Shown piece after piece: positions 1 to 64,000 of a stretch of DNA of 64,000 nt; the first letter of the stretch is position 1, and every line of letters starts with the position of its first letter. The stretch is from Candidatus Thorarchaeota archaeon (GTDB taxonomy: Archaea > Asgardarchaeota > Thorarchaeia > Thorarchaeales > Thorarchaeaceae). The stretch lies in the NCBI GenBank assembly GCA_963726195.1, contig CAVSBO010000003.1:852089-916088 (forward strand), written 5' to 3'. The notes beneath the pieces are model-generated. The model had not been told where the DNA came from. It worked only from the letters and a program-made list of their open reading frames with translations, and did not search any database. The position numbers were made by a program, and so were the translations under genes.

Positions 1-445
1 CCATCACCAATTCTATGCTTTCGCGAACTTTGGGCCAAGGGTCATACGATGTTCTGACGACCTCACGATACCTTTTGGGATCCGCTTTGATATCAAACCA
101 GACAGAGTCCAGATATGGAAGACAATGCTTGAGGACATCTGGTCTAGACCCTTGAGTGTTCAGGTTAAGGTGATAGTCCTTCTTTCGTCTTAGTTCCTTC
201 AGAAGCTGGGGCAGGTCTCGATGAATCGTTGGCTCTCCGCCTGTTATGCAGCAACCGTTCGAAAGACTGCCTTCAGTTTTAGCGACTATGGCTTTGATAG
301 GCATATCAGTCCCCGATGACTCCGGAATGAGCTGTGCGTTCTGACAGTAGGGACAGTCGAAGTTGCATCCGCCAGTAAAAACGACAGTCACAGGAATGCC
401 CGGTACATCAACCAGGCTCACATCTATAACAGAAGCAATCCTCAT
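1..445 (-). CDS. nrdG: Anaerobic ribonucleoside-triphosphate reductase activating enzyme (radical SAM), 5' part; runs off the window start
   Basis: Not in the ORF track; translated by hand from ATG at 445: MRIASVIDVSLVDVPGIPVTVVFTGGCNFDCPYCQN...CITGGEPTIH...NTQGSRP. CxxxCxxC and GGEP motifs with an NrdG-type N-terminus. Confidence 0.85.
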   Translation of the reverse strand, partial: MRIASVIDVSLVDVPGIPVTVVFTGGCNFDCPYCQNAQLIPESSGTDMPIKAIVAKTEGSLSNGCCITGGEPTIHRDLPQLLKELRRKKDYHLNLNTQGSRPDVLKHCLPYLDSVWFDIKADPKRYREVVRTSYDPWPKVRESIELVM

Positions 446-587
446 TCTATTCCTTCAGTTCCCACTAGGTCATGCGGCAGTTAAATCTGCAACGCAAGAG
501 CAATGCCCTGAAGTGAACACAGTGTGAGAACGCTTTACCTAGAACACTTATTTTGTAGAAGCCACTTGGTCTCTTGGGACCCCGGCA

Positions 588-860
588 ATGGCAAGTGTAT
601 CTAACAAGCGAGAGCATATTCTCCAGAGTACACTGTTTCACATACAAGTCAATCAGTGTCAATACATCGACAATTTCCCTGAAGCGGTCACGTCAGTCCT
701 CGACGACATGATCCATAAGAAGAAGATACGGGACTTCGACGTGGTGAAGAAGAGACTGTACAGAATCAACACGAGCTTCTTCGAAATCAACAAGCAGAAA
801 GTCAGCAAGAAGGATTTCTTCGAGGGTCTGTTCAGGCGAGTCTCTGGCAGAAGGAACTAA
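588..860 (+). CDS. Hypothetical protein (90 aa)
   Basis: ATG-started ORF divergent from nrdG with an AT-rich TATA-like stretch (~548-554) upstream; no recognisable motif. Confidence 0.5.
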   Translation: MASVSNKREHILQSTLFHIQVNQCQYIDNFPEAVTSVLDDMIHKKKIRDFDVVKKRLYRINTSFFEINKQKVSKKDFFEGLFRRVSGRRN

Positions 861-932
861 AGAGAAAGAATCTCAGAATCTGCCTTGCCGGAAGGTCAGA
901 GGACCCTGCTCCAGCAGTCTCGCGGTACAGTT

Positions 933-2138
933 CTACACGGGTTCTGAAATCTCGAAAGTAATGATGAAGTTTGCTCCAGAGGACACCTTCCCGGACACCC
1001 GATCTTGAACCTCAATTCTCGCGCCGTATTTGTGAACCATCTGTGCGACAAGTGCGAGACCCACGCCTCCAAAACGTTTGGCCCGGTCAAATAGCGACTT
1101 CTTCTTCTCGCCACTGATGCCAGGTCCATTGTCGGCTATAGAGAGCCTGAACCACTGTCCTTCTCTCTGCCCCGAAACCCACACTTGCTTGTCTTCCTTG
1201 GTGTTATGCCCAGCAGCATTCTCTAGAACGTTCCACAACAGCTCGCCAAGAAGAGAATCTGCCTTGACCCTCACGGGGGAGTCAAAGCCCTCAACGTGCA
1301 CCTTGGCTTCATAGACTCGCTCAAGAACCCCTATCTTCTCTTTTATTGCACTTGACAAGTCAACACTCGCATTAGGGATTCCCCTAATCTGACCTGCACG
1401 CTTTGTCTTGGTTATCAGTCGATTGCAGCGTTCCACAGCGTCGAGGATGTCATGCCTTGCGTCGTCGATGTATGATGGTGGCAGGTTCTGTTCAAGCAAT
1501 CCTGCTGACATCATTATGACCTGTAACTGGTTTGCTATGTCGTGCGTAATCAGATCAAGGTAGAACTGGACTGTTTCCTCTGCATCCTTTTGTTCTGATA
1601 TTTCCGTGATAACAGCGAACGAACCGACAAACTTGCCCTTAGAGTCGAAGTATGGTGCGGCCGCTATGATAGTTGGTACAACCTCTCCCCTGCGGTTCAC
1701 CCATTCCATCTCGTATCTCTCGGACTTGCCATCTTTGCGATTGCGAATTCTATCCTTAGCCATCTTGTGGTCCTTTTTCGTCGTTAACTCGACCCAGTTC
1801 TTTCCAACAAGCTCCGAGGGAGAGTAACCGAGCATTTTAGCGAAAGCATCGTTGGCATAGACTATCCTTTCATTCTCATCATCTATAGCCAACCCTTCTC
1901 TCATAGTCTCTATCAACAGACGGTATACAGACTCTGCATTCGCAAGTATTCCCTTGCCCGAGTCCTGGCCTGTGGCATCCTTGGATTTTACCAAAGTCAG
2001 CTTCGCCTCGCGAGAGTCTGCACATTCATGATGGACCCGAAACACACGTCCTAATCTTGTCTCGGGAAATGGGCTAATTGAGGTTATGCTGTTCGTCTTA
2101 CAATTCGGCCACTGTTTGACCATGAGAAACACCAGCAA
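933..2138 (-). CDS. PAS-domain sensor histidine kinase (true start probably ~1994)
   Basis: PAS signature IVYANDAFAKMLGYSPSELVGK; H-box LITHDIANQL; N-box NVLENA; DNGPGI and GGVGLALV G-boxes. Confidence 0.9.
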   Translation of the reverse strand: MLVFLMVKQWPNCKTNSITSISPFPETRLGRVFRVHHECADSREAKLTLVKSKDATGQDSGKGILANAESVYRLLIETMREGLAIDDENERIVYANDAFAKMLGYSPSELVGKNWVELTTKKDHKMAKDRIRNRKDGKSERYEMEWVNRRGEVVPTIIAAAPYFDSKGKFVGSFAVITEISEQKDAEETVQFYLDLITHDIANQLQVIMMSAGLLEQNLPPSYIDDARHDILDAVERCNRLITKTKRAGQIRGIPNASVDLSSAIKEKIGVLERVYEAKVHVEGFDSPVRVKADSLLGELLWNVLENAAGHNTKEDKQVWVSGQREGQWFRLSIADNGPGISGEKKKSLFDRAKRFGGVGLALVAQMVHKYGARIEVQDRVSGKVSSGANFIITFEISEPV

Positions 2139-2174
2139 ACCAAAGGACCTTAAACCAAGGTCAGAAGTTGCCTA

Positions 2175-2885
2175 GTGATGCACTCATCAGAATCGAATAC
2201 CGACAGACGATTGAGAATCAGCCATGGTCGCACTTGCAATTGCCCTCCGAATCACATCAACTGCCTGTCGGCCAAAGAGTGGATTCAGCATCAGATTGCT
2301 GTATGGGAGTTCTACTACGAGGCACGGGATGTGAGGGACAAGAACATTCATCCAGCGACCTATCCCATAGCACTTCCGTCAAAGTGCATATCTCTGTTCA
2401 CTCATAAGGGTGAACTGGTGCTGGACCCATTCGTCGGTGTGGGAACAACACTCGTCGCAGCCAGAGACCTCGCACGCAACGCAGTCGGGTTCGACCTAAA
2501 GGCGGACTATGTCGATTTCTCCAACAAGCGGCTGAGCTCTATGTCGGACAATGAGACAACGCAGATTGCATTGTGCGATGACGCTCATAACATACCTTCG
2601 TACCTTGAGGAGGAAACTGTTGCCGTCTGTGTGACATCTCCGCCCTATGCAAACCTCCTGAATCGCCGCAGACAGAACAAGAGTATGAGGGGCAATCTCA
2701 GGAAGGATGAATACTATCTCAAGGTACAGCAGTATTCTGACGATCCGAGGGATTTGGGCACCATGGATGCCGAGCCCTATGCGAAAACGCTAGGTGAAAT
2801 CTTCGGTGGCATTCTTCCTTTAATGCGACATAGAGCACACTGTCTTGTCAACATAACTGACTACTGGTGGGAAGACAGAAGGGTT
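2175..2885 (+). pseudogene. N4/N6 site-specific DNA methyltransferase, 5' part (237 codons), interrupted by the IS607-type element
   Basis: HPATYP, motif I DPFVGVGTT, motif IV TSPPY. Homology-like sequence stops at ...WWEDRRV and resumes at 11033. Confidence 0.9.
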
Positions 2886-2901
2886 GACAACAGCTGCCTA
2901 G

Positions 2902-2921
2902 AAGTTGGACAATCTTGGACA
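2902..2921 (+). repeat. Left subterminal repeat AAGTTGGACAATCTTGGACA (two TTGGACA units, 10-bp period)
   Basis: 19/20 identical to the reverse complement of 11000-11019. Confidence 0.9.
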
Positions 2922-2960
2922 CCACAGAACTGAAGAGCCGCAGCGCGACTGACACGATGC

Positions 2961-3587
2961 ATGTTGAGTGTGTCAGCAGCTGCGGTCAGGGTTGGGGTCT
3001 GTGCAAAAACCATCCGACGGTGGGACGACAGGGGTCTTCTCCGATGTTTCAGGACCCGAGGTGGTCACAGACGAGTGCCTCAGTCAGAAATTGAACGAGT
3101 CATCTCAGAAAGGGAGCCGAGAGCAGATTCTCATATGACCTGCTCAAGAGCAACAATCGTGTACGCACGAGTATCGTCCCACGGGCAGAAGGCCTCAGGT
3201 GACCTTGACAGACAGGTCGGCGAACTGCTCGCAAGTTCTGGCGAGGCATCTCCTCTTGTCCTCCCTGACGTCGGCTCCGGACTCAACATGAGGCGCAGGG
3301 GTCTATGGCAGCTGATACATGCTGCAGAGAGAGGACTCGTCAACCGGGTGATTGTCACTCACAGGGACAGACTGGCCCGCTTCGGGACCGAATTGATTGA
3401 GCATATCCTCTGCCTCCATGGCGTGGCCGTCAATGTCCTTCACGAGAACCGGGACATGACTCCTCAGGAAGAAGTGGTCGCCGATCTGATAGCACTAATT
3501 GCATCGTTCTCCGGACGTATCTATGGGCTTAGAGGTGCCATCCTCAGGGCCACAAGAGACCCGCTCAGACAAAGTTCTACTTCTTGA
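2961..3587 (+). CDS. tnpA: IS607-family serine transposase
   Basis: N-terminal MerR-like HTH (GVCAKTIRRWD...TRGGHRR), catalytic YARVSSHGQ, DVGSGLN, HRDRLARFG, C-terminal FSGRIYGLR. Confidence 0.95.
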   Translation: MLSVSAAAVRVGVCAKTIRRWDDRGLLRCFRTRGGHRRVPQSEIERVISEREPRADSHMTCSRATIVYARVSSHGQKASGDLDRQVGELLASSGEASPLVLPDVGSGLNMRRRGLWQLIHAAERGLVNRVIVTHRDRLARFGTELIEHILCLHGVAVNVLHENRDMTPQEEVVADLIALIASFSGRIYGLRGAILRATRDPLRQSSTS

Positions 3588-3590
3588 AAA

Positions 3591-3698
3591 GGGACGCGGT
3601 CCTCCTCACGATTTCTCTCCAGCCCCGGTGGAGAGACCGTGGGCTTCAAGCTGTTTCTCTACTGCGTTTTCGGTTTTTCCGTCTTGAAACCTTGCGTC
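3591..3698 (-). ncRNA. Candidate structured RNA or IS605-like right-end motif between converging tnpA and cargo gene
   Basis: Stems tctctcca/tggagaga (3614-3636), ctcacg/cgtggg, ttcaag/cttgaa and gacgc/gcgtc. Minus strand reads GAAGCCCACG...CGTGAGGAGG. Strand and function are inferred. Confidence 0.35.
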
Positions 3699-6600
3699 AC
3701 TCCTGATTTCCAGAAGCTGCACCCTGTTCATGAGCCTTCCGGACATCTCTAACCACATCAGGGACCTGCTTCCTCAATACCTCGCCAAGGTTCTCAATGC
3801 TCTGGAGTCGAGGCACTATTTCGAGCTCCACAGCCTCTCTTACTTCTCGCACCGCTTGTTGTACACCTTCGCCGAGCAGGATCTTCGGGTCATCATAGAG
3901 CATTCCCGATGCTGTACGAGTTCCATCGGTTTCTTCACTTACCCAATAGATTGCCTGATTCTGAGAATACAAGGTCACTGTCCACGTCGCTGGCTCCTCC
4001 GCGAACTCTTCATCATGGCGACCAAGGTGTGTTCCAGCATGATTCAGCCAAGATGTCACTCGCCTGATGAACTGCTGTTTGTTCCTTATGGAGAAACCGC
4101 TCATCTCGCCCTCTCTCATGCTTTCCCTTAGCATGTCTACGACTTCCTCGGCATCCTCTTCACTCTCAATCTCTATTGTCCGTGACAGGAGCGGCTCACG
4201 TCGACCCTGTCCGATAGGAAAGACAGCATATGTACAGCTTGTTTCAGACAGGTCAGAGAGCCGTAGTTCACAAGGTGGGCTTCTTGCCGAGTACCCATGT
4301 CCCTTGAGTTCTGACAGGATTCGCTTCCTGAGCGCTCCGTACTCCTCTATTGCATTCATTGGGATCCGGGACGTGATGACATTCAATATCCTCTGGCACT
4401 CTTTCTCCGCGCCGTGGCCGTGCACCAACTCGATTGTCTGGGGAGTTTCCGTAAGGAATAGTCCTGTGATTGTCGACTGTGCTTGCCACTCGACATACTT
4501 CGGCTCTGTACATGACAGGCCGACCAGCCAAGTCTGTTCTCTCACTCTCAGATAGGTTCCGGGCTCTAGAGGTTTCAATGACAGACCGTTCCTCCGAAGG
4601 AACATGCGGACGTACTGCTCCTCATGATACACCACGCTTTCATCTTCCCCAGAACCCTAGGCATGACGATGGCAAGTCTGTACAATCGCCCTGCATAGAC
4701 TCTCCCTGGGGCAAGGAGCCCATTCACAGCTTCTCCGGTCATCGGTCTTCCAAGCTGTCGCTTTACTTGATTAGGACAGTCTGGCGGCAATGATATCCGC
4801 CAGCAGGCACCGTGATCGTACTCCTCACTATAGGGCGATGGGACAGATCGACTGGTCATGTTCAATGCTCACCTTGAGGGTCCCGGCCTCTTCGAAGAAC
4901 CCGGACACTCGTGCAGGGAGTTCCTCCACCTCAGTTCGTGCAGCCTTGAAAGTGACATATGGTCCAATGAAATCCAGTTCTCCGTACACGATATCATCGA
5001 AGACACTCCAAGTGACGTACGTGCCCGAGTCTGTGTACATGGGTCCTGAGTTTGTCATAGGCCATCTGAGGAGTGAAATGAGTTCTGCCGTGTATTCCAC
5101 GTTCACCTCTTGGAGGATTTCATCATCGCCATCAACGAACCTAACTTGGCAGACATTATTCACCATCTCAAGACGCACACTGACAGATGCTGGTCGCGTG
5201 ACAGCCTCGATGTACCTACGCAGAGAGGCTGCCACACGTTGGTAGAACGACTCTGGTAGTTTCGTTCCTTGAGAAGCTTCAGTAACAGAGGGCTTAGTGA
5301 AGGACTGTCTTATGGCACGGAGATGACGGACTGATGAGTGCCCCTGTTCCACCAGCTCGAGGACTCCCGAGTAGACTCTCTCATGATCGTCCGTTTCCAT
5401 GCTCCATGTTTCCAGCCCCTGTTCAGTTGGTCTGAATTCCATTAGGACTTGTGAGGACCCGAGAATCTCGTCGGGTGTCTGTTGTGTTAGTACCTCTTGT
5501 TTGGTCTCACTCCAGAGGAGCCCCTCCTTGTCTGGAGACTTGCTCATGAAGCAACCAATGAGCATGCGGGCCTCATTCTCGGGGTCCTGCATGACAAGCC
5601 ACCAGGGAAGAGCAGTCTCATCCTCCGGTAGAAACCTGATTCCAAACGTCAGTCCAGCCGTCGTTCTTTCACTGGAAGTGACAAGCTCCACTGTCTTTGG
5701 AGGAAATGCAACAATGGTTCCTGGCCTTGTCTTCAACCTATTGGGTGAGCGGTAGAGCCGCTGGGAATTGATTCTACCCAGGGTCGTGGCCACGTACCCC
5801 TTGCCGGCCCCTGTCTCAGGGTGTCGGTAGCGCACAAGGTCAAGGACACTTGGAGTCTTGGCGGGAGGCCCATCAAGAACTCGTACTTCGAAAGTCAGGT
5901 CATCAGGGGCTCCTCTGAACTCATGCATGACTGCGTCGAACCGTTCCTTGATGCTCTCTTTCGAGTCATCTGAGAGCATCTTGTCAGGCCACAGGCAGAC
6001 AAGCCAAGGGAGCAAGGTCATCGAGAGGAGCCTTATCCTGCTGCGAGTAGCCTTGTCGGGTACGATGTCGTCCAGCCCTCTCTCCTGCACAACGAGTCCC
6101 TTCCCTTGGTTCTTGAACCGCCTTGACCAGCCCCTCAGCGGAGGTACGAGCACGAGCTCAGTGTTCATGTCTTCGGGAGAATGGCGAACGACTACTCGGA
6201 TATCATCATGCATTGGTGAGTCCCCGATGACTGGCAACCCACATTTCTCAGGCTCGACAGCATTCCTTGGTGCCACAGGTAGGTTCCAGACAATCTCAGT
6301 GACGACCTCAGCAAGAGATGAATTGTCATAGAATGGGAGAAGGGCTCTGGTTGCATATGGGACGGACTTCTCGGAAGAGGGCGTAGGTGCATCGAACCAC
6401 AGGACCGTCGTCTTCTTGTTGTCTGGAAGACTGTCCAGAAGCTGGTCCATTACGACCTGTAGTCTATCTCGGTGGCTCTCCGGAGTTGCATCTCGCAGGG
6501 TATCTGCCCCCGTCACGATGACTATTGTGTGGCTATTGATGCCCTTGTCCAGCTCGAACGATGGTATGTCTCCACCCTCATAGAGATATGATAGGATTTC

Positions 6601-8657
6601 GTCAAGGCGCCCTCTAACCTCTATGCCTTGAAAGAACTCTCGAATATGGTCTGGTTGCGTCTTCGCCACCTCGTCATCAGAGTATCCTCTTGGCCTTAGG
6701 CGAAGGCGTGCCTCTGCAAGGTGGGGCTCAGTGAACTGACTTGCAAGGTCAAACCAAACAAACCGTGCACCGAGGTGGCTCTCTTTCATCTCATAGAGCA
6801 TCTGAAGCCCATGATAGTTCCGTGCATTCCAGGCGGCGGACTGGCCTGCAGATGTCGGGGATCTCCCTACAAGATAGAGAATGAATCTTCGTCTGCTCTC
6901 TAGGCTCTGCTGGAACGGGTTGTAGAGTGGTTTCCACGGGACGTCAATAGCCTCTCCCCCCTGCTTCTCAGGAACGACTTGCTCATGAATGATCAGAGCG
7001 ACTCTGCTATTGCTTCCTCCAATAGGCCTGATGGCCGTTCTTTGAACTGCTCCACTCATCTTCTTGATGGATTCATAGGCCTTTACCAATAGCCCTTCAA
7101 TGGTTCGTCTGGCTTTATTGATATCAGTAATGGACTCGATGACTATCGTTCCTCTTGGCACGTACCTTGGCTCCAGCCCAGTGGCTTCATGGTATCTCTC
7201 AGCCAGCGCTTGTGCATAGACCTCTACTTGTCGCTGTGCAGATGCGCTGGGAGCGGATTTGACAATGGCGTCCCATTCTTTGTCCTCAAGAGTTCGGTCT
7301 TCAACGGGTAGCTCAGCAACAATACGGGGAGGAAGCCCTCTATGCAATCTGGACTCAGATGATTTCTCTTCAGCATCAATATGCCACTGATGCCCCATGC
7401 GGGTCTTGATCTCGCAGACGAATGCTGGTCTCCAGAGGATTTGTTTCCCGTCAGCTGTGATGATCCTCTCTAGAAGTAGAATGTCCACTTTTCCCAACCC
7501 GGACTCAGTCACTATCGCCAGCTCTGACACAATAGCATACTCAGAGGCCCCTACATACCTATGTCCATTGAAGATGACGTCATTCAGATGCCATGGGCTG
7601 GGAAAGAGGTCTGATATCCTTCTGTGCATTATCGACCCCTTTAGTTTCGCTCGACTGGTTGCCTGCTGTCTGATGTATTCGACATCAGCTTTGGTTAGGC
7701 ACGGTTCTTCAAGACCGGGCGTTCTAATGAAACCCCTCTGTGTCAGTCGTTCAAGCTCTTGAAGAGCAGGATGATTGCCATAGAATGTCAGTGCTTCGTC
7801 GAGCTGGCTCCGAAAGAAGTCGAAGGACGTATTGGATGCTCCATGTTCGAAGTCCCCCATCACGCTCTTGGCCGCTTGCATCGTGGGGTGATACCCGGAC
7901 TCTGAAATCAGCTCTTTCACTCTTCGAAGAGCAGCGTTCGCCCCCTTTCTGAACTCTGGTCTCCCACACTTGTGCTCTGAGTAGATGTATTCAAGATAAG
8001 GTCGTACAAGAAGGAGAAGGAGATTGCAGTACTTGGTGGTCTCGCTCACAGGCACATCACAGATTGTGCAGTAGGTGGCAAGATACTCACCATGACTCCG
8101 AGCAGCATCACCAAAGTCCATAGAGGGAAGGTCAGGATGCGTGAGCATGACTCGTGGCCCGAAGGAGGACCCCTCGTATCCTGCGACTCTAAACTCTTTT
8201 CTGTGAGATCCCGCTCGCACTGTACGTGTTCCAAATTGAGTGGCATCAGGAAATGGGAACTCTCTCTGTGAGAACTCTCTGAGGGTAGCACCACATGCAT
8301 TAAACCGCTGGTTCAGAGGACCCACAGTGCCATCAGGATTCTTCTGTCTGGAGACCTCAGTATGCCCAAATTCAGCAGCCTTCTCATAGAGCATCTTGAG
8401 CATGTTGTTCCTGATTTGAGGTTCAGCCTTGAGAACGGACGAGCAGTCAGGGGTACCTCGTTCCTTGCTCAGAAGATAGACGTGTCGAGTCTCTGCCAAA
8501 TCTCGTAGGAACTCCAGTAATGAGCACAGGTCAGTCTGTTCTTCATGCTACATTGGAGTTTCACCGTCGAGGCAAGCCCTGTCCGCAATGCAGCTGACAT
8601 GACACGTTCTGGATGAACGGGTAGTGGCCGAACAGGACGCCCTCTTGGCCTTGCCAT
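3697..8657 (-). CDS. Giant (~1650 aa) cargo protein with PD-(D/E)XK RecB/Cas4-like nuclease motifs; split into 4 ORFs by probable sequencing frameshifts
   Basis: Overlapping same-strand ORFs 8469-8657, 4828-8499, 4575-4865 and 3697-4635 join by single frameshifts. N-terminal RPRGRP (AT-hook), GKVDILLLE...VCEIKT...QVEVYA, then a degenerate P-loop-like segment. Confidence 0.7.
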
Positions 8658-8867
8658 CTCACTGATAGGATGGCATTGTGATATTTAAGTTCATTTTTTG
8701 GAAGTAACAGGCGCGGAACTCAGGTATCAAGAACTGGCTTGTTTCATAAAATCTGCCCCTTCTTCTTTATCAAACAAAAGGCTAACCTTTTACTCTGGTA
8801 ATTATACGTCGCTTGCTTTTGTATGCCCTTATATCCCGACTTCAGCACCAATATGCGGTAGAGGCTG
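8658..8867. promoter_or_regulatory. AT-rich divergent promoter region between cargo gene and tnpB
   Basis: Head-to-head genes; TATA-like atatttaa (8681-8688), taattata (8799-8806) and ttatat (8829-8834). Confidence 0.5.
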
Positions 8868-10999
8868 ATGAAGAGACAACCCCGGCGTCATCCCCGGGCG
8901 CCAAACCATGACGTACAACAGGCAAGGCAACAAACAATGGATGATAATTATACGTCCTCTTCATCCACTTACCAAGCCGAGAAGTTCTCTCTCAACTCAT
9001 ATCCTAGAATTGTCGATCGAAAGGGAAAGAAAAGACGACCTGACCCTTCCTTCTCCGCAACACACAGACCCCCCGTCGAACAAGCACTAAGGGAGCTTGT
9101 CAGCGGCAACAAGTGCTCTGACATCGATATCCAGACACTTGAGCAGCACTTCGACAAGTATCTCAATGCAGTCAATCTCGTACTTGATGAGGTATACTCT
9201 GCTTCCGATCGCGCCCAGCGTGTCGGAGAGCGATTGCGCTCTTCAAGAGGACAAGGCTATGTAGTACTAAGAGAAGAGAACTTTCTAGAATGGAAACCGG
9301 ACAACAGGTTCGGACAACTAGTCTATGAGCGAATGTATCGTAATGTCCTTGAGACCGCAGCCCGCATCGTGTTGGCTGACTACACGCGCAGGACACTGGT
9401 CAACTCACTAATCACGATGCTGGCGAGTGATAGGCAGCAACTCAAGTCGCTCATGGCTCTCAAACGAATCCCTGCTCCTCTTGTCAGAAAGCTGCGAGCG
9501 ACAGTCGGTGAAACATCTGGTTCGTACTATCACTACGCGCTCACGGCATGCAAACAGCTTCGAAGAGCACTCGATGAACACCTCCTTGAGAGCTTCGGCG
9601 AGTCCACATCCATCCGAAGACTAGCAAGGGACCGAGTTCGCGACCTTCTCGATACTCAATCGTCTGAATCAATCAAGGCCATGAATGCAACACTCAAGAA
9701 AGTGCAGAAATGGCACAAGACCGGTTTTCCATTCACTGCTCCCATTTTCAGACAAACCACCATGGACTTTACTGCATCTACTGAAAACACAACAGGACAA
9801 GGGTACTGGTTCATGGAGGACTCCGAGCGACAGGACGAGGTTATCCTGTATATCAAGACCCCTCCCGGGGTCACAGGTCGTCAAGCCACGCCTGATTCAC
9901 CGTACAAGAGCCAAACTCTTCGATTCAGGTTCCTCGACTGGTTGCCCCGAAAGGCAGCCCGTGCTCACAAAAAGGCAGAGGAGTCGAAAGCTCACGGTCA
10001 TTTCAGCAGGGCCGTGGAGTCTGAATATCGTGCTGCACGCTTTGACGATATGACCCAACAGCTGAGGAACAATGTCAGACTGCAGTGCCTGAATAGACAA
10101 CTTTCTTCTCTGAAGTCCAGAAAGGACATCGATGGAGAGAGGGTCAATGAACTGAAAGCCCAGATAACGGCGCTCAGACAGACCAGAAGGTGTGCCCCGC
10201 CCATCCTCAGTCTGCGAGGACACACTGCCACACTCATTATTCCCTTCCTATGCCCTGACAAACAGATGCTGAAACGAGTGCTGCCAACAGTCCCAAGGAC
10301 AGGCAGGGCAGGAGTCGACCGGGGTCTGAGATATCCGGTGGTCCTCTCAGTAAAGAACGGTGCAAACAGTATGATGAAACAAAGATAGGAAGGCCAGAGT
10401 CATTCGAGAGACGCGAGAGGCTCAGACAACGTACACGAGTCTTGATGTCACAGATCGTGCGACGACGGAACAACTGGGACAGGAAACGACCGATGCTGTC
10501 ACCTCCGTCCTCTATTCTGAAACGGGAGAGAGAGCTGGAGGCAGTGTGGGCCAAGGTCCGACGCATCGACCGAGAAATCTCCCATCAGCTGGCCGCTGAG
10601 ACCGTCTGGTTCTGTGAGCATCGTGGTGTCAAGACTGTCTACTTCGAAGACCTACGGTACTTCCAACCACAGGGCGGGTTCAAAACTCATTCATGGGAGC
10701 TGTCAACCAACCTCTGGGGGAAAATCATTGAAGGGGTCCGATATCGCAGACAGGCCCTAGGTCACAAGTACGGTGGAGTATGGACTGTGAACCCAGCCAT
10801 GACATCCCAGAGATGTAGTACCTGTGGTGAGAAAGGAGTGCGCGTCAGAGACAGTGATTCCACAGAGGAGGAGCACGGTGGGGAGTTCTTCTACTGCCCG
10901 AGCTGTGACCTCAAACTGCACGCAGACGTGAACGCGGCCAGAAACATCCTTATGATTCAACAACCCAAGCCCAGTGCCGTTTCTGGGCGGACTGCTTGA
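8868..10999 (+). CDS. tnpB: Oversized TnpB / Cas12-like RNA-guided RuvC nuclease (~690-710 aa; one frameshift near 10360-10370)
   Basis: RuvC-I GVDRG (D codon at 10317, residue ~484), RuvC-II YFEDL, VNPAMTSQRCSTCG...CPSC zinc finger, RuvC-III HADVNAARNI. ORFs 8868-10388 and 10442-10999 join via KQYDETKIGRPESF. Confidence 0.9.
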
Positions 11000-11019
11000 T
11001 GTCCAAGTTTGTCCAACTT
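11000..11019 (-). repeat. Right subterminal repeat, inverted relative to the left one
   Basis: TGTCCAAGTTTGTCCAACTT is the reverse complement of 2902-2921 with 1 mismatch. Confidence 0.9.
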
Positions 11020-11032
11020 ACAATGAACGGTT

Positions 11033-11206
11033 CCTGCTCACATGTATGTCATCAATGCATTGCAGGATGTAGGGTACGAACTCCGTAACATAATCATCTG
11101 GGACAGGCAGAACATAGTGAACCGTGCTGGCATCTTCGGGTGGCCCAACAATTACATCACTCTCAGCACGACCTTCGAGTACATTGTTGATTTCTGGCGT
11201 CCATGA
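11033..11206 (+). pseudogene. DNA methyltransferase, 3' part (57 codons) after the element
   Basis: PAHMYVINALQDVGYELRNIIIWDRQN...TTFEYIVDFWRP*: typical IIW..EYI MTase C-terminal motifs, in frame with 2175-2885 after excision. Confidence 0.9.
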
Positions 11207-11263
11207 TGAGCCTCGTCAGTGACAAGCCACAGGTCACATGATTTGATTGACATGACAGGATTC

Positions 11264-12342
11264 TCAGATTCCGAGAATGGGAAATACCAATTCCTTGACC
11301 TTTCGAACTGTTTCGCGCACGGTCATCCATATTTCTGCATCATCCTTGAAAGGCGGCTTTTGCTTGGGAGGAGAATACTTGCGACCTGACAAGCACGGAT
11401 ATGACCGTGGCCACACCCCAGCACAAAGAGTCTGGATGGTACCCTCCGCCCGTCACTACTCCAAGTCGACCGTCACTCCACTTGTGTGCTGCATTGTGTA
11501 TTCTCTCTGCGATGTATCTTATCATCGTCGTCGTCAGTTTGAGGTGCGCTAGGCGATCCAGGTAATGTGCATCAAAGCCGGGCAGAAACAGGATGAACTG
11601 AGGACGAAAGAAATCGACCAGCTTCGGGACCAGCTCGTCAAAGGCATATCTGTATACTCCATCGCCCGCGTCCATCGGAAATGGCATATTGATGTTGTAG
11701 CCGGAGCCACGACCAGAACCGACCTCGTTCACGTACCCTTCGTGAGGGTACATCCATTCAGGATCCTCATGGAAAGAGATGACCATGACCTCCGGATCGT
11801 CGTAGAAGTACGCTTGGTCCCCATTTCCGTGGTGGACATCGAAATCCGCGACAAGTATTCGATTCAGACCATTCTGTTTGAGCTCGCTAACAGCGGCCGC
11901 GATATCATTGAAAACACAGAAGCCACCACCCTTATCGAACTTGGCGTGATGAAAGCCGCCGGTGGGAGACATAAAGTGCTCCACGCGTCCCGACATGATT
12001 GAGTGGACTCCAGTGACGGTAGCACCGGACAAAACTAGAGCATTCTCGTATATTCCTCTGAAACCCGGCGTGTCTATGTCAATCTCACCTTGGCCGGTCT
12101 CAGAAATCGTTCTGACCTTCTCAATGTATTCGGAGGAATGCACGCGCTCGAGAATGGGCACAGGAAGAGACTCTGCTTGTCAGCTCAGTTACGTTCTGAG
12201 ATGCAAGCAGCCCGGCCGAATCCAAGAAATCCCTGATCATTCTGAAACGCCCGGGTCTCAATGGGTGCCGGTCACCATAGTCAAAACTGTCGAAGACCGG
12301 GCTCCACATGAAGCCGACTTGGCAGTCTCTCCTCGGGATCAC
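11264..12342 (-). CDS. Histone deacetylase / AcuC-family deacetylase (two frameshifts)
   Basis: HPLRPGRF, GGFHHA, GGFCVFND, DFDVHHGNG, GFDAHYLD, GGGY. Confidence 0.9.
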
Positions 12343-12454
12343 ACACCGCCACCATTCCAGCTTTTGGTAAGCTTCGGAATCACGCGTACTAATGGATGCC
12401 GATTTGAGTGTCAGTGTTGTGTGACGCAAACGGAATGTTAGTGCCTAAATTGCA

Positions 12455-13564
12455 CTACCCGTTAGGTGCAATTACCGCCTTGACCGAAATCAGCTTCTCT
12501 TGAGCTTCCAGTGCCTTCTGCGCATCGCGAAGCGGGAACCGATGAGTGACAATCTTCTCGAATGGGAACCGATCGTAGTTTTCAGCAATGGTCTTGATGG
12601 CCCTGTAGACATGAATTGTTTCCGTGCCCCAGACTGTTCTGATGTCCAAGTGCTTTCGATTCATCAGGTGCGGTCTCACCTCCACAGTCCCGCTGTCAGT
12701 GTACTGGCCACAAATCGTGTACGTGCCACCCTCACGCACAAGTTCTATTCCCTCTGGAATGGCTTTGGCGGCGCCAGTCGCCTCATAGACTATGTCAGGC
12801 CCATGACCATTCGTAATATCTCGAAGGAAGCTCTTCCGGTCTTCGAGAGTGCCCTCACGTATGTTGAGGGTGTGGGTAGCTCCGAACTGTTCTGCAAGCT
12901 CCAGACGGTTTGGAGCCTGATCAATCGACGTGACTGTCCTAGCCCCATTCACCTTGGCGATCATCGCAATCATTAGGCCAACTGGTCCAGCGCCCTGTAC
13001 TGCAACATTGGCTCCCCATGTGAGTGGGCTCCTAGTGGCGGCGTGCACCGCAGTCGGCAGGGCGCAACCTGCTGATATTGCCCCATTGAAACTCACATTC
13101 TCAGGAATGCTCATCATGTGAGTGCCAGGCGTGAGGTACATGTACTCACTGTAGCCTCCAATCAGGAACGGGAACTTACTCGAGTCACGCGTTATTCCGT
13201 AGACCTCTCGATTGGGGCACTTGGTTGGCGCCTTGGCGACAAGACAATTCCAGCAAGAGTAACAGGTTTTCGTGACATCGTGAAACGTGACCCTATCGCC
13301 AATCTCTATCTGCCGACCATCAAGATCCCTGATTTGTCCGGAGCCCATGTCCTCGACGGTCCCTACTACCTCATGACCGAGTATGAGTGGATAGGGTACG
13401 CCGGTGAGCTTTCCATGCCAGAGATGAACATCGGTGCCGCAGACACCAGCGTTTGCAACTTTCAACAAGATGGAACCCGGTACAAGCTCGGGAATCTCAA
13501 AGTCCTTGATAATAAGAGGGTCATTGGGTTTGGGTACTACTGCCGCTTTGCTGTGACGAGTCAT
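12455..13564 (-). CDS. Zinc-dependent alcohol dehydrogenase (MDR family)
   Basis: GVCGTD, GHEVVG, CxxCxxC...C structural Zn site, GAGPVG. Confidence 0.92.
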   Translation of the reverse strand: MTRHSKAAVVPKPNDPLIIKDFEIPELVPGSILLKVANAGVCGTDVHLWHGKLTGVPYPLILGHEVVGTVEDMGSGQIRDLDGRQIEIGDRVTFHDVTKTCYSCWNCLVAKAPTKCPNREVYGITRDSSKFPFLIGGYSEYMYLTPGTHMMSIPENVSFNGAISAGCALPTAVHAATRSPLTWGANVAVQGAGPVGLMIAMIAKVNGARTVTSIDQAPNRLELAEQFGATHTLNIREGTLEDRKSFLRDITNGHGPDIVYEATGAAKAIPEGIELVREGGTYTICGQYTDSGTVEVRPHLMNRKHLDIRTVWGTETIHVYRAIKTIAENYDRFPFEKIVTHRFPLRDAQKALEAQEKLISVKAVIAPNG

Positions 13565-13759
13565 ACAATCACTGCTTGCAGTCTTCGCAATCGACCCTAA
13601 TATAACGCCTATTATTTGACACATACCAACTTCGCGGGCACAACAATGCAGACACGGCATAGTTCCGTTTGCGTGACACGGTACATTCTCACTTAACGAT
13701 AGTTTTATAAGGTACTAAGCAGACCAATTAGTGATTAACAATAGTTAGGAGAGCACCAT

Positions 13760-14002
13760 ATGAAGAAGAACGAGCCCGCAGAGACATTGGATTGTGTGGG
13801 GTTGTTTTGTCCGCAGCCGCTATTCCAGACCAGAGAAGCTATTGACAAGCTTCGGGTAGGAGAGATACTAGAAGTTCTGGCCGATGATCCTGCGGCTGAA
13901 GAGGACTTGAAGCGATTTGTCAAGAGAACTGAGAATGAGCTAGTCCTCTACGAGAAGACGGAAGATGGTGTTCATAGGTTTCTTATCAGAAGGAAAAAGT
14001 AG
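13760..14002 (+). CDS. tusA: TusA/SirA-family sulfur carrier
   Basis: LDCVGLFCPQP motif, DDPAAEEDL; TATA-like ttttataa at 13703-13710. Confidence 0.9.
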   Translation: MKKNEPAETLDCVGLFCPQPLFQTREAIDKLRVGEILEVLADDPAAEEDLKRFVKRTENELVLYEKTEDGVHRFLIRRKK

Positions 14003-14012
14003 GGGATTGAAA

Positions 14013-14387
14013 ATGAGCAAGAAGACAACGAGTAAGAAGAGCATTCTGTACGTCCAAACGAGCGATAGTCCTGAGAGACAATACTCTCCGCTTGTGCTGG
14101 CTCAGAGTGCAAAGGCAATGAATATTGATGCGAAGGTATACTATCTTGGAATGGGCCTCAAGATTCTGAAGCCTGGTGCAGCCGAGAAGATCAAACTGGG
14201 TAGCTTTCCTAGTGTTCTTGACATGATCAACCAGACTCTGAAGGCTGGTATCCCCATCTATGTCTGTGAAGCATCGAAACAAATGCTTGGATGGGACAAA
14301 GTCGAACTGATACCCGGGGTCAAGATAGTAGGTGCCGCTACATTAAATGACCTCGCATTAGAAGCGGACGCAACAATGTGGTTCTAG
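14013..14387 (+). CDS. DsrE/DsrF-like protein
   Basis: PERQYSPLVLA...IYVCEAS...IVGAATL pattern; operonic with tusA and iscS. Confidence 0.8.
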   Translation: MSKKTTSKKSILYVQTSDSPERQYSPLVLAQSAKAMNIDAKVYYLGMGLKILKPGAAEKIKLGSFPSVLDMINQTLKAGIPIYVCEASKQMLGWDKVELIPGVKIVGAATLNDLALEADATMWF

Positions 14388-14407
14388 GCGAAGGAGGTTT
14401 GGGGGAT

Positions 14408-15577
14408 ATGGACGAAGTTTACCTTGACTACCAATCGTCAAAGCCTGTTGACCCAAGGGTCATAGATGAGATGATGCCCTATTTCCATGACCTGTTCGGA
14501 AACCCCTCATCTCTACACAAGGTCGGTGACACTGCAACTGATGCCCTTGAGGACAGCAGGAAGCGGATTGCAGCGTTTATCCATGCAGATCCGGACGACA
14601 TTGTGTTCACTTCAGGCGCAACCGAATCAATCAACCTAGCTCTCATGGGCTTTGCTCTCAAGAACAAGAAGAAAGGAAATCATATCATCATTTCCGAAGT
14701 CGAACATATCTCAATCCACAACATAGCCAAGTATCTCGCCTCTCAAGGCTTTGAGATTACGAAGGTGCCTGTAGATCAGTATGGGAGAGTTCACGTGGAC
14801 AAGCTTGAGCGCAAATTGAGAGATAGTACCATCCTCATTTCCATTGGCTATGCCAGCAGTGAGATAGGCACGATTCAGCCAATAGCAGAGATAGGGAAGA
14901 TTGCGAAGGAGAAAGGCATCGCATTTCACACGGATGCTGTAGCCGCCGAGGGGTTGGTGGACCTCGATGTTAATCGGGACAACATTGACCTAATGTCACT
15001 CTCCTCGAATGATATCTATGGTCCCAAGGGTGTCGGAATCCTGTACATGAGGAAAGGATTCAGGGTCAACCCGATTATGATAGGCGGTGGACAGGAGAGA
15101 GGACTAAGGTCTGGTACCGAAGACATCCCAGGGATTGTCGGTATGCGGGCTGCAGCCGAGATCATGAGTAGTGAGATGGACTCTGAAGTCGCTCGCTTCA
15201 AGACATATCGTGACAAAGTAATCAAGCACGTGCTTGCAGATGTGCCGGATAGCCACCTGAACGGCCACCCAACGGAGCGTCTAGCCAGCAATGCCCACTT
15301 CAGGTTTGACGGTATTGAGGGCGAATCAATATTGCTCTCTCTGAAAGACAAGGGTATCGCAGTGGCTACAGGTTCTGCCTGTTCGTCCAAGACACTAGAA
15401 CCCTCTCATACTTTGATAGCAACCGGTCTCGTACACGAGGAGGCTCATGGTTCACTTGAGCTGACCTTTGGACGATTCAACGTTGACAGCGACGTGGACA
15501 GAGTAATTGAAGCAATACCGGGGGTTGTCTCTCACTTGAGAACGATTTCTCCGATTTACACTTGCAAAGGAAGGTGA
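14408..15577 (+). CDS. iscS: Cysteine desulfurase (NifS/IscS group)
   Basis: VYLDYQSS, FGNPSSLH, TSGATES, HTDAV, YGPKGVG, ATGSACSS. Confidence 0.92.
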   Translation: MDEVYLDYQSSKPVDPRVIDEMMPYFHDLFGNPSSLHKVGDTATDALEDSRKRIAAFIHADPDDIVFTSGATESINLALMGFALKNKKKGNHIIISEVEHISIHNIAKYLASQGFEITKVPVDQYGRVHVDKLERKLRDSTILISIGYASSEIGTIQPIAEIGKIAKEKGIAFHTDAVAAEGLVDLDVNRDNIDLMSLSSNDIYGPKGVGILYMRKGFRVNPIMIGGGQERGLRSGTEDIPGIVGMRAAAEIMSSEMDSEVARFKTYRDKVIKHVLADVPDSHLNGHPTERLASNAHFRFDGIEGESILLSLKDKGIAVATGSACSSKTLEPSHTLIATGLVHEEAHGSLELTFGRFNVDSDVDRVIEAIPGVVSHLRTISPIYTCKGR

Positions 15578-15584
15578 TGTTAGA

Positions 15585-16364
15585 ATGAAGTCAACGCAAT
15601 ACAGCGAGAAAGTATTGGATCATTTCCGCAACCCGAGGAACGTTGGAACCCTAGAAGGTGATGACGTGGCCTCTGGTGTAGTAGGTAACCCCATCTGCGG
15701 TGACTTGATGGAGGTTTTCATCAGAGTCAAGGATGACAGGATCGTAGAGGCCAAGTTTAGAACATTCGGGTGCGGGTCAGCAATTGCCACCAGCAGCATG
15801 ACAACAGAGATGGTCAAGGGTATGACTCTCGATGAAGCGATGCAAGTAACGAGGGAAAATGTAGCATCAGAGCTCGAAGGTCTTCCACCTATCAAGATGC
15901 ACTGTTCGAACCTTGCGGCTGACGCTCTGCACGAGGCAATCAAGAACTATCGCGCGAAAATGGCAGGTGAGCCGCTTGCTGAAAGGAATTATTCAGCTGA
16001 ACCGACAGAATGTGCCATTGGAAGAGATCAGTTCCTAGGCAAGGGTGTGTATGTCTCAGCAGAAGACCCGAAGGAGTTCAAAGACAAGCGAGTGCTCGTC
16101 GTCCACACTGGTGACAAATCTATTGAAACAGCGATTCGACTTGCCGCATATAGTGGGCGGGTTGTGCTTTCCACACCTGATAAGGACATTCAGACCACCA
16201 AGGTTCTGAAGCAGAAACTTGCCAGGTCGAAGGTGAAGGTTCTGTACGAGTCCCGTCTTATAGAGATACGGGGAGACGAGGAAGTTGAAAGAGCCTATAT
16301 GCATAATCTCAGCGAGGACGAGAAGTACGAGCTCTATGTAGATGCAGTAGTTCTCTCTGAGTGA
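15585..16364 (+). CDS. iscU: IscU/NifU scaffold fused to a degenerate thioredoxin-reductase-like NAD(P)-binding domain
   Basis: HFRNPRNVG, GNPICGD, FGCGSAIA, KMHCSNLA. C-terminal GRDQFLGKGV...KDKRVLVV...EIRGDEEVE...VDAVVL resembles the TrxB middle domain. Confidence 0.85.
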   Translation: MKSTQYSEKVLDHFRNPRNVGTLEGDDVASGVVGNPICGDLMEVFIRVKDDRIVEAKFRTFGCGSAIATSSMTTEMVKGMTLDEAMQVTRENVASELEGLPPIKMHCSNLAADALHEAIKNYRAKMAGEPLAERNYSAEPTECAIGRDQFLGKGVYVSAEDPKEFKDKRVLVVHTGDKSIETAIRLAAYSGRVVLSTPDKDIQTTKVLKQKLARSKVKVLYESRLIEIRGDEEVERAYMHNLSEDEKYELYVDAVVLSE

Positions 16365-16384
16365 GAAACTGCTGTTACAGTAGA

Positions 16385-16435
16385 ACCGGATCCGGCTTCT
16401 TCCGGGTCCGGTCCTAACACTCAATCCTCTTTTTT
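16385..16435 (+). terminator. GC-rich hairpin plus T-tract between convergent iscU and usp genes
   Basis: accggatccgg/ccgggtccggt stem (16385-16412), followed by tctttttt. Confidence 0.55.
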
Positions 16436-16456
16436 GACAGAAGGAATCCACTGGCG

Positions 16457-16879
16457 CTAAGCCAGTACAGTCACTACGGGGAGCTGCACGCGGCGAATGA
16501 TTTCCTCGGTGACACTCTTCGATAACCGCCTGCGTCTTTTTCTGCGCTTTAACATGAAAAGCATCGAGTAACGGGGATCCTGTGCCTCCTCAACAATCGC
16601 ATCCTTCACGTGTCTTGCCACGGCGATCTTGATCTGTACGCGGTATCCTTGCTTAGATAGCCAGTCTGAAAGGGGTTTAATCTTTGCCTCTGCAGCGGCT
16701 ACGAGGTCTTTCATATCGTCTGTGTCAAGAGGAGTAGAGATGGGCGTTTCAATTACATGAAAAAGAGTCAGCGCTTTAGTCTGGAATTTCAGAAGAGGAA
16801 GCATCGCCGCCACCATGTCGGAATAAGCGATGTCTCCGGAATATGGAATCAGGACATAATCTCGGGTACCTTCTTCCAC
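16457..16879 (-). CDS. Universal stress protein (UspA-like)
   Basis: LTLFHVIE...DAIVEEA...SVTEEIIRRVQLPVVTV. Confidence 0.8.
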   Translation of the reverse strand: MEEGTRDYVLIPYSGDIAYSDMVAAMLPLLKFQTKALTLFHVIETPISTPLDTDDMKDLVAAAEAKIKPLSDWLSKQGYRVQIKIAVARHVKDAIVEEAQDPRYSMLFMLKRRKRRRRLSKSVTEEIIRRVQLPVVTVLA

Positions 16880-16898
16880 CAGTAGAGTTCAGCCCCCT

Positions 16899-17165
16899 TC
16901 ATTCATCAACAACTTCACCGTCTTTCTTGTGCACATACATTACAACGCTTGATACTGTGCTCTTTATTCCCGGTATCTTGAGAATGTTGTTTTTCAGAAT
17001 GTTGCGGAACTGCATCACATCATCGGCCTCGAGAATAGCGATGATGTCCGCCTCCCCGGTTACCTCAAAGACATCTATGACTTCAGGGATATCCGTAAGC
17101 CCATGTGCGACTTCCTCAAGGTTAGACTCGACGTACACGCTTAGGATGATTCGAATACCAGGCAT
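16899..17165 (-). CDS. Stand-alone Lrp/AsnC ligand-binding (RAM) domain protein
   Basis: IPEVIDVFEVTGEADII...IPGIKSTVS. Confidence 0.85.
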   Translation of the reverse strand: MPGIRIILSVYVESNLEEVAHGLTDIPEVIDVFEVTGEADIIAILEADDVMQFRNILKNNILKIPGIKSTVSSVVMYVHKKDGEVVDE

Positions 17166-19081
17166 TATTTTCTAACCACCATTATCTTCCCAGGAGCAAC
17201 AGAAGAAACCAGCGTCACGATGTCCTCTTCGTCCTTTTTATGTGCTTTCTTAAAGCCCTTCCTCAAGGGGAGAACCACGAAGTCGTACTCGGGCGAGAGG
17301 ACTGCATCAGTTATCACGCGTGCCAACGGGCCAACCTCAACACGGGCCGTGGCCTCGAACCCATATCCCGAGAGAGCCCGCGCCATGTCCTTTAGGTCGA
17401 GCAACGTTAGCTCTCGATACTGGTCGGCCATGGCCAGAGGGATATGCCAGCGGCCGGTACGAATTACACTCATCAACGTCAGGCGGAACTGAGTGCTCAG
17501 GCTACCCCTGATAGAGTCAACTACCTCCTCCCTCTCCTCGGGGCGGATCAAGACGAGCGCATTGAACTTGTACGCCATGGGTTTTATCGAGCGTCCAGTT
17601 TCTTTTGAGAAGAGGGACTTGTGAAGTCCATGGCGATAAATCACGTATGCTAGCACCCCAAAAGTGATCCACGCTACACCCAAGACCCTTCCCATCGGAT
17701 GAAAGATCATGACAAGGGTCCAAATGGACAAGCATGCACCCATGCCAACGACACCCGACACGGGGATCCTGTACGACCGGCCATGCCGGCCAATCTTGAA
17801 GTTCAAGGGCACTTCCCATGAACGATGGGTGTCCTTGTCCGTCTGTCGTAGCACAATCAAAGACGCATTGACAAGAAAATAGGAAAGCAACGCTCCGAAG
17901 TTATAGAGGTCTGCAACCCAGTCAAGCTGCCCAACGAGTGCCATGATTCCTCCAATCATGCCGAAAATGACAATGGTCCGGACAGGCGTCCTTGTCCTAC
18001 GATTGATTTTCGAGAACCAGCGCGGCACGAGACCAAAACGGCCCATCGAGAAGACAATCCTTGACACACCGATTACTCCGGTGTTTGCTGAGACCAGGCA
18101 AATCGCGAAACCAGCACCCGCAACCACTGGCACTATGTAGGGGCCTATGATGGCGAACGAGCCCGCAAGGGTACTAATCGGGTTTGCCAGATGAGCAGCC
18201 AGCACATCCCAAGGGAGTATCCCCATGCTAAGGACCGATAGCCCCACTGCGAAAACCAAGACTGATATGACCGACATCTTGGTAGCCCGAGGGATTGTCC
18301 TGTCTGGTCTCTTGGTCTCCTCGGCAGCCTGAGCTATAGACTCTATGCCTATGAACGAACTCATTGCAAGAGTGATGGCGTACAGTAGATTCTGTGTGTT
18401 CAGACTCAATCCGGGCACGTACGATATGTGACTGAATGCCTCAGGGGCGCCAACCACAGAAAGCTGAAGCAGGAATAGGTTGAGGTGAAAAGCGACGAAC
18501 AACCCCACAATCGCAACAAGCGACAGCACAACTAAACTCAGGCTCACCATCACCATGTTGAGCCTAGATGATTCCTTGATGCCGATAATATTGACACATA
18601 TGAGAGCCACAACAATGGCGAAAGATGTCAGACCCATGGCGCTAAGAGTGACCTGAAAGCCTAGGACTCCAAGGGTAACGTATGTGTAGGGATTCAGCCA
18701 AGGGATGAAAAAGCTCAGGTAGCCTGTTGTTGCTATTGAGAAAAGAGCCAGATCCACTGTATAGTCTAGCATTACGAGCCAGCCGGCCGCGAAACCAGCA
18801 AAGTCATTGAATGCTTTCATCGCGTAGACATGGGCACCGCCAGCATACGGATATGCTGTGGCTAGTTCGGCATATGCAAGACCACTCGCGACATAAGTGA
18901 CGGACGCAATGAGAAAGGCTATGGGGGTCCATCCTGCGGCATACGCAGCCACCAAGCCAAGAGCAAGATAGATGTCAGCGCCTACATCTGCATAGCCCAT
19001 TGCAAAAGAGCCGTACCAACCTACGTCCCGTTTGAGGGTTACACTTGTACCTCCTGCTGAGGAATCTCGGTTGGTTGTCAT
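17165..19081 (-). CDS. APC-family amino acid permease with C-terminal USP-like domain
   Basis: ~12 TM segments, YAELATAYPYAGG, GIESIAQAAEETK, soluble C-terminal domain. Confidence 0.9.
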   Translation of the reverse strand: MTTNRDSSAGGTSVTLKRDVGWYGSFAMGYADVGADIYLALGLVAAYAAGWTPIAFLIASVTYVASGLAYAELATAYPYAGGAHVYAMKAFNDFAGFAAGWLVMLDYTVDLALFSIATTGYLSFFIPWLNPYTYVTLGVLGFQVTLSAMGLTSFAIVVALICVNIIGIKESSRLNMVMVSLSLVVLSLVAIVGLFVAFHLNLFLLQLSVVGAPEAFSHISYVPGLSLNTQNLLYAITLAMSSFIGIESIAQAAEETKRPDRTIPRATKMSVISVLVFAVGLSVLSMGILPWDVLAAHLANPISTLAGSFAIIGPYIVPVVAGAGFAICLVSANTGVIGVSRIVFSMGRFGLVPRWFSKINRRTRTPVRTIVIFGMIGGIMALVGQLDWVADLYNFGALLSYFLVNASLIVLRQTDKDTHRSWEVPLNFKIGRHGRSYRIPVSGVVGMGACLSIWTLVMIFHPMGRVLGVAWITFGVLAYVIYRHGLHKSLFSKETGRSIKPMAYKFNALVLIRPEEREEVVDSIRGSLSTQFRLTLMSVIRTGRWHIPLAMADQYRELTLLDLKDMARALSGYGFEATARVEVGPLARVITDAVLSPEYDFVVLPLRKGFKKAHKKDEEDIVTLVSSVAPGKIMVVRK

Positions 19082-19252
19082 GGCTCCATCGCCACCGTAG
19101 TACCGATGTCAGTTTCTCACGGACCTTCGAGTGCTTTCCCGGTGTGGATTGAGAACAAGCGTGGTAGTAGATTCCCGCTCGTATGAAACGCTACTTCTGA
19201 AAGTTGCCCTTTTGAACTGCTCGCTATGTAGTGTCGAGGGCAGAAAGTGCCG

Positions 19253-20467
19253 CTACTGTGGACTCTCTGACAAAGCTCTGTCACTATGCTGGTTCCTAGA
19301 AATTCGTTCCATCCGGTGCAGACCGGGAGTGTTAAGGACTGTGATGAAGGAGAGCACTACAAGTATCAAGAGAATGACTGGTAGTTTGAGCCCCGCATTC
19401 AACAGAATCGCAATCATGAATGAGCCCACCATGATCCCTCCGTCCATACCTGCAGAGTATGTGGCCATCGCTCGGGCTTGCTCACTCTCCGGGACAACCA
19501 GAGATGCAAGAGCATTCAATGCAACGTTGGCCAGTGACAGACCGATTCCCAGCGCACAGGCTGAGATGACATACGTGACATACTCAGTGCCAACGGCCGC
19601 CATCAACAGCCCGATGGCCATGCAACAACATCCAATAGCGCTCATCATTCCGTGACCCCTTCTGTCAGACAGTGAACCGCCAACAGCGTAACCCACGACC
19701 ATAGAACCTGCAAACCATGTGAAGTAGAGCCCGGAGTTGGCTACGGCATGCATGACGGCAATCGAAGGCGAGTAGCTTAGCACTGCACCGAATCCGAAGG
19801 ACAGAACGAATATCGACAGGCTGGGTCTCAGTGCGGCTCGACTAACGAACCCACCGGAACGAGGTGTGTCCGAAGACTGCTTCTCGTGGCTACCTCGCCA
19901 GATTACGACAGCGATAGCCACAGCTACCACGCTGATAGTACATGTCATCGCGAACAAGAGATTGTATGCTTCACGGGTATCCACCAACACGATGGCACTT
20001 CCGACAGCAGGAAACACCATCATCGCGAATGAGTTCACACCATTATAGTAACCAAGGCCCTCGCCAACACGAGACGGAGGAGACCTTTGGACAACGGCTG
20101 TCATAATAGCAACGGTTCCTAGAGCCCAAGACACTCCGTGGAATACCCTGAGCACATATATGTCAATAATCGCGCTTACTGCCGCATAGCTGATGAATAC
20201 AACTGAGAGCATCACTTGCCCCAATGCAAGCATTAGAGTCACGCTGGTCCGCTCAATGATTTTTCCTGACACGAATCTGAACAAGAACGCAGTCCCGGTG
20301 AAGATACCAAAGGAGACGCCTAGTGCAATCTGGTCTCCGGAGACAAAGAGCACGAAACCCTGCAACGCGGAGAGAATAGAGTTATGCGCTGTGAACATGA
20401 AAAATGACAGAACCAGAACAATCGCCAGTGGCCCAGGAATGGACAGTCTTCGTGTCAACATCAACAC
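19253..20467 (-). CDS. MFS transporter
   Basis: 12 hydrophobic segments, GSLSDRRG loop motif. Confidence 0.85.
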   Translation of the reverse strand: MLMLTRRLSIPGPLAIVLVLSFFMFTAHNSILSALQGFVLFVSGDQIALGVSFGIFTGTAFLFRFVSGKIIERTSVTLMLALGQVMLSVVFISYAAVSAIIDIYVLRVFHGVSWALGTVAIMTAVVQRSPPSRVGEGLGYYNGVNSFAMMVFPAVGSAIVLVDTREAYNLLFAMTCTISVVAVAIAVVIWRGSHEKQSSDTPRSGGFVSRAALRPSLSIFVLSFGFGAVLSYSPSIAVMHAVANSGLYFTWFAGSMVVGYAVGGSLSDRRGHGMMSAIGCCCMAIGLLMAAVGTEYVTYVISACALGIGLSLANVALNALASLVVPESEQARAMATYSAGMDGGIMVGSFMIAILLNAGLKLPVILLILVVLSFITVLNTPGLHRMERISRNQHSDRALSESPQ

Positions 20468-20558
20468 TTTCCGGCGTTCTTGCAGCTCGTGTCAATCATG
20501 TAGCGCTCAAAGTCATATGAGGAATGCATCTGGGGAACAGATGGAATAGATAAAACAA

Positions 20559-21113
20559 CTAGCGAAGGGCTCTTGACTTCATGCCAAGCATCTTTTGCTT
20601 TACGAAGTCCCTAGCCTCACCCCTTGTCTTGAACTTCTCAATGTCAGTCTTGTACTTCTCTCGAATAATCTCCTGCTGGAAGTATACATAAACTGCGTCG
20701 TACACAGGAAACTCACATTCGAGGCTCTCTTGGTCGGACTTAGTTAGTAACGGAACGCCGGTACCAACTATTTCCAGCACCCAGGCACGAGGCTCCTTCT
20801 GGATGCCATCGGTGTCCGCCGCGCGCACGAGTTTCCTCACCCTTTCGAGCGCCTCGTCGTCTTGCAGTTTGTATTTCTCGACGATTGCGTCGAACGTACA
20901 ATGATCTTCGTTGCCGCATTTGTGGTGGTCGAACTCGGCGCCTCCCCCCATGTCAAACTGAATGGCGCCCGTCTTCTTGGAGAATTCGGGCACATCAGCC
21001 TTCGGCAGGAAAACGAACTGTGCTCTAGCATCAATGAATCTCTTGATCAGCCATGGACATGCGACCCTGTCGACATGAACATTCTCTCTTGTCACCCACA
21101 GCAATGCCCGCAC
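20559..21113 (-). CDS. chrB: Chromate resistance protein ChrB-domain protein
   Basis: WVTRENVHVDRVACPWLIKRFID...FD...H...CTFDAIV...VRAAD signature. Confidence 0.85.
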   Translation of the reverse strand: MRALLWVTRENVHVDRVACPWLIKRFIDARAQFVFLPKADVPEFSKKTGAIQFDMGGGAEFDHHKCGNEDHCTFDAIVEKYKLQDDEALERVRKLVRAADTDGIQKEPRAWVLEIVGTGVPLLTKSDQESLECEFPVYDAVYVYFQQEIIREKYKTDIEKFKTRGEARDFVKQKMLGMKSRALR

Positions 21114-21202
21114 CTAGCAAGCGCCAATGAGGTCGCCTTATAGGCGTGACTGGCACGAGCCGCTCGACGGCAGGAGTTGGCATTTCCCGTGTTCAGTGAG
21201 TA

Positions 21203-21233
21203 TGAGTGCGCCGAGTCATCCACAGCGCACTCA
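21203..21233. terminator. Perfect 9-bp hairpin downstream of MFS gene
   Basis: tgagtgcgc / gcgcactca. Confidence 0.4.
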
Positions 21234-21247
21234 GGAACCAAGCATCT

Positions 21248-22526
21248 TCACGATTTTTCTCGTTTGCCCGTCTCAGGGATTGTCGAGATTAGTAGTGTTG
21301 CAATCAACAACGTGATGACTAGGTACAAGATCGAATAGAAGTAGGAGCCGCCTACCTTCAGAGCTTCCAGAATCAATAGACCCAGAAACGCTCCGAGGTT
21401 GCCGAACCAGAATGCCAACCCAGCACTTGCGCCCGAGAGTTGAGGCCCTACTGACTTGAACTCCTCCAATGTGGAGAGTGCTATGGGCATGATACTGACC
21501 AAGAAGAATCCGAGCAATCCTGCCGAAATGAATGTGATTCCTACAACTGTGCTGGTTCCCACAATGAAGGTCATGATGGCACCTACAAGTGCGGCTACAA
21601 CCAAGAACGGTCTCCTCTTGTGGACGTGATCTGACAAACCTGAGAGTCCAAGAGCACCGAATATTCCGAAGACTAGGAGGAATATCTCGACCATGACGAG
21701 GTTCCCAAACCCGGCCGAAACAGGTATTCCTAGAGTCGGCAGCAGATCCTCCAGTATTCCCGTGAGGCCAATGAAGATACTGAAGCCCACAAAAAAGCCG
21801 AAAGAGATAATCCACACATTCCTGTCTTTCAACATCGTCGTGACTGGACGCTTCTCAGTTGTAGTCTCAGGGATATCAGGAGGATGTGCGGGCTTGTCTC
21901 TGGCGACAGCAAAGAACAGAACCGTCAGGACAACCGCGAGTATTGTGTAGATGGAGAGAATGTACACGACATTCGCTCGGGCACCCGCAACCGTGTACAG
22001 GGGGTTTGCGTACATCGGAGTGTTCCAAAGAAGAAGACTCAATGTTGTCCCTACGAGCATGCCAAGCAGCATGAATAGTGTGCTGACACCAGTTGCTAGA
22101 GCCCTTTCGTTCCTCGGGAACCACTTCACACTCAGGTAAGTGATGCAGTCCTGTACCATCACGGATCCTGAGGACAGGCCAAGCTGGCAAAGGAGAATCA
22201 TCCAGAAGTCGTTAACTACGAAAATCCTGAGTGCGCCAAAGAGGGTCTGCAAAATCGCGCCGAAGCCAGCTACAACAATCAAGCCCTTCTTGTCTGCCAG
22301 TACTCCGACAGGCAGTGAGAGAATGATGAATGCCAATGGTTGTGATGCTGTGAGCAGTACGATTGTCTGGTTCTCCGGCTGCTAGTCCAAGGACAGGAGT
22401 GACCTCATCTCGTATTAGCGAGAAGGTAAGCCACATGGCTTGTCCAATCATGAATATGAGACCAAATACAAGGAGAACTGCCCATCGGTATCTGTAGACA
22501 TGAACCTCTTCTGTCACATAGTTCAC
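21248..22526 (-). CDS. MFS transporter (one frameshift near 22380)
   Basis: YRYRWAVL N-terminus in 22212-22526; GVLADKKG, WFPRNERALATG and GLSDHVHKRR in 21248-22336. Confidence 0.85.
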
Positions 22527-22686
22527 CTGCTATGACGCAAATCCGAATGCACAGCCTCTAACCAAGTGCGAAACGGGGTATTATCAATTTCGCCGCCGGA
22601 GTTCGTATGACTGAACACCGGAGGAACAACCGGAGTCTGGTCATATCTTGCTGACCAAATCACGAACAAGCTATTCACTACGCGGA

Positions 22687-23891
22687 CTAAACTAGCAATC
22701 TCAAGCCGGTTATTGGATGTCGTGATATCACGCGTTTCATGATTGCGCTCTTCAGGTCGGAATAGGGTTCAGGCCGCCGATTAGGTCAGTCACGTGACCT
22801 CGGATAACCTGGTCCTTAGCAGCCATCCGTACTATGAGCTCCATATTCTGCTCAGAGTTGAACAACAGGTTGGCAAGCGAGTTTGAGGCCTTCAGTTGCT
22901 TGCCGACGTCAGCCTTCCATCTTCGTTGATATTCTTTGGTTCCCTTTGTTCGCCCCTGAAGAATGTCAGAAACAGTGTCGGCAGCGATTTGGCCTGAGGC
23001 CACCGCATAGTAGATGCCCTCACCCGTTGCTGGTGAGACGAACCCGCCTGCATCTCCTGCAAGCATAATCCGCTTTGTGATTGTATTCTGTATAGGACCC
23101 TTCAGTGGAACTCTCATAGCACTCTCGTTGGACAGATCCACTTTCACAGAGTTCCTCTTTTCGAACTCATCTACAAACTTCTCCCACGCAGTTCTGAGGT
23201 CTTTGGCGTAGGGCATGAGGCAGCCCATCCCGAGACTGACTTCATCCTTCTTCGGGAAGCACCAGCCGTAGCCATGTTGTATTCCGCCAAAGAATATCTC
23301 TATGCATACTTTGTCCGGTCCGTACGGTCCCTGAGTGATGCGCATGATGTCGGAAGGATCCATCGGGACGCCTGCTTCGAAGCAGAGGCCAATCTCGTTG
23401 TCTTTCCAGCTGGTTTTGATACCTGCAGACCTCGCGACTCTGCTGTTGACTCCGTCAGCTCCGACGACATACTTCGAGGTGAAGGACTGTCCATCTTTCG
23501 ATCGGACCGTCACCTCGTCACGAGATTCCTCAAGATCTGTGACTTCGACATCGGATCGGACTTCTGCCCCGGCCTCCTCGGCCTTCTTCAGAAGGAAGTG
23601 ATCAAAGATGCTCCTCTTGACCGTGTATCCTGTTAGCATGGGTTTGGTACATACGACTTGAATTCGGGACGGCGAGTAGACATGCGACCCACAACTCTCG
23701 TGCTCTATTACAGGGCTGACGTCGAAATCGAGCAGACTCGTTAGGCCCGGTCTGAAGCCTCCTGCGCAGACCTTTCTACGAGGATGCTCCTGTTTCTCAA
23801 GAAGGATCACGTCAACGCCTTTCTGCGCAGCTCTTCTGGCGCAAGATGCACCTGCTGGGCCTCCGCCAACGATTATCAGATCATGAGCCAA
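22687..23891 (-). CDS. Geranylgeranyl reductase family flavoprotein (C-terminus frameshifted near 22770)
   Basis: IVGGGPAG, PRRKVCAGG, GADGVNS, YGWCFPK, GDAGGFVSPATGEGIYYA. Confidence 0.9.
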
Positions 23892-24050
23892 TGCGAGCCA
23901 TCTCCACTAACAAGCATGCAACTTTTCGCTCCCTTTGTATCTTAGAGCGAATGTCGTAATCTGCTACGACTGTTGCCGTAGATACCCAGTCAAATGGAAC
24001 ATCGCACATAAGAAGCCTTCTGGCGAGAAGATGAAAGCGTTCAACGCCTT

Positions 24051-24575
24051 CTAGTCAGGAATACGCTCATACGTCGTGAGGCCTAGGACCACGCCGACCT
24101 CCTCAGGGCTCAGAAGCTCGGGCTGACTCTGCTTGTTTGCTACTGCTATCTTTTCCACACCGGTGAACTGTTTGTTCAAGATTCTCACTATGTTGCGAGA
24201 CTTTGATACATTTTGTTGAGTGCTATCAGTGACCAACACAACGAGATCAGGAACAAAGTTACCAATAACCAGACGGCCGGACGGGTTGGCAACCTCCGCG
24301 TAAGGAACTTCCATAGCCTCGACTCTTGTGTCAGACCCTACCTTCTCTAGGGAACTGGCAACATGCTGTACCTCGGTTCCCTCAAGACCGACCACTAAGA
24401 CATTCAATTGATGGACTCCAAGAGAACTCTGAATACTCGTGAATAGTTGTGCACGATAATAAGTCTTGACCTTCTCCTCCGACGGAAACGAATCCAAACC
24501 GCGGGAAAGTGCAGTAGCAGAACGCGAGGCAAACGGAAGGGTGGCGCCATAGGAAAAGAATAATAGCATATTCAC
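24051..24575 (-). CDS. Degenerate small-GTPase-like protein (start uncertain, probably ~24497)
   Basis: VLVVGLEGTEV (eroded G1), LVVLVTDST, IAVANKQ (G4-like), LSPEEV..LG; resembles Asgard Arf/Rag-like GTPase C-termini. Confidence 0.55.
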   Translation of the reverse strand: MNMLLFFSYGATLPFASRSATALSRGLDSFPSEEKVKTYYRAQLFTSIQSSLGVHQLNVLVVGLEGTEVQHVASSLEKVGSDTRVEAMEVPYAEVANPSGRLVIGNFVPDLVVLVTDSTQQNVSKSRNIVRILNKQFTGVEKIAVANKQSQPELLSPEEVGVVLGLTTYERIPD

Positions 24576-24683
24576 GTAATACGCTAATGTCTGCTTGAGT
24601 ATGGAAGAAGATTCTCGTGCTCCTTCGCAGGCATTTGGAAACCCTTTGAAGGGTGTGTTGCCCCCAACCGGTGGACCAGAATC

Positions 24684-24971
24684 ATGACATCGACAAAGAA
24701 GCTTCCGCTAAGTGCTGTGGTGGTGTTGAGTGAACTCGCTAATGAAGGTCCTATGTCACCGAAGGACATCACTCAGACTCTCGAACTCCCACCACGAACA
24801 GTTAGTTTTGCCCTGAGGTGGTTGACCAACAGGAAGCTGTGCCGCAAGGTGCCGAACCTTCAAGACATGCGGCAGCCGTTGTACGTCGCAGATCGGGACC
24901 GCGCAGCGGAGTTCAAGCTGGACATGGATAAGGCTCAGATGCTTGCCCTCATGCGTCGCATGATAATGTGA
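24684..24971 (+). CDS. Winged-helix transcriptional regulator
   Basis: GPMSPKDI...LPPRTVSFALRWL...PNLQDMRQPLY. Confidence 0.8.
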   Translation: MTSTKKLPLSAVVVLSELANEGPMSPKDITQTLELPPRTVSFALRWLTNRKLCRKVPNLQDMRQPLYVADRDRAAEFKLDMDKAQMLALMRRMIM

Positions 24972-25141
24972 AACGACTCGATTACTTCTTCTTCTGAATG
25001 GGCACTCTCCGCATCATAAATCAACAATGCTCACGTCGCCAGAACTGGAACACCGGGGATGAGCATCAAGCGCGAGTTTAAGACAGGGATGCACTCCACA
25101 AATCTGCCTGACCGTCGGTTCTCATTTCAGGAGGAAGAAAC

Positions 25142-27562
25142 ATGACAATCAGGCATACTGCCGAGTACGGGAGCCTGAATCTGGAAGAGACCTTCCGCCT
25201 GCTCGACTCTACGGCAGACGGCCTGCACGAATCAGATGCAATTGCGCGCACCGCTCAGTTCGGATACAATGAGATAGCCGAACCAAGGTCCGGCGCGCTC
25301 AGGGACTTAATCGGGAGATTCTGGGCCCCGATGCCTTGGCTATTGGAACTCACAATCGCTCTCTCACTTGCTCTTGGACGCTTTTTGGATGCAGGAATCG
25401 TGACCGCTCTTCTCACTATCAATGTCGCAGTAGGTTACATCAATTCCTCTCGTTCCCAAAAGGCTCTCAGAATCCTGATGAAGCACCTCGCGCCCAGTGC
25501 CAAGGTGTATGAGAGACGGAGAATGGAAGACCATAGAGACAAGATTCCTCGTACCCGGCGACTTAATTCTGATTGGTCTGGGTGATGTGGTGCCGGCTGA
25601 TGGGAAGGTAGTCAAAGGAGACCTGATGGCAGACCAGTCATCTCTGACAGGCGAGTCGTTGCCAGTGAGCCTGCGCGAGTCGGATACTGTCTACTCAGGC
25701 ACGACTGTCACTGAGGGCGAATGCGTGTGCGTAGTAGTGAACACGGGCGAGGCTACAACTTATGGAGCAACGGCAAGGCTCGTCAGAGAAGCCCATCCGG
25801 TGTCTCATCAGACACAGATAATGCTCGGGGTAGCCAGATACTCTCTGTACTTCAGCTTGGTTGCGCTTCTCGTTGCGTTGGCATATGCCTTCGCAGTCAG
25901 GAGTCTGGAGATGACATTGGTCTTCGAATTGGCAATCATGTTTCTCATGGGATCTATACCTGTTGCATTGCCAGCAGTATTGGCAGTAGCTGAGTCCGTT
26001 GTGTCCCTTGAGCTTGCCCAAAAAGGGGGCACTGGTCACAAGACTGGACTCTGTCGAGGATGCAGCTTCGATAGACATCGCCTGCATAGACAAGACAGGA
26101 ACAATCACTCAAAACAGACTCTCCATAGTTGACGTGATTCCTGTTGACAGATACTCGAAAGAGGATGTCGTGCGGGCAGCTGCCTTGGCCTCTCAAGAGG
26201 GTAGCAAGGACCTTCTGGACCGACTCTCGATAGACTATGCACGGTCTCTAGCAATCTCCCTTGAATCATACGAACAGACCAATTCACTCCGTTCGCGCCT
26301 TCGTTGAAGAGGTCGGAGGCAACTATTCGCCACGGGAACACTCAGTTCAGGGTCATGAAAGGCGCGCCCACAGATAGTGATTGGGCTTTGTTCGCCAGCT
26401 GCCAAAACAATCTAGCCAAATGAATGACAGACTCGATGAACTATCTCAACGGGGTTACAGGACTCTGGCAGTTGCAATGTCCGACTCGGGCCAGACCAGA
26501 GAGACTGAATTTCATCGGTTTGCTTGTGATATCAGACCCAATTCGGCCGGATTCGAAGGCCATGATTGAGAAGCTCAGAGACATGGGTGTGAGGCCGCTC
26601 ATGCTTACTGGCGATAACCTAAGCATCGCGAAGGAGATTGCACACCAAGCCTCAGTGGGAGACACGGATAACGAAGACTAGCAGATGCGGGAGATGCCCT
26701 GAACCCAGATAGCCCACATGTTCTGGAATACGATGGTTTTGCAGAGATATACCCGGAGGACAAGTACCGGATTGTGAAGTTGCTCCAATCAGAAGGGCAC
26801 ATGGTTGGAATGACTGGTGATGGTGTTAATGATGCCCCAGCGCTCAAGCAGGCAGAGATGGGAATCGCCGTGAAGGGAGCGACTGACGTGGCCAAGGCTT
26901 CGGCCAGTGTGGTGCTTACCGAAGAAGGTATGGGGGTCATAGCAGAAACAATAGTGACCAGCAAGAAAGTCTACCAGAGAATGCTCAGCTGGGTGCTGAA
27001 CAAGGTCTCGAAGACCGTCCAAGTTGTAGGGATTCTGACTATCGGTTTCATCTGGTTGCAGGACTTAATCGTCTCGGTCATTGGGTTGGTGCTTGTCATC
27101 TTCTCCAATGATTTCCTGACCATATCATTGGCCAAGGACAACGTGACAGGCTCGGAGAGCCCAAGCATCTGGGGCATCAGGAACATCAGCCTAACGGGAC
27201 TGGCTGTGGGGCTTTTGCTCATTGTTCAAGGCGGACTCACTGACTCTCGTGGGCAGAGTATTACTTCATGATGAACCTCGACACCTTGAGAAGCTTCGTG
27301 ACAATCACTCTCATATTCACAAGCCAGTTCAGAGTACTCATCGTCCGAGAAAGGAGAACGGTTTTGGTCTTCGAGGCCGGGGAGGGAACTCACGGTCACC
27401 GTCATTGGCACACTATTGCCTTCTCAACATAGCAGTGTTAGGCATCATCATTTCTCCTCTTTCGCTTCAGGTCTTTTCTTCTCACTCGTATTCTCGAGCC
27501 TATTCATGATCATCTTGGTCGATCCAGTCAAGTGCTCCATGGCACGGAGATTCCATCTCTAG
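25142..27562 (+). CDS. P-type (IIIA) plasma-membrane H+-ATPase, at least 5 frameshifts (artefact or pseudogene)
   Basis: FGYNEI, LVPGD, DQSSLTGES, IPVALPAV, DKTGT, MLTGD, GDGVNDAPALK distributed over fragments. Confidence 0.85.
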
Positions 27563-27666
27563 ACTCCCCTCATCAACCGACAAGAAGTTCTCAAAGCCCG
27601 AACCATTGTTTATTTGTCTCCAGCACGGTACCTTGCCAAGACATAGTGACCCGTCAGGACAAAGAG

Positions 27667-28146
27667 ATGACAGCAAAACGCAAAAACTGAGAAAAGCCAC
27701 GAAGGACGACATTGGTCGCATCGCAGACATGTACATCGAGGACGTTGAGGAAAACAGAGTCAGAGCAAAGAATTCGCCCAGTGACCTCGTCGAACGCTTC
27801 CACACTATCCTCTGTATTGAGGATGAAAGGCTATGTGGATCCATCTCTTGGGAAACACGAGGCGGTCTTGACGATGGTGTCGTCTGAAATAGTTGGACTA
27901 GGAGTCAGGCCTGCATATCGCCGCAATGGGCATAGGCACGAAGGTTGCTAGGCGAAACAATCAAACAACTTCGCGTATTCTTCGCCGAACGCGGGAAGCA
28001 GACTGAGAATCCTTTACCTATTCATGGAGAAAGCAATGAAGGCGCGCGCGAGTTCTACCGGAAAACTGGGATTCACTGAAGTGGCTGAGATACAAGGAAT
28101 GTACCCACATGAGGATGCGGCGATATTCGTCTTGAGGATAGGGTAG
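27667..28146 (+). CDS. GNAT acetyltransferase, frameshifted
   Basis: LRKATKDD, GLGVRPAYRR..GIG, N..AREFY.KLGF across fragments. Confidence 0.7.
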
Positions 28147-28222
28147 CCAACTGGCGAATTTGCGGACACCTAGAAGCAATGGACAGGAATTGAAACGAAT
28201 GGGCCGCAATGCAGTCTTCTCG

Positions 28223-28729
28223 TCACTCTCGACGCTTGTAAGTATAGTAAACCATGATTGACCCAAGTACCGGCATCAGGGGAAGCGGAATCACATTGTG
28301 GATAGCAAAAGCATCAAGCGAATATGAAAAGAAGCCTAAGCACACAACAAGTATGGCAAATGCTGTGACCACGACATCGGTTAGGAGTGTTCTTGGCCCA
28401 CCTTCTATGGCGAAGCGTTTAACCCTGAGGAAGAGAAATAGGCTCATCACGAGCATTCCTAAAGTGACCAGCTGATTCTCATCCAGTAGCGATATGGTCG
28501 TTCTGTCGAACGGACCGCCGTAGTCAGTGCCATATGAATGACTGAATGTCCATAGTGGGGCGGTCAGAAGTACGGCGGTGTAGCTTGAATCAGTGAATTC
28601 GTTCATCTCAGTCACGAGAATGCTAGGCACAAAGAACGCGATCGCTGCCAACAGCAGAATGTGGCCTCTTGGCATCCTGTGCAGAGCAGTTGCCCCCAAC
28701 ACGCCAGTTCCCATTGCTATCGCTGCCAA
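28223..28729 (-). CDS. Hypothetical membrane protein
   Basis: Several hydrophobic segments; no motif recognised. Confidence 0.55.
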   Translation of the reverse strand: MAAIAMGTGVLGATALHRMPRGHILLLAAIAFFVPSILVTEMNEFTDSSYTAVLLTAPLWTFSHSYGTDYGGPFDRTTISLLDENQLVTLGMLVMSLFLFLRVKRFAIEGGPRTLLTDVVVTAFAILVVCLGFFSYSLDAFAIHNVIPLPLMPVLGSIMVYYTYKRRE

Positions 28730-28886
28730 TTAGCCGCAATTCGATATCTGCTTTGCGACTCACGCAGGCCTGCATTCAGCCGGGCAAATCTCGGTACATG
28801 CAAGAGAGATGAATGAACAGAGAACAGAAGTAGAGCACAAGTCGATCGGACCAAGCAAAAGAAAGGAAAAGGAGAACTAGGTTTCC

Positions 28887-29108
28887 CTACTCTCCCTTCT
28901 CGTACTTGAAGCTCAGGTTAACCCGAACGCGGTAGGCGGCAATCTTGTTGTTCTCGATCCTGACATCCTGTGACACGATTTCCGCGACTCGCAAGTCGCG
29001 AATATGCTTTGAAGCCTCAGCGATGAGGTTCTTGACAGCGTCCTCCCAAGACTTCGGGCTGACTCCGACCAATTCAATGAATTTGTAGACACTCGGCTCT
29101 TCAGACAT
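28887..29108 (-). CDS. Dodecin-family flavin-binding protein
   Basis: VYKFIELVGVSPKSWEDAV...YRVRVNLSFKYE. Confidence 0.92.
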   Translation of the reverse strand: MSEEPSVYKFIELVGVSPKSWEDAVKNLIAEASKHIRDLRVAEIVSQDVRIENNKIAAYRVRVNLSFKYEKGE

Positions 29109-29244
29109 GTCTCGGCTCCTCCATTCGAATGGAAAACCAGTGCTATGTTCAGCTTTCGCGACTGAAAAGCGTTATTCCAGTCCGCTTTCCAAGTAAGTCA
29201 AGCAGGAAATGCAAACACACTGCAGTGGGATGAAGACCTGCTGC

Positions 29245-29982
29245 CTAATGAAAGAGCTTCAGAAGCTCCTTGATGTGATGAATCACTGTTGTTCCTGCAG
29301 GTGCTTTGGCACCTTCCTCCGGGTTGCACCATACCAGTAGAATGGGTGTCATCTCAGCCCTTGTGGCTGACTGCAGGTCGTAGGTGATGCTGTCTCCAAC
29401 ATAGGCGCACTTTCTTGGATTCACCTGCAGAGAAGACGCAACCTGAACCAACATGTAGGGGGAGGGTTTCTTGTACCCTGGCACGCACGAGTACTCGACA
29501 GCTCCAAAGAGAGAGGACAGGCCATCGTAGGCTAGACGTGCGGATGGGTCGTTATGTCTGTTTGATGCGATTCCCAGCTTGTATCCTCGCGACTTCAACT
29601 GTTCAAGAACAGGCTTACAACCTTCTAGAAAAGTAGACCTCTTCTCTACCGGAACGGCCGCCCACTTACGTTCGCACTCCTGAGCCTTGGAAGCGACATC
29701 CTGCTTGATTCCGAATTCAAGCAGTACTCTGCGATCGTACTCGACCCAGTCTTCAGTAGCGGGCAACCAATGCGGGCCCACCTCGCGTTCAACCAAGGTC
29801 CTGTCGAACCAAGTATCTGCTGGTTCCATGAGCTGCTCAATCTGCTTATCGGACAGATGATTAAACTTCGATGTTCCAAGCTCATGCAAGAAAGACCGGA
29901 CCATTACCACTGATTCCCGGCGGACATCATAAAGAGTGCCGCCCATGTCAAAGATGATGGCCTTAATCGTCTCCAGCTCCAT
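29245..29982 (-). CDS. HAD-superfamily hydrolase
   Basis: FDMGGTL, ASN, KKPSP, YVGDSITYD. Confidence 0.88.
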   Translation of the reverse strand: MELETIKAIIFDMGGTLYDVRRESVVMVRSFLHELGTSKFNHLSDKQIEQLMEPADTWFDRTLVEREVGPHWLPATEDWVEYDRRVLLEFGIKQDVASKAQECERKWAAVPVEKRSTFLEGCKPVLEQLKSRGYKLGIASNRHNDPSARLAYDGLSSLFGAVEYSCVPGYKKPSPYMLVQVASSLQVNPRKCAYVGDSITYDLQSATRAEMTPILLVWCNPEEGAKAPAGTTVIHHIKELLKLFH

Positions 29983-30022
29983 GATGAGGTCACCTTAGCC
30001 CGCCATTGGCTTTACGGGGCAA

Positions 30023-31222
30023 CTAACTGCGAGAGCCAATCGAAGAATCCAGGGCTGCCAACAAATCGGCCAAGAGGTCTTCTTTGTCTTCAATACCGAC
30101 CGACAGGCGAACAGTCGATTCCGAGATGCCCATCTTCGACAGCGTTTGTGAGTCAATGTTGTAGTGCGTTGTCAGTACTGGGATGCTTGCCAGACTCTCG
30201 ACGCTCCCAAGTGAAACAGCATTTAGAAAGAGCTCAAGCGAGTCTACGAACTTCTTGGTCTTTTCTAAGTCGCAGTCCAAATCCACTGATAGCATTCCAC
30301 CAAATCCTCGCATCTGGCTTCGGGCGATATTGTGATGTGGATGACTAGGCAGCCCGGGATAGTGAACACGTCTTATCCTGCGGTCTTTTGAAATCTGCTG
30401 GGCGAGGTACAAAGCATTACTGTTGTGCCGCTCCATTCGCAAAGCGAGCGTCTTGATTCCGCGGTCAAGAAGGAAAGATGCAAACGGATCTATCGTGCCT
30501 CCAAGGAGCTTGTACGCGGCTCTAACCTTGTCCACGACTACCTTCTTGCCAGACACCGTGCCCGCCGTTAGGTCAGCATGTCCTCCCAGATACTTCGTTG
30601 CACTGTGCAACACGAGGTCGACGCCCATCTCATGTGGCCTTTGGTTGATTGGAGTTCCGAACGTACTGTCGATGACGCTCATGGTGCCCGTAGATGTGGA
30701 GGCGTGAGCCACGCTGGCAATGTCCATAATCTTGAGAGTGGGGTTGGTAGGGGTCTCGAAATAACAGAGCTTGTACTTTCCTCGAGAGACCAAGAGCTTG
30801 TCAACGAACTGTTCGGTATCAACAAAGTCGACTTGAATGCCGTTGCTCGGCAGAATCTCCTGAAAGAAGTGCAGGGTTCCGCCATAGATTGAATCAGAAG
30901 AGAGAATCTTATCACCGCTCTTCGCTAGACCCATGACAGCAGATGATATCGCAGCCATTCCTGAAGAGACCGCAAGAGTATCTTCCGTGTTCTCAAGGGC
31001 GCTGATTTTCTTCTCCACGTGGTGGGTAGTGGGATTGCTCCACCTCGTATACACGTCCTTGCCTGTCTTGCCAGCGACAGAATCGAGCATGTCTTGCTGA
31101 TCTTCAAAGACATACGTCGATGTCTGAACGATGGGAACAACAGCAGGTCCTGTGCTCTGAATTTCCTTTCCTTGCACACATAGAGTGGACAGGCCCCGGG
31201 GGCCCCGACTTCCTTTCTTCAT
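30023..31222 (-). CDS. Cys/Met metabolism PLP enzyme (cystathionine/methionine gamma-lyase family)
   Basis: YTRWSNPT, SSGMAAI, ETPTNPTL, HSATKYLGGH, SLGSVESL. Confidence 0.92.
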   Translation of the reverse strand: MKKGSRGPRGLSTLCVQGKEIQSTGPAVVPIVQTSTYVFEDQQDMLDSVAGKTGKDVYTRWSNPTTHHVEKKISALENTEDTLAVSSGMAAISSAVMGLAKSGDKILSSDSIYGGTLHFFQEILPSNGIQVDFVDTEQFVDKLLVSRGKYKLCYFETPTNPTLKIMDIASVAHASTSTGTMSVIDSTFGTPINQRPHEMGVDLVLHSATKYLGGHADLTAGTVSGKKVVVDKVRAAYKLLGGTIDPFASFLLDRGIKTLALRMERHNSNALYLAQQISKDRRIRRVHYPGLPSHPHHNIARSQMRGFGGMLSVDLDCDLEKTKKFVDSLELFLNAVSLGSVESLASIPVLTTHYNIDSQTLSKMGISESTVRLSVGIEDKEDLLADLLAALDSSIGSRS

Positions 31223-31345
31223 TTCAATCACACCAAATCGTGAGCATATCTGACTCAGCTCGCGTTCAGCTGAGGACGCAAATCCTAGACTTGAAGCAGA
31301 TATAAGAGCTCTATCATGCAGTTCAGTAATGGGGAATCGTAGCAC

Positions 31346-31866
31346 ATGGATGAGCGCACAGTTGCGTTGAGAGATGGTAGAGAAATCAGACTTCGGTCCG
31401 TACCGCCGATGACAAGGAACGGTTACTCACGATGTTCTCTACGATCTCGGAATCTGCACTGAGATGGGGTTTGCCGCCCTACACACGGGACAGAATTGAA
31501 CGTTGGTTTGCGACTCCCCAAGACATGATTGGTCTTGTGGCACTAGATGGTGATCGAATAGTAGGCTGGTGCTCGATCTACAAGCAACCACACCCAAGGC
31601 GAAAGGGGATTGGCGATCTGGGAATCTACTTGCACCAAGACTTTCACGGAGTCGGCCTTGGTACAGCCATGACTAAGCAGGCGCTTGCGTTGGCTGAGGA
31701 GCAGGGCATGCATAGGATAAGTCTTGAAGTCGTTGAAGATAACAAAGCCGCAGTGCGCCTCTACAAGAAGACTGATTTCAAGACTGATGGAAGGCTCAGG
31801 GATGCGTATTTCGGCGATGACAATCGGTACCACGACAGCCTCATCATGAGCAAGATTATGGACTAG
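31346..31866 (+). CDS. GNAT acetyltransferase (N-terminal frameshift)
   Basis: HQDFHGVGLG, LEVVEDNKAAVRLYKK. Confidence 0.85.
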
Positions 31867-31989
31867 GCATTCCGATTCGTACTATGCGGGCCCGCAGTTT
31901 CTGTGGGACATGCTTGAAGCCTTGATCGTGAGAGACGAGTCCAACTCTTGGCAGCCCCGTGTCCTCGCACTCACTAGCGGCTACCATTG

Positions 31990-34221
31990 CTAGTCAAGAG
32001 CTTTCGAAGACACAACTGTGGCAATCTGAAGTGCAGGAACTGGACTCCCGGCAGCAATGAAGCTGTCTGTCCAGCTAGGCAGTCCGGGTGCGCCACCATT
32101 GCTGAGCATGCTTTGCCAAGCCTCATCTGTGAGCCTATCGCTCGCGGGCTGAATGAACTCATAGTAAGAGAATACACCACCGCGGGCCAGGAATACTTGG
32201 CCATCTGAAGGAATAGCGACGTAGATGAACATCGGGTTGCCGACCGCCTCTTCGAGAACCGTCATTGTGTTTGGATCTGTATGTACATCGGCTATGAGAG
32301 CCATCGAGCGGTCGGTGCTAGATGTGTATTGTGTATTCTCCGGAATCTGAGTGACGTTCTGTAGAATTAGATATGACGACCGTATCAGGCTGATTTCCGT
32401 GTCATTCAGGACCTGCCCTGTGAGCTCTTTGACCGAGATTGACTTCAGTCCTAGAAGGAAGTCTAGCAGCGTCTCAAGCTTCTGTTCAATATCCTTCGAA
32501 AGCAAGTCCCGGCTCGTGAGACCGGCAATCATCATCGTGCATAAGGAGGCCAGCCTTGCATAGACTGCGGGTACTGGCTCGACATATCCTGCTTCTGGAC
32601 TCTCCGGTGGTATTCCGGTATTCCTGGTACCCGATTGCTTGGCATAGAGTATGGTATCATGGCGTAGTTCTGTCCAAGAGCCGAGTGCTGTGTTCAGTTG
32701 CTTGTCTGTCCAAGCGTCATTGTTCATGAAGAGAGGATATCCAGCTTCTGTTGAGCTAAGAAGGGGTAACAAGGAGTAGAGCCACAAGTAGTACAGATTG
32801 TGCGTCCACTCCTGTACAGACATGTTGCCAATCAATTCTCGGAGCATATCCATTTGCTCAACGTACCTGTAGTACCCCTTTTGATTGTCGAGATACTTCC
32901 ATGCCACATCTGAACCCAGCGCCGCCATCACGTCAAGCCCCTTTGGCATGAGGCGAGGGTTACTATCGGTGCCGACATTGGTATAGACGAGTTGGCCCAG
33001 AATGTAGCTGTCTGGAATGTATCTTTGGCCCATGAATCGCATACCCATAGTCGCATTCATGTCTTCCCCAGAGCCATAGGGCGTTCCAAGAATCAGCGGA
33101 CTACGCAAGCCGCGAGCAGCATCTATGAATTGTCCCAGCAGGGTGTCATTATCCAACTCCGGAAGCGTAACGGCGGGTCCATAGATACTCTTGGTCAACT
33201 CAAGATAGTCGGTTGGTAACAGGTCGTCGGCCGACCCGACAAAGAAGACCGTAGGCTGATAGATTGCATCCCAGACTTGGTATCCGCTCAAAGAATCGGC
33301 GAGACTTCTTATCTGGTTCGTCAGTGCAAGTGATATCAGAATAGCTTGAGGGGTCTGTTCCCAGGCTTGGTCGGCGTTGAGTCTGAAAGAGACACGACCG
33401 TACCACATCATTGCTTTGAAGTACTGGCTTAGAACCGCACTTCGAGTGTAGTGCCCACGAGGTACGTACTGCGAGAAATCCTCGCCATAGCCCATGAACC
33501 ATGCGTTGGATATCCCGGCGTGCGCCTCGATGAGAGACAGCACCTGATTGACCTCAGCAACTACCTCAGAGGGGACGGTGGTCGTGTTGTCAATCAAGCA
33601 CGCTGCCACGGCAAAGTATGCAACGTTTCTGAGAGCAGCATCCTTCCAACGACCTTCTGTGAGAATCTGATACTGTGCATATGAGTCCGTCAGCATGGAT
33701 ATCGTGAGAGCCCGAAGAAGATCCCAGAATGAGTAGACTTCTGCCTGCCTTAGAGCAAGGTCATAGAGAACATGGAAGGCATGGAGAACTGAGTCTGTCG
33801 TAATGAACTGTGGAATCGCCATTTCATGATTAGAGTCCATGATTTCGTATATCTGGCTGTGATAGGATTGAGGCGTGACGACGAACCCGTTCCTTTCAAG
33901 CAACGAGCGTTCGGCAGACGTGAGAGAACAGAACTTGTCCATGTTGACTACGTTCGAGAGACCGGTGCCCAGACTATATGCCGGCGCATTGGGTGTGAAG
34001 CTCTCATCATATGGGACGTAGTCTGCGAATGAATTGGGCACGGAAACATTAATCGTGAAGTACATGCCATTCCTCGCACCGGGTAAGTATGAAAACACAC
34101 CCGAAATCAAACCTAAACCTGCAACGAGGCTGACTGCAATCAGAGAAGCAGATATGCCTCCTGCGAGCATCTTTCGCTTTGTTTGGTTATCAAGTGCTTT
34201 CGCTACAAGCGCCGGAAACAT
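31990..34221 (-). CDS. DUF3160-family exported protein
   Basis: N-terminal TM; EDFSQYVPRGHYT, YFKAMMWYGR, SWTELRHDTILYAKQS, IADVHTD. Confidence 0.85.
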   Translation of the reverse strand: MFPALVAKALDNQTKRKMLAGGISASLIAVSLVAGLGLISGVFSYLPGARNGMYFTINVSVPNSFADYVPYDESFTPNAPAYSLGTGLSNVVNMDKFCSLTSAERSLLERNGFVVTPQSYHSQIYEIMDSNHEMAIPQFITTDSVLHAFHVLYDLALRQAEVYSFWDLLRALTISMLTDSYAQYQILTEGRWKDAALRNVAYFAVAACLIDNTTTVPSEVVAEVNQVLSLIEAHAGISNAWFMGYGEDFSQYVPRGHYTRSAVLSQYFKAMMWYGRVSFRLNADQAWEQTPQAILISLALTNQIRSLADSLSGYQVWDAIYQPTVFFVGSADDLLPTDYLELTKSIYGPAVTLPELDNDTLLGQFIDAARGLRSPLILGTPYGSGEDMNATMGMRFMGQRYIPDSYILGQLVYTNVGTDSNPRLMPKGLDVMAALGSDVAWKYLDNQKGYYRYVEQMDMLRELIGNMSVQEWTHNLYYLWLYSLLPLLSSTEAGYPLFMNNDAWTDKQLNTALGSWTELRHDTILYAKQSGTRNTGIPPESPEAGYVEPVPAVYARLASLCTMMIAGLTSRDLLSKDIEQKLETLLDFLLGLKSISVKELTGQVLNDTEISLIRSSYLILQNVTQIPENTQYTSSTDRSMALIADVHTDPNTMTVLEEAVGNPMFIYVAIPSDGQVFLARGGVFSYYEFIQPASDRLTDEAWQSMLSNGGAPGLPSWTDSFIAAGSPVPALQIATVVSSKALD

Positions 34222-34324
34222 GGGTGTGCTATTGAAGTACCTGCAGATAGTACCATGGATTAGGACAGAGTGTCCATGAAGTAGAACAGGGAAGAGATTA
34301 TCTGTAAGGCGCTCGACCGTCGTT

Positions 34325-34792
34325 ATGGTGGTGTGTGTTACGGGAGAAGAAAAAGACGCTCAGGACTTGGAAGCGGAACTCAGAGGAAACACGCTCAGAG
34401 TCTACTGGTACATGTTGCAGCAATCCAAGCCCGTCGGTGTAAGGGAAGTACAGCGTGCTTTGGGCATGTCCAGCCCTTCAGTAGCCAGCCACCATCTCTC
34501 GAAGCTGCTCGATCTTGACCTTATCGCAAAACAGACAGACAACACTTACGAACTCAAGCAAATCGTTAAGGTCGGAACTCTCAGGAACTTCGTTGCTTAC
34601 AGGGGAGTGCTTCTTCCCAGATACGCATTTGTCGCCTTCTTCTTCACTGCCTTCACAATAGCCTATCTTGTCATTGCTGTGTTTGCGCCCGTCAGTACTT
34701 TCGACAGGTATGTTGCTTTGGCGTTGGGGATTGTGGGTGCCCTGTTCGGATGGTTTGAGACATATCGGCTCTGGAGAATAAAACTGGTCTGA
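34325..34792 (+). CDS. ArsR-like HTH regulator with two C-terminal TM helices
   Basis: GVREVQRALGMSSPSVASHHLSKL; hydrophobic C-terminus. Confidence 0.8.
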   Translation: MVVCVTGEEKDAQDLEAELRGNTLRVYWYMLQQSKPVGVREVQRALGMSSPSVASHHLSKLLDLDLIAKQTDNTYELKQIVKVGTLRNFVAYRGVLLPRYAFVAFFFTAFTIAYLVIAVFAPVSTFDRYVALALGIVGALFGWFETYRLWRIKLV

Positions 34793-34900
34793 GAGCTCAG
34801 CAAATAGGAGGTTTGCTCGGTTTACAGACAGTCAATTATGACTGTCATCGATGGCGCAGGCCGAAACCGGTATCAATTGCTACAGGGCGTTGCTTGCCAT

Positions 34901-35389
34901 ATGGTGAAAGTCCTCATAATCTATGACTCAGAGACCGGAAACACAGAGAAGATGGCGAATCTGGTGGCCGCTGGTGCCCGAGAAGTCAAGAATGTGGACG
35001 TGGCAGTCAAGAAGGTGGATCAGGCGAGCAACGAAGACCTGATGGACGTGCATGCTATCATTATGGGCTCACCAACGTACTATGGACAGATGTCAGGGAA
35101 GCTGAAGTCGTTTATAGATGCGAGCGCAGCAATACATGGAAAGCTGAAAGGCAAGGTAGGCGGCGCGTTCACAAGTTCGGGCGGCACAGCTTCAGGTGCT
35201 GAGACCACTCTACTCTCAATCTTGAACGCGATGCTGATACACGGGATGGTGATCGTCGGAAGATCTGACAATAAGCACTACGGTGCTGCTGCCGTGGAAG
35301 AGCCAGAGGACAAGGACATAGACATGTGCAAGGAGTTGGGGAAGAGGATCGCAGAACTCACCGTGAAGATACATGGTGGACGAAGCTGA
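34901..35389 (+). CDS. Flavodoxin / WrbA-like NAD(P)H oxidoreductase
   Basis: YDSETGNTEKMA, GSPTYYG, GGAFTSSGG. Confidence 0.9.
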   Translation: MVKVLIIYDSETGNTEKMANLVAAGAREVKNVDVAVKKVDQASNEDLMDVHAIIMGSPTYYGQMSGKLKSFIDASAAIHGKLKGKVGGAFTSSGGTASGAETTLLSILNAMLIHGMVIVGRSDNKHYGAAAVEEPEDKDIDMCKELGKRIAELTVKIHGGRS

Positions 35390-35473
35390 AATCAGCGGTC
35401 CGTGTTAGGCACCAACAGCTCACGAGCATATGGTCTAGTCGATTCAATCCAGATTGTTGGGTGTTTGCGGCTT

Positions 35474-36175
35474 CTAGTGCGGGGGATGGAGATTTGTCTC
35501 CTTGAACGCAAGTCCCAGCTTTTGGCGATGACCCGTAGCCACGTAGATTGCTCGTTCAGCTATCATCATGGCATGGTCTGCAGCCCTTTCATAGTATCTT
35601 CCAACCAAGATGTAAAACAATGCCATGCGTATGATAGTATTGTCCCGTCTGAGATAGTCGACAATCTCCTCAAACATGTCCTCAGTTTCTTTGTCTGTTA
35701 CTGATTCCAGTTTCTCCAGTTCACCTATTTCGGAAAGGTCTCCGGTGAGGACTGCCTTCATGGCGATATCCAGAGTCTTCTTCGACTGCTGTGCAAGAAA
35801 AGGAAGTGTCACGAGTTCCTTGAAGTGCTGCAGGTGCAACCCGTCAGCCAGCTTCACGATATGAGCAATCTTGGACGCATGTCGGCCTATCCGGTAGAGG
35901 TTACCTGCTACCTGCAAGTAGCCTGCCAGCTTCCGGAGGTCTCCTGCCACCGGCTGCCTTCTTGCTATTGTCTCGATGATGTTCTCTTCTACCTTGTGTG
36001 ATAGCTCCTCGTTCTCGTTTGCCATCTCATCGACTTGAAGCGCGATACTTACATCGATGCTCTCGAATGCTTTCATCGCAAGCAGGAGACCATTCCCGCA
36101 GAGTTCCTGCATCTTTGTTAGTCTCTTTCCGATGTCATCGATGTACTTCTCAAGAAGTGTTCCCATTACTCTCAC
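35474..36175 (-). CDS. phoU: Phosphate transport regulator PhoU
   Basis: QPVAGDLR, YERAADHA; last gene of the pst operon. Confidence 0.92.
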   Translation of the reverse strand: MRVMGTLLEKYIDDIGKRLTKMQELCGNGLLLAMKAFESIDVSIALQVDEMANENEELSHKVEENIIETIARRQPVAGDLRKLAGYLQVAGNLYRIGRHASKIAHIVKLADGLHLQHFKELVTLPFLAQQSKKTLDIAMKAVLTGDLSEIGELEKLESVTDKETEDMFEEIVDYLRRDNTIIRMALFYILVGRYYERAADHAMMIAERAIYVATGHRQKLGLAFKETNLHPPH

Positions 36176-36176
36176 C

Positions 36177-36944
36177 TCATCCTATGCGACCAGTGATGAA
36201 TGCTTCAGTACGTGGGTCAGACGGTGCCTCCGCGATAGAACTAGTCTTATCGAATTCTACTAGCTCTCCCAGATACAGGAAAGCCGCTTGGTCGGACACT
36301 CTGAATGCCTGCTGCACATTGTGCGTTACCATTATTATCGTATAATCCTTCTTCAGCTCTACGATCAGGTTCTCGATCTTGGCGGCGCTTATTGGGTCCA
36401 GAGAGGAAACTGGCTCGTCCATAAGGAGGACTGGCGGGTCGACCGAAAGAGCTCTTGCAATGCAGAGCCTCTGCTGCTGGCCTCCTGAAAGGTTTGGAGC
36501 AGGCTCGTCAAGTTGGTCCTTAACTTCGTCCCATAGAGCAGCTCTTCGGAGGGATTTCTCCACTATCTTGTCTAGCTCGGAATTGTCCTTCACACCGTGT
36601 AACCTTGGTCCATACTTGACGTTGTCGCTGACACTCATCGGGAATGGATTTGGTCGCTGGAAGACCATTCCAATCTTTCGCCGAAGGTCGTAGACGTTGG
36701 CTTGGGGGCCGTAGATATTTTCTCCCTCAAGCAGAACCCTGCCCTTCATCCTGAAGTTGCCAATCATATCGTTGAGTCGGTTGATTGTCCGAAGCAGAGT
36801 ACTCTTTCCACAACCTGATGGACCCATGATAGCGGTCACTTGGTTGTCACTGAAGTGGCATGTGATATTCTTCAGAACCTGCTTTGGCCCGAACCATGTG
36901 GATAGGTCATACACCTCAATCTGATGCGTCCAAGCTGTCATCAT
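36177..36944 (-). CDS. pstB: Phosphate ABC transporter ATPase
   Basis: [33 protein letters not shown]. Confidence 0.95.
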
Positions 36945-37909
36945 GCCAGCCTCCTAGTCACCTTTCTCGATAGGTAGTTAGCAATCACATCCACAGCCAA
37001 GACCATGATGAGCAGGGCAAGAGCAGTGGAGTCTGCTTTCACCTGAAGATAAGGCCGTGGGTCTGTGATGTACGCCCAAATCGTAAACGGAAGTGATGCA
37101 ACCCACGAAGCCGGACCCAGAAACGATGAAGGGGTGGTGAGGCTATTGCCGGAGGTGAATATCAGTGGGGCGGTCTCACCCATTACTCTGCCTATGGCCA
37201 GTAGTACTCCAGTCATGATTCCCGGAAACGCTGCCCTTATGGTCACTCGCCAAGTAGTAGTCCACTTCGTGGCACCCAGAGCAAGCGACGCCTCTCGCAA
37301 TGAGACCGGGACCTGCCGCAAGGCCTCCTGAGTCGTCCTCAGGACTGTGGGAATCATCATGAAGGCTAGGGTCAGCCCTCCCGAAACGAGTCCCATTCCC
37401 ACACCCAGGAAAACCACAATGAAAGCGAATCCAAAAGCTCCGAGTACTATTGACGGTATGCCGGCGAGGACATCAGACGCGAACTCGACGATATTGCGTA
37501 TTCTGCCTGGTGGAGAGTATTCGTTAATGTACACTGCGCCGAGTACACTGAGAGGAATGCCAACGCCACCTGCGACAAGAACCAGCAGAATCGTCCCGAC
37601 GAGTGCATTGCGGATTCCTCCTGTAAGACCAGCGCCCGGAAACGTCGTGAAGAAGTCCAGAGTCAGTCCGCCCAATCCCGTAATTGCCAGCTGGATGATG
37701 ATGAGGAAGAATGGCAGAACAACAATCAGCGTCGCTACAGCAAAGATGATCTTCAAGAACAGGTCCTTTGCTTCACGCTTGCTTCTGACCAACAGCTGAG
37801 ACTTCAGCCAGAGCAATAGTCTTCTTCCTCGCCCAATCTGGGGCTCCACAGCTGATGGGGCTGCTTCACTCGTCGCGCCTGTTATCGCAGAATCGGAGCC
37901 GCTCGACAT
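36941..37909 (-). CDS. pstA: Phosphate ABC transporter permease
   Basis: [26 protein letters not shown]. Confidence 0.93.
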
Positions 37910-37920
37910 TCGTTCACATC

Positions 37921-38952
37921 CTATACTAAACCTCTGGTCTTCATTCCCCATTTTACGAACCACTTGGCAATGACTGTGAAAGATACAGACATCAGTAGCA
38001 GGACAAATGCCACTGCGAACAATGCTGACCTCCAGAGTGGATAGACAAAGGCGTAGCCAAGCTGGTTTGTTATTATGCTGGTCATGACATAAGTCGGGTC
38101 TAGGAGCGTGAAAGGTATCTGCAGGGAGTTGCCCGTTACCATGAGCACGGCCATCGTTTCGCCGACCGCTCTTCCCAGGGACAGTACTATCGCCGCCCCT
38201 ATGCCCGGTATGGCTGCAGAGACCACTATCTTCACGGCTGTCTCTGTCTTGGTTGCACCCAGCGCAAGTGATGCCTCACGATACGAACTCGGCACGGACC
38301 GGAGCGCATCGTCCGAAACTGCTACTACCGTGGGCAACAGCATTATGGCCAGTATGGTGCCGCCAGCGAGAACACTGAGACCGTTAGTCGAGCCTTGGAA
38401 CCACGGCATCCACGCGGTCAAAGGATTCGATTGCACTGCAGGTGCAAATGAGTTCTTGATCCAAGGCACCATCACGATGTAAGCCCATAACCCGTACACT
38501 ATGGAAGGTATTGCGGCCATCATCTCTACAATCATGCGCAGAGAGGTTCTGATTCTAGGTGGGCAGAACTCGCTCAGAAACACGGCCGCCCCGATACCCA
38601 AGGGAAGAGCCATCGCGATTGCCAAGAACGTGCACATGAATGATCCGACAATGAACAACCCAATACCGTAGAGGTCTCTGTTCGGGTCCCAAATTGGTTG
38701 TATGACAATCGAAGGCCCTCCTTGAGGGGCCAGAAAAATCGGCGTTGCTTCATACCAGAGAAAGGTTAGAATGAGTATTATCAGAGCAGAACCTACGAAA
38801 GCCGGTATGAGAAGAACGAATTTGCCGACAGCATCCTGTAAAGCGGGGCCTCGCATTCTACTGAGGGCCCGAAGTCTAACTGTGACGTTTGACCCGATTC
38901 GTCCCGGAAATCGGTTTGGAGATGATTCCCCTGATGAATCTTCTGATGCCAT
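37921..38952 (-). CDS. pstC: Phosphate ABC transporter permease
   Basis: AAIPSIVYGLW, GRAVGETMAV. Confidence 0.93.
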   Translation of the reverse strand: MASEDSSGESSPNRFPGRIGSNVTVRLRALSRMRGPALQDAVGKFVLLIPAFVGSALIILILTFLWYEATPIFLAPQGGPSIVIQPIWDPNRDLYGIGLFIVGSFMCTFLAIAMALPLGIGAAVFLSEFCPPRIRTSLRMIVEMMAAIPSIVYGLWAYIVMVPWIKNSFAPAVQSNPLTAWMPWFQGSTNGLSVLAGGTILAIMLLPTVVAVSDDALRSVPSSYREASLALGATKTETAVKIVVSAAIPGIGAAIVLSLGRAVGETMAVLMVTGNSLQIPFTLLDPTYVMTSIITNQLGYAFVYPLWRSALFAVAFVLLLMSVSFTVIAKWFVKWGMKTRGLV

Positions 38953-39036
38953 CGGCCTTTCACCAGTCTGCTGTCCGTGCTCGGAAACATTGTTCGTGTG
39001 TTGAATCCTTTTTGGTCCTGCTAACTTGATGGAAAC

Positions 39037-39069
39037 GAGGGGTGAGCTGGCACCCGCCAGTCCACCTCT
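39037..39069 (-). other. Intercistronic hairpin between pstS and pstC
   Basis: ggtg-ag-ctgg / ccag-tc-cacc stem; typical position for an mRNA-stabilising hairpin. Confidence 0.4.
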
Positions 39070-39082
39070 TGGAGGAGAGAGT

Positions 39083-40129
39083 CTAGGGAGTCGGTTTGAG
39101 CATGCCCACCTCGTTCAGAGAATATGATGCTGCCGCCGTTCCATTGATTGGCACATATCCAACGCCGGATACGTATGCCTGCCCCTGTGCAATCGCCCAG
39201 TCAAGGTACACAATGACATACCAAGGCACATTGTCTACGTTTACCAAGTAGAAGAGGAGCCGAGCTATCGGGTATGCACCCGGAGTGTCGGAATTCATCA
39301 GATTCTGGCCGGGATCAGTCAGTGTGGTTGGAATGGCCTTGAGAGCAGCTGACAAGCTGGGGACCACCCACTGACCATTTCCATAGTTGTAGAGGTCAGC
39401 AGCAGTCAGACCTTCCATGAATGCAAGACCCACATAGCCTATCGCTTTGGAGTCACCCTTTACTCCTGATGCAACAGCAGGATTACCCAGAACCGCGTTG
39501 AACCCTGCTGGCCATGAGATAACCTCCGAGCTTCCGAGCGTCCATGTGAAGTTCGCGTGAGGGTTCGGGTTGCTGCTTGATGTCGATAGCCACTTGCCGA
39601 ATGTCGCGGTCGTTCCACTTGAGTCTGATCTCACGTATACATCAATCGTGCCAGTTGCTGCCACACTAACGTGGAAGGTTGAGGCAAAGTTCTCCCAAGT
39701 TGTGATGTCACCTTGGAAGATAGCCGCAGCCATGTCAGAATCAAGCTTGAAGACAGAGCCATTGACCGAGGGATTGACAACAATAGCAAGTGCATCAGCT
39801 GCTATAGGCAGGATCTTCACATTTGGGTAGTCTCCACGGTATTGAGCAGACGGGTAAGAGCTGGACGCGCCTATGTGTATCAGGCGTTGAGCTACCTGAG
39901 ACTGCCCGAGTCCTGAACCACCTGCTACAACATTGACTACGAAAGCAGGGAAGCCCTCGGAGAACATGCTTGACCATTCTTGGCTCAGTGGATAGACGGT
40001 TGTAGAGCCAGCCGTGGAAATCGTGTATGTGACCGGGGCGCCCGATGGCATCAGCACGAAGACTGCACCGGCACCCACCATGATGCCGATTAGCAGGTAA
40101 ACGCAGAGTGTCGTTGCATTCTTCTTCAT
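39083..40129 (-). CDS. pstS: Phosphate ABC transporter substrate-binding protein
   Basis: AGSTTVYP, GGSGLG, RSDSSGTT, YPIARLLF. Confidence 0.93.
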   Translation of the reverse strand: MKKNATTLCVYLLIGIMVGAGAVFVLMPSGAPVTYTISTAGSTTVYPLSQEWSSMFSEGFPAFVVNVVAGGSGLGQSQVAQRLIHIGASSSYPSAQYRGDYPNVKILPIAADALAIVVNPSVNGSVFKLDSDMAAAIFQGDITTWENFASTFHVSVAATGTIDVYVRSDSSGTTATFGKWLSTSSSNPNPHANFTWTLGSSEVISWPAGFNAVLGNPAVASGVKGDSKAIGYVGLAFMEGLTAADLYNYGNGQWVVPSLSAALKAIPTTLTDPGQNLMNSDTPGAYPIARLLFYLVNVDNVPWYVIVYLDWAIAQGQAYVSGVGYVPINGTAAASYSLNEVGMLKPTP

Positions 40130-40376
40130 GCTCTTGGTTTCCCTTCTTGTCAGACGCCACCATTGACGGCAGCATAAATATGATGCGCATGAGTCTGAAG
40201 TGTCTGCTATTGACGTATCTACTTCATGTGACAGTGCCCATCATAAGAGATGAGAGAGACCACCGTCGGTATGGCGACGGAAGCTCGTGCGCGTCCAGGG
40301 TCGCGCTTGAACTAAGTGCTGCACGCGGATTCCGGATATAGAAGAGATATAAGAACCACGAGTCAGATGCCGCGTC

Positions 40377-41255
40377 GTGTCTAAGACTCTTAGCAAGCAA
40401 TTGAAGAAAAGCATCATCAAGAGCCAGAGACAAGAAATCACTGAACACGTGATTTACAGTAAGCTTGCAGAGTCAACGAAAGACGAGAAGAACCGAAATA
40501 CTCTGAAGGAGCTGGCGGACGATGAACTTGAGCACTATGAAGTCTGGAAGTCCCTGACGAAAAAGGACGTGAAACCGAAGTCCTCTACCATCCGGAAGTT
40601 CATGCTGTATGCCAGACTCTTCGGCCTAACCTTCAGCCTCAAGCTCATGGAACACGGAGAACAGCGTGCACAGAGGTTTTACGCAAGTCTCTCAGAGCAG
40701 GTGCCAGAGGCAGGCGTGATAGTCAACGACGAGACCGAGCATGAGAATGATCTCATTGATATCATAAACGAAGAGAAGCTGAAATACGTCAGTGCAATCG
40801 TCCTCGGTCTCGATGACGCCATCGTCGAATTCACGGGCGCGCTAGCTGGTTTCACATTCGCCCTGCAAGACGCACGGTTGATAGCCATGACAGCCTTGAT
40901 CACAGGCATTGCCGCATCGCTGTCAATGGGATCGTCAGAGTATCTATCAACGAAGTCGGAGGGAGGGGACAAGAGCCCGCGAAAAGCCGCTGCATACACG
41001 GCCATTGCCTATCTAATGACCGTGCTGGCATTGATAGTGCCCTTCTTGATCCTCAAAAGCATCTACATGGCGTTGCTCGTATCTATTCTCAGTGGAATTA
41101 TCATACTCTTCGTTTTTACATTCTACGTATCGGTCGCAAAGAGCCTGTCTTTCAGGAACAGGTTTCTAGAGACCGCTGGGATCAGTTTGGGTGTGGCCGG
41201 CCTCACATTCGTGTTAGGTCTGCTGGTGAGGATGTACTTCGGGATTCAGATCTAA
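40377..41255 (+). CDS. Ferritin/rubrerythrin-like domain fused to VIT1/CCC1 metal transporter
   Basis: DELEH and DETEH di-iron motifs; VLGLDDAIVE, SLSMGSSEYLS. Confidence 0.88.
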   Translation: MSKTLSKQLKKSIIKSQRQEITEHVIYSKLAESTKDEKNRNTLKELADDELEHYEVWKSLTKKDVKPKSSTIRKFMLYARLFGLTFSLKLMEHGEQRAQRFYASLSEQVPEAGVIVNDETEHENDLIDIINEEKLKYVSAIVLGLDDAIVEFTGALAGFTFALQDARLIAMTALITGIAASLSMGSSEYLSTKSEGGDKSPRKAAAYTAIAYLMTVLALIVPFLILKSIYMALLVSILSGIIILFVFTFYVSVAKSLSFRNRFLETAGISLGVAGLTFVLGLLVRMYFGIQI

Positions 41256-41404
41256 GACACCACTCGTCCTTGGACTGAGAAAAGGGCTAATGGACTCGGC
41301 AGGCTCACCAAGTGATTGCACACCACGTACTTCGAGGAATTGACTGATGTCTCAAGACCAACTGCCTGAGGAAGCGGTCCCGAGTCGACGCACCTGTCGA
41401 CACG

Positions 41405-41423
41405 TTTAAATGAATCTAGATTC
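41405..41423 (+). promoter_or_regulatory. TATA box followed by palindrome GAATCTAGATTC (candidate operator)
   Basis: tttaaa-t-GAATCTAGATTC upstream of mrp; near-identical at 42796-42813. Confidence 0.7.
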
Positions 41424-41450
41424 TTTTCGGCTGAAGCCCTCAAAGGACAG

Positions 41451-42290
41451 GTGGAAAGGTCAGTGCCGCAAGGTGCAATTGACAGAGAGAGTATGATACA
41501 GCCCGAAGTGAGAGAGAGGATGAAGCATGTGAAACACAAGATCGTTGTCCTCTCAGGAAAAGGAGGCGTTGGGAAGAGCACTGTGTCAGCGAATCTGGCC
41601 ATGGCTTTCGCAAAGGAAGGAAAACAGGTTGGTGTGCTTGACGTTGACGTATATGGTCCATCTATACCGAAAATCCTAGGGCTTGAGGGTATGCACCCCG
41701 AGGTTTCGGAGAAATCAATCATACCAGTAGAGGGGCCTCTCGGATGCAAAGTGATGAGCATGGGTTTCCTTCTTCGCAACACTGACGATGCAGTAGCATG
41801 GCGTGGTCCTCTCGTGGCGAAGGCCATAACTCAGTTTCTGAGCGATGTGGAGTGGGGTACCCTAGATATGCTCGTTGTCGATTTGCCGCCAGGCACGGGA
41901 GACGAAGTATTGAGCATCCTTCAGTCAATACCGAAAGTGGACGGAACGCTGATTGTGTCGACTCCTCAAGAAGTTGCTGTGCTCGGGGCAAGGAGATCGA
42001 TTCAGCTGACTCAGTTGATGGGCGTCCGAGTGCTGGGGATTGTTGAGAACATGGGTGAGTATGTCTGTCCGAAGTGCGGAGAACGTTACAGGATGATGGG
42101 CGAAGGTGCGGTTGAACGAGCGGCGAGTGACTACGGTGTGCCCTACCTCGGTTCTCTACCGATGGACCCGGCAATCATGGGATTCTCAGATCAAGGTACA
42201 CCTTTCGTCATAGCAGCGCCTGAGTCTGAGGCTAGCAAAGCGTTCATGGAAGTGGCTCACAGAGTATTCGAGCTGATTGGTGAGTCTTAG
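41451..42290 (+). CDS. mrp: Mrp/NBP35/ApbC Fe-S carrier ATPase
   Basis: GKGGVGKST, DVDVYGPS, DLPPGTGD, ENMGEYVCPKC. Confidence 0.93.
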   Translation: MERSVPQGAIDRESMIQPEVRERMKHVKHKIVVLSGKGGVGKSTVSANLAMAFAKEGKQVGVLDVDVYGPSIPKILGLEGMHPEVSEKSIIPVEGPLGCKVMSMGFLLRNTDDAVAWRGPLVAKAITQFLSDVEWGTLDMLVVDLPPGTGDEVLSILQSIPKVDGTLIVSTPQEVAVLGARRSIQLTQLMGVRVLGIVENMGEYVCPKCGERYRMMGEGAVERAASDYGVPYLGSLPMDPAIMGFSDQGTPFVIAAPESEASKAFMEVAHRVFELIGES

Positions 42291-42346
42291 GTCTCTTTAG
42301 TCAGAACAAAGAACATGGTCAATCTTTATGGCCTCATGTCAGTGTT

Positions 42347-42769
42347 GTGATGGATATGCCTCGAAGAAAGATTCACAGACTTGTCGACAGTGAACCGCCG
42401 ATATCCGTCTTCAAGCCAGCGGGTGTGCCAGCAAGAGACCTGGAAGAGACGCTCGTTACCGTCGATGAGTTTGAGGCGCTGAGACTCTCGGATTACGAAG
42501 GGCTGGGCCAGAGAGACGCATGTGAGGCAATGAAGGTCAGTCAGCCTACATTCAACAGGATTCTCAGTTCTGCAAGAAAGAAGGTTTCCACCGCCCTTGT
42601 CAAGGGGTACGTCTTGAGGATCGAGGGGGGCAACTACGTGCTAGGTGACGGCAGCGGAGGCCTTGAATGCAGAGTCTGCGGGCACGTAGTCGAGTCCTCT
42701 TCCGGGGAAACCGCTCCTTGTCCAAAGTGCGGTTCAACCGAGTTCAGGTGGACTCGCAGGCACAGGTAG
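42347..42769 (+). CDS. DUF134-family HTH protein with C-terminal zinc ribbon
   Basis: FKPAGVP...DEFEALRLSDYEGLGQ...MKVSQPTFNRIL...IEGG; CRVC...CPKC. Confidence 0.9.
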   Translation: MMDMPRRKIHRLVDSEPPISVFKPAGVPARDLEETLVTVDEFEALRLSDYEGLGQRDACEAMKVSQPTFNRILSSARKKVSTALVKGYVLRIEGGNYVLGDGSGGLECRVCGHVVESSSGETAPCPKCGSTEFRWTRRHR

Positions 42770-42795
42770 TCGTTCTCGTTCACAGACCAAAAGGG

Positions 42796-42837
42796 TTAAA
42801 TGAATCTGGATTCGTTACTCATTTTGATTCTGGATTC
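42796..42837 (+). promoter_or_regulatory. TATA box plus two copies of the GAATCT(A/G)GATTC-like operator
   Basis: ttaaa-t-GAATCTGGATTC (42802-42813) and GATTCTGGATTC (42826-42837). Confidence 0.7.
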
Positions 42838-42894
42838 AATAGAGTGTAGTAGTCAGTCTGTGCGAATCCGGAAAGATAGAATGGAGAACAAGGC

Positions 42895-43317
42895 ATGACG
42901 AAGATAGCCATAAGCTCAACCGGTAACAACGTCGATTCCATTATCGATCCAAGGTTCACGCGCTGTAGTTACTTCGTGATAGTGGACACCGAGACAATGG
43001 ACTCTACAGCTGTGCCCAATCCAAGTGCACACGTGGCCGGTTGCGCCGGGATTGATGCGGCTCATGCTGTCTTGGCGGAGGAAGTGAACGCAGTCGTCAC
43101 GGGCCATATAGGACCTCATGCGATGGCAGCTCTCTCGGCCGCAGGAAAGCGCGTTCTTTCAGCCAACCCTGGCACAGTTAGGCAGGCCATAGATGCATTC
43201 ACGCGGGGAGATCTGATGCCAATCACAGATGCAGCTCAAGCCTTTGGAGGCGCACGCATGCGGGTGGGGATGGGGCACCAAGGACACGGTTATGGTAGAG
43301 GAGGACACTGGTCTTGA
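42895..43317 (+). CDS. NifB/NifX-family cluster-binding protein
   Basis: KIAISS...IDPRF.RC.YFVIVD...GHIGPHA; Gly-rich tail. Confidence 0.88.
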   Translation: MTKIAISSTGNNVDSIIDPRFTRCSYFVIVDTETMDSTAVPNPSAHVAGCAGIDAAHAVLAEEVNAVVTGHIGPHAMAALSAAGKRVLSANPGTVRQAIDAFTRGDLMPITDAAQAFGGARMRVGMGHQGHGYGRGGHWS

Positions 43318-43679
43318 AGCGAATAGTGATACCGACTGAGGATTCTGAAGGCAAGAAGCTAGCAGGTCATTTTGGGCACGCTGCATTCTTCGCTCTTTTG
43401 GAGCTCGATAATGCAAATCGCGTTGTGAGCAGGAAAACTGAGAGAAACACCGGGACTCATATGGGAGGTCAAGGTTTTGCCCACGATAATGTCTTGGCCC
43501 TGAAGCCTGATGCGATCATAGTGTCGGGCATGGGACCAAGAGGACTGACCACATTCCGGAGTCAGGGGATAGCGGTACTGCAGGCCAACAGCCTCTCCGT
43601 AGATGACATAGTCGCTGCTTACAGCGCAGGGAAACTGTACGAGCTGACAGAAGGGTGCCATGATGCCCATCATGAGTGA
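43314..43679 (+). CDS. NifB/NifX-family cluster-binding protein
   Basis: HFGHAAFF, SGMGPRG, C-terminal CHDAHHE. Confidence 0.88.
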   Translation: MKRIVIPTEDSEGKKLAGHFGHAAFFALLELDNANRVVSRKTERNTGTHMGGQGFAHDNVLALKPDAIIVSGMGPRGLTTFRSQGIAVLQANSLSVDDIVAAYSAGKLYELTEGCHDAHHE

Positions 43680-43835
43680 TGAGTTGATACAGAGAAAACA
43701 CCCCTCAGAACATTGAGAGCGGAACTGAACCGTAACTCCCCTGCCCTACCCTGTGACTGAATACTCACCGACTTCAGGTCATCCGGAAGCGTTTTCACAG
43801 TCCGAGCATACGCAATTGGCCGGAGCTGGAGATAG

Positions 43836-44663
43836 ATGGTCAAAGACGAGCCGCTCTATGGAGGATTCAGGAACGGGATTCCTTTCGTCCAATTTGGTCT
43901 GGGCACACAAGACCTTCTCTTGTTCTTCACAGGGCCAGGCAACGAACCGCCAAGAGGTACTGCCCTCGACATGGTGAGAAAGAGCTTGGGTATTCTCACG
44001 AGCCTCTACAGAATCCATGTAGTGACGCGAAAGTCCGACCTCAGTGAGGGATACACTACTCGCGATATGTCCAACGATTATGCAGAGATGATTGAAGAAT
44101 CATTCAATGGAAAGGTTGACCTCGTAATTGGGTTGGCTTACGGGGGGCTGATTGCGCAGCATTTCGCGGCCGACCATTCGGATCTCTTCGACCATATTGT
44201 GATTGCAATGGCGGCCCACAAATTGAGCCCAGAGGGAATGGAACTCCACGAGGAATTCGCAGACCTTCTCAGCCGAGGCAAACACGGAGATGCATACAAG
44301 GCGCTATCCAATGGAGTCTATGCTCCGGGAACCAAGAAGACAGCAGTCGGTTCTTCATCCTGGGATCCGGGTACTCCGATGCCAAAGTCGAAGCGAGAAT
44401 CTTTTGCATCCGACGTCCTCATTGAAGCAAATGCAGAGAAAGAACACGACTCGACACAGAGCCTTCCTAGAATCAAGGTGCCTGTGCTGATCATCTGTGG
44501 TGACAGGGACTTCTACTTCCCCATCGACTACGTCAGAGAAATGGAGCGCATGATACCGCAATCTATAGTGAGGGTGTACTCGGGAAGAGGTCACGACGCT
44601 TTTGGAGACAAAAGGTTCCCAGAAGATGTAACTCTCTTTGCGGGCGGAAGGCTCAAACCTTAG
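43836..44663 (+). CDS. Alpha/beta hydrolase fold protein
   Basis: VDLVIGLAYGG (Ala at the usual nucleophile Ser), PVLIICGDRD, GRGH. Confidence 0.8.
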   Translation: MVKDEPLYGGFRNGIPFVQFGLGTQDLLLFFTGPGNEPPRGTALDMVRKSLGILTSLYRIHVVTRKSDLSEGYTTRDMSNDYAEMIEESFNGKVDLVIGLAYGGLIAQHFAADHSDLFDHIVIAMAAHKLSPEGMELHEEFADLLSRGKHGDAYKALSNGVYAPGTKKTAVGSSSWDPGTPMPKSKRESFASDVLIEANAEKEHDSTQSLPRIKVPVLIICGDRDFYFPIDYVREMERMIPQSIVRVYSGRGHDAFGDKRFPEDVTLFAGGRLKP

Positions 44664-44692
44664 TCTATGATTGAATAGGAGTAGACCAGAGA

Positions 44693-45127
44693 ATGAACCG
44701 GCTTCTGCTTACTACCGCGGCCCGCGTGTGGCTCATGGAAACGCTGGTCTCGGGCTTCAACTTCTTTGTGCTCATGAATCTCATCTATGAACCGATGTGG
44801 GGTGCCCTCTTGGCTCATCAGATTGGAATGTTGACTCGGATCGTGTACATCTTCATCTTTGCCTACTTCCTGCTGCGATACGTTGGCAACTATGCTACCG
44901 TGGACCTCGTACATGTCGGCCTTCTGTGGCTGACGCTGGAAGAGATATTCGAATGGGTTGGCAGTCTGGCGACTGGGCGCTCGGTGGCTGAGATTCTAGT
45001 GGGCTGGAACATATTTGCAGGTTACATGTGGCTCTACGTCCTGGTTGCCTACACGTTCTCAAACCTCATCGTGGGCGTAGTTCTGCATCCGGGCAAGGTC
45101 CGGCAGTCACAGCCCGCCAGCTCCTGA
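44693..45127 (+). CDS. Hypothetical membrane protein
   Basis: Four hydrophobic segments. Confidence 0.6.
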   Translation: MNRLLLTTAARVWLMETLVSGFNFFVLMNLIYEPMWGALLAHQIGMLTRIVYIFIFAYFLLRYVGNYATVDLVHVGLLWLTLEEIFEWVGSLATGRSVAEILVGWNIFAGYMWLYVLVAYTFSNLIVGVVLHPGKVRQSQPASS

Positions 45128-45195
45128 GAGTGGTTCCATCCCACTCAACAATCCATTTATGCGGGTGCGGTGCTCCCCGCGGCTGGTATTGGACC

Positions 45196-46213
45196 ATGTT
45201 TGACCTGAGCACGATTGACCTCATTGGTTTGAGCATTTTCACAATTTCACTGCTTGTGCTAGCGTACGCTGAATATCGCAGAGACAGAAGACCGACTGCT
45301 GGAAAACCCAGTCCAAAGAAAGCTGCGAGCACAGAGCGTGTCGAACCAAGCACCGCCAGCGGCTTTGACAAGAAAGAGATGGAAGAAGAACAGACCGAAA
45401 TACGGATGGCTGATGAGGGTCCAAGACCCGCAGATATGACCAGGTCGAAGAGAGCAGCTCCCGACATGGAACGAATCCCGGCTTCGAAGGCCGAGATGGC
45501 ACCTCCATCTCCCAGTGCTGCAGGACCGCGGGCCGCTCCTCCCACGGTGAAAGATGTCGCAGAGCCAATTGAGAGAAAGGCCTCAATCACCTATTGGGAA
45601 AGGATGAGCCTCAAGGAGGAGTACGACCTTACTGTTTCCCTTCACAGACCCGAACTCATAATCGTAGGTCCTGCCGGTTCAACAACAAAGGAATCCGGAG
45701 ACCGTCTACCAGCTGCCGAGAGCAGGTCAAGTGAGGGTCGTTCCTGTTTGCAGCGGGTGCAACATCTCACCGAGCTTCAGAGACATCAAGGTCCAAGAGA
45801 TTGACAGCGAGACGAAAGCCGATTTCAAAGTGTTACCATTGACCACAGGTAGCTATGACCTAAGCGTGGAGTTCCAATCGGTCAGCCCAGAGGGATCCAT
45901 CAAGTCTCTTGGAGTGGAGAAGGTCAAGGTCACGATTCAGCAAAAGCCTATACAGCTGAATATCGGGGCCCACCAACTCGGAGTAGGGAGAAAAGTGCCA
46001 ACCATCTTCTCAATGTGCGGGAGCCTCTTCGGGTTCTCGTCGTTTATCTTCAATCGATTCGGAGTGAACTTGGAGCAGCAACTCCTCGGTTGGAGCGCAA
46101 CCGTTAGCACAGGATTTGCCGGAGCTATGATGATTCTCCTCGCGATTCTGTTGCTCGCGAGAGGGATTAAGCCCGTGATGACTGTAAAAGGTATCATACT
46201 CAAGCCCCGGTGA
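45196..46213 (+). CDS. Hypothetical membrane-anchored protein (one frameshift near 45700)
   Basis: N-terminal TM, Pro/Ala-rich linker, beta-rich domain, two C-terminal TMs; ORFs 45028-45804 and 45731-46213 overlap. Confidence 0.55.
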
Positions 46214-46224
46214 AGTGAAACTCC

Positions 46225-46656
46225 ATGCCAGAATCATTTGAAGTATCTGAGACAATTCCCGCTTCGCCTGCGGAAATCTATGCCGCATTCTTGGAGAGCC
46301 GCAAGCATAGTGCGATGACGGGTGCCAAAGCATCCGTGGACTCTGCCATCGGGGGTAAATTCACCGCGTGGGACGAGTACATCTCAGGAACTACCATCGC
46401 CCTAGAACCCAATCGCAGAATCAAGCGGAATTGGCGGACCACGGATTTTCCAACAGGAGCTCCAGACTCCCTGCTGGAGATACTCCTTGAGAAAGCACCC
46501 ACTGGGACAAAGATCACATTGAAACACACGAATATCCCGGACGGTCAAGCAGAGAGTTACAAGGACGGTTGGACAGAGTTCTATTTCCAGCCCATGAAAG
46601 CATATTTCGCAAACAAGCGGCCTCCCGAGGAGAAGGCTACCAAGACCAAGCATTGA
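46225..46656 (+). CDS. SRPBCC/AHSA1-domain protein
   Basis: GGKFTAWD..ISG...WRTTDFP...GWTEFYF. Confidence 0.88.
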   Translation: MPESFEVSETIPASPAEIYAAFLESRKHSAMTGAKASVDSAIGGKFTAWDEYISGTTIALEPNRRIKRNWRTTDFPTGAPDSLLEILLEKAPTGTKITLKHTNIPDGQAESYKDGWTEFYFQPMKAYFANKRPPEEKATKTKH

Positions 46657-46969
46657 TGCGTGTCTGTACATGGAAACGTAGGATAACGGGGTGTTCTAGA
46701 CAGATTCGAATCTCATCCCGCCCCAATGATCTCCTAGGATTCAGGCTCTGAACCCGTCGATAAGCCTACTCACCATCGAGAGGCGGAGAAACGAACCAAG
46801 GCGGGCTACGGCTGCCTTGACGAGCCGGTTCGCCTATCGGACCTTCAGGAGAGAACTGCATCCATGAGTAGTCGGTGGTTTTCTTTCCGGTCCAGCTCAT
46901 CAAAGAGAAAGAAAGAGGAGCCGGGTTATGTTCGGAAACCGACCTCATGGCCCGGTCCTCTCTAAGTGC

Positions 46970-49900
46970 CTATGTGCTAACAGAACGCCGCTTCATGAAG
47001 ACAATCGCAACGAGGAAGACAGCAACCCCTACGATGGCTACCCCTCCAATGACAAGCATCGCGGAACCGACACTGCCCACTGGTCCTGTAGTTGTGCCTG
47101 TGCTCGTGGCAGTTTCACTTGACTTCACCGTGTAGACTGTACTGAGTGGTCGCGACTGCGTTCGCAGCACCGTCCGAAGCATGGATGTAGTACAGTACTT
47201 GGACACCGGCGGTCTGGACAGATATTGTACAACGATAAATGGATCCTGAAACCAGAACCATTTGCATCGAAGCCCACGATGTGCCTCCGTTCGTGCTGTA
47301 GAACAGTGTCGCCTCTGCAACTCCGGTCAGAGCATCTGCTATTGATGCAGTCACTGTGACACTGTCGGAAGCCGTTGGCTCTGCGGGGGATACCTGAAGA
47401 CCCGAGATCGAGGGAGCCGTGGAGTCTACAACCATAGGATCCACATAGACATCGAATTGGTTAGCTCCATCCTTGTAGCTTGCCTTACTGCAGGTGATCT
47501 GTATCGTGAACTGAGTGGACTGATATGGCACCCTGACCCGATACACCCCGCCCCCGACTGTAGTCACAGTGCATGTCTGCAATCCAACCTTGGCAACAAC
47601 TGAAGCTCCTGTCACAGGATTCCCGTGTTGATCCTTGATTGCCATTGTAGCATCGATGAATGACTCATCCGCTGACAAGCCGCTGAAGCTGGACTTGGAG
47701 CTTTTGAGACTCAATCTGCGTAGGAATCGAGATGGACCCGCCGAGAGGAATGCTTGACTTTGGAAGCCAGATGCTCAGATAAGGTATTGCGATCCCGAGG
47801 TGGTCGTACAGCCACTCGTTCAGGTTGACCTCCATCAGTGTATAAGTTAGGACCGCACCAGAAAGCCAGAGGTTGACGGAGACATCGAACCCTGCTCTCG
47901 CAGTCATGACTATGTTCGACAGACTGCACTGAACATGAGGAGCCACTCGCGGAACTTGGCACCGAGGCCAAAATGGCGAAGCTTCTCTCGCTAACAAGAT
48001 TGATTTTGCTGAGAAGTGTCGTGCAGCCCGACCCAACAATATCGGCCGAGAGTACGTTCGAAACTTTCAGCAACGGCACAATATCGACAGACAGCCTGAC
48101 ACTTGCGAAGTCAGAGATTATGGGAATTGCGTCCAGAAGACTGATTTCGTAGTGTGTGAACTTACTGATGTACTGGGAAACGCCGGGTATGTCATACCTG
48201 AGGTCTAGAACATCCACACCGAGCAGGAGTCCCATAGAAGCGTCCCAGTGTTTCTGGAACAAGGTTGCAGTGCCGCTTAGTACACCCGTAAGAATACGTA
48301 GATAGTAGTCCATCTTGACAGCAAAGTCAATGCTCAGGGTCAGTCTCGGATTCGAAACCATCACATAGGTTGTGTAGTTCTCCCCCGAATGAACAGACTG
48401 CGGAGTCCCGGTATACATGTCGAAGGCAACCGAGCAGGCGACATTGAAAGAAGCTTTTGGAGTGAGTGTGAAGTTGACATCAGGTCCCGGCTCGAATGAC
48501 AGTCGGCCTTCCCATGCGAACTGATGATTAAGGAAAGCCAAGGAGTAATGCTGTGAACTAGTGACATAGCCTGCTGGGAAGTAAGCGGGAGGGTTGTCTG
48601 ACAAGATTAGCACAGTCGCACTCGACCTGAGTCCGCCTCGGTCTTGTGCAGAGACCGTCAGATTCACGACGCTGCCGCTCTGAGGCAGGCCGACAGCGGT
48701 GGCAAGTCTGCCTTGGACGATGTTGTAGTTCGGTTTGACGTTCGACGATACACCGTCTACGAAGAGAAGGAGCGTATTAATATCATAATTGCTATTCGGA
48801 TCGGTAACAAACGCATCGAGTGTCAATAACGATTCTGTGAATACCTCGCCATCAAGAGGTGCAATCACATTGATCTGCGGAGCTTGATTTGATATCTTAT
48901 CCACCACATATAGCAGTGCTCCCTCGTTGTTAGACGAGTAGATCTCTACGCTGGATACAAACAGCTTACAGTATACACCTCGGGTCTGTCCGATGCCTGA
49001 ACCGTAGGCGGCACTTGGATCGATTTGGCAGAACAGCCATGATGAAGAGCTTGGGCTCGTTCGCGGGTAGACTGAGTAGTTCCCAGGAAACATCTTGCCA
49101 GAAACGGTATTCACGGCGCTCCAATTTATGTGAGTGTCAGGCCACCATACGACGTCTCCACGCCATTCAGTCTCGAAGGAAGCGCCCCATACTGGAGCAT
49201 TGTCAATCGATACAGCAAATAACGGCGAAACCTTCCATCCCTTCTGGGCGACCCTTATCTCAGCCGGTCCGGTGGAATTATACCACGCCACACTTCTTAC
49301 CCTGATTTCACCGTACATGTTTAGATAGTTATACTTGTCATATAGACCCTCATAGTAAGGTGTTACCCAAGGATACAATATGGCATGATACAACCTAAGA
49401 GTGAAGGCATTGACAAGTCCTGACCCCCACCCGTAGTATCCGGAACCGATCGGCAGTACTTGGTCCCAATAGAACCACCATGTTTCGTTGACCCCGAGAT
49501 TTCCAAATCCATTGAGATCGCCCACATCCAGATACGTGCCGTATTCAGTACTCATGCTCTTGACTTCGCCAAACCAAACGGTCATCGAAGGGCCACTTGC
49601 TGATATCGGCCCCTTGACCTCGAACCATATTCTCACCTTGCCCCCCGGCTGCATCCAGGTGACCCAGTTACCTGAGACATCGCCAGTATAGTTCTGCCAA
49701 TAGATGTGAGTTATGTTTGGATCAGACTCAGATGCGATTACGAAGCCGTATGAATGGCTTGGAGCTTGCACCTTGTCTGCTTCCTTTCCCAGGAACTCAG
49801 GCAATGGAACGGGCACTCCGCCATTCAGTGAAACAGCGATTGGCGGGCCGCCTTGTTCAACTCTTGGAGTGCTCTCAGGGGTCTGCTGATTCCGAGAAGC

Positions 49901-50026
49901 ACTGCCTGTTTCTCTACTCTCAGTGTCGGGACCAGTATTAGAAACAAGAACTGGTACCGCTTGAGCCAATAGAACTACAACCAGAGACACAACCAGAATT
50001 CGTCTTGCTAGACTACTCACGACCAA
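46970..50026 (-). CDS. Large (~1000 aa) secreted, C-terminally anchored surface protein with Ig-like domains (3 frameshifts)
   Basis: Signal peptide; Ser/Thr/Val-rich beta domains (NQAPQINV, DSTAPSIS...YYIHASDGA); Thr-rich linker, TM and KRR tail. Confidence 0.7.
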
Positions 50027-50564
50027 TGCCTCCTAACACTGCTACCTAGGTGATGATCCTGAGCTATGGGATCTTGCGCGACGCTTTGTTCATTTGATTT
50101 CGAGCAACTGCATAAAAAACCTTTGGACAAGTTTCACAGCATTGCAGGACTCCCAAACCATAGATTTGTGAGGCCCTCTACAACGAATACAGGATCACAC
50201 CCGAGGAAAGGCGAGGAACCCTGAGAGCCGACTGCCATTCACCTGCTGCAATTCTCTCAGCTTGACATTCTTCGACAGCTCGTGCTTAATGGGGCTACGG
50301 GTTTCACCTATTGTCAGATGGTTGGGCTATGTATTCGGACCAAGAAACGTAAGCTGTCTGCTAGTAGCGTACTGCGAAGACGGACGGCCAACAGTCTAGA
50401 CCTATCTACGGGCATACTGAACACAGAAGAGCTAAGACTACCCTGTACTGTCATTCGATGCTTGGGAGCATAGCTCGATGGCGCTCCCACTTCCATCGAT
50501 GGTTTCGCTATACTTATGAGAATCAGAACCCCAGAAGTCTGGACAAACAGTCGGTTGGTTCCCA

Positions 50565-51437
50565 ATGAGTGAGATTGTTCCAAGGCCTCTCCTGAAGTGG
50601 GCGGGCGGCAAGGGTCAGATTCTAGACGAAATAGACAACAACATGCCCTTGCACTTCGAGCGCTACTTCGAGCCCTTCGTGGGAGGTGGGGCCGTGTTCT
50701 TTCATCTCTACCGCAAAGGCTTCCGTGGGAAAGCTTTCCTCTCGGATCTCAACGAGGAACTGATGATTACGTACAAGACCGTCAAAGATTCGGTCGAGAA
50801 ACTGATAGCGGAACTACAAAGTGGCACCTACAAGTCCGACAATGATACATTCTACACCATTCGAGCATGGGACAAAGAGGCGGACTGGGGCAAGACCGAT
50901 CCGGTGCGACGAACGGCACGTACAATCTACCTGAACAAGACTTGTTTCAACGGCCTGTATCGAGTGAATCGTACTGGGAACTTCAACGTCCCATTTGGTC
51001 GCTACAAGAACCCGACCATATGCAACGAGGAAAATCTACGTGCAGTCAGTGAGTCATTGCAGATCGCTGAGCTAGCCGGTACTGATTTTGAGGACGCAGT
51101 CCGTACCGCGAAGAGAGGAGACTTCGTATACTTTGACCCACCTTATCAACCGCTAAGTGGTACTGCGTACTTCACGGAGTACACAGCAGAAGGCTTTGGA
51201 GAACAGGAACAAAACCGGCTAGCTCAAGTGTTCCGAGAGTTGCATGAACGAGGGTGTCTCCTACTCCAGAGCAATTCCTCACACAAGTCTATCTTCAACC
51301 TCTACTCGGATGCTGACTTCATCATCGAATCGGTGAAAGCGAAACGTGCCATAAGCTGCGATCCCAACACACGCGGAGAGATCGATGAGCTGCTGATTCG
51401 CAACTATAGTGAAACCCGACAACAGAAACTCGTCTAG
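50565..51437 (+). CDS. dam: Dam/DpnM-family DNA adenine methyltransferase
   Basis: LKWAGGK, YFEPFVGGGAV, FNGLYRVN...FNVPFG, YFDPPY. Confidence 0.93.
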   Translation: MSEIVPRPLLKWAGGKGQILDEIDNNMPLHFERYFEPFVGGGAVFFHLYRKGFRGKAFLSDLNEELMITYKTVKDSVEKLIAELQSGTYKSDNDTFYTIRAWDKEADWGKTDPVRRTARTIYLNKTCFNGLYRVNRTGNFNVPFGRYKNPTICNEENLRAVSESLQIAELAGTDFEDAVRTAKRGDFVYFDPPYQPLSGTAYFTEYTAEGFGEQEQNRLAQVFRELHERGCLLLQSNSSHKSIFNLYSDADFIIESVKAKRAISCDPNTRGEIDELLIRNYSETRQQKLV

Positions 51438-51467
51438 TGGCTGGACAATGACAACCAACAAACGTAG

Positions 51468-52981
51468 CTACGAACAGACCGTGTCTTTCTTCTGATAGAC
51501 CAAGAGTATCTCGTGCGCTATCTGCAGGTCCTGCATCAGATCCGGCGTTTTCTCAGGCGGTTCGCGAGCCAACACAATGATCTCGCGGAGGCTGAAAGCT
51601 TCTCCCGGAATCCTCCATGTCTCCAGTGCGGGGCTGATCGTCTCGCCGCCGATCTTCACATCCTTGGTCCTTATCACCAAGTGTCCTGCTGGATTGATAA
51701 GCGGCGATGCGACGTCAACCAAGTGCTTGACCAGCTGGACATAATCGCCTAAATCGCATTTGCTTGAATCAAATCCCTGCCCTGTCTTGAAGTACACAAG
51801 ATCATGACTATGGCGAGCATCTGATACACGAGAATCAGGCTGTTTGCAGGGTTGCACCAGCAGAGCGGGGCCCTTGTTGCCGTATCGGTTTATCACATTT
51901 GCATCGACGAGCCTCTTCGAATGTCTCGGAAGGAAATATCCAAGTCGTTTTGCATTCCATTGTCTCAGGCGGCCTTGGCATGTCGACTTCATGGCTGGCA
52001 AGAGCCTGTATTCCCGCCGAACCAGGTCTCACAGTGGTCGCCTCAGCACTAGGCTTGACAAACACGGGCAGATACTCCTGAGCAAGAAGGAGAAAATTGT
52101 GCTTGATGCTTGATGAATACCAGAACCCGTCTGTCCTGCAGTTGTGCTGTCGCTTGATTATCAAATCCTTCAATCTGAAACCTTGGTTGATGAATACCTC
52201 GATTGTACGAAAACCGATTGGCACTACATGCTTGTTCTTTCTGGTATCACCAATCAACATGGCACAGATTCCTCCGGTCTTGAGCACTCGAAGGCATTCT
52301 TGGGCGACGGTTTTCATGTCATCAACGAAAGTGTCAACATCATGAAACGAAATGTCCGCGGGGTGTCCCTCAGTGTAGTGGACAATATCTGCGTAGGGAG
52401 GGTGTGTGCAGACGAGATCTACTGAACCGTCATCTATTCCGACAAGGCTGCGCGCATCACCAGTATCGACCACGGGTTCATAGAGCTTCGAGTTGTCTGT
52501 TGTGTCATCGAGAGTGTCTTGCCTTTCGAATTCGAAAGCCAGATTCTGGCGTGCTAGTGTCACAGCGGCAGGATTAATGTCCCTCGCAATGCATCGCCTG
52601 CCAAGCAGACTTCGCTTCGACTGCAGTTGTTCCTGCACCGCAAAACTGATCCAAGACCAAGGCACCGGGTGAGGAGTATCTCAGTATCACGTTCCTCGGG
52701 ATGTAGGGCGACCAGTTGCCCCGGTAGTCGCCACTGTGTGTGGCCCACTTGCCACGGTTCTTGAAACTCCAGACCGTCGTTGACTCTATCGTGAATCCCT
52801 TCGGAACCAGGGTCCCCACGGTTCGTTTTGAAGAGAAGAGGTTGAGATTGGCGCCAGTTCCATGGACGACCGCTCTCTCGATTTCCCTGAGACCAACTGA
52901 GAATTGCTTCATGATTGCCTGATCTGAAACACCTTGCAGTTTTGCTTGGTATATGGCATCGAGGTCTCTTTCAGTCGTCAC
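51468..52981 (-). CDS. N4/N6 DNA methyltransferase with a degenerate second MTase-like domain (two frameshifts)
   Basis: TTVWSF..RG.WATH..YRGNW, DQFCGAGTT, THPPY, EYLPVF; C-terminal repeat TTWIFP...LREIIVL...HEILLVY. Confidence 0.85.
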
Positions 52982-53197
52982 ATCGATCTCCTTGTCTTAA
53001 CAATCAGTTAGGAGAACCCTACTTTAGCACCACGGTAAGACACATGTAGTGATCAGGATGAAACAATACTCTTCAGCGGAAACAAGCAGAACGGGAGAAG
53101 TTTATAGGGCCCTCATGAAAATGAGAACGGGCCTGCCCCATTGCAGCGACTACGGCACTGGGAAGATCTGCCCGGGAGTGCAGAGACTACGCTCGGC

Positions 53198-54552
53198 CTA
53201 GTCCATGAGGCCGCCTCCGCCATGGCCACTCTCCGCATATGCACTGGTCCACCCAGTCCGGCCCTTTATCGATATGGATTTTGGGGCTTCGAATGGGACA
53301 AATGCATGGCTTCTGGGGTCGCAGGCCTCTTCAAGGATGCAGACTCCTCCAAACGTGCATAGAAGATTCTTCTCTAGTTCCAGCTCTGCCGCCACTCATG
53401 GGTAGAAGTTTCTGCTCGACCTGACATGGAAGTGAGAACGATTCAATGCTAACACTACCTCGAAATTCATTTGGTCTGCATACCCTACATTTCTTGAGAC
53501 GACCGCCAAAATAGTAGAACGTATGACCCTGTTCGCAGTTGTACTTGGCCAGAATATCCTTGCAGTAGTCACTGCCAATCCGATAAAGCAGCCAATCCAT
53601 TTCACAGGGTGAAGAAGGCGCTGTGGACGGATTTAAGTGCCTCCAGTCTTCCCAAACCTGTTCTCCAAGTCCGGCGCTTCTCTCATCGATGTAGGTGTAT
53701 TGATGACAGAAGATGTCCAGAAAGCTGGAAAGCAAAGGGATCTCCGTGCGGAGAATCCGTGTCCGAAGGGCTACTCTCATCGTGTTAACATCACTTGCCA
53801 CATCAATGGCATCATAATTATCGAGTTCTCTCCATACACCTAAATCCACCATATCACGGACGAACATGTTCGCCTTCTTGAGACCGTAGCCCATGTTTCT
53901 TTCATGCACTAATGCATCCCGAATTGCTTGGGCATCATTGTTGAAAGTCTCTGCCATCTGAAAGGCAGTAATGCCACGGCTCAGAAGAAAACTTGCCGCA
54001 TTCCTTGCAAAGTCGGCTCTCTTGTCAGTCTGTGATAATCCCGAGACATTCAGCAGCTTCAGAAATGCCTCAGGATTACCAGCTATTGTCTCTGCTTTGA
54101 AGCCCCCGGGATTCCGGGAGTATCTGTTGAATGGATCTTCAGGCAGCGCCCGGAAGTCTTGGTTCGCAGTGAAGAACCTTGCTTGGGAATATTCCTCTGG
54201 GGTTAATCCGTGTGTGTCGCGAGTAACCCTCAATATTCCGGTGCCATACGTTCCTATGGCGGTTTTGAGTAGTCGTGCAACAAGAGAAGTCTGAGCCAGA
54301 TCAATCTGCGCATTCAATATTGCCTTATGATTAGATTCCCAGAATTTGTGGAATTCCGAAAAGTACTGCATGTCCTCCTCTTCGAATTGCGTGACGCCCA
54401 AGCTCAGGATCTGTCTTGAAGAAGAACTCGTCCAGAAGTTCCAAGAATGAACGTGCAGCCTGCGACTCAATCGATTGGTCTGCATGACTTGCAAGGTCTC
54501 TGGAAATCTCAGAAAGAACCCGTTCAAGGAATGACCCAAAACTCACTTCCAT
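53198..54552 (-). CDS. HhH-GPD DNA glycosylase-like protein with Cys-rich C-terminus (frameshifted)
   Basis: MGYGLKKANMF (HhH) and DVASDVNTMRVALR (conserved Asp); ORFs 54331-54552, 53331-54539 and 53198-53395 join; ends GGGGLMD. Confidence 0.65.
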
Positions 54553-54994
54553 TTCACCCTTCTTGGTGTGATCGATTCCTCTGGCTGATAAGTACCTGAT
54601 CTACACCCTGTTACAGCATCCACAACCCGGAACGGGTTTCCATGGTGGATAGCCCTGCTCATAAGACCTTCCTCTGATCTTACTGCTGCTGAGGCAACTG
54701 TATCCCAGTAGGCTAAGAGGGACTTATCCACGGTTTCAGACATCGAGAGCAAGGCGGGCTAATCACACAACCACATCGAAGGCCCGTGGCTACATTGCCT
54801 ATCCAAGTCATGAACGGCTCGGCACATGGTTTTTATCGGTGCTCATTCATGCATTTAGCAGTCGGATAATCCAATCGGGGAAGACTGGCACTTTCTGATG
54901 TGACCGCTTGTCTAGTTACCCATAGGCGGAGGCTTTGATTCACGTCCGTTAGAAGAGCCATCTCGTGCAATCTTGTCGGAGAGGTCTGAGCGAA

Positions 54995-55511
54995 ATGCCA
55001 TTGACGGTGTTCGATATACCGAGCAAATGCAGGTTCGATTTGATTCAAGTGACTCTGGAACAAGTTCGTGACGGAAGGTCAGCGGACTATCTTGCCAAGG
55101 TCATACACCAGCACATAAGACATGCACACTTCCTTTTGGAGAATGCCTACATTTTGGGCTTCATAAGTCGTGAGGGAAAGAAGCCGATGCTAACCCCGTC
55201 GGGTTCCAAGTTTCTTGAAGCGTCCAAGGAGAAAAAGGGTCTGATGTTAGCGAAGGCCATGCTAGAATCACGGGTAATGAAGTTCATTATCAAGCGGGCA
55301 GGATCATTTGGCAAAGCAACAAAGTCTTTCTACCCGGCAGATATCAAATATCTTGATGGAAACAACGGTGGTCCAAGCAGAGAGCAAGGAAAGAATCGAA
55401 AAAACAACGGCCGATAGAAGAGCCGTATCTGTCAAGGGATGGATACTTTGGCTGGAAAGGAACATACCAAAGATCGGCGGCGAGAATGCCGCACAGCTCA
55501 TCATCGCTTAG
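54995..55511 (+). CDS. Winged-helix protein of the type associated with restriction enzymes (one frameshift)
   Basis: RHAHFLLENAYILGFI...LTPSG...TADRRAVSVKGWILW. Confidence 0.55.
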
Positions 55512-55783
55512 CACACGCAGCCAGAGTCTCGGAGTGGAGAGGCTCGCAAGAGAACGGTTTCTTCTAGCGACGACGCATTTCGAGCCCCAACAGTAGTCAT
55601 ACGGTGATTACCGACTGAGCTCAACGAGAATCGCTCTTCCGCCTCTAGCGAAGTATGATCCCAAGATGTGAATTCAGTTGATATGGAATCCGTTAAATAG
55701 CTCGTAAACGGGGTTTGCTTGATTATGGGTTCTTTCTTAAGCCAAGTGAAGTAATCGCGGATAGACGCTCGGACACGATCAAC

Positions 55784-57051
55784 ATGACCCGCAACAAGTC
55801 ATACCTCTTGGTTGAACCTGAATTCCCAATTCCTACAAAGAGTAAGAATCACAAAGATTTCTTTCCAATCGGTCTGTTGAAACTCGCCACAATGCTCAAC
55901 AACCAAGGGAATAGGGTCCAGATTGTTGATGGAAACGTTCCGAAGGAGAAGCTTGAATTTACCCCAGATGAGGTATGGGTGACATCTCTATTTACCTACT
56001 GGTCAAAATACGTCAAACGCAGCGTTGAGTATTACGCAGCACTATTTCCGGAAGCGAAGACCGTCGTTGGAGGAATATACGCCTCGTTGATGCCAGAACA
56101 CTGCAAGGACTACACCAAGTGTGATAGCGTATTTGTTGGTGTGTATCCTGACGCAGAGGGCATTATGCCAAACTACGATCTGTTGCCCTCCAATCCTAAC
56201 CATGTTGACCTCCAAGTCGTCCATGCAACTCGTGGCTGCTCAAGGAAGTGTAGGTTCTGCGGCACTTGGAAGATAGAACCTAGGTTCGAGGCGAAAGACA
56301 GTCTCCTTCCTGAGATTGTAAAAAGAAGCTGGTATTCTACGACAACAATCTGCTGTGCCATCCTGAGATTGAGAGCGTTCTTGCAGAACTCATAGGACTT
56401 AGGAAGAAGAGGAAGATGCTATGGTGTGAAGCGCAGAGCGGGTTCGACGGCAGAGTCCTGCTTCAGAAACCACACTTGGGAAAGATGCTCAAAGAGGCAG
56501 GCTTTAGGTCTCCAAGAATAGCATGGGACTGGGGATATGAAGATAAGAAGAGTATCCGGAAGCAACTTGACATATTGGTAAAAGCAGGATACCCCTCGAA
56601 GGAGATAGAGGTCTTCTTTCTGTACAATTGGGATATACCTTTTGAGGAAATGGAGAAGAAAAGAATCCAATGCTATAGATGGGGAGTCCAGATAGCAGAC
56701 TGCAGATTCAGACCTTTGGACCAGACCTTCGACGAGTACAACCCTCGCATCAGGGGACAGACAAATGCAGACTATCACATCCACGAGAGTGCTGGTTGGA
56801 CAGACGATCTCGTCAAACAGTTCAGGATGAATGTGCGGAGGACCAACATATGCATCCGCCACGGATTCCCATTCCACTCAGGCAAATTCGAGAGAAAACA
56901 ACTGGATCTCGTTCACGCAAAGAGACTGAAGAGCCTCAAAACGTTCGCCCAGAAGGAAAGATACCTCATAAAGAACCGCATCGAGTATTGGTTTCCGGAT
57001 CGAGTCACGTACCCCAAGAACGAACAGACCTCCCTTGATTCGTTCGCCTGA
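55784..57051 (+). CDS. Cobalamin-binding-domain radical SAM protein with C-terminal PIP-like motif (one frameshift near 56330)
   Basis: FPIGLLKLA, VWVTSLFTYW, VVGGIYASL, TRGCSRKCRFC; ends NEQTSLDSFA. Confidence 0.85.
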
Positions 57052-57151
57052 ATTGTCGTACAGCTTCCAGTGCTAATGTGCAGTCGGGAACTGCTATAGA
57101 ATCAACAGCGGGTCAAAGGAGATGACCAGATAGATAGACACCCAGTGTCGT

Positions 57152-57592
57152 TCATGCCACAAGCATACGCCCGTCTATATCTCGATATTCCATGATGGGA
57201 GGGCTGTCACCCAATGCATTGCTCAGCAACTCTGCCCAGCATTCGGCGAAAGATTTTAGCTTGGAATGGCATCTGGGAGAATCCGAGTTGACTATCCAAA
57301 CGATCTTGATGACCTGTCCGACGAAGTGCATCTGAAGAGCCAAGTTGGTGACATGGAGACGTATGTGGTCTTCATTTGGTTCGTCTGGTTCAACCTCGGC
57401 AACAACAGTCATCCCGTCTTTCGACGTGCCCGCTCCATCCCATCTGAATATGACTTGTGTTCCCAAGGGTGATAGTCTTGTTTCTGGGTCGGCGTCCTTG
57501 AGACCCATGCTCTTCAAGATTCTGCTAGCTACTTTCTCGTGCTGGTGCAAATATGATTCCTCCAAAGGGCGAAGTATGGAACATGCTTTCAA
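57152..57592 (-). CDS. Small putative PD-(D/E)XK-like nuclease
   Basis: H..V...RWDG...VVAEVE pattern; 4-bp overlap with the DGQHR gene. Confidence 0.45.
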   Translation of the reverse strand: MKACSILRPLEESYLHQHEKVASRILKSMGLKDADPETRLSPLGTQVIFRWDGAGTSKDGMTVVAEVEPDEPNEDHIRLHVTNLALQMHFVGQVIKIVWIVNSDSPRCHSKLKSFAECWAELLSNALGDSPPIMEYRDIDGRMLVA

Positions 57593-58689
57593 GCAGGTCG
57601 CATCACTCTAGAAACGAGGGAATCTCTCAGAAGGCGCAGGAGATCTGTAATGCCGCCCTCTCCCCTATACTGGCTTGCGGTTCCGCCCTTGCGCCAATAG
57701 TCAGAGTAGCTGCCCTCGTCCATGAAACGGATGTATTTCAGGAACTTCCTCATCGTTAGCTTGGCCCATTGCTTAGGAGGAGAGAAGCGAAGGGTGACCC
57801 TGAGGAGCTCGTTCACTACTCTGAATGCAACCGTATTGCCCTGAAGCACGAAGTTCCCTCGTGTGGAAGGCTGAAAGGCCTCCGGGCAGGCTGTGGCCCA
57901 AGCACTCCACCATTCGTTGATCAAGCGAAGCAGGTCAGAGTCATCCATTTGCCCTATAAGCTCATCACTCAGGAATGACTTCTTTATTCCCTCGGTGACA
58001 GTGCGTTGCGATATCACACCTGGGCTTCTTCCTCCCCCGGGCACCTTTATCGAGCTTATGCCAAACTGAACCGGGATTGGAGTTGAGCTTGCTCGAATCT
58101 CCACTGCCCTCTGGGTCATCTCCGCATCGGGTGTTGGTATGACCTCCTTCAGCTCCTTGCGCTGGGCAGGCGTGAGCCGGGCCACAAAGCGATCATGCAA
58201 GTCGGCCCGGACCTTCTTCTGCGTCCGATTGATTACGACGAATTGCTTTGCCTCGCAATAAGATGGATCACGTTCACCAAGATCTCGATGGAAGATCACA
58301 ACAGCGGGCAGACTATAGTCGGCGTCCGGCTTTTGGACCAAGGCCTTCCGAATCCCCGATATTCGATGCTGCCCATCGACAATGTACAGGGTCGCATCGT
58401 CTGGGATCGTAAGGATTCCAAGCGATAAGCCAGAATTCAAAGGCTTGAAATGGATAGGCTTTCGAACAGCCAGCAGGATGCTAGGTGGAGACACATTCTT
58501 CTTGTTCAGAATGAACCTTGCATACAAGCCAGCCCTATAGCTAGACATCTCCCTTTGATACCCGGTCTTGTTGTGAGGACTCCATGAGTCAACTTGAAGC
58601 CTGTGTTCATCGGCAAGCGTACTCGCGTTAAGGAAGGTTATGTACATCTTCATCCCGTGTTGGGTGAAGACCAAGGCTGGCAGGTCCAC
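57589..58689 (-). CDS. DGQHR-domain (DndB/DpdB/ParB-like) protein
   Basis: GYQR, LYIVDGQHRISG, QFVVINRTQKKV. Confidence 0.9.
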   Translation of the reverse strand: MDLPALVFTQHGMKMYITFLNASTLADEHRLQVDSWSPHNKTGYQREMSSYRAGLYARFILNKKNVSPPSILLAVRKPIHFKPLNSGLSLGILTIPDDATLYIVDGQHRISGIRKALVQKPDADYSLPAVVIFHRDLGERDPSYCEAKQFVVINRTQKKVRADLHDRFVARLTPAQRKELKEVIPTPDAEMTQRAVEIRASSTPIPVQFGISSIKVPGGGRSPGVISQRTVTEGIKKSFLSDELIGQMDDSDLLRLINEWWSAWATACPEAFQPSTRGNFVLQGNTVAFRVVNELLRVTLRFSPPKQWAKLTMRKFLKYIRFMDEGSYSDYWRKGGTASQYRGEGGITDLLRLLRDSLVSRVMRPA

Positions 58690-58953
58690 TGAATCCCCTC
58701 AAGCTATTCCGGGACTCATCCGACCCTCCCTTAAATTGTTTGCTAGTCGCGATAGGACTCGGTTCGGTCTGCTTCCCTGATGCCTAGACTCAGTTTTCTG
58801 GAGAACCTTATCCTCTTGAGATCAGAGACTCACCGAATTCTGTCACTTGGGATGTGCGTTATCATTTCCTGCACCACGTTCTCCTCTTGAGATCGGTTGG
58901 GTAATCATGGCAAGGGGCACGGTAGTATCCACTCGCCAGTTGGCCTCTATTGA

Positions 58954-59169
58954 ATGGCTAACACCTGTCTGGGCGATTGTCTGACCCGCAAACATCCATT
59001 CAGTCAGGAATGCGACGAGTGTCTTAGCTTGTGCACGAACAGCGAGAATCACATCACCCCAAGGAACGGGCCAGTAGAAGAAGAGACGCAGGGCCTGAGG
59101 AAGAAACTCAAGATTCATTCGACAAAGACTGGGGAACAAAGACAAACGCCGCAGAGAATATCTCAGTAG
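58954..59169 (+). CDS. Small Cys-rich hypothetical protein
   Basis: CLGDC...CDECLSLC; ATG start. May be spurious. Confidence 0.35.
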   Translation: MANTCLGDCLTRKHPFSQECDECLSLCTNSENHITPRNGPVEEETQGLRKKLKIHSTKTGEQRQTPQRISQ

Positions 59170-59384
59170 CAGAAGCAGCCCATCTTGGAATGGGACTTAA
59201 CGAAGCTGCAGGATGCAAAGTCTAGCACGATTTGCGCATCTGCCGGCCGACTGATACCCACCGCTTGGAGGGCTGCCGAAAACCTGACGATTATTGACGC
59301 ACTCCAAACTGGCAAGAGAACGCTGCCAGCTGGCCTTAAATAGAGGATTATGCAAGCGAGTCGCAGTTGGAGTTGTGGTGCGGA

Positions 59385-60946
59385 GTGCCGCAATCGGATG
59401 TAGCAGAGTCTCCAGAGTTAATAAGGGATCCGATATACGATTACATTACTGTGTCGGAGTCTGAAAAGAGAGTCATAGACTCGCCGCCTTTCCAACGGCT
59501 TAGAAGGATATCACAGCTGACAATCAGGGTATCTGGTCTATCCGGGAGCCACGCATACGCGCTTCATTCATAGCCTTGGTGTGATGCATTTGTGTGGGCT
59601 TTTTGTCGACAGCCTCAAAGAAGGACTAGGGAGTTACATGGATGGATCATACGACCACGACAGATTCAGATCGTTTATGCGCGTACTGGGCCTTCTTCAT
59701 GACCTTGGTCACGGCCCCTGGAGTCACAATTTTGATGTTGAGATTCTAGGAAGACTGTACTCTAATAATGCCCTTAGGCAGTCAGTCTTGGGTAAGAGAA
59801 CTCTCCTCGGGATGAATCATGAATTCGTCGGCGCCAGCCTAGTGAAGGCTTCCCTCAGTGCAAACGATAACGGGCTTGCGGAACTGGGAACTGCGCTTCG
59901 CGATTTCGATCCTGATATTGACCCTGACGAGCTGTGTAAGGAACTGCAGGGATCAAGACCCCCGGTTTCCGACGTTGCTGGGAAGGAAAGCAAGGAAACG
60001 CGTCTCACCCCAAGGGAATCGATAATCCATTCGATTCTGCGAGGAGCATACTCTGCGGATCGTATTGATTTCCTCCTCAGAGACTCGTACTACGCAGGAA
60101 CCAAGGAATATGGTACCATAGACTGGAGAAGGCTCATCAACACGAGCTATGTGGGAGAAACCGCAGTCGGGAAAGTAGGTCTCTTCCTTCAGAAACGTTC
60201 AGTCCACACGCTGTTTTCCTTCATGGTAGCGTATCATTCGATGTTTTCGGCGGTTTACTACCACAGAACTTGCAGGATTGTAAACTTGCTTACTGGAGAG
60301 TTCCTAAGAGAACTGTTCATAGACGACCAGAAGGAAACCCGAGATTCAGATGTTTCGAAAGACGAGTCTGAAGAGGCGAACGATAACCGAATTGTCAGGT
60401 TCCTGACTGACCCCGAGGAATTCATAGGTCTAGATGAGCACAGTGTGGTCTGCCTAGGACTAGGGAGCCCGAATCCTTCAACGGCGCAGCTTGCCAAGAG
60501 AATCACGGAGAGGAAGCTGCCGTACAAGTTGCTGGAGGAAAAGTACTGGAAACCCACGCTCGGGTTGTTTGATCTGAAGGAGGCCCAGAAGATGCTCGAC
60601 GGCAACTCCTCCGACATTAGGAAAGAAATGGACGACTACTTAGAGCAAGATAATGTAGCGGATTGTTGGTACTACATCGACCATCCTGCGGGCAAGGAAT
60701 CTACCAGAGGCAACACCCGTCAGCTTCGAGGATGCAGTGAGGGTGGTCGAGGGTGGAATCCCAGTCGATGCATTCGCTGTATATCCTCCTTTGAGGGTAT
60801 TTCAGAGTCCCACTTTTCTGATCCGTGTGTTCGTTAAGGAAGATTGTGACGAAACTACCAAAGAGAAGCTCAAGCAAGCCTTCTGGCATGCTCTAAGAGA
60901 AAAACCTGAGCAGAGCTTGCTAACTCCTGATCATACATCTATGTAG
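59385..60946 (+). CDS. HD-domain phosphohydrolase (SAMHD1/YwfO-like dNTPase), two frameshifts
   Basis: IRDPIYDYI...FQRLRRISQL, YPGATHTRF.HSLG, LLHDLGHGPWSH, DRIDFLLRDSYY, VYYHRT. Confidence 0.9.
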
Positions 60947-61455
60947 ATCGTGATCGACTACTGCGAGGCACTAAGGCCGGGTATCGAGCCCTAACCGCTG
61001 CTCCAAGAGTTTTCATGAACTTCGGCTCGCCAATCACCTTTGCACTATCAAAATCCCCGCTCGCTGCAAAAGATAGGTAGGTCGAGATATGCCTAGCATC
61101 CTCCAGAGAGATTGAAGAGAGTTCCCCTTCGATTCCTCTCAAGTATCTTCAGCATCGTGCTGTACTGCTCTTTGAGATGCCTATCTTCAACAAACTGTCG
61201 CCCTTTCTCAGTTAGTCTCACTGTGTTTGGCCCCATGCTGTCCTCGACAAGACCGAGCTCAATAAGCAGAAATATGTCCTTCCTCAATTCTGCACTATAG
61301 GGCCCAATGAAATCAACTAGATAGCGGTAGAAATCCGGCTCTTGGTTCAGTTTTTGCCATAAGTACACCAAAGCATGCAGCTTGTCGATTGACTCAACTT
61401 CGCCAACTGTGGCAAGAAAGGCCAACAGGCCGTCAACCCTATTCAGACCTTCCAA
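60939..61455 (-). CDS. YwgA/DUF4065-like winged-helix protein (one frameshift)
   Basis: KLHALVYL...Y....GPYSAEL..DI..L...GLV...LTEKG. Confidence 0.7.
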
Positions 61456-62338
61456 TCCCGTGCTCTCCTCACATTCGCGCTTCAGTCCAAGATATAGGCT
61501 CCGCGCAGACCATTGGCTTTGTCAGCTGTCATCTGATGTGCACAACCTACAGAAAAGTGTATTGGCGAAGTCCTCGCTTTCGGCCAAAGAGGGCACAGGA
61601 TCTGTGCTTCTGCAAAACGCTACGGCTGGACAGTCCGTGGGATAACTGCTCCTCTGAAGGCACCATCCCGAAAACAGAGATTGATGCCCACTTCACGCGA
61701 GCTTGGGGAAGAGGATGTGGCCGGAAGATTGCAGATGTGAGAACATGAGGACCCATTCAGGCAGATCGGAAGATAGTGCACGGAGGCATCCAAAGGCGTG
61801 AGCCCGGGTGACATTCTCGCGAATAACAAGCCGTGTCTTCTGATGGAGCACAGTATCCTAACAAAACGAGGATCAAGACAATCAGAGAGCAGCCCGAGAA
61901 AAGTGCGTACCATTCGTCTAGACTCTCGAATCCTATTCAGCACGGTGATTTCATGCGGGAAGACTCTGCTCATCCTCCGACGATAGGCTTTTTGCACGTC
62001 ATGGAACGTATTCGAAAGAAGGCTGCCCAAAGGTGACAGCCAAAATACTCTTTGGCATACTCTGCCAATGATAAGATGGAGAATATGCGAATGCGGGAGA
62101 CGACTACCTTGAGTAGGAGAAGGCTCGTGGCTCTTGCCATAGTCGTCGTTACAGTCACTGCATCTGTGGGCACGTACATTCATGATAACCCCTCGGGAAT
62201 CACACCGATTGTTGACATCAAAACCGAAAGGTGGCAGTGGGAGACAATGTCATGATGAAGAGAAGAGTAGTAAGCGGCATCGCGTACAAGCAAGCGGCAC
62301 CGTCGTCGCTTGCGACTTGGCCTACATCCGCTCGCATA

Positions 62339-63920
62339 TTATGTGGATATTCCGAGTTCAATCAGCTCCTTGCAGATACCGATTTGCTCTTCAATGATTT
62401 TGGCCCTCTCTAGGTTGCTGAAGAATACCTTGACACCTGACATGTATTCTACGGAGCCTTTGCCGCCATATTCACCGAAAAGGTACCCTGTCTTATCCAG
62501 CTTCACGACTCCATAGAGCACACTGAGTGCAACCAAGAGGTCAACGAATCCTTGGTCCGTGATCTCGAGCGTTCGAGGTACATCATTTGGTGGTTCAAGG
62601 ATAAAGCATCCTAAGTGTTCGACGTTTCGACAATGGTTTTCCATGTTCGCTTCAGCAGAAAGGAGATTGACAGTTGCCCCTTTCTTGGTCGCGAAATCGC
62701 TCAGAGACTTCACAATGAATCTGTCTGCCTTCTCACGGTCAGATGGCAGGTCAGGACACTCGGCTCTCTCATGCGTTGGCCAACTCATCAGTTTGGATAG
62801 CTCCGAACCTGCCATCTTGGCAATCCTAGTTTCCAGCATGTTCCTATTGTGGAGCTCGTCCAGCAATCGTATCTTTCCGCCTTCACACGTGGCCTTTGCA
62901 GTGCGCATGTATTCGGCTAAGTACTTCGGGCCAATCTTGCGGTCAATCTCTTGAATCACGCCACCGGATGTGACGTACAGTAATTCACCGCGGCGTATCT
63001 GATTCGTTCTCTCAAATGAGTCCAGACAGGAGACGAGAACCGTCATAGAACAAGTTCGAGTCTAGAGAGAGATACCATTTGCCCAAGCCCGACTTCGGAT
63101 CGCGATATCTTCTGAAGCTATCAAGAAGAAACTTGCGGAACTCATCTGCATTCTTGTACCCCAAGATTCCGGAGAAGCATAGACAGTCGCGAAGCTGGGA
63201 GTAGTTGGGGTGGTCCCAGTCGATGTCCCTACACGCACGCAGACTTGCGTCGTATGTCAGTCGGTCCGTCAGCATGTGAACCTTTCTTTCAGACAGGTCC
63301 AATTCGAGAATATCGGCATTGAGAAGGGGGGCCTTCACTACGATTCTCACATTCTGCTTGTACGCATGGTTCAACAGGACCATTACGTGCTCACGTGCCA
63401 TTTGCAGTCCCGCCCATCCCGTGCCGGGGTCTAGGACCGCCTCTTTGGCGCACACAACGTTGCCCTTCAAATCTCTGAACTGGTGAATCCGCTTGGGTAT
63501 CATGAGATAGGGCTTGTTTGCATCTTCAGTGGTTTCGATTGTCAAATAGTACAGATGATCAAGACTATTCGCGAGTCCTAGAAGGGTGCCCACAACCAGC
63601 GTCTTTCTACCAGCAGTGATGTCGAGCGCGACTTCAGCGCCATCCTCCTTGAGTTTCTGCGCGACAAGTCTGGCTTGATCGCATGCGGCGCGCACTTGCC
63701 AGTCGGGCACCTCGACCTCCTCGACCTTCGGATTGCTAAAGGTCCGTTGGATTATTTCCAAGCCATTGATGATCGGCTTGATCACCTTGGAGTACTGGGA
63801 CTCATAGAAGAAGACAATCTTATCAGGTCTGAAGTCAGTTTCAGTCACAAGGGCATGAAATGAGTTCAGGACCGCCCACCCACTTCTGCCCATTAGCGTG
63901 ATGTAGGCCTGTTTGTTCAT
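62339..63920 (-). CDS. CARF-domain protein fused to a PIN-domain nuclease (~525 aa, one frameshift near 63040)
   Basis: N-terminal AYITLMGRSGWAVLNS...ALDITAGRK...LYYL (CARF); C-terminal LSLDSNLFY...VIQEI...ADRFIV...LLSAE (PIN). Confidence 0.75.
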
Positions 63921-64000
63921 TGGATAGCCCCTCCAGCATTTCCGCTAGATTCGCAACACTCCATTCCGCTGGATGACTCTCACATCCTTGTGCCACTTCT

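Follow-up and report, generated by a model that had tools for sequence, protein, structure and literature searches.

A Thorarchaeota IS607-type transposon in which an Asgard Cas1 homolog lies between tnpA and tnpB

An IS607-type element within a host methyltransferase gene

In the window (the whole 64,000-nucleotide stretch of DNA that was analyzed), from an Asgard (Thorarchaeota) archaeon, an IS607-type element of 8,147 bp at 2884-11030 splits a host DNA-methyltransferase gene at a GG core (Table 1). Three genes take up its coding space: tnpA, tnpB and, between them on the opposite strand, a giant gene that is an Asgard Cas1 homolog (aCas1). There is no CRISPR array within the element, and Rfam gave no RNA family over it.

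Table 1. Features of the element and its flanks (window coordinates)
Feature	Position	Strand	Evidence or remarks
Host methyltransferase, 5' part (N6_N4_Mtase)	2175..2883	+	PF01555, 78 bits; ORF restored on joining
IS607-type left end	2884..2925	+	Two TTGGACA motif copies
tnpA, IS607 serine recombinase, 208 aa	2961..3587	+	NF033518, 174 bits (cut-off 110)
aCas1 giant gene, ~1,650 aa when intact	3697..8657	-	Frameshifts near 8490, 4831 and 4655
aCas1 C-terminal half	3700..6020	-	Several confidently modeled domains, variable tail; pLDDT 86.6
RecA/RadA/Rad51-paralog-like domain	~6025..6880	-	Foldseek, VIA; coordinates approximate
PD-(D/E)xK nuclease, Cas4/RecB type	7180..7842	-	H, E, D, (E/D)xK, QxxxY conserved
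Cas1-fold catalytic (helical) domain	~7900..8630	-	Homolog model, VIA; coordinates approximate
Divergent AT-rich intergenic region	8658..8867	.	TATA-like boxes ~8682-8689 (minus), ~8829-8834 (plus)
Long-type tnpB, ~708 aa read through	8868..10999	+	PF07282 and NF040570 weak; below curated TnpB cut-offs
Right end, predicted 3' part of omega RNA scaffold	10965..11030	+	Covariation and fold
Predicted guide (3' flank)	11031..11050	+	Matches empty methyltransferase allele after AGGG
Host methyltransferase, 3' part	11031..11206	+	ORF restored on joining; intact in other genomes

The original prediction had set exact ends at GGTT (2882-2885 and 11029-11032), and these are the true ends: deletion of 2884-11030 reopens the methyltransferase reading frame; the predicted empty site aligns without gaps to a genome of the same genus (G002; 84% identity) and to four further genomes, the methyltransferase being intact in G002 and others; and a contig from an unrelated, independent sequencing run (X5) joins 2881 to 11029, skipping 8,147 bases. 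GGTT is not a 4-bp target duplication, since it is present as a single copy in the empty site and other ends share GG only; comparison with the empty site reveals no target duplication at the methyltransferase insertion. Because 20 right ends in this genome diverge directly past ...AACGG, the core can be set as GG, and the TT that follows is part coincidence, part target preference. The inverted repeats that had been claimed are also present, as 23-nt arms at 2902-2924 and 10997-11019 (91% complementary); they are subterminal, and terminal inverted repeats are absent. The 5' part of the methyltransferase ends in the flank AGGG, that is, the predicted TAM together with the GG core. A joint of 2992 to 2888 in compared contigs is not a circle junction.

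The sole IS607-type tnpA of this assembly is intact, with its N-terminal HTH and catalytic YARVS motif preserved, and the TTGGACA copies at the left end are probable TnpA sites. The genome also contains ~14-17 mini-copies of 186-189 bp, including a pair of filled and empty alleles inside this assembly, with flanks 99.8% identical.

Earlier claims of a single 5-kb opposite-strand ORF and an oversized TnpB stand as to strand and, read through, as to length, but neither reading frame is uninterrupted: besides the three breaks in aCas1, tnpB has a one-base frameshift near 10369, where a relative's contig has one extra base. There are four frameshifts, where the rate in host genes predicts ~1.8 (P=0.11), in an indel-prone assembly where 13 of 65 host genes are shifted; in other genomes, none of 95 aCas1 copies is fragmented. 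The four may be sequencing errors or decay. An alternative genetic code is unneeded, as the breaks are frameshifts and the homologs are open.

TnpB and the predicted guide

The RuvC D/E/D triad is intact in TnpB and conserved in 26 long-type TnpBs. The TATA-like boxes of the intergenic region may serve as promoters for the two divergent genes. The tnpB stop lies 31 bp before the element end, and the right end contains a hairpin with a loop able to pair to the terminal AACGG (a pseudoknot), a second hairpin and the inverted TnpA motifs. In this predicted scaffold 95% of cells are paired, against 21-54% in slid controls, with two-sided changes at four pairs and a fold z of -2.8.

By the logic of the IS607 element CboIStron (10.1101/2023.11.20.567912), the guide would be read from the 3' flank. 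The flank consensus across full and mini copies is AGGG, the predicted TAM. Scanning this assembly, we found no guide that targets anything beyond its own flank or empty allele.

Domain structure of aCas1

The giant protein had been described as a PD-(D/E)XK protein and a passenger nuclease. Its nuclease domain is real; what that description missed is the Cas1-fold domain that leads the protein. The protein is Asgard aCas1, and a passenger role finds no support. aCas1 was reportedly described by Makarova and colleagues (CRISPR J, 2020). In a homolog model (pLDDT 88.7), the top three of 48,161 chains compared with this helical domain are Cas1 proteins (VIA Z 13.1, 12.5 and 12.1, a Z of 13 being close to the tool's caution line for such a domain; rmsd 3.6-3.9 over 179-191 aligned residues). 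The fourth Cas1 match region includes the Cas4/Cas1 structure 7mi4 (Z 10.6), and casposase is matched at Z 10.2. The residues E, R, N, H, D, D and R are conserved across ~100 homologs in the order found in Cas1. Missing are the N-terminal beta domain of Cas1 from the protein and the Cas1 dimerization domain from the model. The assignment to Cas1 rests on this modeled fold and on motif order: PADLOC gave a Cas1 match (E 0.0017) for one member of the aCas1 family only, hhalign gave none against a shallow profile of eight ordinary Cas1 proteins, and Pfam, NCBIfam and PDB sequence profiles gave no match of any kind for the giant protein, whose homolog matches carry the name Thorarchaeota. This assembly (89% complete) contains no canonical Cas1.

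The nuclease domain falls with PDDEXK_1/Cas4 clusters of the Atlas at 0.84, a lead only, and with Dna2 in Foldseek (E 2e-3). The third domain resembles a RAD51-paralog complex (Foldseek E 1.4e-4; VIA Z 10.9); its Walker A position is variable and the lysine is not conserved, so that it is probably not an ATPase. The C-terminal half has no clear counterpart among known folds (best Z 6.7, no Foldseek match at E<=0.001), although the multi-domain model may hide weak matches. Among homologs, the catalytic residues of the Cas1 domain, of the nuclease and of RuvC hardly vary.

Two intact nuclease-type active sites, together with the patchy, multi-copy distribution of aCas1, might suggest a defense or addiction effector carried as cargo, which is close to the mobile defense/addiction module of the original prediction. 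That module finds no support here, and we consider a cargo effector very improbable, given that matches to defense families are limited to weak Cas1 ones in the N-terminal part, that the head-to-head linkage with TnpB is strict, and that guides in this assembly point only to their own flank or empty allele.

Distribution of aCas1-TnpB loci

A recurring three-gene IS607 lineage, with tnpB uncoupled from tnpA and set head-to-head with the giant gene, had been proposed from the window, and the loci of other genomes bear this out. In 98 of 104 loci aCas1 and a TnpB gene are arranged head-to-head, and the three-gene order with both ends recurs across other genomes and genera (seven full elements with both ends, 7.96-8.66 kb). 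aCas1 sequence comes after each of the 17 intact homologs of this TnpA, which marks the tnpA/aCas1/tnpB layout as a lineage and not an accident; the left end is conserved 70-80 bp upstream of tnpA at nine of nine TnpA-bearing loci, and of 29 further TnpA loci that were retrieved, 28 have it. The compact tnpA-tnpB arrangement is typical of IS607 without being strictly defining; here the 5-kb aCas1 gene intervenes in all intact members, and tnpA directly abuts tnpB only where TnpA is truncated. A one-off nested insertion or a misassembly is hardly credible: the assembly is prone to indels and none of the compared contigs spans the whole element, yet the three-gene order and both ends recur elsewhere and the empty site was observed independently (G002, run X5), which effectively refutes it. 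Neither outcome that the original prediction had named against itself, a cargo that homologous tnpA-tnpB elements lack and that never accompanies TnpB, or a misassembly, was encountered.

Two TnpB types are found beside aCas1, the long type (~710 aa) and a short type (~560 aa) with a rearranged RuvC-II. TnpA adjoins aCas1 at nine of the 24 long-TnpB loci with room, compared with none of 53 short-TnpB loci. The distribution of aCas1 is patchy and multi-copy, and its tree (FastTree, midpoint-rooted) shows at least ten changes, in either direction, between these very different TnpB types, arguing against a tight co-evolved complex. A motif that PMC10691335 reports downstream of tnpB, GTTCACTCA, without saying which of its two groups has it, occurs in most short-type relatives but neither in the window nor at any long-type locus; the "hypervariable region" before it has the look of a hairpin arm rather than of a spacer.

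At the 65 short-TnpB loci, which occupy many different sites, this TnpA never adjoins and its left end almost never does. There is no conserved left end and there are no terminal repeats beside the aCas1 stop of TnpA-less loci. Many short-TnpB loci adjoin tRNA or 16S genes similar to their guides (8 of 52 at <=1 mismatch, 0.07 expected). In TnpA-less relatives the own allele of the neighboring 16S or tRNA gene is usually a poorer fit to the guide than other alleles are, and ~30-nt insertions lie within the guide target in three of the own 16S genes, which is the logic of cut-and-copy by recombination. A reading of these relatives as CAST-like guided transposons is weakened, as guide-to-end distances are not fixed and the own neighbor is usually the worse match.

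The many sites of short-TnpB loci and their guide-like neighbors could nonetheless be taken as the work of aCas1 itself, acting as a casposase-like transposase, maybe aimed by TnpB as in CAST, with the IS607 recombinase as an optional second route; this extends the view put forward in PMC10691335. Yet those same loci lack a conserved end at the aCas1 stop, their guide-to-end spacing varies, they retain an intact RuvC, and what they have as their own target is mostly a mismatched or interrupted allele. The invariant Cas1 triad and the casposase match would suit such an enzyme, whereas the dimerization domain is missing from the model and the present copy entered its site by the chemistry of IS607, through a GG core and leaving no duplication. 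We regard a transposase role as unlikely, and the presence of an ordinary recombinase beside aCas1 questions that published guess.

One short-TnpB clade has arrays at three loci (8-nt repeat, 40-nt period). Their units correspond to three sites in 16S, covering both strands and each preceded by G[GA]AT; nine of 14 units do so at <=1 mismatch (null 1 in 2,000). Such 16S-matching units, and the fusion of Cas1 with a Cas4-like part as in the known adaptation architecture of 7mi4, would be expected if aCas1 were a Cas4-Cas1-like enzyme that acquires TAM-flanked guides and adds them at the 3' end of the omega RNA, a minimal adaptive CRISPR-like homing; in the IS607 version, aCas1 would be carried along and TnpA insertion would supply the guides. 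This seems quite improbable to us: the window's element and the long-TnpB loci, with plain flank as guide, have no arrays and equally conserved Cas1 residues, the arrays are few, their units are shared by descent and could be produced by end duplication, and no Cas2 was seen.

Proposed mechanism

Our preferred reading, which we hold at slightly better than even confidence, is an autonomous Thorarchaeota IS607 transposon whose TnpB arm has grown into an aCas1-TnpB module, with three steps. In the first, as the anatomy here and the known IS607 mechanism suggest, TnpA would bind the end repeats, excise the element as a circle and insert it at xAGGG through the GG core without target duplication, mobilizing the ~14-17 mini-copies too. 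In the second, the right-end omega RNA would extend into the flank as guide, and TnpB would cut the empty allele past the AGGG TAM while sparing the filled allele (ACGG), forcing repair from the filled chromosome; such re-cutting of empty sites is, as a prediction from sequence, well supported.

In the third step aCas1 would be a cofactor for the TnpB step and not for TnpA, a role to which we give a little less than an even chance. The Cas4/RecB-like nuclease and the Cas1 domain might trim the broken ends or join them, and the putatively ATPase-dead Rad51-paralog-like domain help to load the host recombinase, so that the long element would be copied into the cut allele. Against this count the repeated swaps of TnpB type, an intact integrase-type active site that simple end trimming would not need, and the homing of IS607 TnpB known without an aCas1-like cofactor (10.1101/2023.11.20.567912).

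Functionally, a two-protein RNA-guided system of aCas1 and TnpB is plausible. Possible, though doubtful, is a fuller RNA-guided machine whose Cas1-Cas4-like part would integrate at TnpB-marked sites or write TAM-flanked guides after the omega RNA; if true, adaptive or guided integration would have had an independent, Cas2-free origin from an IS607 transposon, the present element being its recombinase-bearing form.

Because the element has exact ends, a known empty site, a TAM and a guide that can be predicted, and an ordinary recombinase of its own, its three proteins are separately testable. The element bears on the first meeting of Cas1 and TnpB/Cas12 in the evolution of CRISPR type V. For placing long DNA under the direction of a guide, it offers a 700-aa TnpB and perhaps a cofactor that processes breaks or integrates.

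Comparison with known systems

Unlike CRISPR-Cas type V, the element has no array, short arrays being confined to one clade of relatives. It has no TnsB/C/Q and its effector RuvC is not dead, in contrast to Tn7-like CAST. The TnpA-less relatives do sit beside guide-resembling tRNA or rRNA genes, as do type V-K CAST with truncated tRNA homing guides (10.1101/2021.02.06.429022); they differ from the systems described there in lacking Tns proteins, in their intact RuvC and variable offsets, and in that their own target is usually a resistant allele. With casposons (casposase, PDB 6opm) the element shares mobility and a Cas1-fold domain with intact E/H/D-type residues; it differs in having no family B DNA polymerase, no terminal inverted repeats and no target duplication at this site, and its Cas1 part, without the N-terminal beta domain, forms one portion of a 1,650-aa fusion.

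To the IS607 family (H. pylori IS607, C. botulinum CboIStron; 10.1101/2023.11.20.567912, PMC13565253) it is tied by the HTH-serine recombinase, the GG core without target duplication, the G-rich 5' target, and an omega RNA (predicted here) ending in CGG with a pseudoknot and a 3'-flank guide. It departs from that family in its size (~8 kb versus ~2 kb), in the opposite-strand 5-kb gene that parts tnpA from tnpB, in a TnpB of ~708 aa, and in end repeats that are inverted between the two ends.

The original prediction did not recognize the architecture, but the aCas1-TnpB pair had already been described: Altae-Tran et al. 2023 (PMC10691335) report Asgard aCas1-TnpB loci in two groups (Cas1H-Asgard-1 and -2) and state that aCas1 replaces the Y1 or serine recombinase and is the likely transposase, an assumption made for a pair known from computational description only. 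As there, we find a Cas1-like gene linked to TnpB and two TnpB groups. Our literature search returned no description of an IS607 TnpA together with aCas1, and the new aspect is that aCas1 belongs as a constant component to a transposon driven by a recombinase: unlike in the published account, aCas1 is accompanied here by an intact IS607 TnpA, by IS607 ends and by a GG core.

Distribution and gene linkage

Named homologues of the giant cargo protein, an Asgard Cas1 (aCas1), are from Thorarchaeota; it occurs in 50 of the 85 genomes of the family, frequently in several copies, and in 2 of 191 genomes from elsewhere in the phylum, where it also faces a TnpB in the two loci with sufficient room. 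The possibility that cargo homologues never accompany TnpB is contradicted by direct observation, since a head-to-head TnpB was found in 98 of 104 aCas1 loci (these being related, linkage counts are not independent events), with just one locus having ample room and no TnpB. TnpA follows the aCas1 stop codon in 9/24 long-TnpB loci with room, compared with 0/53 short-TnpB loci. All 17 intact homologues of the window's TnpA have aCas1 sequence immediately downstream, and seven elements retain both ends (7.96-8.66 kb), so that the three-gene layout recurs as the original prediction anticipated; cargo-free tnpA-tnpB elements are not the rule, as TnpA adjoins tnpB only in truncated, deleted copies. 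The element is real and recurrent. On the aCas1 tree, TnpA-bearing elements are scattered among several deep clades, and at least 10 switches of TnpB type occur; from the linkage counts, this spread and these changes we therefore conclude that aCas1 is linked to TnpB rather than TnpA, yet is a fixed part of the window's IS607 lineage. Two loci, L168 and L176, in which aCas1 sequence follows TnpA in the same orientation, are rearranged copies.

State of the genes in the source assembly

The tnpA gene encodes an intact IS607 recombinase, the sole one of its kind in the source assembly. The cargo gene, originally described as a 5-kb gene on the opposite strand, is broken by three frameshifts, and tnpB by one. 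Frame-restoring base counts are present in relatives' contigs at two of the four places, and all 95 aCas1 copies in other genomes are unfragmented. The assembly's host genes carry 0.24 frameshifts per kb; the four in the element, against 1.8 expected (P = 0.11), may reflect assembly error or decay. A one-base shift in a histone-deacetylase-like host gene, absent from a relative's contig, is probably an assembly error.

Features of the source genome and of related loci (G000, source assembly; G123 and G138, genomes of another Asgard family; C, contigs; L, loci)
Feature	Position or loci	Detail
Element interrupting host DNA-methyltransferase gene	window 2884-11030	
Histone-deacetylase-like host gene	window 11340-12429	one-base shift near 12181
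Four further copies	G000 C16:21.7-29.2 kb, C16:216-223 kb, C8:106.6-114.2 kb, C13:52.6-54.8 kb	intact aCas1 with long TnpB, lacking TnpA or left end; broken short-type copy; broken TnpA-less copy with both ends; solo long TnpB
Weak Cas1 matches	G123:C5:121343, G123:C4:342074, G138:C9:5285	within ~1,350-aa ORFs
Short guide arrays	3' of tnpB in L034, L036, L039, L096, L100, L105, L106	8-nt repeat, 40-nt period in three loci
Guide resembling tRNA (Lys, Arg, Thr) 5' arm	L048, L050, L056, L059, L111, L114, L068	long TnpB, no TnpA
Guide resembling tRNA (Lys, Arg, Thr) 5' arm	L064, L066, L112	short TnpB

Insertion site and ends

Anatomy, ends and empty site could be established directly. The interrupted methyltransferase gene regains an open frame once its flanks are joined, and the predicted empty site aligns without gaps to a same-genus genome (84%) and to four more distant genomes; a contig of an unrelated peat run lacks exactly the element's 8,147 bases. 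The inverted repeats described earlier are genuine, forming 23-nt arms at each end with two copies of a 7-nt motif per end. GGTT is indeed present at both junctions, but the core is GG, as is typical of IS607 (PMC13565253), because twenty right ends in the source genome are alike only as far as ...AACGG and left ends begin after GGG. At L108, a 13-bp sequence that begins at the GG core is found unchanged both within the left end and beyond the right end; it may have been duplicated or may be a scar left by repair during homing. Compared with L122-L129, a tRNA-Asp gene in L046 and L082 is seemingly split by the element at a GG; on the element's other side lies an inverted, intron-bearing tRNA copy with that GG altered.

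The last 66 nt of the element fold better than shuffles (z -2.8). A hairpin, a second stem and a pseudoknot between loop and end show 95% pairing and four two-sided changes over 12 right ends, a score that leans favourable since the structure was drawn from the same sequences. The predicted scaffold matches that of the tested IS607 element CboIStron, which terminates in CGG and has the TAM TGGG (10.1101/2023.11.20.567912); the flanks of our elements predict AGGG. The source genome holds 25 right ends, ~14-17 of them in mini-elements of 186-189 bp with a TATA-like box ahead of a hairpin. One mini-element on contig C10 is missing from C9 (contigs 99.8% identical), a sign that TnpA may have been active in the population recently. 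Lacking this 186-bp mini-element as well as a separate insertion of 1.4 kb, C9 seems to be an allelic counterpart of C10:38.8-45 kb.

Domains of aCas1

When the N-terminal 900 residues of an intact homologue were modelled (pLDDT 88.7), residues 9-231 matched Cas1, which supplied the best three of 48,161 chains (Z 13.1, 12.5, 12.1); a casposase matched this domain at Z 10.2, and the Cas1 N-terminal beta domain is absent from the model. Directly observed active-site conservation extends to E, R, N, H, D, D and R, invariant or nearly so across 100 homologues and the window. On fold and motif order, sequence-level support being weak, the giant appears to begin with a Cas1 domain. The PD-(D/E)xK nuclease originally predicted is present as the second domain, with a Cas4/RecB-type QxxxY motif and every motif residue conserved (its Atlas match is a lead), but it is accompanied by the Cas1 fold, by a RecA/Rad51-paralog fold without a conserved Walker A lysine, and by 750 C-terminal residues of confident fold with no clear match to known structures. 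The ~1,350-aa ORFs of another Asgard family may, from weak matches, represent a different large Cas1 fusion.

TnpA-less relatives and their guides

Guide-like units of TnpA-less loci match nearby sequence, mainly tRNA or 16S genes, at ≤1 mismatch in 8 of 52 cases (0.07 expected). One clade lies 203-259 nt behind a 16S gene, and its short arrays contain units corresponding to three sites in 16S, all of them preceded by G[GA]AT. Comparison of own and foreign alleles revealed ~30-nt insertions within the guide-matched site in the own 16S of L034, L039 and L105. Most tRNA-linked guides match another allele better than the neighbour (exception L100); the resembled tRNA lies inverted, 40-110 nt downstream, the neighbour usually being more mismatched than other alleles. 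Because own 16S targets carry insertions and tRNA guides fit other alleles better, the sequences fit cleavage of susceptible alleles and recombinational copying better than they fit CAST-like insertion. About 100 nt past the stop of short-TnpB loci, the "hypervariable region" published as preceding GTTCACTCA has its complement beyond that motif and, judged by eye, is one side of a putative variable-stem hairpin. In genomes of genus g6 the short-type omega RNA end reaches ~24 per genome, commoner than aCas1; the extra ends are possibly stand-alone guide cassettes.

Proposed mechanism and comparison with known systems

By analogy with established IS607 biology, TnpA would excise and insert the element and TnpB would carry out restorative homing; we tentatively favour a role in which aCas1 would aid the TnpB step through end processing and recombinase loading. 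A role of aCas1 as an integrase is rated less likely, and one in acquiring guides slightly less likely again. Identification as a casposon, CAST or CRISPR system was rejected. Judged from sequence, the element belongs to IS607 by its defining features and to the aCas1-TnpB loci by gene content. The architecture had not been recognised in the original prediction; the pairing of giant and TnpB nevertheless fits the Asgard Cas1 linked to TnpB of PMC10691335, because two TnpB groups pair with it here too and the motif published there lies ~100 nt behind the short type. The combination of IS607 TnpA with aCas1 was not found in the literature searched. In the published loci aCas1 is said to replace TnpA, whereas here an intact IS607 TnpA stands beside aCas1, and the element conflicts with the idea of aCas1 standing in for TnpA (PMC10691335).
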